DNA from: Fimbriosthenelais zetlandica
Lineage: Eukaryota
Length of the DNA: 64,000 nt
Assembly (NCBI GenBank): GCA_977030845.1
Contig: OZ365118.1
Span: 16,864,001 to 16,928,000 of the forward strand
Direction: 5' to 3'
In this document: piece after piece, positions 1 through 64,000 of the stretch
How the letters are laid out: each line of letters opens with the position of its first letter
Numbering within the stretch: the first letter of the stretch is position 1
The notes under the pieces: model-generated
Database searches by the model: none
The model's input: only the letters and a program-made list of their open reading frames with translations
What the model was told of the DNA's origin: nothing
Program-made: the position numbers and the translations under genes

Positions 1-931
1 ATAGCAATACCGGCTTTTAAAAGGGACTTAAAGTAGTTATTAGAATCTTCTTTGACTAATGCCTATCGATGTTTTGATAAGTGATATCATTGGCATAGCA
101 TCAGTGGCATAGCATCAGCACAGCCTTTTAAGATAGTCTTAAAGGAGGAAACAATCTATCAGATTATGTATCAAACATAAGTTTGTCTCCTGGTTAGGTT
201 CCTTCAAACTCAAATTATTCTGGCCTTATAGATTTTCTCAAATATACATAGTATAGACTAGAGACTGGTGCCCCTCCCAGGCCTGGTAGAACCCAGCCCT
301 GGAGACGTGGACTCACAGTGGGCCCTCAATCCCTCCATGTCAATTGGTTGAAAGGCAGTGGGCGATGGAAAGCACCTCTAGAGGGGGTCCAATCAGTGAG
401 CTATTATAGCCCTCCCAGACCTGCCAATGTCTGCTAGCAGGACTAGGGTCTTGTAGATAAGGTTTTTATTCATAGGCTAACATTCCAGTTCCCAGGCTAT
501 ACCAGGCAGTGCAAGGGCTGGGGAGAAAAAGACGGAGAGAGACAGGAAAAAAACATGATAACCTTCACAAGTGGTGGCTGATGACAACAAAGTTTGGGTG
601 TTGTACGGAAGGGTAATGGTGGTGAAAGAGAATATCATGTTTTGTGGGCTCAGTGCAATTCAGGAGATTGTTACGAAAAGGTATATTAGCCATGGACTTA
701 TAATATTCCTGTTAGAACAGGCCCATGAGTTTGGTGTAACTCTTTGGCATGAAACAATTTCAAATTACTAGATATTTGTCCAGATATTTCCAATACTAGG
801 GGCCTGTTACATAGCCAATAGGTACTACAATAGTTGGACTATGGTCTATGGACTGATGTAGCACATCTAACTTTTATAACAAGCCCCTGTCTACCTTGAG
901 ATGACTAAATTTCCTTGTTATTTTTTCACAG

Positions 932-1773
932 AATGCCTCCTTAGCTTTGGCACCGCTGGCCATCACATCAGACAGGAAGGAGATGATCGACTTCACTGAG
1001 CCTTTCTTCACTACCGGTTACTCTATCGTCATGCAGCGTCACACTCAGCGCCACTCCATGTTTCATCTACTCAGTCCTCTATCTCTCTTCGTGTGGGGCC
1101 TCATGGTCGTTGTCTTCCTTGTCATCAGTATGACACTTTACGTCGTTGACCGGCTGGCCCCTGGCAACGGCAATGAATCGTCCAAGCACCGCTTGACAGC
1201 CAGTGACAGCCTCTGGTTCACCTTCGCTTCTATGGTGCTGCGAGTGACTGACATCGTGCCCAGATCCATCTCCAGCAGGATCCTGGCTGGATCACTCTGG
1301 CTCTTCAGCATTATCATGATCTCCACATACACCGCCAACTTGGCGGCCTTCTTGACAGTGTTTCGGTTCAGTGCGCCGGTGCAGAGCATACAGGACTTGG
1401 CCTTGCAGAGCCATGTGACATATGGGACGGTGCGGGGCAGCCATGTTAGTGCCTTCTTTGAAAATAGCAAACTCCCCCATTTTCAAAGGATGTGGCATGT
1501 CATGTCCTCGGGAGACCAGGCTGGCATGGTGAATTCCACCCTGGAAGGGTTTGACATGGTCAGTCGGAGTGCTGGGGACTATGCCTTCCTCTGGGAGACC
1601 TACCAGATCCGACTGCGCACTAGTGTGCATTGTGACCTCTATGAGGTGGGGGAAACTTTTGGCCTCCGGGAGTATGGACTCGGGGTGCCCCAGGGCACTC
1701 ACTATCGTGATAAGCTTTCTATAGCTATACTTAGGCTGCGGGAGAACGGCAAGCTTCAGGAGTTAGAACATAG
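932..1773 (+). CDS. iGluR gene A, internal core exon (end of S1, M1, M2 pore loop, M3, most of S2); non-NMDA, delta/kainate-like subunit; gene incomplete at the 5' end
   Basis: Acceptor ttttttcacAG at 930-931 and donor AG|GTGAGT at 1774. 842 bp, phase 0 to phase 2. Translation has APLAITSDRKEMIDFTEPF (S1), WFTF...DIVPRS (M2), TYTANLAAFLT (M3), YGTVRGSHV and YAFLWE (S2) and YRDKLSIAILRLRENG. Confidence 0.95.
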
Positions 1774-4700
1774 GTGAGTATGCTTAAATCTATTGTTTCT
1801 CATTAAAAGAATATACTTTGATCCCTAACACTGGGTAAGTATGGTGAACAAACCGAATCATTTATAATTGCATTAGTCTAATCAACTCTTAATCCCCTTA
1901 CTACATACTTAAAACAGTCACCCCTGAATATTCTTTATAAGATATGGAGCTAAACAGGCTTCCAGGGCTAACAGAATCTATAGCATGACTAAATAAAGGA
2001 TATTATATAGAGGCAATGAAGGGTTTTTATCACTGAAAAAGCTCAAAATCCACAAGCTGCTGCTGCCGTGGAACAAGCAGAGACTGAAGGAACCTCTATT
2101 TCTATATGTTCTAAGCAGTTTTTCCTGTATGCTTCTCTAGTATGGTAGGCTACATAAAAGAGGCTGGGAGGTGGAGCATACAAATGGGCGAGGCAGGCAG
2201 GTGTCCTTCCTCAATGCCCTTTGGTCCCCATGTATTTAGTATACTAATGAGGCCATGATGCCTGAACTGCTGCACCGAGCCCTCAGCCCTCCAAACCTCT
2301 ATACCAAATCTGACGCCTTTCCATGGAGAAAGTTACCATTGAGACTGCCTGAGACTTACTCTGGGAAGATATTGGATTGTTTTCTTTAAGATGAGAGTAA
2401 ATGGGTTGGGAATGCTTTTGGAAATGAACAGGTATTTATGAATGTGAAATAGTCGGTGCTGTTTCCTTCATTCACCATTGGTCAGTCACTGCAGATTTTG
2501 TCCTGAAACTTTGAATCAAATGACCTTTCCGCCTTCGTATAAATTTTCTGATTTTCCCTCGACAGAATGTCACCGGGGGTTTCCTTTCTTTCATTAGTCA
2601 TCTCCTGTTTTCTGTCTTTCAATTTTTTTTTCATATTTCATCTCCCTTTCAGATTTATTTTGAGATTTGAAGTATTGCACTCGTGAAGAGGCTGATATTT
2701 CACAGTTTCATCATGAATTAGTCATGGCTTTCTTAGCAGGGTGTGGGCGTCTTAGAGACAAATCGTTTATTACTCATTAATGAAGTTAATTATTAGTTAA
2801 TGGAGAATTTAAAGAAGCCTTTCGTAATTCAATAAATGCACTGTTTCATCAGAAAGTTATAAAATACATTGCCCTATAACAAATTCTCTTATATCTCCTC
2901 CGTTTGCCATCAGTTGATGACAAAAATATTTTCGAATTTAGTTGAAAATCACTTTGTGAAAGTTTGTAATCCAACATGGCTAGTTGAGGAAATTGTAAAT
3001 AGTTGATACTGGGAAGTAACATTGATCTGGGGGTACTTTTCATATGGTCATTATAATAATAATACCTACTCGCATGGTGATTAATCATGAAATAAGAGTG
3101 CTTTTTCCTGCCTATTTGTGATGAATTAGCCGGGCCAGCAGGCAGAGATATGTTTCATATTTGCCCATGTGGCTTCCCAGCTAAGTCATTATTAACCACT
3201 GCTGGGTGACAGAGAGTGTTAGGTAGGGCGTTAGATTATTCTATAGTCCCTGGCAGGGAGGGGGGATTATTTCCCACCAAGTGGCTGAGATAAATGACTT
3301 CCCCCAGGCCGGAGGCGAGCAATTAGCAAGCTCTGGCACATAGTCTTTCCTATGTTCCCCTCCATCCCATCATCCATTCACTATCAATGCCTTTTGGGCC
3401 CTTTCTCCGATAAATTCTGAAGATGAAAATTGTCCTTTTTAAACTTGTTTCGAATGGAATAAAGGCTATACATAGTGTAAGATATATGGCTTCCAGCCTC
3501 TTTAATATGTTTGAGCTGAAAAGGACCTTTACATTTGGTGCCGCAGGGACAAATTCCATCCGTTTTGGACAGTTTCTTCCTCCTGTCCTGACTGGCATAC
3601 AGTCTTCATTCTGTCCTGAAAGAAATACTTCTTTAAAATTTCTTACAGGAAAATAGTTCTGAGACAGTATAGTCTTCCTTCTGTCCTGATCAGTCTTCTG
3701 CCTATATTTTTTCTCTGCCTATACCATACCATATATCTATATGCATCATCACACGCGTGATAAATTTAAAATGGCCTGTGAGGTGAATGTTCAAAAACTG
3801 CTATAAAAACTCACTGACTCTCTGGCTTGCTGTATTGTGCTGTATAATGAAGTATATAGGAAGCTTGCTAGAGAAGGCCCCCTGCTTCTACCTGGTTAGA
3901 GCTCAATTACCATTGTTGAAAGTCTGAGTTACTCAGTGGACAGTGGGTGGATGGGAGAGGTGGGAGTAAGTAATTGCTTTAGATGAAAGACTTTCCATAC
4001 AGAAAGCTTTCATAGTGTAAGGGAAGGGTGGACTGGTAGCCGGTACCGCCCAGTGATTAGCTTGACTGAATGTTAATGAGTTATACTGGACCCTCAATGG
4101 TAATTTAACAAGTCAACGATGGGGCAGAACCTAAAGCTTCATTTGTACACTGGAAGCCGCGTCTCTTGTTGGACCCAGGAGGCCTGTACCTTCCTTCACC
4201 GTCACTTTATCAGCGACACTTGGCCGTCCGTCGCCTCTCTGACGACGCGCCAACATGTCGCCACCATTTCACAGTCGCGGATCTCCCAGCTCCACCAGTC
4301 GATCGTCAGACTTAATTTGTAGTCTGAGATTGTGTTGAACCCTGTCTGCGGTGAAGCCTCTCAGGGAGTGTAGCTAATAAAAGAGGCAGACGCCCAGATT
4401 GATCCCTGCTAGTGAGAATAATGAGGGGCAATCAGGTGTAAAATTAAAGACATACCTACTGACCTGCCAGCCCGGATTGCAGGCCGCCCCGGCCAATCCG
4501 TCAATGGCCCCCAACAAATGGGCCCGGCTTCTAAAAATTACATTCACCAATGATGGATGGTTCTACCTGGTGAGTTCATGAGAATCTGTCTAACTAAACA
4601 TGGAAACGTGGAACTGTTTGTCTTAGCTTTGAAAGATTGGAGTTCAGGACAATAACTCAACCACACTATAAGGATGTTCTGCATTGCCCAATAGAGCCCT

Positions 4701-5184
4701 ATGTATTGCTCAGAAGTTTCCATTGAAACAGGGTTAAAAAATGGTCAGTGGCATATGAATTATGCTACCAAACATCCGGATGGGTATCAAGAATGATAGG
4801 CACATACTGTAAATTTTCTTTAAAATGGCTGAATATGGTTATGACTTTAAGTTCAGAGTTACTGAAGAGTTGCAAACAAAGATAAAACTTATTTGTTTGA
4901 GTAACCTTTAAAGGATGTAGATAGAGGGTATATTTATTACTAACATACCACTTTAAACCACCCTATATGCCCTACCACCATCCCCTCCTTCCACTCACCA
5001 CCTGGAACCAGCCATTGGAAACATAATGCACCCACCACAACTCCCTCACTCCCTTCCACCCCATTGTCCGCCACTCCGACTCTCAAGTCTTCAATGATTA
5101 TAACTACCATTGCCAAATACCATTAGATCCCATCTACCTCCAGCTTCCCTCTCATTGCCATCTTCTCTCCTCTCTTTTTTACAG

Positions 5185-5368
5185 GTGGTTTCATAACCGG
5201 AAGTGCAAGCCTGTCTCCCCCCGTGCTCACGCGGCCGATTCCATCTCCATCGAGGACGTGGCTGGACTTTTCATTATCTTGGGTGCAGGAGTTGTCCTTG
5301 CCTTGGGCACTTCATTATTTGAGTATTGCTATAGGATAAAAAGAAGACGGAAAGCCACCAAAAATAGG
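5185..5368 (+). CDS. iGluR gene A, M4 exon (end of S2, M4, basic juxtamembrane segment)
   Basis: Strong acceptor tctctcctctcttttttacAG at 5183-5184 and donor AGG|GTAAAC at 5369. 184 bp, phase 2 to phase 0, in frame with the previous exon: (R)WFHNRKCKPVSPRAHAADSISIEDVAGLFIILGAGVVLALGTSLFEYCYRIKRRRKATKNR. Not in the ORF track because it has no start codon. Confidence 0.92.
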
Positions 5369-6553
5369 GTAAACATACCATATTCGCTCTAGACGCTCTA
5401 AGTAAATTAAGCGCACACACAGTCTCAGCGACTCTATCCAGAAGATAGCGTGATGGCCCACCTATACCTTCAATACTGCCGGTAAATCAGTGCAGATGAT
5501 CTCCATTTCAAAATTCTTTCTCATAGAAGAAGTCTTTTTTGGTCTCTCTCTACTGCTCTTGTTTGATTCCAATTCAATCTGTTCCATCCAGCCAATGCAC
5601 ATATGTATGAACTTCTGATATAGGAAGGATATGTACAGGTGTAGTGTCTTACTACTATCTCAGTCATCTAATATACTGATTGGACCATTTGGTAGACTAG
5701 TTCAATACCTTACTCGATCCCACACTGTAGTGCATCTCTTCTTTAGAAAAGATTAATTGTGCATCTGGCCCCTATTTATTAATGATTAATGAGAAAGTGC
5801 ATATTCAGAGTAGAAATTATTCCAAATGAAAGTTTCTAATTCCCATGCACAGACCTTTAGCTTGTCGCCCCTGGAGTTTCTTTCCCCCATCAGCATTGTG
5901 CCCTGGGAATTAATGACTAGATCCTAGTGAGACGATAATACTCTAGTGTGCCATGAAATCATTTTGATATTAATCCGATTCCACCATTCATATTTTCTTC
6001 CTTTTCATTTTGTTTCATAATTCAACGGCAGGTAAGGTAATAACACATATTTAGAGGCATTCCTTTGAACCACTCCTTTGCTGAAGCAGTATTGTACCAC
6101 CGTTTATTGCTTTTCCGTTGAAATAGCCATTGTAAACTTGTTCGTAATGGATTACAAGCAGTTCAAATGGTTCATCTAAATACCCCTCTTTCCATTCTTG
6201 AAATTCATTTTGATTAAATTTTTCCATTAAGCTTAATGACACCCCTCTCTTAATGAAAGTAAATGTCGATATCTTTCTGGACCTTCCGTATTCAATGAAT
6301 GTTCTAAATGATGAATATAAGTCCTAATGATTGTCTCTGATGAAATTCTGGCTAATAATGCAATGGTAACTCTCCTATAGATTCATGTTGACTTGTATGA
6401 TAGCTGGGTGCCGTCCAGTGAGGGTGCTTGTGCTGGTCTCGTCCCTACATGTGTGCCATATATTTTCATGTAGAGATTGTAGTAGGCCGACAGTCACTCT
6501 GTAAGGGGGAGTGGCTGTTATTAGCGTTCGTCCACTCTTCTTACTTGTTGCAG

Positions 6554-6685
6554 AAAGTCCCCGAAGAGAGCGTCTACACCAAACCACTGTGCGACGGCAA
6601 CGTCTCCGGAGCACTCCAAATGGAGGAGCCATTCCTCTCCCCAGTCTCCTCCTACACGGGATCCAAACAAACCCAGATCTTCTGA
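6554..6685 (+). CDS. iGluR gene A, terminal coding exon (cytoplasmic tail ending SKQTQIF*)
   Basis: Acceptor cttcttacttgttgcAG at 6552-6553, phase 0, TGA at 6683-6685. KVPEESVYTKPLCDGNVSGALQMEEPFLSPVSSYTGSKQTQIF is clearly homologous to the last exon of gene B. Confidence 0.88.
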   Translation, partial: KVPEESVYTKPLCDGNVSGALQMEEPFLSPVSSYTGSKQTQIF

Positions 6686-8125
6686 CAGTCCCTGTCCCCT
6701 CATAGTCATCACTGATACATCTACAGCCGCCATGACACATCGTCAACGTTCAACCACCCAATCCTCCAGCACCACCGTAGTTACCACCACTACCGTTACA
6801 GCGGCCACCACCACCGTGGCCAGCTGCTGTGGCCAGTCACCGACGCTCAAAACGCGAACTCCTCCTTCAGTTCCTCGCTACACAGATCCCATAGAAGATG
6901 CCGAGATTCTCCACTGATGACTGCTCATGACCTCTACCATCCCAGGTCAAGGTCATGAGATACCGGGTCAACGTCAGAGTGGTCACATGATCGATAATGG
7001 AGTATGTGTGTGTTCATGTAGCACTACCTACCCTGAGGTCGATAGGGCGCAGGACAATGAAGCAACGCTTAGGCCGGAGATTCCTCTCCCACATGGTTTC
7101 TGTGTGATGGATTGTTTACTAAACCCACATTGCCAAAAGTGCTTGATATTTCCAATGCCATGGACAGATGTGCTTGTTTTTGAATGTGGTGGATTGATGA
7201 GGGAACCTATGTGGACGAATGAGAATGTGGAGAATGTAGGTTGAGAACTAAAGTGTATCAGCTCTGTGATGACTGTGAAGGATAGACTTTTTGTACGTGT
7301 TATTCACACATGAAACTATTGCAGACTATCCATGTTTTTCCTTTGTGACTTCCAACATTAATGTTGTTGCCATGAGAACTCTTTTGGTGATTATTATGAT
7401 GGAATACGATCTGATATAATTATTGTGTATATTTTTACTAAGGTATCAATATATTCATCTCTTTTGGTTGAGATTGTGGACCTCTCACAATGGTCTCTGC
7501 CGGATATGAGATGCACAGATCTTGTACAGTTAATCAGCATGGTGTGATTGAATGACTTCAGCTGGAGACGACCAGATGTAAATGTGTCAGACAGATTTTC
7601 ACTCCACATCCATCTATTGTTAATTGAAGTAACATTTCTCTCAATGTATTGGGCTTTGAAAGTCTTTCAAATGACTAGTTTTAATAGGAAAGCTCTGTGC
7701 AAGTGAGGAAGATACGCGAAGCATGGAACCGTAGTAATGTTTCAATCCTCAGGTCTGTAGTATGACATCAACTGACCCATAGATGACCAATACAGAGGGT
7801 TTCTCCATGGTCAAGCATTAACAGAATGCACCCATTGAACACCCTCAAGTGGATGACTAGTTTCCCATGGAAAAACATGACCAATCCTCGAAGGAAAGTG
7901 AAAGGACCGTCAAAAGGCATGTCGATTGATGGCATGCCAGCAGAGATCGAAAGTACCACATCTTTTTAAAGCTTCTCCCCAAAATTGGTGCCCGTCCTAA
8001 TAATCCCAAATATACACAAAATGTCTTTCTCTGCAACATCTGAATTGACTGAATCTCCATTAGACATTTCACCGACTACAAAAGATGCGACGAACATTGA
8101 AGAAAACATAAAAGGAAGAGTCAAG

Positions 8126-8332
8126 AATAAAGTGTCAACCAGCCAAGTTTAAAATCATATATGCAAATACTGCATATTTCTTGGGAAGGGTTAGTATTGG
8201 TTATTTCTAAATGTATCAAATAAAAGAAGGGTATTAAATGTGTAATCTGCTCAGCCAAAGTTTAACAACTTGTATTATAATTGGACGAGGGTTGCTCGTC
8301 TCACTGTAAATGTAACATACTGTATTATTAAA
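8126..8332 (+). terminator. Candidate polyadenylation signals of gene A (3' UTR about 1.5-1.7 kb)
   Basis: AATAAA at 8126-8131 and 8219-8224 and ATTAAA at 8327-8332, followed by a T-rich tract. Sequence only; no transcript evidence. Confidence 0.4.
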
Positions 8333-11300
8333 AGTATCACATTGATTTTGTATTTTTATTCAAAAATATAGAATATATATAATATCACCTTCACTCTTCT
8401 TATCTATGTAGTGGTAGCATTTTGTTTGTTTTATTTTAGTGAAAATGTGATAAAAATGTTTCAAACCATCTCAAGGATACAAGCATTGGTTTAATCTGAA
8501 TTTTACCTTTAACCAACAGAATGTTCTTCATCTACATTATTTGGACATCGGATCATGGTCAGTAGTTTTTGACAACACTAAGTTCAAGTTCAACTAACAA
8601 AGTTTCATTTTTTCTAGATCTTAAGTTAAGAACCATTGGACCGTCAAACTAACACTAAATAGATTAAGCTGTTTTATAGATAAGTTTCCGTTGTCCTTTG
8701 AGGCTTATTACATGTATGAAAAACATTAATTTATAAATATTTAATAATTATTTCGACACGTCAAAAAGGACTATGGCAACGTGTGGAGATCATCCCATAG
8801 GGTAAGGATTCAGTCATCCAACACAAAAGCCATCCAACTAGTTCTGTAAATGCCTCGCATGCATATTCTGTATGCATACTCTAGATCATTCCGCGGTTTA
8901 TTTCTGGCATGTTTTGATGAACACTTTTTAAACTAAATCTCTCAAGGCCGTGCGCCACTCAGCTAAATTATGCCAGCACAGGCAGATTATTCAAATCATG
9001 AACACAAGTAGCGACAACTAACAAATGTAAATTTTATGGAATATTCAGTGGAAAGTTTTCCATAAAGTTGGAGGGACTCCGGATAAGGCATTATGATTAT
9101 AATGAAGTGGATAATTCGCTTATCAAACTGAATCTCAATTCGCCAAAGCTAGAGGTTTCAAAAGAAGTCACAACATTGGAAGTATTGTTTCAAGTATCTA
9201 GTGAGAAGAAGCCTAGCTCCAGACCTAGACAAAAAACCTGATAGAATTTGGTTGGGGGTGCAACTCACGCTTCCTACCGTTTAATGCAAATCAGATCACT
9301 TTGTTGGGACTGTCCAACCAATAGATTGAAGGGGACAGTCAGTAATGCTAAAAAGCGGTGCTGAGGTGTTAATCAGGTTACCAAAGTAGGCAGCGGTTGG
9401 CAGGGGCCGGCGCCTTGTGGGTAGGGGGAAGTGTCACATTAAAGAAGGATCAGAATAAGAGGCGATGTAAACTATCCAAGCAGGGAGAACTAGCTGTTAA
9501 TGACTCGACCAATGCCCGGGCCCATCTGATAGGCCTGATTCATGTCATCAAAAAGCACCCCGCATCAATCGGATGTCGGCTATTCTTCCCCTGCCCGTGC
9601 GAGCTGCTCCTTTGTCGAGCTGTTTATCTGGCTTTGGGAGCGGTATTGTGTGCTGCTTTGTGCTATTGTTTCTCCTCTTTTATGGCCTGTTTTTGTGGGT
9701 CCTTGAGCTGCGTGCTCATATATAGAGGTGTATAGAAGTGGGTCACTGTATGATTGGGATACACTGGTCTTTTTACCAGATCGCCTTACACTGATCGCAT
9801 GTCTGGTCTGGATATGTCTAAGGAAGTTATCCCTTCCTATCTATTCATCTGTCCTTTATCTACCTGCCTGTCTACCTACCAGACTAATATGCAATATGCA
9901 ATCTGTGAGCGTTGTATGGACGTTCTGTCTACACTGCCATAGCTAGAACTTGGTCTGCTTTGTCAGAATTATGCCTTCCAAAGCTTGAAGCTTCCGCAAG
10001 GCTGTGTTCTGCTTCCATATGCAGCATATTCATTCGCATTCTTTGCCTCTCATAAATAGTATTCCTATTTGTTTTACGTATATACTGAGGTAGTCTAATA
10101 TATAATGGAATGCAATATAAATAAAAGGTGTATAAACACAAGCCGTATATCTGCCACACTGCTAGCCTCGGCTCTATGATGATCATAGAGCGAGGAATTA
10201 TCCAGTGTCGCTTTATTGTCCTACGAAATGAATCTCTTTTATCATTTAATCTGACAGTGATAGTTCCCAGCTGACTACGCCCACAGAATCTCCGACTGAC
10301 CATCTGCCTCTCCTCCCACACTTCCCAACCCCACAGTAATTTTCCCCAGGAATGATAACTTCATAAAATTCTGATCTGTCAATATCCTATTTATGTTTCA
10401 ATTTAATCAAGGAAGTGGGAATAAATGAGAAATATGAAGGCGCTTTCGAAACTTATAAGATTTATCATAAAAGGTGTTTTTTTAAAATACACTCAGTTTA
10501 TGAAGTAAAGCACAGTCAGGCAGGATGGGATCTCATTATCCTCTCTTAACTTTTATGTATGTCATCCTGACTGTACGCCTGAACAAATTGAAAACTAAAA
10601 ACCATGGTAAAATTAAATTATATACTTTGAGAAAGTAATTGTTGAAGTAGGGCCTAGGACCAGTTGATTTGGAAAGTAGGTCATCGGTCTTTTTAACTAT
10701 TTGATTTTAATTTAACAAGTTATTAGGCTAAAATGAAATCAGGTCATGGAATTTCAGTTAACGAAAATTAAATTTATTTCATTTTATATGCAAAATACAC
10801 TTTCACCATATGCTGACCTACAAGCATGCAGCAGTATGTTCCTCTGGATGTTCTAAGCTCCATCACTTAAAAGATTTCCAAATTAAATATTAAAAAAGCC
10901 GAAAGAACAAAAAAGGTTCTGGGTAACATTGCAGTGCCCTGTACATTCAAAGAACCCTTTTATGTCACAAAGCCTTAGAATGAGTAAATTTATATCATCT
11001 TTTCAATGACCCTCTCTAGTAGAGCTAGTGAAAGCAGATTTTGTTCGTTGATGAAAGCCTCTCGTCTGTAGGATCGGGGCCCTTGTTCTCCATTTAATGA
11101 GCACGGTGAAAACGTTGACACGAAGAGCTTTCAGACCTAAACCTCAGAAGCAATCCATTTTTTCTTGCTTTAATTACAGAGGAGAATAGGAGCAAAGTAT
11201 TTTGATCAGAGCCTTGAACAGTACAGCAAAGAGAAGCGTAATTCCTGGCCACAATCACCCAGTATTTCAGTGTTTTTCAAACAACTAGAGACACTGTAAT

Positions 11301-11759
11301 TATCCGACAGGCTCGGGCAGAGAATGGAATGGGAAAAGCCAATTCCGTTCAGATGAACTGGGCCGCTAGAATAGCACCAGGCCCTCTGGGTGCCAACCCT
11401 ATGCATTGTCTTGGATAGCTATTGAATTGCATCCAGTAGATTTGCCAGATAACGATTGCTGCTGAGGAGATAACATTGTGCTATAGATAACGCACAGGGG
11501 GGTTCGGGGGTGGTCTTTTTCCCCCCATCCTCACTGCCTTTCTACTTTTCCTTCTAACCCCATTTATTGCTGGCTCTTGGCTGTAGGACCACCAGAACCG
11601 AGCTATCTTGTCCCAGTTGCCCTCATCGTTTTGCAAGTGAAAATCAGCCAGCAAGCTTGTTTTGATGCGCTGCCTGGATGTTTTTCCATGGACAGTCATT
11701 AGTCAAGATAAGAGAGCATGGGGTGTACAGGGCCCCGGCCACTTTTCTAGGTCGGTGGA

Positions 11760-12064
11760 CAGGAAGTGGAAGCCATACTGGTTCCGGGTAGAGAAAGGGC
11801 ACGGTAAAATGGCGGCCTAACTAGATACTCAGACAGGACTTCAAAAATCGCCCAGCGAGGAAGGGAATGGATCTTAAAGACTAATTTGGTCCATGTCGGA
11901 GGATTGATGGCATTGGTGAAAAGTGGCCATTGATGGCTCAGGGAGTGGCGTAAGTGGGGGAACCGGAACCGGAACTGTTACCTTTCCACCCAAGAGGGTG
12001 ATCATTGGTAACGATGTGGCGTGTTGGCTTGGTGAGGGTGTGTGTCATGACGTCACAAGCCAAT
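11760..12064 (+). promoter_or_regulatory. Promoter-like motif cluster (YY1, ETS, CRE, CCAAT)
   Basis: CAGGAAGTG at ~11760, AAAATGGCGGCC at 11806-11817, ACCGGAACCGGAAC at ~11964, TGACGTCA at 12048-12055 and CCAAT at 12060-12064. Motif matches only. Confidence 0.3.
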
Positions 12065-13629
12065 GAGCGTTACTGGTGAGAATATCTACGAGGCCCTGGC
12101 TACACTAACTTGACGGAAAATCTGATTACAAAGACCTTCCCTTCAAATAACAATCAATTTAATTTTGTCAGTGGGTAACCAAGCTCTGAAAGTATAGTCC
12201 TGAGCTAAGATCCATTCTCTTCTGCTGTCCCAACCATTTTGATTTTTAACCGACACTTCTACCTCTAATTTAGCAGGGTTCTTTTTGTTCCTATGCTAGA
12301 TTTTTACCTACAATTCTTGTACTTTTGGAAGTACCTTTGTGATAGAAAGATTCCCAAAATGAGAAATCTCATGACCGATGGTAAACCCAATGAGTAGAGC
12401 CAGGCCACGGGGCTCGGGCGAGCTTTAGATATCGCAGTTCCCGCATCTCTCACTAGGGGGTAATGATCGACTGATGACCTCGATCTCACAATGCTTTTTT
12501 GACCACTCCTGAGGAGCGCCTGCAAAAAGAAGCTGACCCCACGTGGCCAGCCTGGCATGAATCTTGGCCAGAATAATGACCCCTCGTACACCACGGGCCC
12601 AGCAGGCGATGTAACACAGCACTCGGCCAGCCTGCCCCGACTGACCTTTTTCTCCAGCCTATTGTCTCTCCCATCCATATCAACCCGGAGGTAGATAAAG
12701 AAAAAAATCCAACCATATAGCTCTAGGTAATCATCCACCATTTGAGCTTGAATTGAGGTTTTCATCACCTATATGCATGGTCTGGAATGGTGTATTGTCC
12801 TAAAGATTGCACTAAAGTTAAGAGCTCGCAGTCACCTGCCTTCTGAAAAATATTAGTACAGACAGGTGCAAAAGCTTATGAGAACAAACGGTACATGTGA
12901 TGAAGTTTTACTATCAGCCTTTATAGTTCAGGACATACATGTATTCAGGACAGCCATGCATTCAAAGTTAGTTATCAAGTCTTTAGTGTTCAACTACTGC
13001 TTGTTAATGGGTCAGTCACTGTATATAGTAAGACTATAGTACCACATCTCACTTCTCAATTATATGCACTTTAGAAGAACAATGCCTTTGGCTGATTGTT
13101 CCATCAACTATAGTACAACCCTTTCTATTGATATATTCTGTTCATTTGCCTTCAAACAGTCGTGGAACCTGGCGGAGTGTCCCTACCAATAGGCCATTAT
13201 AGTGTGGGCCATTGTAGTCATAAGCTCTTCTAGCTATTGCAATGCATTGTCAATCAGGCATTGCCAAATCTCGCTGCTACACTATAGGAATTTGTCACAA
13301 TGCCAATCCATTTACTAGAACAATAGCGCGAAATGGAATAAATATTTCTGGTGCTGCTATGTCCACGTCTATGTAGCCATGTGGCTGATAAAGTTATGAG
13401 CACCATGGCCCCGTGCTATTCTGTCTATATAGATACCAACTTCCCATAAAACCGTCCTGAATGAACCACATCTGTCAAGATAACATTGAATATGATTTGA
13501 CAAGTAATGTAGAGTGCTGTAATCTAGTTCTGCACCCTCCGCGTTTGTCGGGGCATTTAATCCACGTTCACACGGCCATAGAAAGCCATGTATTCAAATG
13601 GCCATATCTCCGCTCCTACATAATATAGG

Positions 13630-13775
13630 GAGATGCGATGAGAGGGGAGATGGAGAGACAGACAGAGAGGGAAGGGAGAGAGATGGCGAGATGGAAAGAC
13701 AGGAATGTAGAGACAGAAAGAGAGGGGAGTGTGAGGCAGGAGAGAGATGGAGGGAGATGGAGAAGAGAGGAGGGA
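13630..13775. repeat. GA-rich low-complexity tract
   Basis: Degenerate (GA)n/(GAGA/GGGA) run. Confidence 0.75.
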
Positions 13776-14530
13776 TGAACTGTGAGATGGCTATATACTC
13801 GTAACTCAAGGCGTGTTTGTTGATGCTTTCAGTTACTCATTCTCATCTGACTGTGCATTTCAAAACCTTTGTCATCCACATTATTTATTTATCCAATTCA
13901 CATTGTTGCACATGGCGAAAGTTAAAACCTTAATGCTGATTTAAAATCCGGTAATTTGGTTAGAACGCATCCCTCCCTCTCCCATCCCTTTTAGCGTCTC
14001 CCTTTCGCCCCGTCCTTGGCATCTTCCTTTCCCTTTATACCCCCGTCCCCTCACCTCCCTTCTCCCACCGCCCTCCCCTCATTCCCCCGCCTTCACCCTC
14101 CCGCCCTACACTGTGCCCAATTACTTACCATTAGGGTTGCATTATTGGGTCGTTTCCTTCACCCCGCCAAACCCACTTTGTTCACCCTTTTCTTTGGACT
14201 GATCACCCCCCTTGATCACTGGAGGAGCTTGGAGAATCCGAGTCATTTGGTATGGATTGTAAATTAGGCTGATCTGCCCCATAAATCACTCTAATAAAGG
14301 TGCAAAGTGGACCCATTAACATGCTGTACATAGATGCATGTGTGAAGATTGCCATGAGTCTGGTGGGTAGGTTTAGACCCGTGCATAAACGGGAACACTA
14401 ATGTTTTTCGCTCGGGCTTTCCACATTCGTATTGCTTCAAATTCTGAGCTCTTCTGAAATGAGTCTTTTTTGAGAGCCTTCGCTATATTCTGTACAATGT
14501 TCTGTTATCATTGTCAGTTTATACTAAGTG

Positions 14531-17155
14531 TAAGAAACGTTTATACCATTTTGGCTACAAGTCCCTTAAATTCCTACCCAAGCGTTTTCTGAGAGAAATA
14601 TTGGTCTGACATGTTTTTTAATGCTTCAGATCGATTTCTTGGTGTAAAATAGGCCATGGGTACCCCACTTTCTTATATCTATGTATTGAAACAAAGACGG
14701 TACGGGTTAAAAACAGAGTTTTAAGGCCCTGTAATTGTTGAAAAAAGCCCCTTTAATGTAAACAAGGGCTGAAAGTTGCAGGAAAAATAATTGCTGATAT
14801 CAATTTCCCTATTTCATTGTGTTGTAATGATGGTAAGCAAGTATTAAAAAAAGTAACATATACTGGAAATGTTTTTTACCCTTGGATACAGAGCAAAATA
14901 TTTCATGGCAGGTTTTGTCTCCATGCAGTCGAACAATATGTATTATAAGGCATAATGTTATGAAAATTCTTTAAAATACATGCAGATTGTGTCTTACATA
15001 AATCTTTATGTCTAAAACAATATAATAGTAGCATTTTTAGTCATGAAGATTGATTTTCTAGTTCCTTGGGGACGGAAATGTATTCAATTTGTAGGTGGTG
15101 GCAGTTTTTGTCTCCGTGCAGTCGGCAAAATATTTATTACAATCAGTGAATTATACTTGGTGATTTTAAACCAAAAGTATATTCAAATTGCACCTGCCTC
15201 ACGTGTCTACCATGTACAACACCGTTTTGGATTCCTGTGATTAAGCTAGTCTTAAAACAGGGCGGGAAATAGTGTGTCACCGTGCCGTTGGTGGCGCGAC
15301 TGCATGGTGACCACAGAGACCTCTCTTGGCTGCCTTTACTACTAGGCTGGGAAACTTCCGGTTTCAGGACCGCAAAACAAAAAAACGCAAAGCAAGTTAA
15401 AAAGATGAACCTACTAACTAGTTTTCACCTACTTATTAATTAAATGGGGTGTGATTATTGCCATAGGCCTAGGCCTGGGCCTATGAGGAAGATATGGCCT
15501 AGGCCATCATGGTATTATGGGTAGAGAGGGATCCCCACTGAAAATGGCGCCAAAATAGGTTGGTTGCACCGCAGCGCCACCACTGGTTGGCATTGGCATG
15601 TCTCTACCCATGTCTGACCTACAGGGTGCCTGCCATGACCTTTATGGGATGCCTAGGCCTAGGCCTATATCTGTAGATACAAATTTTTAACACTATTTTA
15701 GGCCTATAGGCCTATTAAAGAGCACTTGATAATTTTCTTATAAAATTGAATTTGAAACAATACAAAATAATGTAATATCCTATAAAGAGCGCCTGGTAAA
15801 GAATCAGTTTCTCAACAGAAATTGTCCAACAGGCGGGTGCTAGGGCTTAAGGCCTACCCTATAGTAGGTCTAGGCCTATTATAGGCCTAGCCTTAATTAT
15901 TAGCCAATTAGGCCTAGGAGTAGACCTACATTTTGTACATTAGCCTATTTAGGCCTATAATATTATTTTCATGTAAATAATGCATTTAGAACTGAAAATA
16001 ATGCATCAAACATACATGAGGGTCACAGATGCATGTAGGTCTACTCCTATAATAGGCCTAGACCTACTATAATCCAGCGCCATCCAGGAAAATCTCTTTT
16101 TTTAAACTGTTCTGAAGAAAAAGTGTCTCCATAGCGTCGAACATAGATTGGCTCTAATCTTAACATACATGCACATCTCTGGGAATGTATGAGGCTTATT
16201 AAACACTATAGACCTACTCCTCTTCCAAACTTTGATATATTCAAAGGGTAAGCCAAATGTCCGTTATGAATGGAAACATGAAACCTGACCACTGGTCAGA
16301 TTCCCCTTTTGTTAAATATAGTTAGATATATAAATTTAATTAAATAGGCCTATATAACAAATATAATATAGGCCTAACTATAATAGCCCATTGAATAAGA
16401 ATTTTCAATATATTTTGCAACCGGAAGGAAATAGGAGACAAAATATTATAAGGGAAGCCACTCCCATAGCCCATTCCGATAATTAAATTTTCTCATTTTT
16501 GCCTCCTATATAATTATATGCTTAGGAAAATATGTCTCCATACGTCGAACATATGTTAGCCCTGATCTGGCATATATACTTTTGGAAATAACTGGCAAAA
16601 TTATGGGTCTTATAATTATAATAGTCTATTAGGTGGACTATTCCTCTTTAAAAGAGAATGATACATTTTCCCTATATTTTTGTAACTGAAATGAATTTGG
16701 TAGTTAAAAGGCGAATAAAATGACAGTTTGGGTGGATTCATGGATTCGTGGCAGAGAAAAATCCCATTTTCACATTATTTACCTATCCGAATTAAGAAAA
16801 AAATAGCCAGTAAATGGTCAGTAAATTTAAGAGCATTATTAAAAATATAAAACATTATAAAAACATGTAGAAAGACTGCTAATGCAACCTACCCCCTAAT
16901 AGATCTATATTTAAATGAATACGGACACCGTACATTCAGTCAAATTAGTCAAATTACTGAAAAAGAAGTATTCATGTTTGAACCGATGCATTTTTGCCAA
17001 TTCTTGGCACTTAGCTGCCAAACTTTGCACACACTGCCGGCAAGACGTCTAGTTTGTATAACAGCAATTTGGAGTTTATACAATCAATTTTAAAATTTTC
17101 GAAAATTTAGGCCTGGGCCCCCCGACTTGTCGCCAAAATGGTAGAAAGGGTCTTA
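14531..17155. mobile_element. Putative 2.6 kb non-autonomous DNA transposon-like element
   Basis: TACCATTTTGGCTACAAGTC (14544-14563) versus the reverse complement of 17124-17143 matches 19/20, and both extend outward to TAAGA. An internal motif TGTCTCC(A/G)T..GTCG(A/G)(A/C)A recurs near 14917, 15110, 16124 and 16534. No coding capacity and no convincing TSD. Confidence 0.45.
15465..16375. repeat. Cluster of palindromic AGGCCT/TAGGCCTA motifs
   Basis: 14 AGGCCT hexamers counted in about 910 bp, mostly as TAGGCCTA. Confidence 0.85.
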
Positions 17156-19629
17156 TTTGGTTTGATATATTATCCCTGTTTTGAATGTTTCTTTTTACTC
17201 GTATCTATAAGTAGATCTACCTTCCAATATGGATTTTGACATGAACAAATATATAAAAGCACTGGAGACTATAGGGATGGCAGTAGCCTCTAATATTATA
17301 TAGTTTGATGGTTGTAACTGCCTTATTCTGAACGCTGCCATATGATAAATGTGTACGATGTCTCTTCCAGTTAAAAAAACCTGAAAATATTAGAGTTTAG
17401 AGAAAAAATGAGGAGATAAGGAAATGGGATGGGAACAGCCTCGAACGATAAACTATAAATATATAGAAGATAGCATCGCTCGAGGTTAACAATGACTGAA
17501 CATCGATAGTGTCGTAATACATGGGAACTTTTTAAAGCAAAAACCAAAAGGAGGTACTATTTTTACTCAATGTAGTCCCAGCCTGGGAATTGGTGAATTT
17601 GACCCATTGTTAACTCGGGGTATTGCGCTGCTCGACTTTGTGACATTCTATATGAAATTCAAATTCTACACTGGAAGGGCCTTGTGTAAAAACGTGACAG
17701 AGAATAGAGTGGGTAGCTGAGTAATAAAAGTACCCCCTACAGTAAGTGTAGCCTTACATCGGGCTGTGAATTATCAGTGGAGGGCAGGGCCAGTCTGCTG
17801 GAGGGATGTCCCACACGTTCACAATTGCTGAGAGCCTGCTTTGTTTGCCAACCATTGCCATACAGAACTTGGTGTGGAACTTTGCATGGGCCGTGCGGAT
17901 ATATGGCAGCGGAACACCGCATGTAGAAAAGAATATATTATATTCAGGAGTACACTTGGTAAAAGTACAAAGGGAATTGGATTTTTCTTTAATCTTTTTT
18001 TGGTTGGGTCCAGTGTTGTGTATAGTGAAGATACATCTCCACCTTGAAATTTTTTGGTCAAGCTTGTTTCTTGTTCTGTAAATGAGAAATACATAGGGAA
18101 AATATATATTTTGGGGGCTTATTTCAACGACTATTTCAATGACTCCTGAGGAATAAGTAGGACAAATATATATTCTAGTACTCATTTCCTCATAAGGATG
18201 TCCTACGGTTATCAGTGGGAAGCTCATCAAATGCGCCTTTCTTTTGAAACATGCCCTGATCTAGTTCCTCAGCCCTCGTTATTGAGAGAGTAGGGTTCGG
18301 CTTTGGAAGTGGATCCCGTGCCAAAAGTAGGATGAAAATGACTCCCCATCCTGTAGTATCTTCTAACCTCTTCCACCTACCCCACCCCCTCCCTCCCTCC
18401 CCCCTCCCTCCCACCCAACCCCCTCTGCCAACCCTAATGACCAACTACCCCGTGAACGTCTGGGGACAAATGAGAGGCAGAAGAGGGGAAGAATGAGTGG
18501 AGATCACAGGAAGCGTGCACTCTGATCACTTCCGGTTGCATGGCGTGCCTGGCCGGGCTCTTCTCGCGTGAGCCTAGCCGGGATCTAGAATCGACAAGCT
18601 AATGGAGCGACACCTACACATCAATACTGGCATTTGTCCATAGCCAGGTCATCTGAGAAATGAGGCATGCTTTGTTTAAAAATGTGATGAATTATAGTCT
18701 ATATTTGGAAACTATAGACACTATTCCATTGTTCTATGAGTTCAGAGAAATGGAATTCTGTTCCATTGTGTTTGGAGATAGCATCTCCTCCCAAGAGAGG
18801 AGTATGAACATGGAATGGTTTCCTCAGTTAGGAACAGAAAATGTTATAAGTATATTGAGACAGTAACGTTGTCCCTTATGAACCAAGATGCTTCTTGGCT
18901 TGATTTAGGCATCCATGCGATTATACATTTTTTGGGGGGATATTTTTGGTTGCCACATAACAATTAGGTTCACCTAACATGAACTACCGAATGTAATCCC
19001 TCCCCCTCATTATTATAGACATCCTTATGTGTCAGTGTTCAGAGACCTGCGAGCTTTGCTTGACAAAAAATCTAATCAAGATACCATTCATCTCCCAATT
19101 AACTCCTTAGAGAGGTAATGTAATAAGGAGTAGAGAATAATTATAGTACTGTGAGTCATCAATCATTTACATGTCTTATAAATGCCATGACTGATGCGTG
19201 ACGACAAGACCAAGAGAACCCTGAGCAAAATGAAAACTGGGTCATCGAAAAATGGCCGAGAATGGGAATATGAAAGAAACCCATGAACGCCACCTTGGGA
19301 TTCCACGCAATCGATCAAAAGTTACTGATGATAAATCAATGAAAACGTTCTCCACAATGTTCCAGGCAAGTTTCCTTGCATTTCCACCGACGCCCAGAGG
19401 CAAAATCAGTGGTTGGACACTTTTGAATGTTGGTGAAAAATGCATTTTTTTGGTAGTAACACATGGGTCTAGGATGGGTTTTAATAGGATGTTCAGCTCA
19501 AGGCCAGAGGCGGGGTTGTAGGTATAAGGAAGATGTGGGTTGGTGATAGCATGCAATAAATAGCTTCCTTCACATATTTCCCAGAAGATTCATGAAGCAA
19601 CACTATGTCTCGAGAGACCTGCATCCTCG

Positions 19630-19898
19630 CCCAGCAAACATGAATCGTCACCTAAACGTGGGAGATAATGAACAGTGCTACAAGATATTTGAGATGGTCG
19701 AGAGCTTGGAACAGCTGTATGTCAATCTTTAGTATATCTGCTGTCTCATAGAAAGAAATGCGAACATAAAAAGTCTGCATATCAGCACAAACATAATCGT
19801 CCATTTCTACTATTCTATTTCGGGTTATAGATGTTGCTAAAGAAGATGACTATACTTTAGCAATGAAACCGTTGAGTGAACGTTGAATGTTGGCAGGG
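19630..19898. mobile_element. Possible degenerate MITE with CCCAGCAAACA-type terminus
   Basis: CCCAGCAAACA (19630-19640) versus the reverse complement of TGTTGGCAGGG (19888-19898) matches 9/11, with partly matching AACG-containing subterminal sequence. No TSD seen. Confidence 0.35.
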
Positions 19899-22278
19899 CA
19901 TACATGCACCACTCCTTTATTAGCCTAGAACATGGCGTGATCCAGGCCATTTATAAGCCTCCCAGTTCCCAGATCCCCTGATGATCGAGTCTTTGATCTC
20001 ACAGTCAGCAGCCACCACTTGTTTTCATTCTCATATTAGTATATATTTATGACGAGCCATGTCTATATATGGCCGCGTCCCAGCTCTACGCCTCACTCCC
20101 TTTTGTTGTCAGTGAACAGACCTAGTTAGTGTTATAGCTTCTCCAGCAACTCATAAAAGCAAATAAAGGCGGTCCAAATTCCGACATAAAGCAGGATATA
20201 AAAGCCATTCCTTACGGCCCAAGTGCCTGTCCAGTTTCTTTTTTAATCACATTTTGTGACTGGAAGACATGATGGTTTGTAGTGATGGCTGGAGTTATCT
20301 CTGTTGATAATCTAGAATGGAAAACAAGCTTAGCGATGTAAATCTTCCCTAATACCTTTCTGTCAAAACCGTAAAAGATGGTGATGCGAGTCATTGCATT
20401 TCCCGAGCATAAAGTTTAGTTAGCTGTATGCTCATATGTGATCTGTCTGCTTGGGTAAGTCGCGAAAGATAACCCATGCATTGTATACATCCTTTTCTCC
20501 CAACAGTAAGTGAGATGAAATGATATGGATTAGTAAATATTCTGACTTTTGAGTTATGCATTATAGTAATTCAAAATTAATCAGCATCGTAGACGAGATG
20601 AGATGTAGCATTGCATGATCGGTCTGGTGGATATTCATTACTTCACATAGATTTGTATCATAAAATAATGTTAACATTTGGTCCTGAATTGAGATGAATT
20701 ATAACAGATTTGACATTGCCAAGTGTGACTCGTGTGTTCGTTAGTTTGGAAGAGATACTGAAGTGCCATGAAGAGTCTCTTACTGGGTATGAGACAGGGA
20801 AAAAATGGCCGTCACACCTCGACCATCTCTCTCCAAGTGGTATTTGATGAAGCAAAAGAAACTAGGCGATGGGAGAAAGAAGAAGTTGGGATAAGATCTG
20901 GAATTCATGACCATTCGCGTCTCCCGACGGCTGGCAGATTTTCATGTATTTCTCCTGGTCTCAGCTCGCTCATTTTTCCTCCTCCTTCTCAATCTATAAA
21001 GACATGACATTGATGAGACAAAATCTGACAGCAGACTCTCTTCCCATCCTCGGAAAGATCGAAAGTGATCGATCCGGAAACATTCTCCCCGCGACTGTAA
21101 TCTGCCGGAAGTACGTCCCATCTCGAGCTGACGTGACGTCACATCCGGGGCCTGATTAATTGGGGGGAGACATGTAGCAGAACGTGCTGAGGCCGGGTTT
21201 GGGTAACAAGCAAGATGTATACCGGATATTGAAACAGAAGTTGCATTCCAATATAGCCAAACCCAAAGGGTGGGGGTCAAATCCCCAAGATGCCAGCTTG
21301 TCTGCATGTTTGCAACAAAATGAAATGACTTGGCGTCGCTCTGATGAAACTCGCTACAGCCGTGGCCTTTTTATCGGATTTTGAGGCCCTTTGCGTGTGG
21401 CAGAGCCTAGTAAGAAATTGTTATTGTTTTATTATTTGTGACACGGGCCTCTCCTAAAACAGGTGTACCTTTCAAATCCATAAAAGCCACATTCATCATT
21501 ATAGCAAATATGCTGCAGACAAGATTTTTTGAGATTCCTACCGGTAATAGATGGTTGTTTAGGAGGCAACGGTCGGTGTGTGAATATTGGCACGTTTTTC
21601 CATCAATTCTCGCATGATTCACAATCATTTACTTGGGTTTCATGAATATCAGAATAATAACATCGTAATTTATGACCATACTATATTAGTATTCACTCAA
21701 GGTGTATTTTACCCATTATAACTACCTGAGTCGTATCGGCTAGCTATCACTTTGAGGAAGGTAACCTACTATGCAATACAAGCAATTATAGTGTGGAGAC
21801 GAATCTGTTTCATCTGAAGTTCCCTAGACTGAAATACAACTAAATAATTTCTCATATTTTGATAGCTGTATAGATCTAGGCGTTTGATTTTGAATATATC
21901 TTCCAACATAAGATTCCCCTTGGAATGATAGTGATAGTTTTGAAGTAGAATCAGATTGGAATTCTATCACTTCCATTAGACAGAATACCCCAAGGTGTGT
22001 ACAGCGGGAGAGGGGAAGCTTTCAGAATCTAGCAGGATGTCTTGGAAGTTGTCGACTGTTCTAGACGATAGCACTCGTGAGACACGTGTATGGGGAAGCT
22101 TTGATAAGCATCTGTAGACAGTCCACCCCCCAAATGGCACCAAATGGGCAGAGATTGTGTCAAGATGGACAAAGACCCACTCTTGTAAGCTGACAGAATG
22201 AGGAATATAACTGGCTGTCATTCTGTAGCTAGTTCCCTAGCTAGCTATGTTGTCACCCACTTTAGAACAGAATCACAG

Positions 22279-22470
22279 AGCCTTCTCTCCCTCTCTCTCT
22301 TTCTCGTTCCCTCTCTTTCTCGCTTTCTCTTTCTTTCTCGCTCTCTCCCTCCACCTCTGTCTCGCTCTCCCTACCTCCCTCCCATGCACTCTCTTCCCCT
22401 CCCTCACTTGTTCACTAGCTCTCACTCTCCCCCTACCCTTCTCCTCCCTCTATTCCCCCGCCCTCTCTTC
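22279..22470. repeat. CT-rich low-complexity tract
   Basis: Degenerate (CT)n polypyrimidine run. It generates the spurious ORFs 22198 and 22247. Confidence 0.8.
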
Positions 22471-25400
22471 TAAGAAAGATAACGAAGAGGCAATATGATG
22501 GATCCCTCCGCCTGATAAGATATGTGATGAAGGGAAGATAGAGTGTTAGTAGTGAAACCCTTGATAATCTCCATCATTCTCTTGTAATTAGTTTTGGTCA
22601 GGCTCGTTATCTTGCTGGCTTACTTCTACTTCCCCATCCTTTCTCTGATCATTGTCCTGCAAAAGCTGTCCCCAGGCCCGTGGGATTAAATTGTTTTAGC
22701 TCACATTGTTTTCTGGCTAGTGGTATATACCCAGACTATTGTATCGCAGCCTTTGTCGCCAGGGTGGAGAAAGTATATAATGAATCCCGCACTCCGTTCA
22801 TCAGGATGTGAAATGGGAATCTCCTTCTTCCAGGATGGAAGCAAGAAGACCTGTGATTGTTATTAGGGGGGAATTTCAGCTCTAGGACACGTTGCCATTC
22901 ACTACTGACAGAGGTTGTGGTTTCACCAAAGGAAGGACCGAGGACTTACCCATAATCTTTTTTTCTTATGTCATATTGTGACAAAATGCTTTGGTTTTAA
23001 AAGATCAAAGATGAGTTGGGTATTGTCAAAGCTCTGTCTTTTCCGGGTAAAAATAGCTGTCTGGAATAACCCTTGAAAGCAATAGAATGATTTGTTTTTG
23101 AATTGACAGGACGGGAACTTATAGAGGCAACACAGGCCCAGGCTTTGTTCTATACCCAATATCACATCCCCACTTCCTCCTTAATGCTTCAAGGACCACT
23201 GAAAAGATCTTAGTGCAACAATGTTTTTATTTGCCTTCCTCAGAAAACCGTTTTATATGTTCAGGACCTGGGAATACACCCTAAACCTAGTTATAGATAG
23301 AGACATGGGGTAAAAATTGCTGAGCCGATAGACGGCAGCTAACAAAGAGCATAACGAGGCTTCCGCCTTGCCAATAGGACCAATTCTACAGAGTCCAGTC
23401 CTCCATGATGAATCGGTCGAGGTTGAGTAGATGTAATCAAAGACTATATTCCCTCCTCCTCAAATCTCAAGTCTTTGCGCGGTCGGAAAGCAGACAGCTT
23501 GAAGCCAAGAGAAAACACCCAGCTCCAACCCTGCCAGCAAATTTGTGCTCAGATCCTATTTCAAACAGGGACAAAGTGTAACGCTATCTGGCTTGCAAAG
23601 GGACACGAGTGCCTATTACATGATGTTTTCCACAAGGGAATATTTTTCTCTGCCAGTTCATTTTGCAATATTGATTGCCACTTATGAGACAATATGCTGC
23701 CAGATTTGTCCTAATTGTGCCATTACACATGAGGCACATTTTTGCGCTCAAAATAAGATAAGTTTTTCCTCTCGATTTTCCTGGTTGTCCATTGCCATAA
23801 CGACAGCTCAATAGCTCGATACAGATTTTATAAAATTTTAAAATAAATCGACGCAATTCAGCAATTTTAGTCAGTTCAAAAAATGGCCAATCAATAGACA
23901 TAATCAATACATTGCATTTTATCAGTCGATTCACTTCCAGTGAGAAAAATCGATATGACATTTTTATACTCTTCGATGGAACATATAGAAAACACATGTT
24001 ACTTTGTTAACTTTGCCTATGCATGGAGGAACGTCTGTGCTGTGCCTTGCAATGATTGCAGCGGGAAACTTCCGCCCTCCTTACTCACCCCCCAATCAGA
24101 TCCATCACGATCTCTGACAGCACCGGAAGTTAAAGGCTTGCATTGGTGTCATTAAGGCTTAGCTGGTCTTATAGGTCTCTCACACCCACCCATGCACCCC
24201 CACCCCCACCCTATACCTCCCCACTATACAAATGCTAATCTAGACCTTTAAATGTGTATGTCATGACAGTTTGTCAAGTCATCCTTTGCCTGACCAGTCG
24301 GGTTATGAATGGTGGGAGGTAGTCAGCAGCCTTTAGCCTGCAGCATGAGGTTCTGGCTTATTTCGCAGGCTCCGGCAAGCTTTGGTTATTATAATCACCA
24401 CCAGAATGCACTGGGCTATCCATCACCCAGTCTAAACCTATGGCGAGCAGCTCCTTGGGCCCGTGTGAGTTATTGCCAGCACCTTTTCTCTTTCACTCTC
24501 CTCCATCCAGCAGCCAGCTGCCCAGGAGACTCCTGACACTACTTGCATCAGCAAGCAGTCTGATTTGCTGAAGATAAGGGTCTCTCTCCCACCCACCCAC
24601 CGACCCACCCTGGTCAACATTGCACAAGTTTCCAGCTTCTAAATTTAGAATGATGGAGAAACAGTATAGTCGAACCATTAAAATAGCTCCCTATAGATTC
24701 ACATTCCACCATACTTTGCTAAAGTGCACATTTCTGCACTCATACAAGATGCAGCGATTGTACAAGATGCCATTGGGATGCTCCATGATATCTGAAATGG
24801 CTTTTTTAACCATGAGTGGAGCACAGAGATGGCCATGGCTTTGGATGAGTATGATAGCTACACGAGGCTTGTAATTTCGAGCTGTACCAAAATGATGGGA
24901 AGAAGGATGCTGCTGATTTTTTACCCAGGTTAAAATATCGCCAGCAATATTTTGTTGCCATTTGTGTCTTAATGCGTTCAACCTTTAGTATTGAAAGAGT
25001 GTAGTATAAGTGTACACTGCATTCTTTTGGAGTTCTGTTCAACGTAATATTCCTCTATTCATGTGGATATTGTATTACGGAAGGGAGAAGATAGTAATTT
25101 GTCATTTTATTGTTTGAACTATCTATTCTCTCGGGCCTTCAGTCGCTTCAATTAACACCTAGTTATAGTTCACCATAGATTCTATCGTTGGATAAATTAG
25201 GGAATTTTTCCTCAAAATCTTTGTACAGCGATTGCTCATTTGTCCATTCTTTCCCTGCTGTACATTTCTTCCATTATGATGGAAAAATGAGCCATTCAAC
25301 CAGAGTGGGTATTACCTCAATCTACTTGTCTTAAGTAATGATAGCGAAGATTGCCTAACTCCACAGCTTGACAGGAGGATAGATTCAGAATACCGAGGAT

Positions 25401-27689
25401 AGATTAATTTCTTGGTCTCCTTGCCACTCTGTTTTCCTCCTGGCAACTAGTTTCTTATTGGAGCAGAAATAACCGTTGATCTTGAGGACAATTGGTTGAA
25501 TGTAAGAGGTCAGTCCCAACCCTGGACTTCATCAGTCGACGGCAGACCTCCCTGACCCCATCCTTAAACAACTCATGCAGGAGTCTACACTTTATGTCTG
25601 TCATGCTGAGTTGTTACTCTGGAAAATGGGCTGTTTTTCCTCCTTGAAAAATGAGATGTGTGTGCCTGATATGAGAGGCATGTTGCAGATGAGAGGCATA
25701 CACCATAATAGCAGATGCATATCCCAGATAAAGTCAGTCTTCATGTATCATCTTCTAAGTTACTACTTTTACAATTTGCTCAAAGTATCAGCCTTAGGAA
25801 CTTCACTCGACCTGGATAGTTATTCACTGGACATCACTGACCTGGGTCCATTCACTCTCTCCTTAGACTTTCTCTTTAACCCATACATCCTATATACCCG
25901 ACTCCCATTGCCGATAACAATGAATCCATTATTATGAAAAAAAGAAATAAATCGCAAAACTATTCTAATAACTAGCGATATACGCCACCTGTGCCAGATT
26001 ACCTTTCACAACTGTATGTTGCATGGGAATAGCACAGATTGCATGTGGAGTACCTTAGGTCTCTTCACAGAGCAATTCCACTCCCACAGAGGAAGAAAAA
26101 GGAGGTGTTGGCTTTCACAATCCCAGTCTGCGGATTAATAATGATGGATTGTACCGGCGAATCGGGACTAGTTTTTGTCGCGCAAGCATTTCCCAGCAGG
26201 AGTCTCTGAACGGATGCAAATACCGTCAAGGAGGAGGAGCGGTGAATCTCCCTCAAATCCGCATGTTTCATTCAATAATGGTTATTTTCCACATTCAATT
26301 ATCCAGAATTTACGCCTTGAAAAATAGCTGGAGAGATGGTGCTTGAGCTGTCACTGGGAATGACACTGCCTTCGGTAAGGGTTTGAGCGAGTGTTGACAG
26401 TGCATTTTTTGTATCTTCTTCAGGTTGTAGGGTTGTAGCGTAGGGATTCAGTGAGTGATATTACCATCTAAAACACATATATGGATCTTCTCAAGGAACT
26501 ACGTATAGAATAACATACTCATATTTGTTTCTCAGGAATGTTATAGGAGGTCCTTTAGTTTGTGTCTGAGCTATTATGATCCATGAATTCATTGCAAACA
26601 CAGCTCACAATAGCGCAGTTGCTGCACAATGGTTGTAGAATATTTAGGGTAATTATCTAAAAATGTCCATTGGATGACTGTAGAAGACTCCTGTAAATGC
26701 CTTACATCCCCTGTCATGGCCAATCATACAGATCCTGCTCGGTTTTATCCCTTCTACCATTATCACACTCAGAGGTGTCTCCTCCGTTAATCCAGTTACC
26801 TTATATCAGTGGAATTGACCTTTTTTTCTAGAAATGAATCCATACTGCAGGAATAATCCTGTTGTGTTCCACATGTGCAGCCGACCTTTTTGAATCCTGG
26901 TTCTATGAAAAAGTATCATACTGTGCTATATTTAAATTGACAGTTGCAATTAAGCTAGTGGTGCACTTGGAATGGAGAGATACCAGGCTGTAAAAGAATA
27001 TTCCCAACATGCTCCACATACTATTGTTCATCTGATACATTTTTAGACGGAGCCAGGCCCGAGGTTGACCCACTTCTGTCGTACCAAGGGAGATACTTTT
27101 AATGCATATTAAAGTGCGTTATGAACATTGTCAAAACTCGTGACATTTTCTCATTAACTTGCTTATACGATACCCTACATTATACAATAGAACATATAGG
27201 GGGTGAATCCCCTATATATGTTTAACATTCTTTTGTATTTTTTGTACCAATCTTGAATTAATGACACATTAATCTGATCAGGAATCGAGATAAAAGGCTC
27301 CGCTTGATTACATATAGCTTCTCTTGCACTTTTTCCAAAAGCATTGCCTGAAAAAAGTGCTAAATGGCATGACATCCTTTTCTGCTCATTTCAAGCTTGA
27401 GATGGTCTCATCTCGCCGCAGTGTTCTCTCTGGGAGAGAGAGTGGTTCCATCACCGGTGCGGTGTACTGGCCATCGCTGCATTACTTCCCTGGTGTTTCT
27501 TCCACTAATCAGGGAACCAGAGCCAGGCAAGCCAAGTGAAGGTGAAGGCAATGCCTTGCGCTGTCACAACCAGATGTTTTGTTCGATCACTCGATGGCCA
27601 TGCCCAGGGGCTAAATGCCTTCTTTTTGCACTGCTTCCTTTTCTTCTTCCACCCAAAACCTACCGACCAAACCCAACCACCAATACCAA

Positions 27690-27790
27690 CATCCTATCCC
27701 CACTAGCAACTATACCTATCCCCACCACCAACAACCTATCCCCACCACCAACAACCTATCCACACCAACAACCACCTATCCCACCAACAC
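27690..27790. repeat. Imperfect ~20-bp minisatellite (AACAACCTATCCCCACCACC), about 5 copies
   Basis: Directly visible tandem units. It explains the Pro/Thr-rich ends of ORFs 27397 and 27615. Confidence 0.8.
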
Positions 27791-30700
27791 CTTGCGGTAG
27801 TGTTGCAAGCCAAATCGCAGCAGTGGAATCCAGGCTTAATACACATTTCCGTTGGTCAGCCTCATCAGGGTCTCCCATGAGAGAAATCCATGCAACAGTA
27901 GTTTTTTTTCCTGCCATCCATTGACCTGCTTCCTCGGAAGCTACACAGTTAGCAATAGTCGGTAGCAGGGAGATAACATTGGAATGGATGAAGCCCGGTG
28001 TGTAGCAGGTTATTTCATCTTTGTTTATTGCTGATTCCCGCGCTTCACTGCTTTCTGTATCAGAGTCTTAAGACAGAAGCAGGCACCACCACAGGGGTAT
28101 AAGGCGGCTAGCACGGGGTCGAGCGTGACACTATTAAAAGTACTGGCTGGAGATCTTTTGAGTTATGCTCAGCCGGAAATTGATCACACCACACGGAGAA
28201 CGCATGAGCAGCATAAATATTTATCGATATCAACAAGAAATCTATTGCTCGAAGCGCTATGGTCCGACTTAGGACCCAGTGCATTGCACTCTCCGAGGCG
28301 ATTGAATCGGCCGTTTTTATTCTTTCCTCTCATTCCTTCTGATCTGAACTCGTAGTATCCACATGAATGAGTCCAGTTCCTTCCGAAAAGAACTGGAGCA
28401 ATGCAGGCATGAATTATGAACCCTTTCCAGCTTTGTTGGTATGATCGATTTGCTCTTTTGAGGATTATTTGAATGTGACCCTCGACCTGCGTCTCCCGCC
28501 TTGACTCGTGTGCTCGTCTTTTATACTTTCTCTCTGCCCACAAGGTAGATCTAACAAGACCCGTGCACGCTACATTCTGTTTTCTACTATTTTATTACGA
28601 GCCCCTCCAGCGGTCCCACTCCCTCGTAAATTACACAGTAGGAGCGCATTACCACCACCAGCTGAGTCGTTATCAAAATGTTTTCCTATTATTCTAGCAT
28701 GAGAGATCTTCCCTTGAGAATATTTTAATGAAACACAGAATGGAAAAGGGTCTGGATCAATGGACTTTGCTGTGTTAAAAATATAAAGAGCTAGATCGCA
28801 GCAAATCATGTTTAACCATTCTATCTAAGCAGATTAGATCTGAGTTGAGTTGCAGTCTTGATAATTGGAATGTTAATAGTTATTTGAAATCATAGGATTA
28901 ACAAATTGTGAGCAATTCGGAGTCTAGTTGATGTTGAGAACCAATGTCCTTACTTAAGCAGTTTCCTTTTGTTGCAAGCAATGGAGTAAGAACTGCTGGA
29001 TTGCTTGCTATCTATTTAAATTATCATCTTTAGCCCTGACCTTTTTCTTAGAGAAGAAAATACGTTTAATGAGATCACTAATGTCATTAAAATCTAATGA
29101 ACCTTATGCATTCATTTTCCCCTAGAGATGGTACTTGAGCACAGTATATTATTGTCTTTGCTCAGTTCATGCCAAGCAGTTAGAAGGAACAGTAAATTGT
29201 TTCTGGCATGCTAAGGAGCCGGGACAATGAGTTTTGGATATATTACATCCTCGCATGCAAGACATTATAAAGTTAGCTCTGTGTTTAAATTACACGGAGC
29301 AACTGAACACAACACTGTTTTCTTGTTGCGTGAAAGCAAATGAAGCTACAATTCTTTCATTTATAAAGCCACAATTCTTAACCCTAACATTTTACTTATT
29401 TGTATTTTATTTCGATATCTGTAAACACTAAACCATATGTCTTGCAGTGAACAAAAGATTAATGCATATAGTGATATATACCTCACACAAAGTGAATTTA
29501 CGCAGAAGAATTTCCCCCACATAAGAATCAAACAGTTATCAATTTATGATCGTTACTTCCGAGATATTGCCATTGTCTCTCCCTGCGAGGGGGTCTCAAA
29601 GGACGAACCATAAAAACCGCGCTCAATTTCCCAATGGCCGAGTACCTCATAGACTAAGTGCCACTTTTGATTTCTCAATAGATCTATAGAACGATACGGT
29701 CTTCATAAAGGAGCAGAGAGAGGTAAACATGATGCAATAGCCAGTAACGGGGACATAGGAATTCCCGTTATCCGTCTCAAACGATGGCTACAGCCACTCT
29801 ATTGCTCGTTTGTACCTCCATTATCGCTCAGTTAATCAAGCATGAGCGCCACCTATGACCCCATAATGCTTTATTTTTCCAAGCACGCTTCCGGTTTTAC
29901 ACGCCAAGCGATTTTGAGAAATACAGAGAGAGAGAGCCTTCTTCCCAGCACCAACTACTTCTACCTACTAACCCAAGATGCCATAGTGAAGGAGATAGGG
30001 GAAGGGGAAGCAGTGGCAGCCATTGAGGTTTAGTTCCGGGGATGTCTCCTAGGTGGCAGGTGTGAGGTGGGAAAACTGTCACCGTCAGAGACACACGTCG
30101 TAAATGTGGTTAAATTGCAGGTGTCTGTAGCTGAACGAAAAACGAGGCTCATTTCTTGCACATCAGGGGGGGATACTGTACCTGCATGTCCTGAATAGTA
30201 TTAACATATTGACTTGCTTCTACAGTAAATTACATCCGATGGTGTATCAAAATAGTCTCTCACTTTCCTCTCAAATGGAATGGCAATATTTCCATCAATA
30301 GACATCATAGCTCATCCAAGTATTTAGCCCAGTGAATAATCTTTTCTCAGTTAATTCCTGGTTCAAATATGATAACAGAATTTGTTCTGTTAAATTTAAG
30401 TTGCAAGTCCTTAAATATTCCATCTAAAATTGGCCTTTTTCTTCAGGACCTCTGTCATCAAGCTGATAAACTGCTCTGCAAACAAATTTCCATTAAGTAC
30501 ACCATCATTCATTCGACTAACCCGCCTTAAACTAAACCTGGCCCTTGTGTGGGTATTTTGTTATGGGAACCCATATCCTTCCCATGCTAAGACTGATAGC
30601 ATACTTAACACCATTGATGAACCCATTGTCCGGCTGACATTCAGACCACTTAGTGAAGTCAATCATTTAACCTCAATTTACTGCTCCCTAGTTTAACATC

Positions 30701-33700
30701 ACAAAGCTGACTGAGCTGAAATGACTCAGATTTGTAGCACCATTTCAAGGTACACTGACCTCACATGCTCTGCCATTCATTTGGTCATTTGTTGGCATCC
30801 AAATGTATGATTGGTCTGTGGTACTGGGGGAGGGGTATGGAGGGGGTTTAAATGGTACATTGACTTCCCCCTGTTTATAGCCCTCAATGTCCATTAAGCT
30901 TTCACATGCAACTTCATCATGACGCCAGCCCAGTCCTCAATCAGGTCTGGTGAAATGACACTCGGCCTTGTCGCCCATTACCTCGCTCCCTATCCTGCAT
31001 TGTGATGCATGTTAGGCCTGAGGTTAGTTTGCTCACTTGTGACAGGAATATTATTAGTACAAACGTGTTGTGACCGATTGGCAGGGTGATCAATCTCCCA
31101 GCATGGAAGTACAGTGGGAGGGGGAGATCTCATGGTTGTTATCGCATCGAGCTCTGACCTCACGACCCCGCCCAGGCTTGGTGACCATTGAGGGCATACA
31201 TGTAACCACTTCCTGTCCGGGCAGTGTCAAGGTCGACGTTTGACGTGGGTTATCACCTCCCTCCTCAGCTTCCCCCTCACCCCTGACCTCACCCTCATCT
31301 CTGCCTTGTAATCGCGTGGATTTGAATACGTGCCCGGACCAATCGATAGTCCAAACCACTTCAGGTCTTTGTGTGCTTGGTTTTGGTACAAGGAGAAGAA
31401 TAGCACCAGCTTATTTTGGAGGCCTTAACCTGGTCTGAAAGTAGAAGAAATATAAAGTGTTGATTGCATTGATTTTGGTGTCCATTTTGGTGGCTGTTCA
31501 GCATCATGAATGGTATATCGGTGGGGTGCTGCCTTCATTCTTTTAAATCTTGAAAACTGCTTAAAACTTTTCCTGTATCAAACGCAGCAAATGTACCATC
31601 GTCTTCAATCCACTTATTTTGCTAGCACCTGCACCAGTTAGATTAAATGTTTGTTTTATTGGAGGGAAAATATTTGTTTTAAATTCTAAAAACTTCTGAT
31701 TTATGCCTTTTATAATTGCTGTGGTGAAAATTTCATTATGATATTTTGGGCAATAATTTGGCAATGTGGGTAAAATATCAGTGGGCTTGAGGGCGGTATC
31801 ACATCTGTGATCCGCCATTGATGAAGCCATTGTTTGCCCTCAAACAGAAAACAGGCGATGCAATCATAATCATGAAAGGAATTAATTCAAAACTTTAGAA
31901 TCTTTCCCCAATCCCCGCCGATCAACAAGCATTTCATTCATTTCTATCTTTGCAAATGAATTGTTCATCATAATTAAAATTGATTCCGGGCATTAAAAAG
32001 GGGCCTGATCTGGTTTGCAGCGAGTTAATCTGAATTAAACCGGTGAAAGCTGCACTACAAAGAAAAGCCTTAAAGAAAATTTAAAACTTTGCCCAGCGGA
32101 GATGTCCTCCGTTCTACTGACATACAGTATGATCTATCTAAAAGACTGCCACAGCTGGGGAGGTTTTTAATTAAACCTTTAATTAAAACTTTCCTTTAGT
32201 TATCTTTTGTCGGTTAGATTTTTAGGTTAATTAAATCCCATCCTTTTCAATAACAACTGACTCAACTGAAAAATTCCCCGATACCTTGAAAAAAAACTCA
32301 AGGCCGAAGCATTGTTCCTGCATTGTCCATACTTGAATAGCTGACCATCTTCAGTCGCTAATGCCTTTAAAAGCAGTGCATTGTAAACAGCCAGTTTTTA
32401 TGAGTAAACGACAGTAACATACTTTGATGGGATTAAATACTGTAGAAGCCATTACATGATGACCCTGTGTCAAAAGCAAAGTTGACCAGCAAGCCTAATC
32501 CCCCCCGCCCTTAGTGCCCACTTACCCACACTATTGATCCACATGGCCGCATTAGTTGGCCCGCAGTATTGTCTAGTACCAGTGATAATGCCAGATTCTA
32601 GTAGCTTGTCCACCATGATTAGGCCAGCATCATTGGGCACTACCTTCCCCGCCTATTTGCTGTTAGCACTCAGGTAAGGGCTTGGGGGGGGGGGAGTTGT
32701 AGGGGGTAGAGCTCTGGTTGGTTGGGAGAGGTGGCCCCTAAGGGGTGGGTCGCCATTTTCTATCGGCCAAAGCCATTAGTGTATACATTGGATTTGACCC
32801 ACTAAGGCAGTTGACCATCGGTTGGCACTTTAATTCTTCATTATTTTATGCAATATTTATGCCTTAATTTTATAACTTTTAACAATGGAAATCGAATTCT
32901 AAAGATAGACAGAATTGAATTAATTGGCACTGTGGTGATTTGAAAGGACTCCTTTGAGAATCCATTGGAAAATCGGCTTAGTGTGTCTAGACCATATATA
33001 AGAGAATGCCACATAGATGGTAGATCTGACATACAGAAAAACTAAAATCCCCGCCGCAGAAACCACGTGGTTGCTAATACCAGAAGCATACTCCAGGGGG
33101 CTGTGAGGTAGGGAGATGGATGGGTTAGGATGAAGGGGGAGAGGTGAGGCGGGGGGTCAGAGCCCCCCAGCATTATAATGGATGACCTTAACAAAAGGTG
33201 GCGCTGCTGACAATATCAAGCTGTCACACGTTAGTGTACATGTGGGTGTTCACATGGGTCATCCCGACCCACATGATAAAATCTACTCATTATTCCCAAC
33301 CAAAAAATGCTTCATTTGACGCAGAATTGTCATATCCACCCAAGAGATTCGTAATGTGGTGAGCAAAAATAACTATTTACATAATGAACGTGTTTTTGTG
33401 GTTTGCTCTAGAGGCGGGGTCGTTTGTACCACAGTCACAGCTGCCAGCTTTTTACACTGCTCATAAAATGTACATGTTCCCCTAGGGGTTAGACTCCTAT
33501 TTGATCCTACCATAGTTGTGGGAGATTACGTCGCCCGAGCGGATTGCCCTGAAGCCGGGCCACCAACTGATGCCTCTTCACCTATTGTCGTGCTGGCCCT
33601 CCGTGCGGGCCCGGCTCGCTATGGCCCAACAATGGGAATTTACAATCAGCTTTAGTTCGCCAACCAGTCCCCGTCATGGTTTTATAAAATAGTCCCAACT

Positions 33701-34115
33701 GGTCGCCACCCATGTTAGATGGTCCTTTACAGATGTGTACAAGTCATTCGCTGGTTCGGATTAGTTCAGTTGTGGTTTCTTTTTAATTCCCTTTAACTCG
33801 ATCACTCTCAGTGGAGCAATATGGACATTATGGCTGTTTAAATGACATCCTTTTAAAGTTGATCTTCTATGGTATAGGTGGGCCATGGAGATGTCACCCC
33901 GCCCCCTTCAGCTGTGAATCTAAGTCACATTCATACTATTGTGAGAGAATCCAGGTAGAAGATTCAAAGCATACGTTAAGCAAGGAAGCCTAATTTTATA
34001 TCATTGTAGTCAAGGGCTGGAACTATGTTTAACTAAGTTTGAACAAGAAGAATACTGATGGAGCTTTTATCTTCATTCACCAAAAGTATTCAATTGACGT
34101 AAAGATTCAATACAA

Positions 34116-35115
34116 AATTCCCTATTTCCCATGCCTGGATATATATATGAGAATCCATGAGAGACTTGGTGGTGTTACCTCCACATCTCTCATCGCCTCT
34201 GACTTATATAAGATGACGCCCACCTCTCCCCGTGCTGGCCTAAAATAATAACCAGATTGCCGGGTGATACTATTGCCGCACCGCCCAGCGACAGAGGGTG
34301 TCGTCAGGAGGGACAAATCTAATCATGGACATGTTCTCATAGATTATATAAGGAATGAGGCTGAGGTAGAAGTGAGGAGTGGGGTGGGGGGGGGGGGGGG
34401 GGGGGGGGAAGGAGGCAGTCCTCACACCTGCCTGCTGACACTCTCTATTTACATGTGGAAGCTTGACTTCCTCACACGAATTCCCCGGAATTTTATTTTC
34501 ATTTTTTTGGCAATGATAATTGTATCAATGCTCAGTTTATTGCTGAGCATTGAGAGTGAATGAAAAAGTTATTTTAGATACTAATCCTTGTGTGGATTAG
34601 TATAAACAAAATTTATGTCTTGGAGCATTTTGAATTTGTGACTTTGCGAAAATATATAGATTATTGTCTACACTAAACTTATACCTTCCCTAGCCATAAT
34701 ACAGTCTCAACCCATGGCATCTGGAATTAAATATATCTCAATTTACTCCATACAAAGGGACAAAGGAAAGCATTATTCTGCTGGAAGTATGGGCAAGAGA
34801 GCCGCTCCTTTTAGAAGTTTCGGGGGGAGAATTCAGCAACATCAACCTGTGGTATATTCACAGGAATATTCCTCCTTTAATCTTTGTAGTTACCATGAAT
34901 CCTTTATCCCAGTATTAAGGGAGAGATTAATAATGTTAGCCAACAATCTTCCCATTGCACATTCTGCAAATCTCTGATGGAAAAAAGGACAACTGATTTA
35001 TCATGTGGCGCTGTATTCAGTCTTGCTTGGTTAGAAAGAATAAAAAAAAAACGACCACTTACATCCGCAGACACTATTGCGTCCAAGATGGCTGGTTCAT
35101 TCTTGGTAATTTAAT
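34116..35115. repeat. Tandem duplication, copy 1 (block X 34116-34644 plus block Y 34657-35115)
   Basis: X is nearly identical to 35113-35626 and Y to 38302-38769, with scattered substitutions, a different G-run length and a 9-bp indel in Y. The duplicated ORFs in the track (34122/35119, 34264/35261, 34714/38359) confirm this. Confidence 0.92.
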
Positions 35116-38100
35116 TCCCTATTTCCCATGCCTGGATATATATATGAGAATCCATGAGAGACTTTGTGGTGTTACCTCCACATCTCTCATCGCCTCTGAC
35201 TTATATAAGATGACGCCCACCTCTCCCCGTGCTGGCCTAAAATAATAACCAGATTGCCGGGTGATACTATTGCCGCACCGCCCAGCGACAGAAGGTGTCG
35301 CCAGGAGGGACAAATCTAATCACGGACATGTTCTCATAGATTATATAAGGAATGAGGCTGAGGTAGAAGTGAGGAGTGTGGGGGGGGGGGGCAGTCTTCA
35401 CACCTGCCTGCTGACACACTCTATTTACATCTCAAGGCTTGACTTCCTTACACGAATTCTCCGGAATTTTATTTTTATTTTTTTGCAATGATAATTGTAT
35501 CAATGCTTAGTTTATTGCTGGCCATTGAGAGTGAATCAGAAAGTTATTTTAGGTACTAATACTTCCTAGTTTGTGGAGATTAGTATAAACACATTTATGT
35601 CTTGAAGCATTTTGAATTTGTGACTTCAAAATCCTTCGATATATTTTCGCTTCATTGATAAACTCATGGGTGGGCTTCCCGGGGTAGGCCTACTTGATGA
35701 CAGGAAATTATACTGGGATGAAGGGCTTTCATTCCGAAAATTAAAGGAAGATGCAATGAGATGATTTAGTGGGGAGTTTATATGTGGGAGGGGCTGAGCA
35801 GGTGGTGTTGTGGACCATTTATAAAAGGTTGGTTATGAAGGAACTAATCCAACTTTTAATGACCAAGACTTCAGCAAAGGAATCAGCTCTGGTTCTCTGG
35901 TTTCTATTGGATTCCGATAAGCTGTATTTTGCTTCCATATGCTGCCTTTATGACCTTCCTTTGAAAAAGTATACAATCCGAGTGCATACCTTTGTATGTT
36001 TCCGAGATCAGACAGGGAAGTCTAGGTGGGGGTGGGTGTGGGGTAGTCCAGGATGGTAGAAGGGAATGGTTCTATGCATTGAGCATAACTCAACTTCCCA
36101 TAATAGAAGTATATTGAATCGGGCAATTAATTCAGGTAATAATATTTATACGAGCCATAACCGTAACACCATGGTAGGGATGCTATGATTATTTATGGAC
36201 AATTTGCCCCATTCGCTGAGCCCGGTATCTGAAGTATATCGATTTTAATAACACATAAACTTGTCCCTCTTCTGGAAATTGCTTCTACTATCTTTTGCAC
36301 CAATACCGGTTGCCTATGACCGCAAAATAGTATAATAGTCGGTACATAGATCCGTGCAACTACAAATGCTGTACAGCCCTAAGTAATTGCTGTTTAATAT
36401 GTTGTGTGCACCAATTAACACAGACTTTTGTTGTTCCGGTTTAAAACTGTATTGGTAAATTAGAGGGTGATGAATCTGCTAACATTTGAATTTGAATTCT
36501 AGATAAGCCCATGAATTGCTCTTTTTAAATAACCCATACCGATACTACAATTAGGACCTATTCTGGGCTCTAAACAATAGAAAACTGGGCCACCAGCTTG
36601 TATATTGGACCCCTACCCTTTCCCCTGGGTAGGGGAGTGGGAAGGCAGCCCAGCAGACTCCCTCCTGGCCCAGATTGTATAGTCAACCCTTCCCTTCCCC
36701 TTCCCACCCTCCCACTGCCTCCCCATTACTCTCACTATCCTCATACTTCCTTATTCTATTCCTCAGGCTTCCCCCAGCCCTCTCTCAAAGGCAGGAATAA
36801 ATTGCTTCCAAGCACACTAGCACGCGATGGAAAGGAAATGCCCATAGGCCTTGCTTTGCTTAAGTCAGTGGTCTGCTTTGAAGGAATCATTCCCGTATTA
36901 TGTTAGCATTATCTCCCCTGATTCCCCTATATCACATAGTTTATAGTGCCCCCGGGGGATCTAAGAAATATCAGGCCAGTATTTCTTCTATATTTCCAAA
37001 GCAATGATCCTATTACATGTCTGAAAAATCGCTTGCTTCTTGATGTATTGCCATTTTGCATTGCGATGATACGGGTTTGTGTTCGCATCTTCCCCCATGC
37101 CTCTCTAGCCTCAAGCTATTTACTCCAGGCATTAAAATGGCAATCAAGCGGTCCGTATGTTTGGAATTCATTTATACCTAATACATACAATGGTAATGAG
37201 AAAGACATTATAGTCTGGGAGTTTTATAGAGCTAGGGTTTTTGAGGGTTTGTGGCTCAATGCTATTATCTGCATTAGTCATGAGTCTTTTCATATGGTCT
37301 CCTTCCTTTGGGAATATGTTTCATTATCACGGCGTGTTCTCTAAGAATACCATTTGGATAGAAAACAACCCATGTATATTGAAGGATCTTTAGTTAAAAA
37401 CCATGGCTATATTTGGTTTTTCAAAAAAAAAAATAGTCAGAATATAAGCAAATATAGTATAGGGACTTAAGGAGTGATTTCGTGGAATTCAAAAAGGGCA
37501 CACAGTATAGAAGGCAATATAGATGAATCTTTTGAGAAGTTCCTTAGACAGAAAGGAAGGACAGGAGGACCTTAAAATCAGTGGAGACAATATACCAGGG
37601 GGAGATAGCCAGAAGGTAGCCAATGGCAACCAGCACACGTGACACTGTCCAGACCATAGGTCATAGGTCAGAAATCAGCCCCCTGGAGGAAGAAAACCAT
37701 GTCTTCCAGGCAAGCCCGGGAGCAAAAGCCAACCCCCTCCACCCCCTCTACCCCCGTCCCGTCCAGTGTTGTCATGCCCCAACCTTCACCCTATTCCTAT
37801 AGGCCACCCATGGCCCTCCATCTTCCCTTTACTTGCCTCCTTAAGGAGTGCACCCACTAATACGATTGACAACTAAAATTCTGCCTAATTTCATCCACAT
37901 TCAAATGAATGAAATTCATTCACATATTCAGAGTTGACAGTTGGATTTTGGTTGAATTTTAAGTATTTTCTCTATGGCATAACCTGTCATAACTGGTATG
38001 TTATTGGTCTATCGTGATAGTTGTTGCCCAGCTTTATTTTATACCCAGCCTCAATACGACTCCCCCAATTCCAAGTGCCCACCTACATCAGCTATGTCCT

Positions 38101-38769
38101 TCACCCCAGCCACAACCATGCCACCGCTTCAGGAATTTTATTAGCCACATATTTTGGATAAAATGGGGGAGCGTCTGTCAGAATACGAGCGCGCTGCCCC
38201 CTCGTGGCCCATTCCAAGACGTGTAAGTTTTATTTGTGGCCTGTTAGATGGGACACTGGACACAAGCGTGGCCGGCCGCTATTACTAATCAGCCTCCATA
38301 TTAGATTATTGTCTACACTAAACTTATACCTTCCCTAGCCATAATACAGTCTCAACCCATGGCATCTGGAATTAAATATATCTCAATTTACTCCATACAA
38401 AGGGACAAAGGAAAGCATTACTCTGCAGGAAGTATGGGCAGGAGAGCCGTTCCTTTTAGAAGTTTCGGGGGGAGAATTCAGCAACATCAACCTGTGGTAT
38501 ATTCACAGGAATATTCCTCCTCTAATCTTTGTAGTTATCATGAATCCTTTGTGCAAGTATTAAGGGAGAGATTGATAATGTTAGCCAACAATCTTCCCAT
38601 TGGAACCTTCTGCACATTCTGCAAATCTCTGATGGAAAAAAGGACAACTGATTTATCATGTGGCACTGTATTCAGTCTTGCTTGGTTAGAAAGAATAAAA
38701 AAAAACGACCACTTACATCCGCAGACACTATTGCGTCCAAGATGGCTGGTTCATTCTTGGTAATTTAAT
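35113..38769. repeat. Tandem duplication, copy 2 (X' 35113-35626, ~2.7 kb unique sequence, Y' 38302-38769)
   Basis: Direct comparison with copy 1. AAT microhomology at the Y|X' junction. Confidence 0.88.
37000..37185 (+). mobile_element. Possible decayed LINE ORF2 C-terminal fragment
   Basis: Translation contains SSGPYVWNSFIP, resembling the GPxxWNSLP motif at the end of CR1/L2/Jockey-group ORF2. No RT core nearby, so this is weak. Confidence 0.2.
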
Positions 38770-41700
38770 AAAAATGTGATGGCTTCTGAGGAAGCAATGA
38801 CAAGCGATAATTGCACTCCACCCTGGGACACGCTTCTAACGAGATTGCCCGTTATAAGTGAAGTGCTATTTCTTGTTTCATTCCCATCTTCTCTCAGTCG
38901 ACTCAGTCACAGATGTAGGCAATGCCGTAGGCTGGAATCTCCGAACTGTATGAATATCAACGAACAATATGCTTCTGTATTAAGTCAATATGATTCTATG
39001 ATTGCGTGTGTTGCAATTGTCTTGCAACAGTTGTGGCAGAAAATTCAGTGGAGCAACATTATAGAATACATAATCTTGTACCCTGGTCAGTCCAGCCTTG
39101 CCGTATTTGATCCTGGTCTTTGTCCTGCGGGAAACCGTCTTTTCCGTCTTGATGAATCAACATTGTTCCCTTAACGAGGTAGCTGACTGTTGTAAGGAAT
39201 ATTGGATGATGTTGCCATAGCTTGTACTGTCACCAGCTATGGTCAATGTCCAGCTGGGACAGCCCGGCCATACCGACCCCCCACTGTCTCCCTACAGTAT
39301 GTAAATATATTGGACAGAGTCCTTTTACTGAGTGACCACTGACTTCATTGTAAAAATTAATCATTCCCCAAACCATCCTTCGTCTGGAAGTCAATGCACA
39401 GCCAGCTCCTTCGACCACTTGTCCGACGAAGATGGATCGGAAGCGTTGAAGTAAACTAAGCGGATTTCGGCCACCAATAGCCGGCCCTGTGGTCCCAGCT
39501 AACTGTGTGTGGCTATGTGCAGTCTCCAGTCACCCATTTACCCAATGGATTTTGCCCAAGGATCCGAGAACAGGATCCAAGGAGGATCCAAGCCAGACTT
39601 AGCCAGGCCTGGAGCCTTGATCTAATTGTCCACCTGGTGGAATGAGGTTTGGATGGGGAGATAAGCACTCATTGCCTCTCATTGTGTATACCTACACCCT
39701 ATCCCCTCCTCCCACTATAGACTCTATTCCCTCTCTCACTTCTTCCCTCGGGGGATTGATTCCCTAGACCCTTTCACAAATTTGTTGACCAGGGGGTATT
39801 CCTTAGTGTGTCGTTAAGGGGATGAAGTGGGCTTTAGATTAGTGTCCTGACTGTGTGTGTTGGGGGTTGGGAAGGAATGGGGGGTGCAGATAGGTCAGGG
39901 ATTCTGATGTTGCCAACAAGTTGCCTCCTTCAAGTGGACCATCGGTAGAAGCGCTGCAAAAATGCCATACAACCGACCAATTCATTTTACTTGAAAATTG
40001 CAATTATATTTAAATTGCAGTGCATCAATTTTTCAGATGGTGCGCAAATGGCATGAGTTGAAAAGGTTTGGGCTTATCTTGAATAATTCCTTTGAGATTG
40101 AAAGGCCTTATTTCATATTTTTTGTATGATTTATTTCTGCACTGGCCCAAAATATAATTGAAGGCTGCCATGAGAATTAAAGACATTCTTAGTCCTGAAA
40201 GAAACTCCCTGATAAAGAATGTGATGACCTAGTTTCTTATTAAAAAATCCCATACATTACCCCAAAATTTCCACCGCCCCTTCCCCACCATGAAGAATTT
40301 CTTTAAGCAGCAGACCACCCATTAATTATCCAATCTTCAACTAATCACTAAAAAAATTAATTTACCATCGAAGCTCCCCATGAAACCACAGCGATTCATT
40401 TCACGAACTTCCTTTTGAAATCAGATGTTGCCTGATTCAAAATCCACATTCAGTAACAGTTCGCTATGCGATTTATCTGAATGCATTCACTTTGCCTCGC
40501 TTAACGGTCTTCTAACTCATCTTTATTGCTGCGAATGAAAGCAAGGTTGCCTGGCTACGCTGCCTCATACAACATATGGAGGCTTCACACCAAAAACTTC
40601 TGGCAACAAATTGCATCGTCTATGAGACATATACGTTAGTGCTTAAAGGGGGCATGATGGATTGAACCATTGGACCTATGGGGATACTGTCAATTTTCGA
40701 CCGACAGCGAACGCAGCGTTGCGGTCATTCCGAAAATCGTTAGCTATTTATAAACGAGCGTGGCCCAGAGGAAGAGCGGGGAATCATTGTTTTTGTGCCC
40801 GATGATGGGCTTGTTGGACCACAGGACCATGTTTTGATGAGCCCTTTCACAATGACCTTGAGTTTAACCACCTTTGTCCTTGAGAAAGATGGGAATGAAC
40901 TTGAGTGCTTTAGATACAGCAAAGAAAGTTCGCGTCCTGTATAATATTCTACACAGATCCTCTGGTTGAAATACTCTTGCGATAGCATGGTCACTTTGAA
41001 TTTCAGAATAAACCCTCCAAGTATTTCATCACATTTAATTGAACAATATTACAGCAGATCTTGTCCCTAGTTGCCTTCACTGTACGTATTTGTATCTCTG
41101 AACTCAGGATCATGTCTATAAAATTCACCACCTTCATCCCTCGGGCCATGCCAAGCTCCGGCCAGTACCTTAGACGTGAGAAATGACATAATGGTCATAT
41201 ATATTCACCACCATGTATGTGTCTAATACCTCACTCCACGACACCCAGGCTAATTGCACTGAAATGACCATAATAAATAACAGAGAATGGTCAGCCACCA
41301 GTGCTCGATATTAAGTAACGATTACAGCCAGGCAATCAAGAGTTCAGCTCATTGAGCAGAGATCAAGGCATCTTGGGCCTAATTATTGGCTCGATTGCTT
41401 CCTTCCTTCATTTAGTGTTTGGCCATCTCATCCCTTGTTGGCAGACGGAGTGGATCTTGCCCCTCCAGTGCTGATTTATGTCCACAGTTGCTTATGCCTG
41501 AGTCCCATTAGGTGAAGTTAACGGTCCACTCAGCTAGAGGTGTAACAGGCACTTGGGACAGGGCAAGCAAGGCAAAGCATCCATCTCTCATAAGCATGTT
41601 ACAGCTTGAGAGATTCCTTATGGAATGCAGCAAGCTGAAGTCAGTATGTATGTTGAGATGCCGAGCTCCAGGTTGGAGCTGCTCTCCCCTCCCGCTCGAT

Positions 41701-44700
41701 CCCCCCCCCCCCCCAGCTACCACCCCCACCCTCGCCAGCCAACCCTCCACTGTATATACCCTCACCAAATGAATACTGATCATGCTAAAGACTAGGCATG
41801 CACTAAGTGGATTTTCGCTAAACTGGCCTTCGGTTTTCCTCGAAATGAAACTGCCGGCTTGAAATTGGTAGAAGGCACTCCAAAAGTACCCATTTATAAT
41901 GCTGAAATCACTAGGCATTAGGCAGTAACTGCTAGGCTGTAATCCGATTGCCGACCGATCGGCAAGCCGCTTAGTGGAGAGAGACCTTTAGGGATTTTGG
42001 GCTTACAAATGGGTTTAATGCCTGGTTGGGTGTGTTGTAAGGATGAGGGGTTGGGTGGAGGGAGAAGGGGGTGGGTTGATTTGGAAAGGGTTAAGGATGT
42101 CAGGGATTGACGTAGAGATGTGAAGACATGATTGCTCCAGAGTAACAGGTGCAGAAAGTGCATCAGGCCATGTGACGGGCATTGGGAGAGATGAATGTGA
42201 GAGAAAAGCTGCAGCAAGTGAATGGAATATAATGTTTTCTCCCGCTTCATTAAATAGAAATGAGAGCTCTAGAAATGAGAGCGGCTCAGAAAAGAGCTGT
42301 AGCATAAATCCTCACGGGGCATTTTGGGCCAGCTCAACCCGGGTGTTGTAAAACTTAACGCTGTCATATTTTCTGCAAATGTGTTTCCCCCTGAGCGTTC
42401 TGGTAAATCGGCCACAAAATGATTGTAAACGGAAACGGCCGTTAACGATTTTAAAAAATCACAGGTGAAGGTGATGGAGATTATCTATGGTTCTAAAGAG
42501 CCGTTAGTTGAAAATCATACTCAAACTTGAGTAATTAAGTTGGAGGAAGGGTGGCAGTCTTCCCTTTTCCCTATTGAATATCCCACAGTGTAGTTGATAT
42601 TTCCTCATATTAATAGTCCATTCATCTGCTTAAATCTATCCTGACTATAGGGACCTCTCCCGTCATGTAATACCCTGGAAATAAGATCTGTGATATATGT
42701 TTTGACGAGGTAACATAAGCGGAAATGGGAATGATAGTTGGACTAGATTTGTACTGAGAAATGGAAACAGATCGGAAGCCGCACAGACATGCGTTTGACA
42801 GCGATCGCTGAGGAAAGCAATGAAAAGGGAAAGCATGGTTTAGGACAGCTGGACTCAATGGTGTGGAAAGGGATGAGGGGTCAGCTCTTGGGAACTGGGT
42901 GATCCCTCGTCTAGGGTGAATGGAGGGGAAAAGGAAGCAATGGTATATAAGGAAAAGGGTTCGAGTCAGAAGAGCAGGGGTAGGTCATATGCTCTAAATA
43001 ATAATAGTTCGATGCAGGAGCTGCAAGAAGAGCAACTCGGCGCGAGCAGATGGTCATTTCCCGTGAATGTCCGACTAAACGCCTGACCTGTAAACCCATG
43101 GTGAGGAGGCCCATTTCCGGTCCACTACCAGCTCCCGGTCATGGCTACACTGGTGGTCCATGTTCTCCAGGTGATCCCAATACTCCATAGTAAAGGCTCA
43201 CCCCTCCCCCTCCCTCCCATTGACACGTACCTCAATACCCACCTACCCACTGCCGACTGTCTGACCACCCATTCCCCGAACCATCCAGGCCAGCATTCAA
43301 CGGAAAAGGTGATCAATTTTACATTGGAAATAATGTAATCTCCTTCCGTCAGTCCGTCAGAATATGGATACATTGGTTTGTATCCCTATCAATGTATCAA
43401 GATAATGGAATATGAGATTTTAGGGACGGTTTTGAAACGGCCACCATGTGTAATTTAGGACCTCTATATACAGTCACTCACTTTAAAATGTTCAAACTGT
43501 CAGAGGTCCTAGATATAATATCAGGATATTTTCTCCTGGCCATGGGAAGATGCCATTTGTTTTCTTCAAAACCAGTGGAAACACGCCATTTATTTTTCTC
43601 GGCCCTACCCCTCGCCCCACCAGCCCAGCACCCCATCGAGCAGGAAACCCGGAGGAAATCCCCGACTCGCACATCCGAATACCAAAGTCTGCCTGCTAAT
43701 CCTGAGGAATCCATACTCCTCCAGGCGGCCTAAGTGGATTCTCCAGCATGGCCCGGAGCCACTGACAAATCATAGTGTACACCCCCAGCTCAGCATCCTA
43801 ATACAACTTTTACTTATGGTCCCTGTCAGACATGCGAGGCCTACTTTATTATAATGCCGCCATATTGCCATTGCTTAAATTCACTCCATCATGTAGAGGC
43901 AGGAGGAGGGGGAGGAGATATGAATGGACACTTGTGGCTCTCCCACTTGGCCTGATTCATTGCGCAAAGAGGCATTCATTAATATAATGCTCATAGGTCT
44001 CCCCGCTCTTCTCACTGATTGCTGTATCTCTTACTACTATTCCATTCGCCATTCCTTTTCTGAATATCTCCCTCACTCTTTTTCTCACTCCCTCACTCTC
44101 TCCGTCCACCTTCCTCCCCCCCCTTTCCTCCTTCCCCTCTCTCTCCCCCGCTTTCGCTGGCAATCTCTTTCACCAGCACTCTCATATGATAAAGATATAG
44201 CATGGCGCATTTCCCTACTTTCTAAGTGCATGATTTCACATCTCCGTCCCTTTGTCTCCAGCCGGATCCCTTGTAAAAGTGATGCTGCAAGATTTACATG
44301 TATTGCATACATATCTGTGCAAATATACCTGCTCATATATGCATACCTTTGAAAGCACATTGCAAAGCTTCTGTGGGAGCATTTTCCCTTGGGATGTTGC
44401 ATGATTGCATGAATAAGGTCCATATGATAATGCACTACATATTGTATCAATCATCTAGCGTTATATTGTCATTCGAGCATCTCTTCTGTTCACACAGGAC
44501 CGAAAAAGCATTCAGATATAGCCTTTATCTCTCAGGTTTTTGAATGCTTTATGTAAGAACTAGGTCAATGTACAGTACATAAATCCCAAGAAATTTTCTC
44601 TAGAGAGAGGACAACATAGAAAGTTTCCTTCTGAGTTAGAATAGATGGAGTTAAATCAGAATCATGTTGTTTCATTCAAGACAACCATTCCTCCCAAAGC

Positions 44701-47700
44701 TTATAATGCACATAAAATGGCTTTCGTCAAAACCCTTGGCCCTATACATGACATTGCATAAATTATGCAGTGACTTGCATTTCACCACCAACATCAAATT
44801 TGCATGAAGGTAACATGCTCATGCAACCATCAAAGTCAGAATCACACCTCTATTTGAGGATGATAATTATTAGGCGAGTTTTGATATAATTCATGGCGTG
44901 ATGCACAAACCTCAATTTTAACGATTCAGCCAGGCACAAGATAGATATGACATCAATCATATGAAAAGAGGAGACAAAAATAAATGAGTTGAGATACAAT
45001 TGCTTCAGTGCTTGCAATGGTTATGAACCTGAGAAGGCAGTGTTAATGGGAATGGGGACTTTGTAAGGCGGGCTTAGATCTTGTAAGGCGCCTCTGTACT
45101 TGAATTGCCAGCTACTGTAAGGACGCGGTACTGAGAGTGGCGTTATAAATGTTAACAAGATCTGGCTTTACTAGCAGCAGGTACTGGGAAGTATTCAAAG
45201 CCATCTTACTAGACAGACGCTTAATTCCCAGTGAAAGTTTCCCTTTCAGTTAGAATCGACATTAAATGCATGCAGGTCTAGATTGATTGTAAAATTGAAC
45301 AATTCAAGATATTTTTTTTTTCATTCTTTTAATTAACTTACATGTGCACAATATGAAACATGCTCGTTTGCCGACAGACCTGAATGAGACTGCCATATTT
45401 CTGCTTGTTCATGAGCTATCTTTTACAGTTCCATCTCACATCTACCGCATTTATTTCAATGTGAGAAAATCAGGTCTGAATAGAAGCCACAGTTTGTGGC
45501 TTTATTTTGGTGGCTTCCCATTCGCCCCTGACAAGCGGCTTGGAATCGTCAGATACTTGGCTTCAGTTCTTGGCATCCATATTGGCAAGGATGGCAACTA
45601 TTAGAGATATTTGGAAATGACTGAATTTCACACAAGACTCTTGCACATTCTAATGGCGCTCTTGTACAACATATGCCGTTACCTATGTGGGAAAGTACCA
45701 TGTCTATTGTACTTGCTTGGCAAGATGATTAATTGTATTCTCCTCGCAAACAAAGGGATCTGTATACTGATTTTTCATTCATCTTGCCGAGATAGTCTAA
45801 TTTCAATGTTAATCATTTGGGAAGACTATGACAGAAAGGAATGAATGCACATATTAATAGATAGAATATGATTTCTGATGACCCCCAAAAACCCCCAGCC
45901 TAAGACACGGGAGACTTAATACCCTTTAGTGATGGCATAAGAATCCTGGGACAGTCTTAAGACAGCCTTAAGACATTATTGATTCCATCCTTCCACAATA
46001 TATATCTACTCTTCAATATCAAATAAAACCTATATTTCCCGCTCATATTCCTATTAATTCACGATGACAAAATCCCTGAGGACAGGATCATCCAGAGGAA
46101 ATCCTTTGGAAAGCCATGAAAGAGATGGCCATAAATTACTTCCTAAAGCTACATCCCTTAGCCGTGACAAATGACTGCCTGGCACCTTATATTATATATT
46201 TTTAAACCATTATGGCGGCGAGTACTTCATTATTGATACCCTTACACGGAGGGGCCCTCCTCTCGCCTCCTAATTGATTCATGATATGAAGGGGAGAGGA
46301 AGAAGGTGTTTGTGTAGGGGGAGACGTGTTGATTAATAGAGGGCACACGAGGTGGAGGACTCTGACATTATACCTTATCATTTATAATTAAACTCACACA
46401 ACACCTAAACTCCCCCCACCTTTCACAGTCGCATTAAAGGCTTCCTTCTTGTAAACTTAGACTTTACAGTCCTTCTTAGGTGTGTATATCATGATTCAGT
46501 TCCTGTACACTCTAAAGATGTATAAATGTAAATTTATCGCTGTTAGTATTTGGGGTGGATCAGAGTTCGCTTTTAAATCTCGCATCAATAGAAATTTGGC
46601 AATCTTTCACAAGACGAAAAATCAAAGAAATGCATCCATTCACAGTTTTCTTATTTGGGTATTTCATTTTGCGTGGTGACAAATATTGATTTCTGATCTG
46701 CGTCTCCCAGAAGAAAATTACAAGGAGTCGTTATTTCTGGATCTTCTTATGTGTGAAAAACGAGAGGCCGAAGTCTGGGTGGACGGGAGAGCGATGAATC
46801 TCAACCAGAAACTGGGGATTAGGTATGCGGGCATCCTGCCATCCCAACAAAAAAACACAGCCATCTTTAAAAATCAAGAGGCAAGAAAGACAAATCACAA
46901 GTCATAAATATAGTCAACATAGTTGGTAACACTCAGTGTTATTTTTAAAAGCTGTAAAGGTTGCCCAGAAGTTCTTTTAGGGAAATGTTGTAGCACACCA
47001 AACTGGAGGTGTGAAATTCAATGTGAAATTTCACCCATACTTGACACCCATTTGTAGGCAGTATTTTCCTCAGGGTGATTACAGGCTTTGAGATTGACCT
47101 GCTATTTATAATCATTCCCCTCTGTTCCCCGGTCTCTCACCATCCTAAAAGCTTCTCTCAAGGACTCCATGTGACATTACATTACCAGTGCATCCTTGTG
47201 TGTTTTTCATAGATCTATACCAAAATGTTTCATAGAAAGCGAACAGACATGAGCAGCTACAATGTTCACAAGGCCAAGGCCGCAGTGTAAAAGCCATCGA
47301 TAGCTGCTAGTACACGGAACTATTAGCAGCCCCATGACAAAAATACTGATAATCAAAGCTGCATCTTGACGATCAGAGGGACTCACTGTAAGCGGAAGGA
47401 TATGAGCAGATGTGTAGAGTTCCTCTGATGTCACTCAGACTCGCTTGTTTGTGATTTGCTGAAGCCAGCTTTCCACTGCTCGCAGATTCTGATCCCAAAC
47501 ACCGCACTAATGCCTCCTCGCGGTCAGTTGAAAAACCAAAAGACGGAGGAGGGCTGCTGATGGTTCTATGTATACGATCTTCCTCACTTGCTCTGTGTTT
47601 GCCCTTCAAAGTCTGGAGAGCTGGTCTTGAGCGCATGGACATATAGATCTACATATAGATAGCCACAAGCAATAAGGCCCGGGCATTTGTTCCGCAGATC

Positions 47701-50700
47701 ATCTTGAAGCAAGGTCGTTTTTCTCTTAAAGATAGAATGGTATTCTCCTATTCCTCTTGACGCCTGCCAAGTATGGATTTTAATGCGATATCCCATATTA
47801 ATTCACCCATATTGGTTAAGCCAATAAGCCTTTATTAGATTACATGAAATGGCAATTGAAACTAAACTCAAGGCTGTGAATTGGTATGTTTTAACCTAGC
47901 ATATTCATAACCATTGAAAGGAAAATGTTTTGCATTTACCGAAAGGCAAAGTCTTCAATGAGCTTAACGCAATCCACTTTGGCGGAGGAAATGCCTTGTG
48001 AAGGCTTCAATGCCTAGTAGCAGTTATATACAAGGGTTTATACATAGTGACTTTATGGCTCTTCCTCCAATCCTGCCTCTCCCCCCTGCCAAGATGGCTT
48101 GAGGTTATATGTCAAGGTTACGCCCATTATGTTTGACAAATCACCCGTTAACCATCCCCCACTCCCTCCATCCATCCATCTCATTAACTGTTCAACGCAT
48201 CGCTAATCACAAACCAACCTTAATACAGGGATAACGGCTGAATCTTTTAATCCCCCAGTCTCCCCCCAGCCAACTTCTATAGCCCCCAGTACATCCATAC
48301 TCCTTTAGCACATATTTGAGATTTGCTTCAGGAAAGAATCCGCATTAAATGCCATGAGCCTGAAATTATGTGTGATAAACTGAGTTTTCATATTTTTACA
48401 TTAATAAGAAAGTTTCTAGGGTAGGACGTTTATCATATCTCGAACCATGAAAGTTCACAAATGCATTTCAAGTATCTGAAACTATTTCAAAATGCCTTTT
48501 GAAGAGTTTAGACACATTTACCTGAACTCTCATGAGAAGGCATATAATGACACCTGCACCAAAGAGAAGACACACTTGTATTGTCAGTAAGTTTTCCCCT
48601 TGTTGTGATGTGCCCCCACTAGTTGCTGTGACATTAAAGCCTACATAACCAACATCTCTTCTTCATTGGAATGAATGATAAAATGCCATGGTGGTGAGAA
48701 GATGTAAGATGATAGGCAATGTTTCCCAGTAAATGTCAACCCTACATCACTCTCTAACCCAGAAATAATGAGCACAGAGGACAAAAAACAACTGCTTTCT
48801 CTCCATCTTTCCTGAAACATCCAGAAACAAATGAATGTATGATAAGAAGGGCACTATGTCCTAGTCACTTGTATGTGAAACGAAAAACAGTGTTTCACCA
48901 GTGAAGAATGTTTATCCTCAGTCACAATAATCCGTGGATTATATATGATTCATTTCAATATTATTGAATAATACTGTGCAAGCCTCATACATGGTTTAAA
49001 TTCAATTTTCGAATCGTGTGCATTTATTCCCATTAGACAATATCTACACATTTAACACTTTAATCAAGATGACAATTTGTCGTGATGACAATTTGAATAA
49101 TAACTTAATGATTGCACGACAACTTAAATAAGAAGAAACAACTCAATGCAGCAGCATCCTTTTGTGAAATAAGGTCTTTGTTACTTTAATTGCAAGATCA
49201 CCCAAGGAACCTGCCTTATGATTTGGAATCATTTGATATGGAAGCTCACGGAATTAACAAAGGGAAGGAAATGAATTTTATATGATATCATCCAAACAAA
49301 TGACACACGTGAAGGGCTTGGAGGAGCCGCTGCTGCCTCTGGCGAGGGGAGGACGATTACTGTATGTCCTCTTCACACTAAAGAAATATGATCCAGGCGA
49401 GGATGTGTTTTGAAGCCAGTGATTAATGACTGTAATTTGTGGAGCTTGAAGCGGCCTGCTCGGGCGATAATTGGCGCCAGGTTTGCTGCGAAAAGTTAGC
49501 ATCATTCAGTTAGCTGGACACGGAGGCATCCCTTTGATTATCTGATCAAGCATGAAATCTTCTCATAATAGGAACATATTTCAAGCCCCCGAGATGCATT
49601 TCTGATGAAGGCAGAGGGTGGGATTAAAGTGTGGCAGGCAATCATTAGGACCCGTGCATAATTAACAGGCTTTGCTGAATTGTGGCACTGCTCTGTCTAC
49701 GTGTGGTATTCTCTCTACGTGTATGTATGCTTCAGGATGTTTAAGGTGTAGTTCCACCAAGCAATAGTTGTCTTATCATATTTTAATCCGGTGTTTTTCT
49801 GGTTATGATGATGCAGTTGCTCACCCGATTTCTGCATACATATCCTCATGTATATATCAAATGGAATCTTACAGTTTCTTTTCATATTAAAAGGCAGATC
49901 TAATTGTTTTAGTGGATCAAGCCTTTCACTTGCCATACCTCCATATGCTCGGGATCCTATCTTTGCTTCTTCCTTATCGTCCTCTGTCATATAAATGTAG
50001 CAAAAAGTGCTTCTTCGCGATGTGCACAGAGAGATGGATGTTCCCACACAAATTTCTTACTGAGAATCTCACTTTCATCTTTATATTTTACTTTTGCAGC
50101 CACTTTTATGTACCACCCACCTAGGAAATTTAAAATTTACTGATAAAACTGTGAACATTTTGGCGTGATAAAGGGAAATCCAAATGTTATCTGATGAAGA
50201 TCGGGGTAGTGTACACACGCTGCGTATCTCGAGGCAATGTTGCACGTATTGAACTGCCCGCCCACCAACTTATCAATAAACCCCCACACAAGTGGGCTTT
50301 TGGGTAAATACTTAAATCTTGCCGGCGGTCATTTCCCACACTCTATATGCCATTATTTCTCTATTGAGATGACAGTTGGGATGTGGCATTCATCCTCTCT
50401 CCCCGTTAAGGACTCCCCTGCCCACCCTCTCACCCTCCGCCATATTTCAAGCTTGTGTTGCGACGTTCTGACTTGATTATGACGCATTGCGTTGCGATGG
50501 CCAACTGCACTTGTCAATTGCAATCAGCAAACTGAATTTCCTCCCAACTGAAGTGTGGGAATATTCTTCTGGAGAATATTTAAAAGTCATATCTGATTTC
50601 TTGCATATCTTTTGCTACTTTTACAGATTTTATTTGAGGGCGAATGGCTTATTTGAAATAAGCAAGAGTTTTAGATTTCGACATTCAGTCCATATCGATT

Positions 50701-52258
50701 TTAAGGGGTATTTTAGGGATTTATTTAGGAAGATAGCCTTGCTGGCACTGGGGCCATGCATTATCAATTAAGCCTGACCCGGAAGCATTTGCTGAACTGA
50801 TGCCATTTCGTTGCAAATGACAAACCCATTGCACATCTCTGACCATCCCTTGAATATCTGCATTGAAGCATTTTAAAATTCTCTATGCTCTCAGTCTTGG
50901 TTATTTCTCTTAAAGGTAGATGACAGGGGTTGGGGATGGGTGGGTGGTGGCTTAGATATCATATGATTGGATGAACGGATACGGGTGGCAGGTGGATGTG
51001 CGGGGGAAGGAGACGACATGCCAGTTGTACAAGCACGACATGTCAGCTGCGCTATATGGTGAGATAGGGAAGCATGAAGGCGTGGAAGGAAGGGGCAGGA
51101 TAGCGAGTATCTGCTCACATGACAGTTTTGTGTGGCGGACATGACAGTATTGTCAGAGTGAATGAGAAATGAGATAATCTCACACTTAAGTTTCTAACTG
51201 AAGCCTGAATGGGAAGGATGTTTTGTACTGGTGGGAAGTCAAGCAGAGGGAGCACATAACTGAGGAGGGAAGTCAGGAAGATTAATTCTTAAAACTTAAT
51301 GACAATATTCTCACCACCTCCTCCAAGGTGATCGATGGAGGCAATATTTTAAAGAATATTCCACAGGTCAATATTGTATTACGCATTTTTACGTCATTTG
51401 TTTGGTTGATCAAAACTAGTTCCTTTAATACGTCGAGTCTTAAATGTTACATATTTTATGGAAAATTGCTTCTAAAGGCCCAACTGCCCTGAAATAGATA
51501 ATGATGATGCTGTCATAGTGGTGACTGCCCTTTTGTTTAGTGGAATGTTGCCATTTATTATGGACTTCTTGGTCCGAACATCGTCTTGCAACTTCTGGCA
51601 TTATTTTGTACATCTATCATTAACCTTAAATATCTTGATATCGTTCATTATGTATGGACAACTGTGGGGAGGCTTTGATCAATGAAATGGCGAAAACTGT
51701 ACGATTTATGAAAACATTTTATTTTCTACAAAACATTTTATAGGTTGTATACTCAACACATATACCTAGTTTGCACGCATCCACACTTTCACTCTCCAGT
51801 ATGATACAGTGATAAATTGTCATGCACACTTTCGTATAATTTAATTTTTAAACGCGTGGGGAATCTCTCGCTCTGTAAAACCGTTCAGTTTGATTGGGAT
51901 AGTACAGCACTATAATATGCCTCGAAGGGGACAACGGTAAAACTATACACGTCCAAACGCTGTGCACTCTTCCTTTCTTTTTACATCAAAAAACTAAAAT
52001 ACAGACATTTCTCTATGCCCCCTTCCTTGATCAATCCAGACCTGAGTCTGGAGTTTTGTAATGGTACTTTTGATAAAGCCAAACGTATTTGGTTTTTGGC
52101 CAGAGGGATTCTTTGGCTGTGACGATTTAGGTAGAGAAGGCATTTGACTCCAGCCCTGCTCCCTCCTCTTCTCCTCGCCCCTCCACATCTCATGATCCAG
52201 ACTAATTCATGGTTGCTTAGCAACAGTATCCATGTCAAAAGTGACACGGCTGGTTTTT

Positions 52259-52283
52259 TTTATTTTAAGTACACCTTTTTATT
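52259..52283 (-). terminator. Candidate polyadenylation signals of gene B (3' UTR about 0.75 kb; another candidate at 51718-51723)
   Basis: Minus-strand AATAAA (TTTATT on +) at 52259-52264 and 52278-52283. Sequence only. Confidence 0.35.
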
Positions 52284-53027
52284 CTGTAAAAAGGCGCCGA
52301 TGGACTAGGCATAAAGAACTTCTCAAATATCGTGAAATATTCTTTATGAAAATGCAATAGGAACAGTTGAATGTTGAATATTGAAAAAGAAAATATTTAT
52401 ATTGCATCATTTCCTGGAATAGTGTGACAAATTATAGTCATTAAATAATTGCCACTCGATTATTGTCCTATTTGGCAATGTAAAGGGTCATCTATTTCCA
52501 TGATGACGTACGAGACACGCAGACGACATTTCCTGATGTTTTGACCTTACTCTTAGCATTCTGGTGCACCTTGCAAAAATGTCACGAAGTGGTCGAATCA
52601 GAAGTCAATTTGTGCAATTTAGTCCAGCTTTCTTTGGGCAGAAGCATGCTGTACTTGACCTGTTATGTTGCAACGTCTCAAACTTTTTAGCAGACGACTA
52701 TTTTCAGCGGAACAACACAAGTGTACTGGCGTAACCTTGGCAATCATATCCACTAGCAGTGTTAGGCATGAGGAGTGAAGCAAGATAACAGCAACGACTG
52801 ACCCACACTCGCCCTTCAAATAACAGGCCCTGGCTTTTAAAGGTCATTGAGGAAGGGCTTTATTCCTTCCTTCACCTAGTTCTCTATTAAACAGAGAAAG
52901 CGGCCTTAGTGATAGCCTATACGTCGTCTGCTCACAACCGGCAATGGACAAGATAGCAACTGTGTCTTGCATTAAAGGCAACTGATTTTTATATGTATTT
53001 CCCTTGATCCTTCCCTTCATCCCTCCA

Positions 53028-53165
53028 TCAAAAGATGTTGGTTTGTTTGGAGGTGGAGTAGTTGACGGGCGTCATGAATTGTTGAGTCTCCTCCATTTGG
53101 ATCGCGCCGGCTGAAACATTACCGTCACAGAGGGGCTTGGCGGAGATCCCTTCTTCTGGAACCTT
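53028..53165 (-). CDS. iGluR gene B, terminal coding exon (cytoplasmic tail ending SKQTNIF*)
   Basis: Acceptor tcttttgccttacAG (53167-53166), phase 0, TGA at 53030-53028: KVPEEGISAKPLCDGNVSAGAIQMEETQQFMTPVNYSTSKQTNIF. Confidence 0.88.
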   Translation of the reverse strand, partial: KVPEEGISAKPLCDGNVSAGAIQMEETQQFMTPVNYSTSKQTNIF

Positions 53166-54614
53166 CTGTAAGGCAAAAGAAACATACTTGATATCTTCAA
53201 AACAATTTATCAAAGGCGTTGTCAAAAGGGCATATCGAATGAAACAGCTATTGAATTATGCAGGTCTGGCAATTGCTAATATCATCGACAGCGGTGATAT
53301 TTATCGCATGCACCCCCAAGAGTTCCTACAGTTTCCATTAAGCTTCTCTGTGGAGAAACCGAGAGCAAACGGTTAGCCAACTAATTACTGTATGCCTGAG
53401 GAAACTTGGCGTTATTTTCTCCCCAAGAGGAATCGGTGCAGTTCCTCTGAGCGCTCGTGTAACGTGTGAAATGGTTTGGCAAATAGTTGGGGGCTTTGGC
53501 GCGGCGAGCACTTGAAGGAGAGGGACGCCCAATAAAAAACAGCTGCACTTTGCTCTGACATTGGCAGCGTAAACAATTGTGGGAGCGTCTCCCCAATTGG
53601 TCAGCCTTCCACTGCAATTTACTGTTTCGGCAATGAGCCGTCATGGGCAATTAGGGCTTAACAGTGTTGGAGACAATAAAAGGAACCTCAGGAGTCGGGG
53701 GTGTGTTTAACGGTGCCCGCCTTCCAAAAGTATGGCCGCACGCACAGACATAAAAACCCAAGTCACAGGAGAGGCTAACAATATCCCTTTTAAGGAGACT
53801 TTGATGGCTGCTTTAGTACAAGATATTGCGGTAGTTTTGCTATCAAGATGCTAAAATATGGCACTGACACTTGGGTTTTATTCACTGGCCTTGACGACCG
53901 CTGGGTTTGAAGGTGGAGCAAGACGTCATAAGGGAGATAGGTTTTAAGAGATTTAGTGCTTACACTTAAAATCCTTTTTGGAGATAACAGTATTTGTTTG
54001 AGTCCTTTCTGATGGCATTGTTGGGAGAAAATTGGCTTTATCTAACGTGGACAATAAATTTACCCCCAGCTCTCCTGGAATGTGTGGGAATAGGTGTGTT
54101 TAGAGTAGCAAGTGATCATACCCACAACTGGCATATTATATATGAGTGTAGCCTACTCAAATGATAGGATGTTTTTGGCAAAATAATTGAATTTTAGAAC
54201 ATGCTGCACTTTCTCAGATACTCTCATCCACTATGACATTCAATGGAATATAACATTATGTAGATTAGATTAATTGAATCAGTACCGGAAATACAATACA
54301 AAAAGAGGTAAATGTCCTCGAAAAGCAGATCTTTCTTATCAGAACAATCTTTGACCAAAAGTGATTGTGCTGGTAAAAGGGGTTAAATGATTCATAAACC
54401 GAATACACCATTTGCCTTTTTCGTGTTAATTGTATGAAGGTGTTAAATCATGTCCCGTCTGGTCTAATGAGACTTGAGTGCTGTATGGTGGTCACAATCC
54501 ATGCCCCAACTCCCCATCTTACTTAGAGGTTACTACAGAGTAAGGCCACAAATGGGCCCACCATACATCAAGTCTGAATAAAGCCAATTTATTGTTACTT
54601 GTCACAATAATGTA

Positions 54615-54731
54615 CCGTATTTGCCGGAGTATAAACCGCTGCTTTGTGTAGAAATCAATACTAAAATCGTTGTATTAACCGAAGGCCATGATTTTTTGCG
54701 AAAAAGTCGCGGCTTATACTCTGGCAAATAC
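54615..54731. mobile_element. Short pogo/Tc1-mariner-like MITE in the last intron of gene B
   Basis: Left end TA|CCGTATTTGCCGGAGTATAAACCGC (54615-54639). Right end GCGGCTTATACTCTGGCAAATAC (54709-54731) is its reverse complement at 21/23 positions. The TA-CCGTATTT terminus is typical of pogo-type MITEs. The right TIR lacks its last few bases. Confidence 0.75.
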
Positions 54732-55435
54732 ATCCAAAATAATATACTTGAATAAGAGTTGTGATAGAATTCATGTTGATACTGCCAAGATAATCCAGAC
54801 CTAATGGGGTAAGTAATCCTCAGAGAATAATATGTGTACAAGTTTGTATATGACAAAAGGCATCAAGTGACCCAGTACTGTATTGTGCTAGCACTGAGAG
54901 CACACACATTTTTGCTTCCCATCAAGCGATCACATAATTGCCTAAAAGAATGCCGTGCAGCTTTGTAGTCGAGTGTAGAGAGAGAGCCTTTAATACAAGC
55001 TATGTGAAGAAGCTCTTCTTGAAAGGACCTTTTGTCTGTACGCTTCACAAATACAACTCTCCGCTATTCATTATTCCTCTAATCCCTGACTGTTTTACCT
55101 TCCCAGAGAAAGACAAATAGTCTCACTTCATTTGTTTGTCAGTAAAATGGACTTGAATTTCTTATTAAAGTTTCTGATCCGAGAAACTTGCTGTTAATGA
55201 TCCTATTTTGTCTAAAATATGACACTACTTCCCCATCTTAATTCCCGTCTATAGACATCTCTCATTGAAAATTACCTCGAGATGAGAGTTTGAGCAGAAA
55301 GTTGCTCTAAGCTATTTCAGATTATATGTTGGGCATTGCATAATAATTCTACGAGCTCTTGCATTTAGCCCATTATAACTGGCCACTACACTAATACCCC
55401 TATCACTGCCTCTCATCTCGTATTCCCATACTTAC

Positions 55436-55619
55436 CCTGTTTTTCGTTTTGACCTTTTTACGGCGTGTTCGACACGCATACTCAATAATAGAGGCGAAGA
55501 TGGCTACGAGTATACCCAGAGCCAGGAAGATGAAGATGCCCGCCATGTTGTGGACGGACAATGACTGGGAGGTCAGGGTCGGGCGGCTCCGGTCTGGGCA
55601 CTTGTTCTCAGGCCACCAC
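55436..55619 (-). CDS. iGluR gene B, M4 exon
   Basis: Acceptor tcatattctAG (55621-55620) and donor AGG|GTAAGT (55435). 184 bp, the same length and phases as the gene A M4 exon: (R)WWPENKCPDRSRPTLTSQSLSVHNMAGIFIFLALGILVAIFASIIEYACRTRRKKVKTKNR. Confidence 0.93.
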
Positions 55620-56413
55620 CTAGAATATGAGAATACAACCATAAATCAGTGGTCAAAATCTCATTTAAAATATACATGCAGACTCTCTGTTATTTCTCTG
55701 AAATTCTGTAATTTCCTAATCAAAAGCTCTTAATAATGTTACCACAAATAACCTGTTTATTTGCTACAATGATATTTCAGTATTTGTCATTCTTGTAAAT
55801 AATCTTTAATTGATCAGAGTAATATCGAATCAAAACTGATAAGAATCCATAGAATGTGATTTTCTGCTCTTACAAATCTATGCATAACTGAATGATGAAG
55901 AATTACTCATTGTAAAGTCCTTCCTGTGGCTGACACAATAGATAGCCAGTATCAGGGGGGAAGCATTCTGTATGCAGTGCTTGTACCTAACCCAGGCTAC
56001 TGGTCAGAGATACCCAACATGCCCGGGGCAGCCTATAAACAATGATAGCAACAAGACCATTGTTGCTGTGGGATAGAGTGAGTAGTGATAAGAAACACCC
56101 CCGGGGTGGTTCTAGTCCTTACTCCATGCTTTTCAAGTTATTCCCCACCAAGGTTGACCCTCTATCTCCAGGTCCAAGCATGCTGACTATCTCCCCCTGG
56201 GAATGATGCCAAGAGGGAACCAGGGAAACATGAAGAGATTATCCATGTTACCCACACAATCTGCCTCTATCTCCTAATCTCATCCAATTTACCGAGCAGG
56301 ACGTCTGTAACTTATGTGATATAAGACAAGCATCATCTAATCCCCCACACCACCACCTCTATTGGTAATAACCTTTTATAAAGGCCTCACTTTATGGCCC
56401 AATCAAGACCTAC

Positions 56414-57285
56414 CTGACCTCCATTTCATGTAGACGCCCATTTTCGGCAAGTCGTAAAAGGGCCATGCTTAGCGTATCTCTGTAAGACGCCCCCTGTGGG
56501 ACGGCAATGGCAAAAGACTTGAGGTCAATCTGCTCCACTATCTCTAGTAAGTCACAATTCTCATTGACCTTCGACCTCACACTGGTAGACTCCCAGATAA
56601 ATGCATACGAGCCTTCCTTGGCACTGTTGACCTTCTGGAAGCCCAGTTCGGGGTCGTTGACCATGACGCTAGGTACAGCAGAGCTCATGGTGTGCCATAA
56701 GCTCTGGTACTGGTGTATACGACTCTGCTGCAAGAAAGCTGTCACTTGACTGTTCCTTACTGTGCCATACTGTATTCTCGTCTGAGTGGCGAGATCTCGT
56801 AATGAGTGTATACTGGGCACCTCCACTGAGGACACAGTTAGCAGCGCTGCAAAGTTCGCCGTGTACGACGATATGACCATGAGACTGAAGAACCACAGAG
56901 CTCCTGCTAATATCCTCCCCGATATAGTCCTCGGGTTGATATCTACAGTTCTCAGGATCATTGAAGTAAAAGTGAACCAAATGCTTTTGTCGGCCCCGAT
57001 GAGGCGGAAGCGGGAACCTTGGGTGTTGTTTGGTTCAAAGTTGGAATAAAAGGCGGGGGCGACACGGTCAATGACGTAGAAGGTGATGCTGAAGAGGGCC
57101 AGTACGCCCAGGAGGACAATCCAGACCAGGGGTGAGAGAGGGTTGAGGAAGAGAAAGAGAGAGGAGCTGGTCTTGGCCCGTTTCATCACCACACTCAGGC
57201 CAGTTGTCTTGAATGTTTTAGTGAAATCCACAACTTCCTCCAAGTCTGAGGTGGTTATGATGGGCCCGATACCCATAGCAGCCGT
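56414..57285 (-). CDS. iGluR gene B, internal core exon (end of S1, M1, M2, M3, most of S2)
   Basis: Acceptor attttctccctacAG (57287-57286) and donor AG|GTAGGT (56413). 872 bp, phase 0 to phase 2. Has VVDFTKTF, LNPLSPLVW, WFTFTSMILRTVDINPRT, SYTANFAALLT, SLRDLATQTRIQYGTVRNSQV, YAFIWE and YRDTLS. About half the residues are identical to gene A by hand alignment. Confidence 0.95.
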
Positions 57286-60217
57286 CTGTAGGGAGAAAAT
57301 AGAGATAGGTTGATTAGTTTTATCCCACATTTTATAGTACAATTGGTATGTATAATCATAGCAAAGATTATGTTCTAGATGAAATGAACATCTATACTGT
57401 GTACTCACTCCCATGTTAGCTAAATAATTCAGTCACAAAACATGCAATCTTGTTGTCTGAATATTGACTTCCCATTAATTTCACTGAACTTTTACCGATA
57501 ACTTCAAATACAATCAGATTGTTGCATTGACCCAATCAAATGTTGCCATTAGCCTTCATCAAATATCAAAGACGCATTTGTCGAACCTAGATTTGGTGAT
57601 AAATGTGCACGTGATCTGTTTTGATCTTTAATGAATCATCCTTGGTGAGTTGTAAACCAGGATGTCAGTTTCCAAATCCTTGTTTCCTAGTTCACTTCCG
57701 GATGCAATATCGACGGTCCATAGTGTCCATTGGAAGAGTTTAAGTGAATTTCGTTTCGTGACACAACTTCTTCATTCTTGACACATATTTACAGCTTAGT
57801 CTTAAAGTCATCGCTCACCACCACCTCCAGCCATGGTGTTTGATCGGCTATCAGTCACAGAGCTTGTTCAGCCCGGCTTTTACTCCGGAAAACAGCAATT
57901 TCAGCCCATGCCGAAAAACGCCAATCAAAGCGGTGGCTAGTGTGATCAGTCAGTGGCCAGGACGAGCGGCGTGAGGCAAGTAAAAGGGCCACGACCAGGC
58001 CCTGTGTGAAGGGCCCCAGGTGGCCGAGGTGCAACTGGCCTTCTTGCCAATAGACATTTTGCTTTGCTGGCCAATTCATCATGAGAAGTTGGGAATACAA
58101 AGGCTGCAGGGAAATTAATTGATCTGAACACTTGGGCTCAGGTTCAAGAGATAAATTTGATTTTTCAACTTTGTATTGGAAAGTGTCACAAACGTACCAT
58201 TTTTCTTTTACATTGATGCGTGCATATAATATATATTATATGATGTTGACAGATGGAATTGCATTAAGAAGTGAAAGTGATGGAGGGAATCATAACTTCC
58301 AAGATCCATCCTCAAAATCTCTTTGCATATCACAAACATTTCAAATTTTGAAATATATAGCTACCCCAACTTGTGAATGACTTTATTCACTTAAGACTAG
58401 TAAGTTAAAATATCCCGCTGAGATTGCCTATAAAATTTATGTAGCATAAAAGTAAATGCACTTTTTTAAGGGGAAACTTTAGGATCCGGCATGTAAATTG
58501 ACTATTATTTTGCATTCAGCTCTTATACTCTCTTGCTGAAGCTTTCAAATGGCTTTCATGCATATCCATTTCCATGTACTCAGGGTATTTATATGACTGA
58601 AATAAATAGTAAAAACCGCCGACTATGGATACTTTCAGGGACTTAACCACTGTTTTAATTTCCTGACAAGAAGTATATGCCACATAGGACAATTCTATTA
58701 CACGCGACAGAAATCAGACCAATAAAACTCTGACAGCCCCTTCAAATATCCAATGCTCAGAGGCTTTTTGTGATCTTGTTAATTCTATCTTCTTATAACA
58801 AAGGAAGCTGAGCTGGCGGATGTTGCAGTTTCCATGGTAACGCTCAGTTTCCGAGTCGGACTGTATGAATCTATTCATGGCTTTTTACATCAGACCACTT
58901 GGGGGAGAATTTATCCCTCATTCTCACTTTCATTCTTGTTCCAATTTATGGAATTTCCTCGGCAAAATGACAGTACTTTGCTGCTATAATGGTGGCAATT
59001 TAACAATGAATATATGAGAGTCACTCTAAATTGTATTGATTAATGCTCTTATATATAATTCCACATGAGGATGTGAAGAATGAGGTATGGTAGTTTTAAA
59101 ACAAAGAAATTAGCACAGTACTTAGTCAGCCAATGAATGTGTATATTGTGCATTAATGTGTCCAAGTAATGTAGCCACATGTTGTGTAATTCTCATTATT
59201 GTCTCAATTTATTGCCATTATACTCAGAGTTTGATCATGATTATGGTCAATATAGAGAGCTACCATCGATCAATATTGGGTGTTACAACCCCTCCTTATT
59301 AGCAATATGAGCAATGTTTAGGGGTACATTATAATTATAGGCAATTCACTTTATGCCCAATGTATGTAGTTCCTTTCAATTGAATCAGGCCTGGCTTGCC
59401 TCATTCTCCATGCAGGACTTGGTGCCTGATCTGGGCGGCTCATTGCTGGGTGATTAATTGCATGTTTTGTGTCATTAATGAGACTGGTCTTCTTCGTCTA
59501 ATTGATGTGCAGTATGGTCAATTATTGCTAATGTTAGGTGTGCTTGCCTTGTAAGGTATGTATTATATAGGCCTGCACTGAATGGTAAGTAGAGGGCTGT
59601 ATTGACAGCAATGGATCACTGCCTGAGGCGAGCCTGGTTTGGCTTGTCATTCTTGTTTATTGCACTGATTGCAACATTGGTATATGGCTTGAATAAGGAG
59701 CGAGTAGTGAAATCACTTTTGACATATATGTGAAGCACCCGTATGTTATAATATACCGAGTGTCATTATATATAGCTAGATGATTTATCATTTCATAACA
59801 AAGATCTACTGTATACTGGTAATATATGTCCTTGATGAAATTAATTTGGAATTAACATCAGGGGATTTTATTATCAATTTACTTAATTTTATTTATCGCT
59901 AAACCCATCGTTAGAGTTGTCCTTTTATTCACATAGAAGTTATAAGAAACGCAACCAATCCCTGTTTAGATTGAAAGGGAAATTATTAAGTAAAACACGG
60001 TATAAGTTGGGTAAACACAGTGGGTAAAGCCCTCGTTTTAAAGATTTATTCATCTTCCCTTATCTCAGCAAAATCCCCATCATTTGAATGGAAGACGATT
60101 AGATCCTTTATAAAAAATAAACAGAGGGGCGGGGGATTTTTAATAGGATCAATTCAATGTAGGATTTAAGGATCTGCTAGGATGTATCGTGAAAGCGGAA
60201 AAGGAAAGAGGTCTTAC

Positions 60218-60421
60218 CCCATTAGAGACTTGTCCTACCAGGCCGTCCCATGAGCCGTTCCCAAGGCGGGAGCCAAGTCGGCCTGCCGGAGCCGTATACA
60301 GCTCGTATGTATATCCGAGTAGCTCAGCCAGAGCCTTGAGCAGGTCAATACAAAACCCCTCATATTTCTGGTTCCCATGGAAACGGTGGTGGTCTGAGCG
60401 CAGCTGGACGAAGGGACTTTC
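60218..60421 (-). CDS. iGluR gene B, S1 exon
   Basis: Acceptor ...tgtccctgcAG (60423-60422) and donor GGG|GTAAGA (60217). 204 bp, phase 0/0: ESPFVQLRSDHHRFHGNQKYEGFCIDLLKALAELLGYTYELYTAPAGRLGSRLGNGSWDGLVGQVSNG. Has the canonical G[FY]CIDLL motif. ELYTAPAGRLG resembles the delta-type EIYxAPDxxYG. Confidence 0.93.
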
Positions 60422-63400
60422 CTGCAGGGACACACGAGTGGGAGAAAGAAAAAAAAAGATTAGAAAGAGAGAAGATCAAATATGATAGAATCACAAATTA
60501 ATGACTCCCAGGGGGACTGGGGAAGAGGGGGGTTGATGTGGGGGTTGGGGATGATCAGTGTTGGAGACAGAGGGAACAAAACGTACCCTCATCTCTTCTA
60601 AATGTGGGATAAAGAGCAATAAATTCCACAGTGATTTGCTGTGGAGATTGAAAGGAAAGTTTATACGGAAGGGGAGCCAGACTTCTTGGCAATATCCCAA
60701 CATAAAAGGCAATAGAGAAGCTCCCTCCTATATATATGCAGTCCTATTCAGAAGATCTTATATAAATTTCAATAGCGAGACAGCTAATGAACTTAGAGCT
60801 TCCGATACAATGTTGGCCATCATGGGGGAGGACGAGGGAAAGCGTTCACTGCCCATAGAGATGTATTTAATGTCCTGCCTCCATTACTAGTACTGGTGGA
60901 GCACGCTCTCTTGTCTCTTGTCTAATTTCCTATTGGTTCCACTCTATAACGTAATTAAGACTCATCCATCATAACACCGCAGTTTAATCAAGCAGAAGTG
61001 TTGTATTTAATGGTTTTAATTCCTCCCTTCAAGACACCATAACAGGTGATGATTTGAAAGCCTCGCAATTAGATACTGACCAGTTAATGGCATACTAATG
61101 CTTTAATCTACCTTAAAGACCATATAAACCCATATTGAATCCCATTTTTCAGTTATCCTTATATGTAAGGGTTAAATCCAGTGCGCTCCTCAGTTTAAGT
61201 ATACTGAATTCATTGAGCTGCCTCAACTCAAGATTGTAACACACAAATGGAACTGACTTGTCTCACACAAATGAACCAAGCGGTTGGATTCAGGACTGTT
61301 GGTGGTTTTAATGTTAGCATCGTGCGGGATTAGATTTCTCACTTACAAGCTAATATAAACTGTGAGAGTTGTCCGCGATGCCTCCCACTTTATACCACCA
61401 GGGACGCACTTTTCCATCTATTTTCCCTCTCTCTGGTACAGGGGATCATGCATAAATCTGTAATGACCACAAAGAAGGAGTTGCCAGACACTAATACTGG
61501 TCCGATTTGTGGTCTTCAACGCCAGGCCAGGCCACCGGGGGACCCATTATCTTCCTCTGTCTGGCCTGACAGGCCATTGGCTGGAGGCAGATCACGTGGT
61601 TACCTATGACGCTTGTGATTGGTGAATAATAAGGAGAGGGTGGCTAAGCGCTTGCACGTGAGCCAGTCTTGTCTCACGTCTGTCTGTTCACTCGAAAGGT
61701 GGCTACACAAACTCATCTATCTTTGTCCCGTGTCAAAGTGCATGCCAAGAGGTCAGGGAGAAAAAGCCCCCCACCTCCAGGCATAATTACAGAGCTATTG
61801 ATTTGCGGGTTGACCAGGGCAGGTGACCCTTGACCCTGGCTGTCACTGCCGCTGACAGACTAAATGTAAGCGCTGAGATTTCCCTCCCGACACTGACAGT
61901 AAGTTATTGGACTCTGCTAAGAAGTAAATTTGATCATTACCTTCCTTCCTTCTCCTCATTTTCCACTCGCCAGGCCACAGGGGATGTTTTCACCATACAT
62001 GTTTTTTTTACTGCCCAGGAAAGTGTCCTAGCGTTTTTAACTGTCCATACAGCCTTCCCTGACATGGTTTTACCTTGTCCATTGTTATGAGCTAGAATTA
62101 TGAAGGATTGAGCCTTGCTTGGCTATATGTATGCCCTTGCCAAAAAGATCAATAATGAAATAATGAATTGTGTTTTTACACCATGCCAAACTGATCCAAC
62201 TCGATACCTGAATAATCTAGAATAATAAAGTAATGATATTTTAATTATGAGATTTAAAGTTTCTCTTGCAAAGCACAGCACTGCTTGTCGTCAGTCCAGC
62301 ATTTCCATCAGGCTGATCCAGTCTGCAGGCCCGTCCCTCAGAGTCGGTGTTATTTCAGCCACCTAAATCTTGATGAGTTATTTTAGAAGCATCGACAGAA
62401 AGAAGATTCTGTGCCATGCTCCAGCACCCAATCCTCCAAGCTCCAGCTTCAGTTGGCCACCCCCGCTCACCCAGCCCGGCTTGTGTCTCTGAGAATAGAA
62501 ACTCTAGACAAGTGGGGGTCCTCACCGATGGAAAGATCATAATGAATCCAAACCTTGATCCCACCTCATTTTTACCTATACCAAATGACAACAAAGGAAT
62601 ACTGTGGCAATATTCCCGGCCGGGATATAAATTGCAGGTGACACTCGGATGTCGGGAATATGATGGCAAGCTCCCGAGTCTTTGTACTTTGATTGCAATA
62701 CACCATCTGCCTTAACTTCAGAGGCTGATAGAAATACAAGAATACCACACTGTTAAACCTGGCAATATTGTCCCTTCATTTGATATAGAAAAGATTACCT
62801 TTCATAAGACAAATTTTCTTTTATAGACAGGGATGAAAGCTTGGTGGTTTTTTAATTGATTAGTAACAGTTCCAAATCTGAACATTTAATGACTCATTTA
62901 ACCTAATTCGGAGGTAGAAATGTAACAGTGTATAGGTCCACAGGGCATATGGTTATGCAGGTTGACTGATGCACGCTGATTATAGCATTGCCGCCATTGC
63001 CTTTCTTTGTACAGGGTCCGTTTAGAAAGACTGCAAACTGCTGATAACTTGGCGCTTTGTTCATTTCCATCAAAGAGATTACACATGGGCATTTATAGAA
63101 AAACCTTCCTGCCTTATACATCATACAAGGCCTTTTGATAATGTCAAATACAAAGGAGGAACCATATTGAAAGCCGTCTTCTCTCTATATATACACAGAT
63201 TCCACACTCTTGTGCTAAAACTCTGTAGATTTAAATGTGCCAGGCTAAAGGGCCACTCTTTACAATTCAAAAGTAATGGATTTGACGATGAAGTAGTCTT
63301 CCTGAAAGGTATTTATTTGAGTTGTAAATGTCATATGGAAAACATAAAATGGTGTACCTCTGTGGAAACGACACTTCGCTAGCTCTGCTGCTCTGTGCAG

Positions 63401-63642
63401 TTGGCAAGCAGATTTTCCTAGAGAGCATTAGATCAAGTTTAATTGTTCTCTGCAACGTTGAACTATTCCAAAGGGCCCAAAATCTGGACTTAATGTTTTC
63501 TTTTCTTGCTTCAAATTGATCTGAGACAAAGCTGTTCTTACTCAGAACTCTGAAGGGACTGAGCGTCATGCCTGCATACTGTCCCATTTAACATTTATTT
63601 TTTATGTTAAAATTATATTGAATGTTACAAAAATGAAGTTAC

Positions 63643-63783
63643 CTGAACCATGACCACTCTGATATGTTCGCCGCGGAGTGGTTCCTTGGCCGGGGTGGCA
63701 TGCTCCGGCGCCACCTTTTGTACTGTCAGATTCATATGCAGCCTTTTCTGAGCATCCGTCTCTGACGAATTCCAGAATCCGAC
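63643..63783 (-). CDS. iGluR gene B, exon at the ATD-S1 junction; gene continues beyond the window end
   Basis: Minus-strand acceptor ttctcttcgcctcAG (63785-63784) and donor CAG|GTAACT (63642). 141 bp, phase 0/0: VGFWNSSETDAQKRLHMNLTVQKVAPEHATPAKEPLRGEHIRVVMVQ. Joins the next exon as VVMVQ|ESPFV, matching the iGluR VTTILE[ES]PYV motif. Confidence 0.85.
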
Positions 63784-64000
63784 CTGAGGCGAAGAGAAAT
63801 GACAAAAAGAAAGGTACAAATTGTATCATCCCCCTCCTCAAGACACCACTTTGTAATGTTTAATTAACATTAGCAGGCTTAAATTACTGTAGGTTACATT
63901 AAATGTTGATTCATCTTGTGTAGGAGATATTTCTGGTGGGGGATAGGATACTAAAGGAGGCGGAATACATGTGGAGTTGTGAACGTGTGGTACGTGTTCT

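What the first reader, a model, noticed from the sequence alone, without database searches (positions are those of the whole stretch)
57241..57243. Gene B lacks the agonist-binding arginine: a probable ligand-less iGluR subunit
Seen: S1 reads GPIITTSDLEEVVDF in gene B, against APLAITSDRKEMIDF in gene A and APLTITLVREEVIDF in GluA2. The Arg equivalent to GluA2 R485 is Leu (codon TTG at 57243-57241), the T480 equivalent is Ile, and the Y450 equivalent is Leu (GRLG in the 60218-60421 exon). Established: this Arg binds the alpha-carboxylate of glutamate, glycine and D-serine and is nearly invariant in amino-acid-gated iGluRs. The reading frame, splice sites, S2 cysteines and C-tail are intact, so this does not look like a pseudogene. 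Inference: B is a structural or modulatory subunit, a receptor for a non-amino-acid ligand, or a ligand-independent channel, possibly partnering gene A.
Basis: partly seen in the sequence, partly recalled or inferred. Interest (0 to 1): 0.72.

Follow-up and report, generated by a model that had tools for sequence, protein, structure and literature searches.

The report
Glutamate-receptor subunit lacking its ligand-gripping arginine
A worm-type animal genome has an intact, strongly conserved glutamate-receptor-family channel gene in which the arginine that normally grips amino-acid transmitters is a leucine; such variants are already known in this receptor superfamily, so it is a good candidate for testing, not a new kind of receptor.

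Summary
Codon TTG at 57243-57241 (minus strand) lines up with the agonist-binding arginine (GluA2 R485, GluK2 R523).

It is not an assembly error or a decaying gene. Three orthologues from other assemblies (97, 83 and 78% identical) all have Leu there, encoded by CTC, CTG and CTG. dN/dS is 0.03-0.06 and synonymous sites are saturated.

Only the Arg-to-Leu change is specific to gene B. The Ile/Met at position 480 and the Leu at position 450 also occur in the nearest Arg-bearing sister sequences.

B and A are old paralogues in a spiralian-only clade that is sister to AMPA plus kainate receptors. This is probably the published "lophotrochozoan Phi" clade. Their tail-to-tail arrangement recurs in a second species.

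Both genes end in a further, highly conserved C-tail exon (B: 53165-53028).

B's binding domain is not relaxed relative to its channel compared with A's, so "ligand-less" is unproven. The most likely role is a subunit that cannot bind amino acids in the usual way and works in heteromers. A receptor for a new ligand is the main rival.

Arg-lacking iGluRs are already reported (about 3% of animal iGluRs). No expression data could be obtained.

The parts
57241..57243 (-). Leu codon (TTG) at the position of the agonist alpha-carboxylate-binding Arg (GluA2 R485, GluK2 R523)
   Evidence: Orthologues use CTC, CTG and CTG for the same Leu.
63643..63783 (-). Gene B exon: end of the amino-terminal domain and linker to S1 (VGFWNSSE...VVMVQ)
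   Evidence: Open frame with CAG acceptor and GTAACT donor. Conserved in L019 and L020.
60218..60421 (-). Gene B S1 exon (first half of the ligand-binding domain). Contains 'GRLG', i.e. R449 and L450.
   Evidence: Pfam PF10613 at 60.8 bits against a cut-off of 30. Junctions. Comparison with orthologues and sisters.
56414..57285 (-). Gene B long exon: end of S1 (with the Leu), M1, pore loop (Leu at the Q/R site, Arg at +1, D590 kept), M3 gate 'SYTANFAAL', and all of S2
   Evidence: PF00060 at 86 bits. GluK2 at E 3e-58. Junctions. dN/dS 0.03-0.04.
55436..55619 (-). Gene B exon: WWPENKC (second S2 cysteine), M4, start of the cytoplasmic tail (...RTRRKKVKTKNR)
   Evidence: The AGG|GTRAGT donor is conserved in all four species, and the read-through frames are not conserved.
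53028..53165 (-).
   Evidence: Polypyrimidine tract and CAG acceptor in all four species. 45 of 45 residues are identical in L019 although 26 of 29.5 synonymous sites differ. The Capitella relative ends ...SKHTNIF.
932..1773 (+). Gene A long exon, homologous to B's, with the Arg kept (APLAITSDRKEMIDF). Same intron phases as B.
   Evidence: 48% identical to B. Orthologues P0304 (99%) and P0305 (87%).
5185..5368 (+). Gene A M4 exon
6554..6685 (+). Gene A terminal exon, homologous to B's tail exon (KVPEES...SKQTQIF*)
   Evidence: tblastn E 1.5e-14; also present in the A orthologue locus L023. Acceptor and stop read.

Best explanation
Gene B is a real, selectively maintained channel subunit of a spiralian (annelid, mollusc, nemertean) branch of the AMPA/kainate/delta/phi iGluR group.

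In an ancestor of at least four sampled genomes, the Arg that anchors the alpha-carboxylate of every amino-acid agonist was replaced by Leu. One base change (CGN to CTN) is enough. The Leu has been kept since.

Shown: the residue, its conservation, the intact pore, gate and M4, the amino-terminal domain exons, and a very strongly conserved cytoplasmic tail.

Inferred: without this Arg the cleft cannot hold glutamate, glycine, D-serine or GABA in the canonical pose. B therefore most likely acts as a subunit that does not bind an amino acid itself. It would co-assemble with Arg-bearing subunits (A is the obvious candidate) and tune gating, trafficking or anchoring of a heteromer, rather as binding-deficient subunits do in other iGluR and IR complexes.
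For: - The Leu aligns with GluK2 R523 / GluA2 R485.
- Arg occurs in 135 of 137 aligned representatives. All Arg-bearing sister clades otherwise share B's pocket: S653, Q/H654, V/I655, W704, D/E705.
- Orthologues L021, L019 and L020 keep Leu with different codons.
- NG86 dN/dS is 0.025-0.057 over 351-575 codons, with dS at least 1.1.
- The tail exon is 100% identical across saturated synonymous divergence.
- All five in-window exons have canonical splice signals.
- Amino-terminal-domain exons were found upstream, and an intron absent in L020 joins two of them in frame.
- A and B lie tail-to-tail on one contig in a second species, 55 kb apart here and 70 kb there.
- A and B share the same C-terminal exon.
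- The genome has only four genes of this long-exon type, and the other three keep Arg.
Against: - No expression, binding or current data exist. No sequencing run was listed.
- B's S2 lobe is not relaxed relative to its membrane part compared with A: the S2/TMD divergence ratio is about 1.7 in B and 1.6 in A. The acidic 705 and S653/V655 are kept. A purely silent cleft might be expected to drift more.
- Conserved linkage and a shared tail are weak evidence for co-assembly.
- A and B are old paralogues.
- With only four orthologues, pocket-specific constraint cannot be separated from background.
Confidence: 0.45

Rival explanations
1. B is a receptor for a different ligand, one without an alpha-carboxylate or bound in a new pose (an amine, betaine-like or sulfonate compound, or an environmental chemical). 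It would use the retained acidic 705 and the now more hydrophobic upper lobe (L450, I/M480, L485).
For: - E/D705, W704, S653 and V655 are conserved in all four B orthologues.
- The binding domain is under the same relative constraint as A's.
- Overall dN/dS is about 0.04 in the exon holding S2.
- Precedent from my own knowledge and from the abstract listed (bioRxiv 10.64898/2026.09.30.755715): chemosensory IRs derive from iGluRs and are divergently tuned to non-amino-acid cues. That many lack one or more of the ligand-contact residues R, T and D/E is from my own knowledge only.
Against: - Only one pocket residue differs from Arg-bearing sisters. A new specificity usually involves several changes.
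- No candidate ligand can be derived from sequence.
- No structure model of the spliced binding domain could be made here.
Confidence: 0.25
2. B still binds a conventional amino-acid agonist, with another basic residue taking over the carboxylate contact. Candidates are R449 next to the lid residue, or R651 in the lower lobe.
For: R449 ('GRLG'/'GRMG') is present in all three B orthologues with an S1 exon. R651 is conserved across the family.
Against: - Both arginines also occur in Arg485-bearing relatives: P0171 has 'DRLG', and R651 is family-wide, vertebrate delta included. They are therefore not compensations that arose with the loss.
- From my own knowledge, mutating this Arg abolishes agonist action in AMPA, kainate, NMDA and delta receptors.
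Confidence: 0.13
3. B forms or contributes to a ligand-independent (constitutively open, leak-type) channel because hydrophobic replacements in the cleft mimic the occupied state.
For: There is precedent. Hydrophobic residues at the position equivalent to GluN1 D732 make GluN1 ligand-independent, and the natural Tyr variant in Trichoplax AKDF-19383 is a leak channel inhibited by glycine (bioRxiv 10.1101/2023.08.03.551817). B's upper lobe has three hydrophobic residues at contact positions.
Against: - The precedent concerns the acidic 705/732 position, which B keeps as Glu or Asp.
- Two of the three hydrophobic residues are shared with Arg-bearing sisters.
- The M3 change (SYTANFAAL) is also shared with those sisters.
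Confidence: 0.1
4. It is an assembly or sequencing error, or a decaying gene copy.
For: None was found. No reads could be laid because no run was listed.
Against: - The same Leu occurs in three independent assemblies with three different codons.
- There are no stops or frameshifts in 12 located exons.
- dN/dS is 0.03-0.06.
- The tail exon is perfectly conserved.
Confidence: 0.02

Closest known systems
Phi-class (GluF) and other non-vertebrate AKDF iGluRs that lack Arg485 or the acidic 705 (Ramos-Vicente et al. 2018, PMC6307864; scallop GluF, Zeng et al. 2021, PMC8437780)
   Same: - Full-length iGluR architecture.
- No Gln at the Q/R site.
[quoted passage not shown]
- Some members have lost a backbone-anchoring residue: 28 of 122 proteins from the newly described groups, 'particularly common' in amphioxus Phi, and 1 of 10 scallop GluF proteins.
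- B's closest named full-length relative is a Pecten protein from a mollusc-wide clade.
   Different: - B belongs to an unannotated annelid-type subclade.
- Here the loss is dated to one lineage and shown to be under purifying selection with an Arg-bearing sister. The surveys did not examine that.
- Class membership could not be confirmed against deuterostome Phi references.
Chemosensory ionotropic receptors (IRs) of protostomes
   Same: They derive from iGluRs. Tuning subunits lack one or more of the R, T and D/E ligand contacts and work only as heteromers with co-receptors (own knowledge; abstract listed).
   Different: B keeps an amino-terminal domain and sits inside a clade of Arg-bearing iGluR-like genes that is sister to AMPA plus kainate. 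Only the Arg is lost. No IR reference was placed in the tree.
Trichoplax AKDF-19383 leak channel (Seljeset et al., bioRxiv 10.1101/2023.08.03.551817)
   Same: A natural, evolutionarily retained hydrophobic replacement of a backbone-contact residue in an AKDF receptor, with a clear functional consequence.
   Different: A different residue is involved: the amino-group contact (D732/E705 position) rather than the carboxylate contact. B keeps that acidic residue.
Placozoan GluE2-alpha epsilon receptors lacking R485 (Aleotti et al. 2025, PMC12226733)
   Same: Orthologue group missing R485. The authors state the consequences are unknown.
   Different: It is in the Epsilon subfamily, not AKDF, and in a different phylum.
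Delta receptors (GluD1/2)
   Same: The pocket signature is S653 / small 654 / V655 / W704 / D705. It is seen in the vertebrate delta-1 row and throughout B's family.
   Different: Delta receptors keep the Arg. B's family is not in the delta branch of the tree.

Membership tests
Ionotropic glutamate receptor superfamily | Ligand-gated channel domain (Pfam PF00060) with M1, pore loop, M3 and M4 | tested here: met
   PF00060 at 86.1 bits against a cut-off of 30.8. The M4 exon was found.
Ionotropic glutamate receptor superfamily | Bilobed S1/S2 binding domain (PF10613) with the S2 disulfide | tested here: met
   The S1 exon hits PF10613 at 60.8 bits against a cut-off of 30. Both cysteines are present.
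Ionotropic glutamate receptor superfamily | SYTANLAAF gate motif | tested here: met
   SYTANFAAL matches 7 of 9 positions. This variant is shared with Arg-bearing sister sequences.
Ionotropic glutamate receptor superfamily | Amino-terminal domain | tested here: inconclusive
   A family HMM hits profile positions 77-347 in exons at window +64.4 to +91.6 kb. About 76 N-terminal profile positions and the signal peptide were not located.
Amino-acid-gated iGluR (functional class) | Arg485 that binds the agonist alpha-carboxylate | tested here: not met
   Leu in B and in three orthologues.
Amino-acid-gated iGluR (functional class) | Acidic residue at 705 that binds the agonist alpha-amino group | tested here: met
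   Glu in three of the B sequences and Asp in the fourth.
Phi class (GluF) of the AKDF subfamily | Phylogenetic position: bilaterian clade beside AMPA and kainate, outside delta | tested here: inconclusive
   A 49-sequence spiralian-only clade (support 100/100) is sister to AMPA plus kainate (100/99). This fits the 'single clade of lophotrochozoan phi receptors' of PMC12226733. No labelled deuterostome Phi sequence was in the tree, and 'AKDF group II' is not excluded.
Phi class (GluF) of the AKDF subfamily | No Gln at the Q/R site (Q586) | tested here: met
   Leu at 586 and Arg at 587 in A, B and their subclade.
Chemosensory IRs | Membership of the IR clade; most members lack the amino-terminal domain | tested here: not met
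   B has amino-terminal-domain exons and nests among Arg-bearing iGluR-like genes. No IR references were included, so the clade test itself was not run.
Pseudogene | Frame disruptions or neutral evolution | tested here: not met
   No stops in 12 located exons. dN/dS is 0.025-0.057.

The most novel reading that the evidence does not exclude
B is not a silent subunit. It is an iGluR whose cleft has been retuned to a transmitter or cue that has no alpha-carboxylate. It would use the retained acidic 705 and a hydrophobic upper lobe, making an AKDF-type synaptic-style receptor (with amino-terminal domain and conserved scaffold-binding tail) gated by a non-amino-acid ligand.
Probability: 0.25. Interest if true: 0.7.

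Novelty: new member of a known kind. Interest (0 to 1): 0.4.

Why it matters
How iGluR subunits that have lost a backbone-anchoring residue work is an open question. Surveys report them in several clades, and the authors say the consequences are unknown.

This case is unusually clean for an experiment:
- There is a single pocket change (Arg to Leu) on an otherwise unchanged pocket.
- An Arg-bearing sister group provides the natural control.
- There is an obvious revertant (Leu to Arg).
- There is a linked Arg-bearing paralogue with the same cytoplasmic tail as a candidate partner.
- Purifying selection is strong, so the protein must do something.

It does not change the picture of the family.

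Tried and rejected
- **Read and expression evidence.** Two searches for sequencing runs with the 881-base exon (kinds 'any' and 'rna') listed none. No reads could be laid, so expression and the raw-read check of the codon are untested. The independent assemblies replace the latter.
- **Full-length spliced relatives.** The exhaustive representative search gave no protein more than 45% identical. No spliced B-lineage protein or transcript product therefore appeared among the representatives.
- **Structure of the binding pocket.** Not attempted. The pocket is split over two exons, a spliced sequence has no reference, and long sequences may not be typed. Folding the long exon alone would not show the cleft.
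- **Complex prediction for A+B.** Not sent. Any two iGluR channel parts are likely to dock, so a pass would not separate heteromer from homomer.
- **Class assignment through paper supplements.** The Capitella relative (ELU00163, '169825') is in the sequence file of PMC12226733, but its clade label is only in a figure. It is absent from the Ramos-Vicente lists.
- **Alternative Arg-bearing copy of the exon.** The family HMM found none.
- **RNA editing as a rescue.** Rejected. Leu (TTG, CTN) to Arg needs T to G at the second codon position, which is not an A-to-I change.
- **First-pass 3' end at 55403.** Rejected in favour of the spliced terminal exon.
- **Taxon.** The taxon of the genome was not established. 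The nearest named proteins are from Capitella and Owenia (annelids), molluscs and nemerteans.

Full report
**Observation.**
- The minus strand around 57285-57241 begins an exon, after a CAG acceptor, that translates T-A-A-M-G-I-G-P-I-I-T-T-S-D-L-E-E-V-V-D-F. The Leu codon TTG occupies 57243-57241.
- A phmmer search of the 292-residue exon against all PDB chains gives GluK2 as best hit (E 3e-58). Its printed alignment puts this Leu opposite the Arg of 'APLAITYVREKVIDF'.
- The exon hits Pfam PF00060, and the upstream S1 exon hits PF10613 above the curated cut-off.
- In a multiple alignment indexed on an AMPA-type sequence, B has P478, I480, L485, E486, S653, Q654, V655, W704, E705 and F732. Its gate motif is SYTANFAAL, and its pore has Leu at the Q/R site, Arg at +1 and Asp at 590.
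- The S1 exon reads 'GRLG' where GluA2 has 'GKYG'.

**How unusual the residue is.**
- Of the 150 best of 4,593 hits in an exhaustive search of 1.84 billion representative proteins, 137 align at this column: 135 have Arg, one His and one Asn.
- A published count gives 97% conservation over 204 animal iGluRs.
- The window's genome has four genes with this long-exon structure (B, A and two on other regions). Those, and the kainate-type genes seen, all have Arg except B.

**Gene model.**
- Inside the window, B has five exons on the minus strand: 63783-63643, 60421-60218, 57285-56414, 55619-55436 and 53165-53028. All have AG acceptors, and the first four have GT donors.
After '...KTKNR' every orthologue has AGG|GTRAGT, the read-through frames are unrelated and stop after 3-13 codons in three of the four species, and about 2 kb downstream all four species have a pyrimidine tract, CAG and a 45-codon exon ending ...SKQTNIF-stop.
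- Upstream, beyond the window's end, a family HMM and orthologue comparison locate amino-terminal-domain exons. In window numbering they lie at about 64565-64461, 65152-65029, 65655-65540, 72007-71945, 72816-72625 and 91591-91328.
- The two exons at 65 kb are fused in the L020 species. That intron loss confirms the splice prediction.
- The LINE element at 77924-83774 (noted before by the scan) therefore sits in an intron.
- The first roughly 76 profile positions and the signal peptide were not found.

**Orthologues.**
- A word-indexed search with the exon found single-exon gene calls from unannotated assemblies at 97, 83 and 78% identity (P0167, P0168, P0169).
- Reading their contigs upstream of the called start shows GPIMTTSDLEEVVDF, GSIMTTSDLEEVVDF and GPILITSDLEEVIDY. 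The Leu is kept, encoded by CTC, CTG and CTG against TTG here.
- Nei-Gojobori estimates over all alignable exons give pN 0.028-0.142 against pS 0.58-0.73. That is dN/dS 0.025-0.057, with synonymous sites at or near saturation even for the 97% pair.
- The terminal exon is 45 of 45 residues identical to L019 although 26 of 29.5 synonymous sites differ.
- This excludes an assembly error and a decaying copy.

**When and what changed.**
- In a maximum-likelihood tree of 71 sequences, the four Leu sequences form one clade (100/100).
- That clade sits in an unresolved trio with two Arg-bearing clades (P0170-P0173 and P0002/P0310/P0004). The trio is sister to the clade that contains A.
- The Arg-bearing sisters have the same S653, H/Q654, V/I655, W704 and D705, and P0170-P0173 also share the '..YTANFAA.' gate variant. 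P0171-P0173 have Met at 480, and P0171 has 'DRLG' at 449-450.
The only pocket change on B's stem is Arg to Leu.
- Sister Arg codons are AGG, CGT and CGC. CGN to CTN is a single step.
- B's stem branch (0.30) is no longer than A's (0.33).
- A second, independent loss (Arg to His) occurs in P0306 in the A-like clade.

**Family placement.**
- A, B and the two other paralogues fall in a 49-sequence clade (100/100). Its named members are only molluscs, nemerteans and annelids (Pecten, Octopus, Aplysia 'GluR8', Lineus, Tubulanus, Owenia, Capitella). The clade is sister to AMPA plus kainate (100/99).
- Amphioxus and starfish 'delta-like' proteins and vertebrate delta-1 lie outside.
- This matches published descriptions of a lophotrochozoan Phi clade (PMC8437780; PMC12226733) and the rule that no Phi subunit has Gln at 586.
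- I had no labelled deuterostome Phi sequence, so membership is probable, not shown.

**Relation to gene A.**
- A (+ strand; exons 932-1773, 5185-5368 and 6554-6685 in the window, the rest upstream) has the same exon structure and phases.
- A and B are convergent, with long exons 55 kb apart. In assembly ERZ26168297 their orthologues lie on the same 252-kb contig, also convergent, 70 kb apart.
- Both end in homologous tail exons (B ...SKQTNIF, A ...SKQTQIF, Capitella ...SKHTNIF), which suggests a shared intracellular partner.
- A is more constrained than B. Against the same two species, dN is 0.005 and 0.098 for A and 0.030 and 0.151 for B's homologous exon.
- The excess is not concentrated in the binding domain. 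Divergence in S2 against M1-M3 is 25% against 15% in B and 14% against 9% in A.

**Interpretation.**
- Shown: B is a functional gene for a pore-forming iGluR-type subunit that has lacked the carboxylate-anchoring Arg for a long time.
- Inferred from established receptor biochemistry: it cannot hold an alpha-amino acid or GABA in the canonical pose.
- The reading I rank first (0.45) is a subunit that does not itself bind an amino acid and works in heteromers with Arg-bearing subunits such as A. This fits the single-residue change, the conserved linkage and the shared tail.
- The retained acidic 705 and the unrelaxed S2 lobe keep a retuned, non-carboxylate ligand site (0.25) well alive.
- Continued amino-acid binding through another arginine (0.13) is weakened because R449 and R651 also occur in Arg485-bearing relatives.
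- A constitutive channel (0.10) has a precedent at a different residue.
- Error or pseudogene is about 0.02.

**Novelty.**
- iGluR-family proteins without this Arg are documented:
  - 28 of 122 proteins of the newly defined groups, especially amphioxus Phi;
  - one of ten scallop GluF proteins;
  - placozoan GluE2-alpha, 'consequences unknown';
  - about 3% of a 204-gene survey;
  - many chemosensory IRs (own knowledge).
- In the papers I read I found no functional data for any Phi-type receptor.
- This is therefore a new, well-supported member of a known kind and a tidy experimental case, not a surprise to a specialist.
- The scan had recorded only this same stretch before (s1-207678).

Noticed in passing
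window 5369-5389 (+), and L023 just after 17533: In gene A the unspliced read-through after the M4 exon encodes ...NRVNIPYSL-stop here and ...NRVKIPYSL-stop in the 87% orthologue, with synonymous differences between them. A may therefore have two alternative C-termini: this short one, and the spliced tail exon at 6554-6685. B's read-through is not conserved.
   Followed up: partly
window 53028-53165 (-) and 6554-6685 (+): The shared C-terminal exon of B and A (KVPEE...PLCDGN...QMEE...SKQT[N/Q]IF) is the most conserved part of B and resembles the C-terminus of a Capitella relative (...SKHTNIF). It is probably a docking motif for an unknown intracellular partner.
   Followed up: partly
P0306 (ENA contig of 3.1 Mb), A-like clade: A second, independent natural loss of the same Arg (to His: ...LTVTSQHQRFIDF) occurs in this spiralian family.
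   Followed up: partly
window +77924 to +83774 (beyond the window end; loci L002/L005), minus strand: The intact LINE with a NADAR-fused ORF1, already noted by the scan, lies inside the roughly 18.5-kb intron of gene B between the exons at about 91.4 kb and 72.8 kb, in the same orientation as the gene.
   Followed up: partly
L020:3906-4145: Two amino-terminal-domain exons that are separated by an intron of about 390 bases in the window's genome (65540 to 65152) are contiguous in the 78% orthologue. This is an intron loss or gain between related species.
   Followed up: yes
window about 51700-53940 (-), against L021:6150-8450: The 2 kb flanking B's terminal exon (about 0.8 kb of the last intron and 1.3 kb beyond the stop codon) matches the closest species in all three reading frames, meaning nucleotide-level conservation, even though coding synonymous sites differ by about 57%. 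It may be a conserved intron segment, 3' UTR or regulatory block.
   Followed up: no
window 56900-56960 (-), and the family alignment: The whole A/B subclade has Leu at the Q/R site followed by Arg (..LR..D), not Gln-Gln. An Arg one position after the selectivity-filter tip could affect calcium permeability and polyamine block.
   Followed up: no
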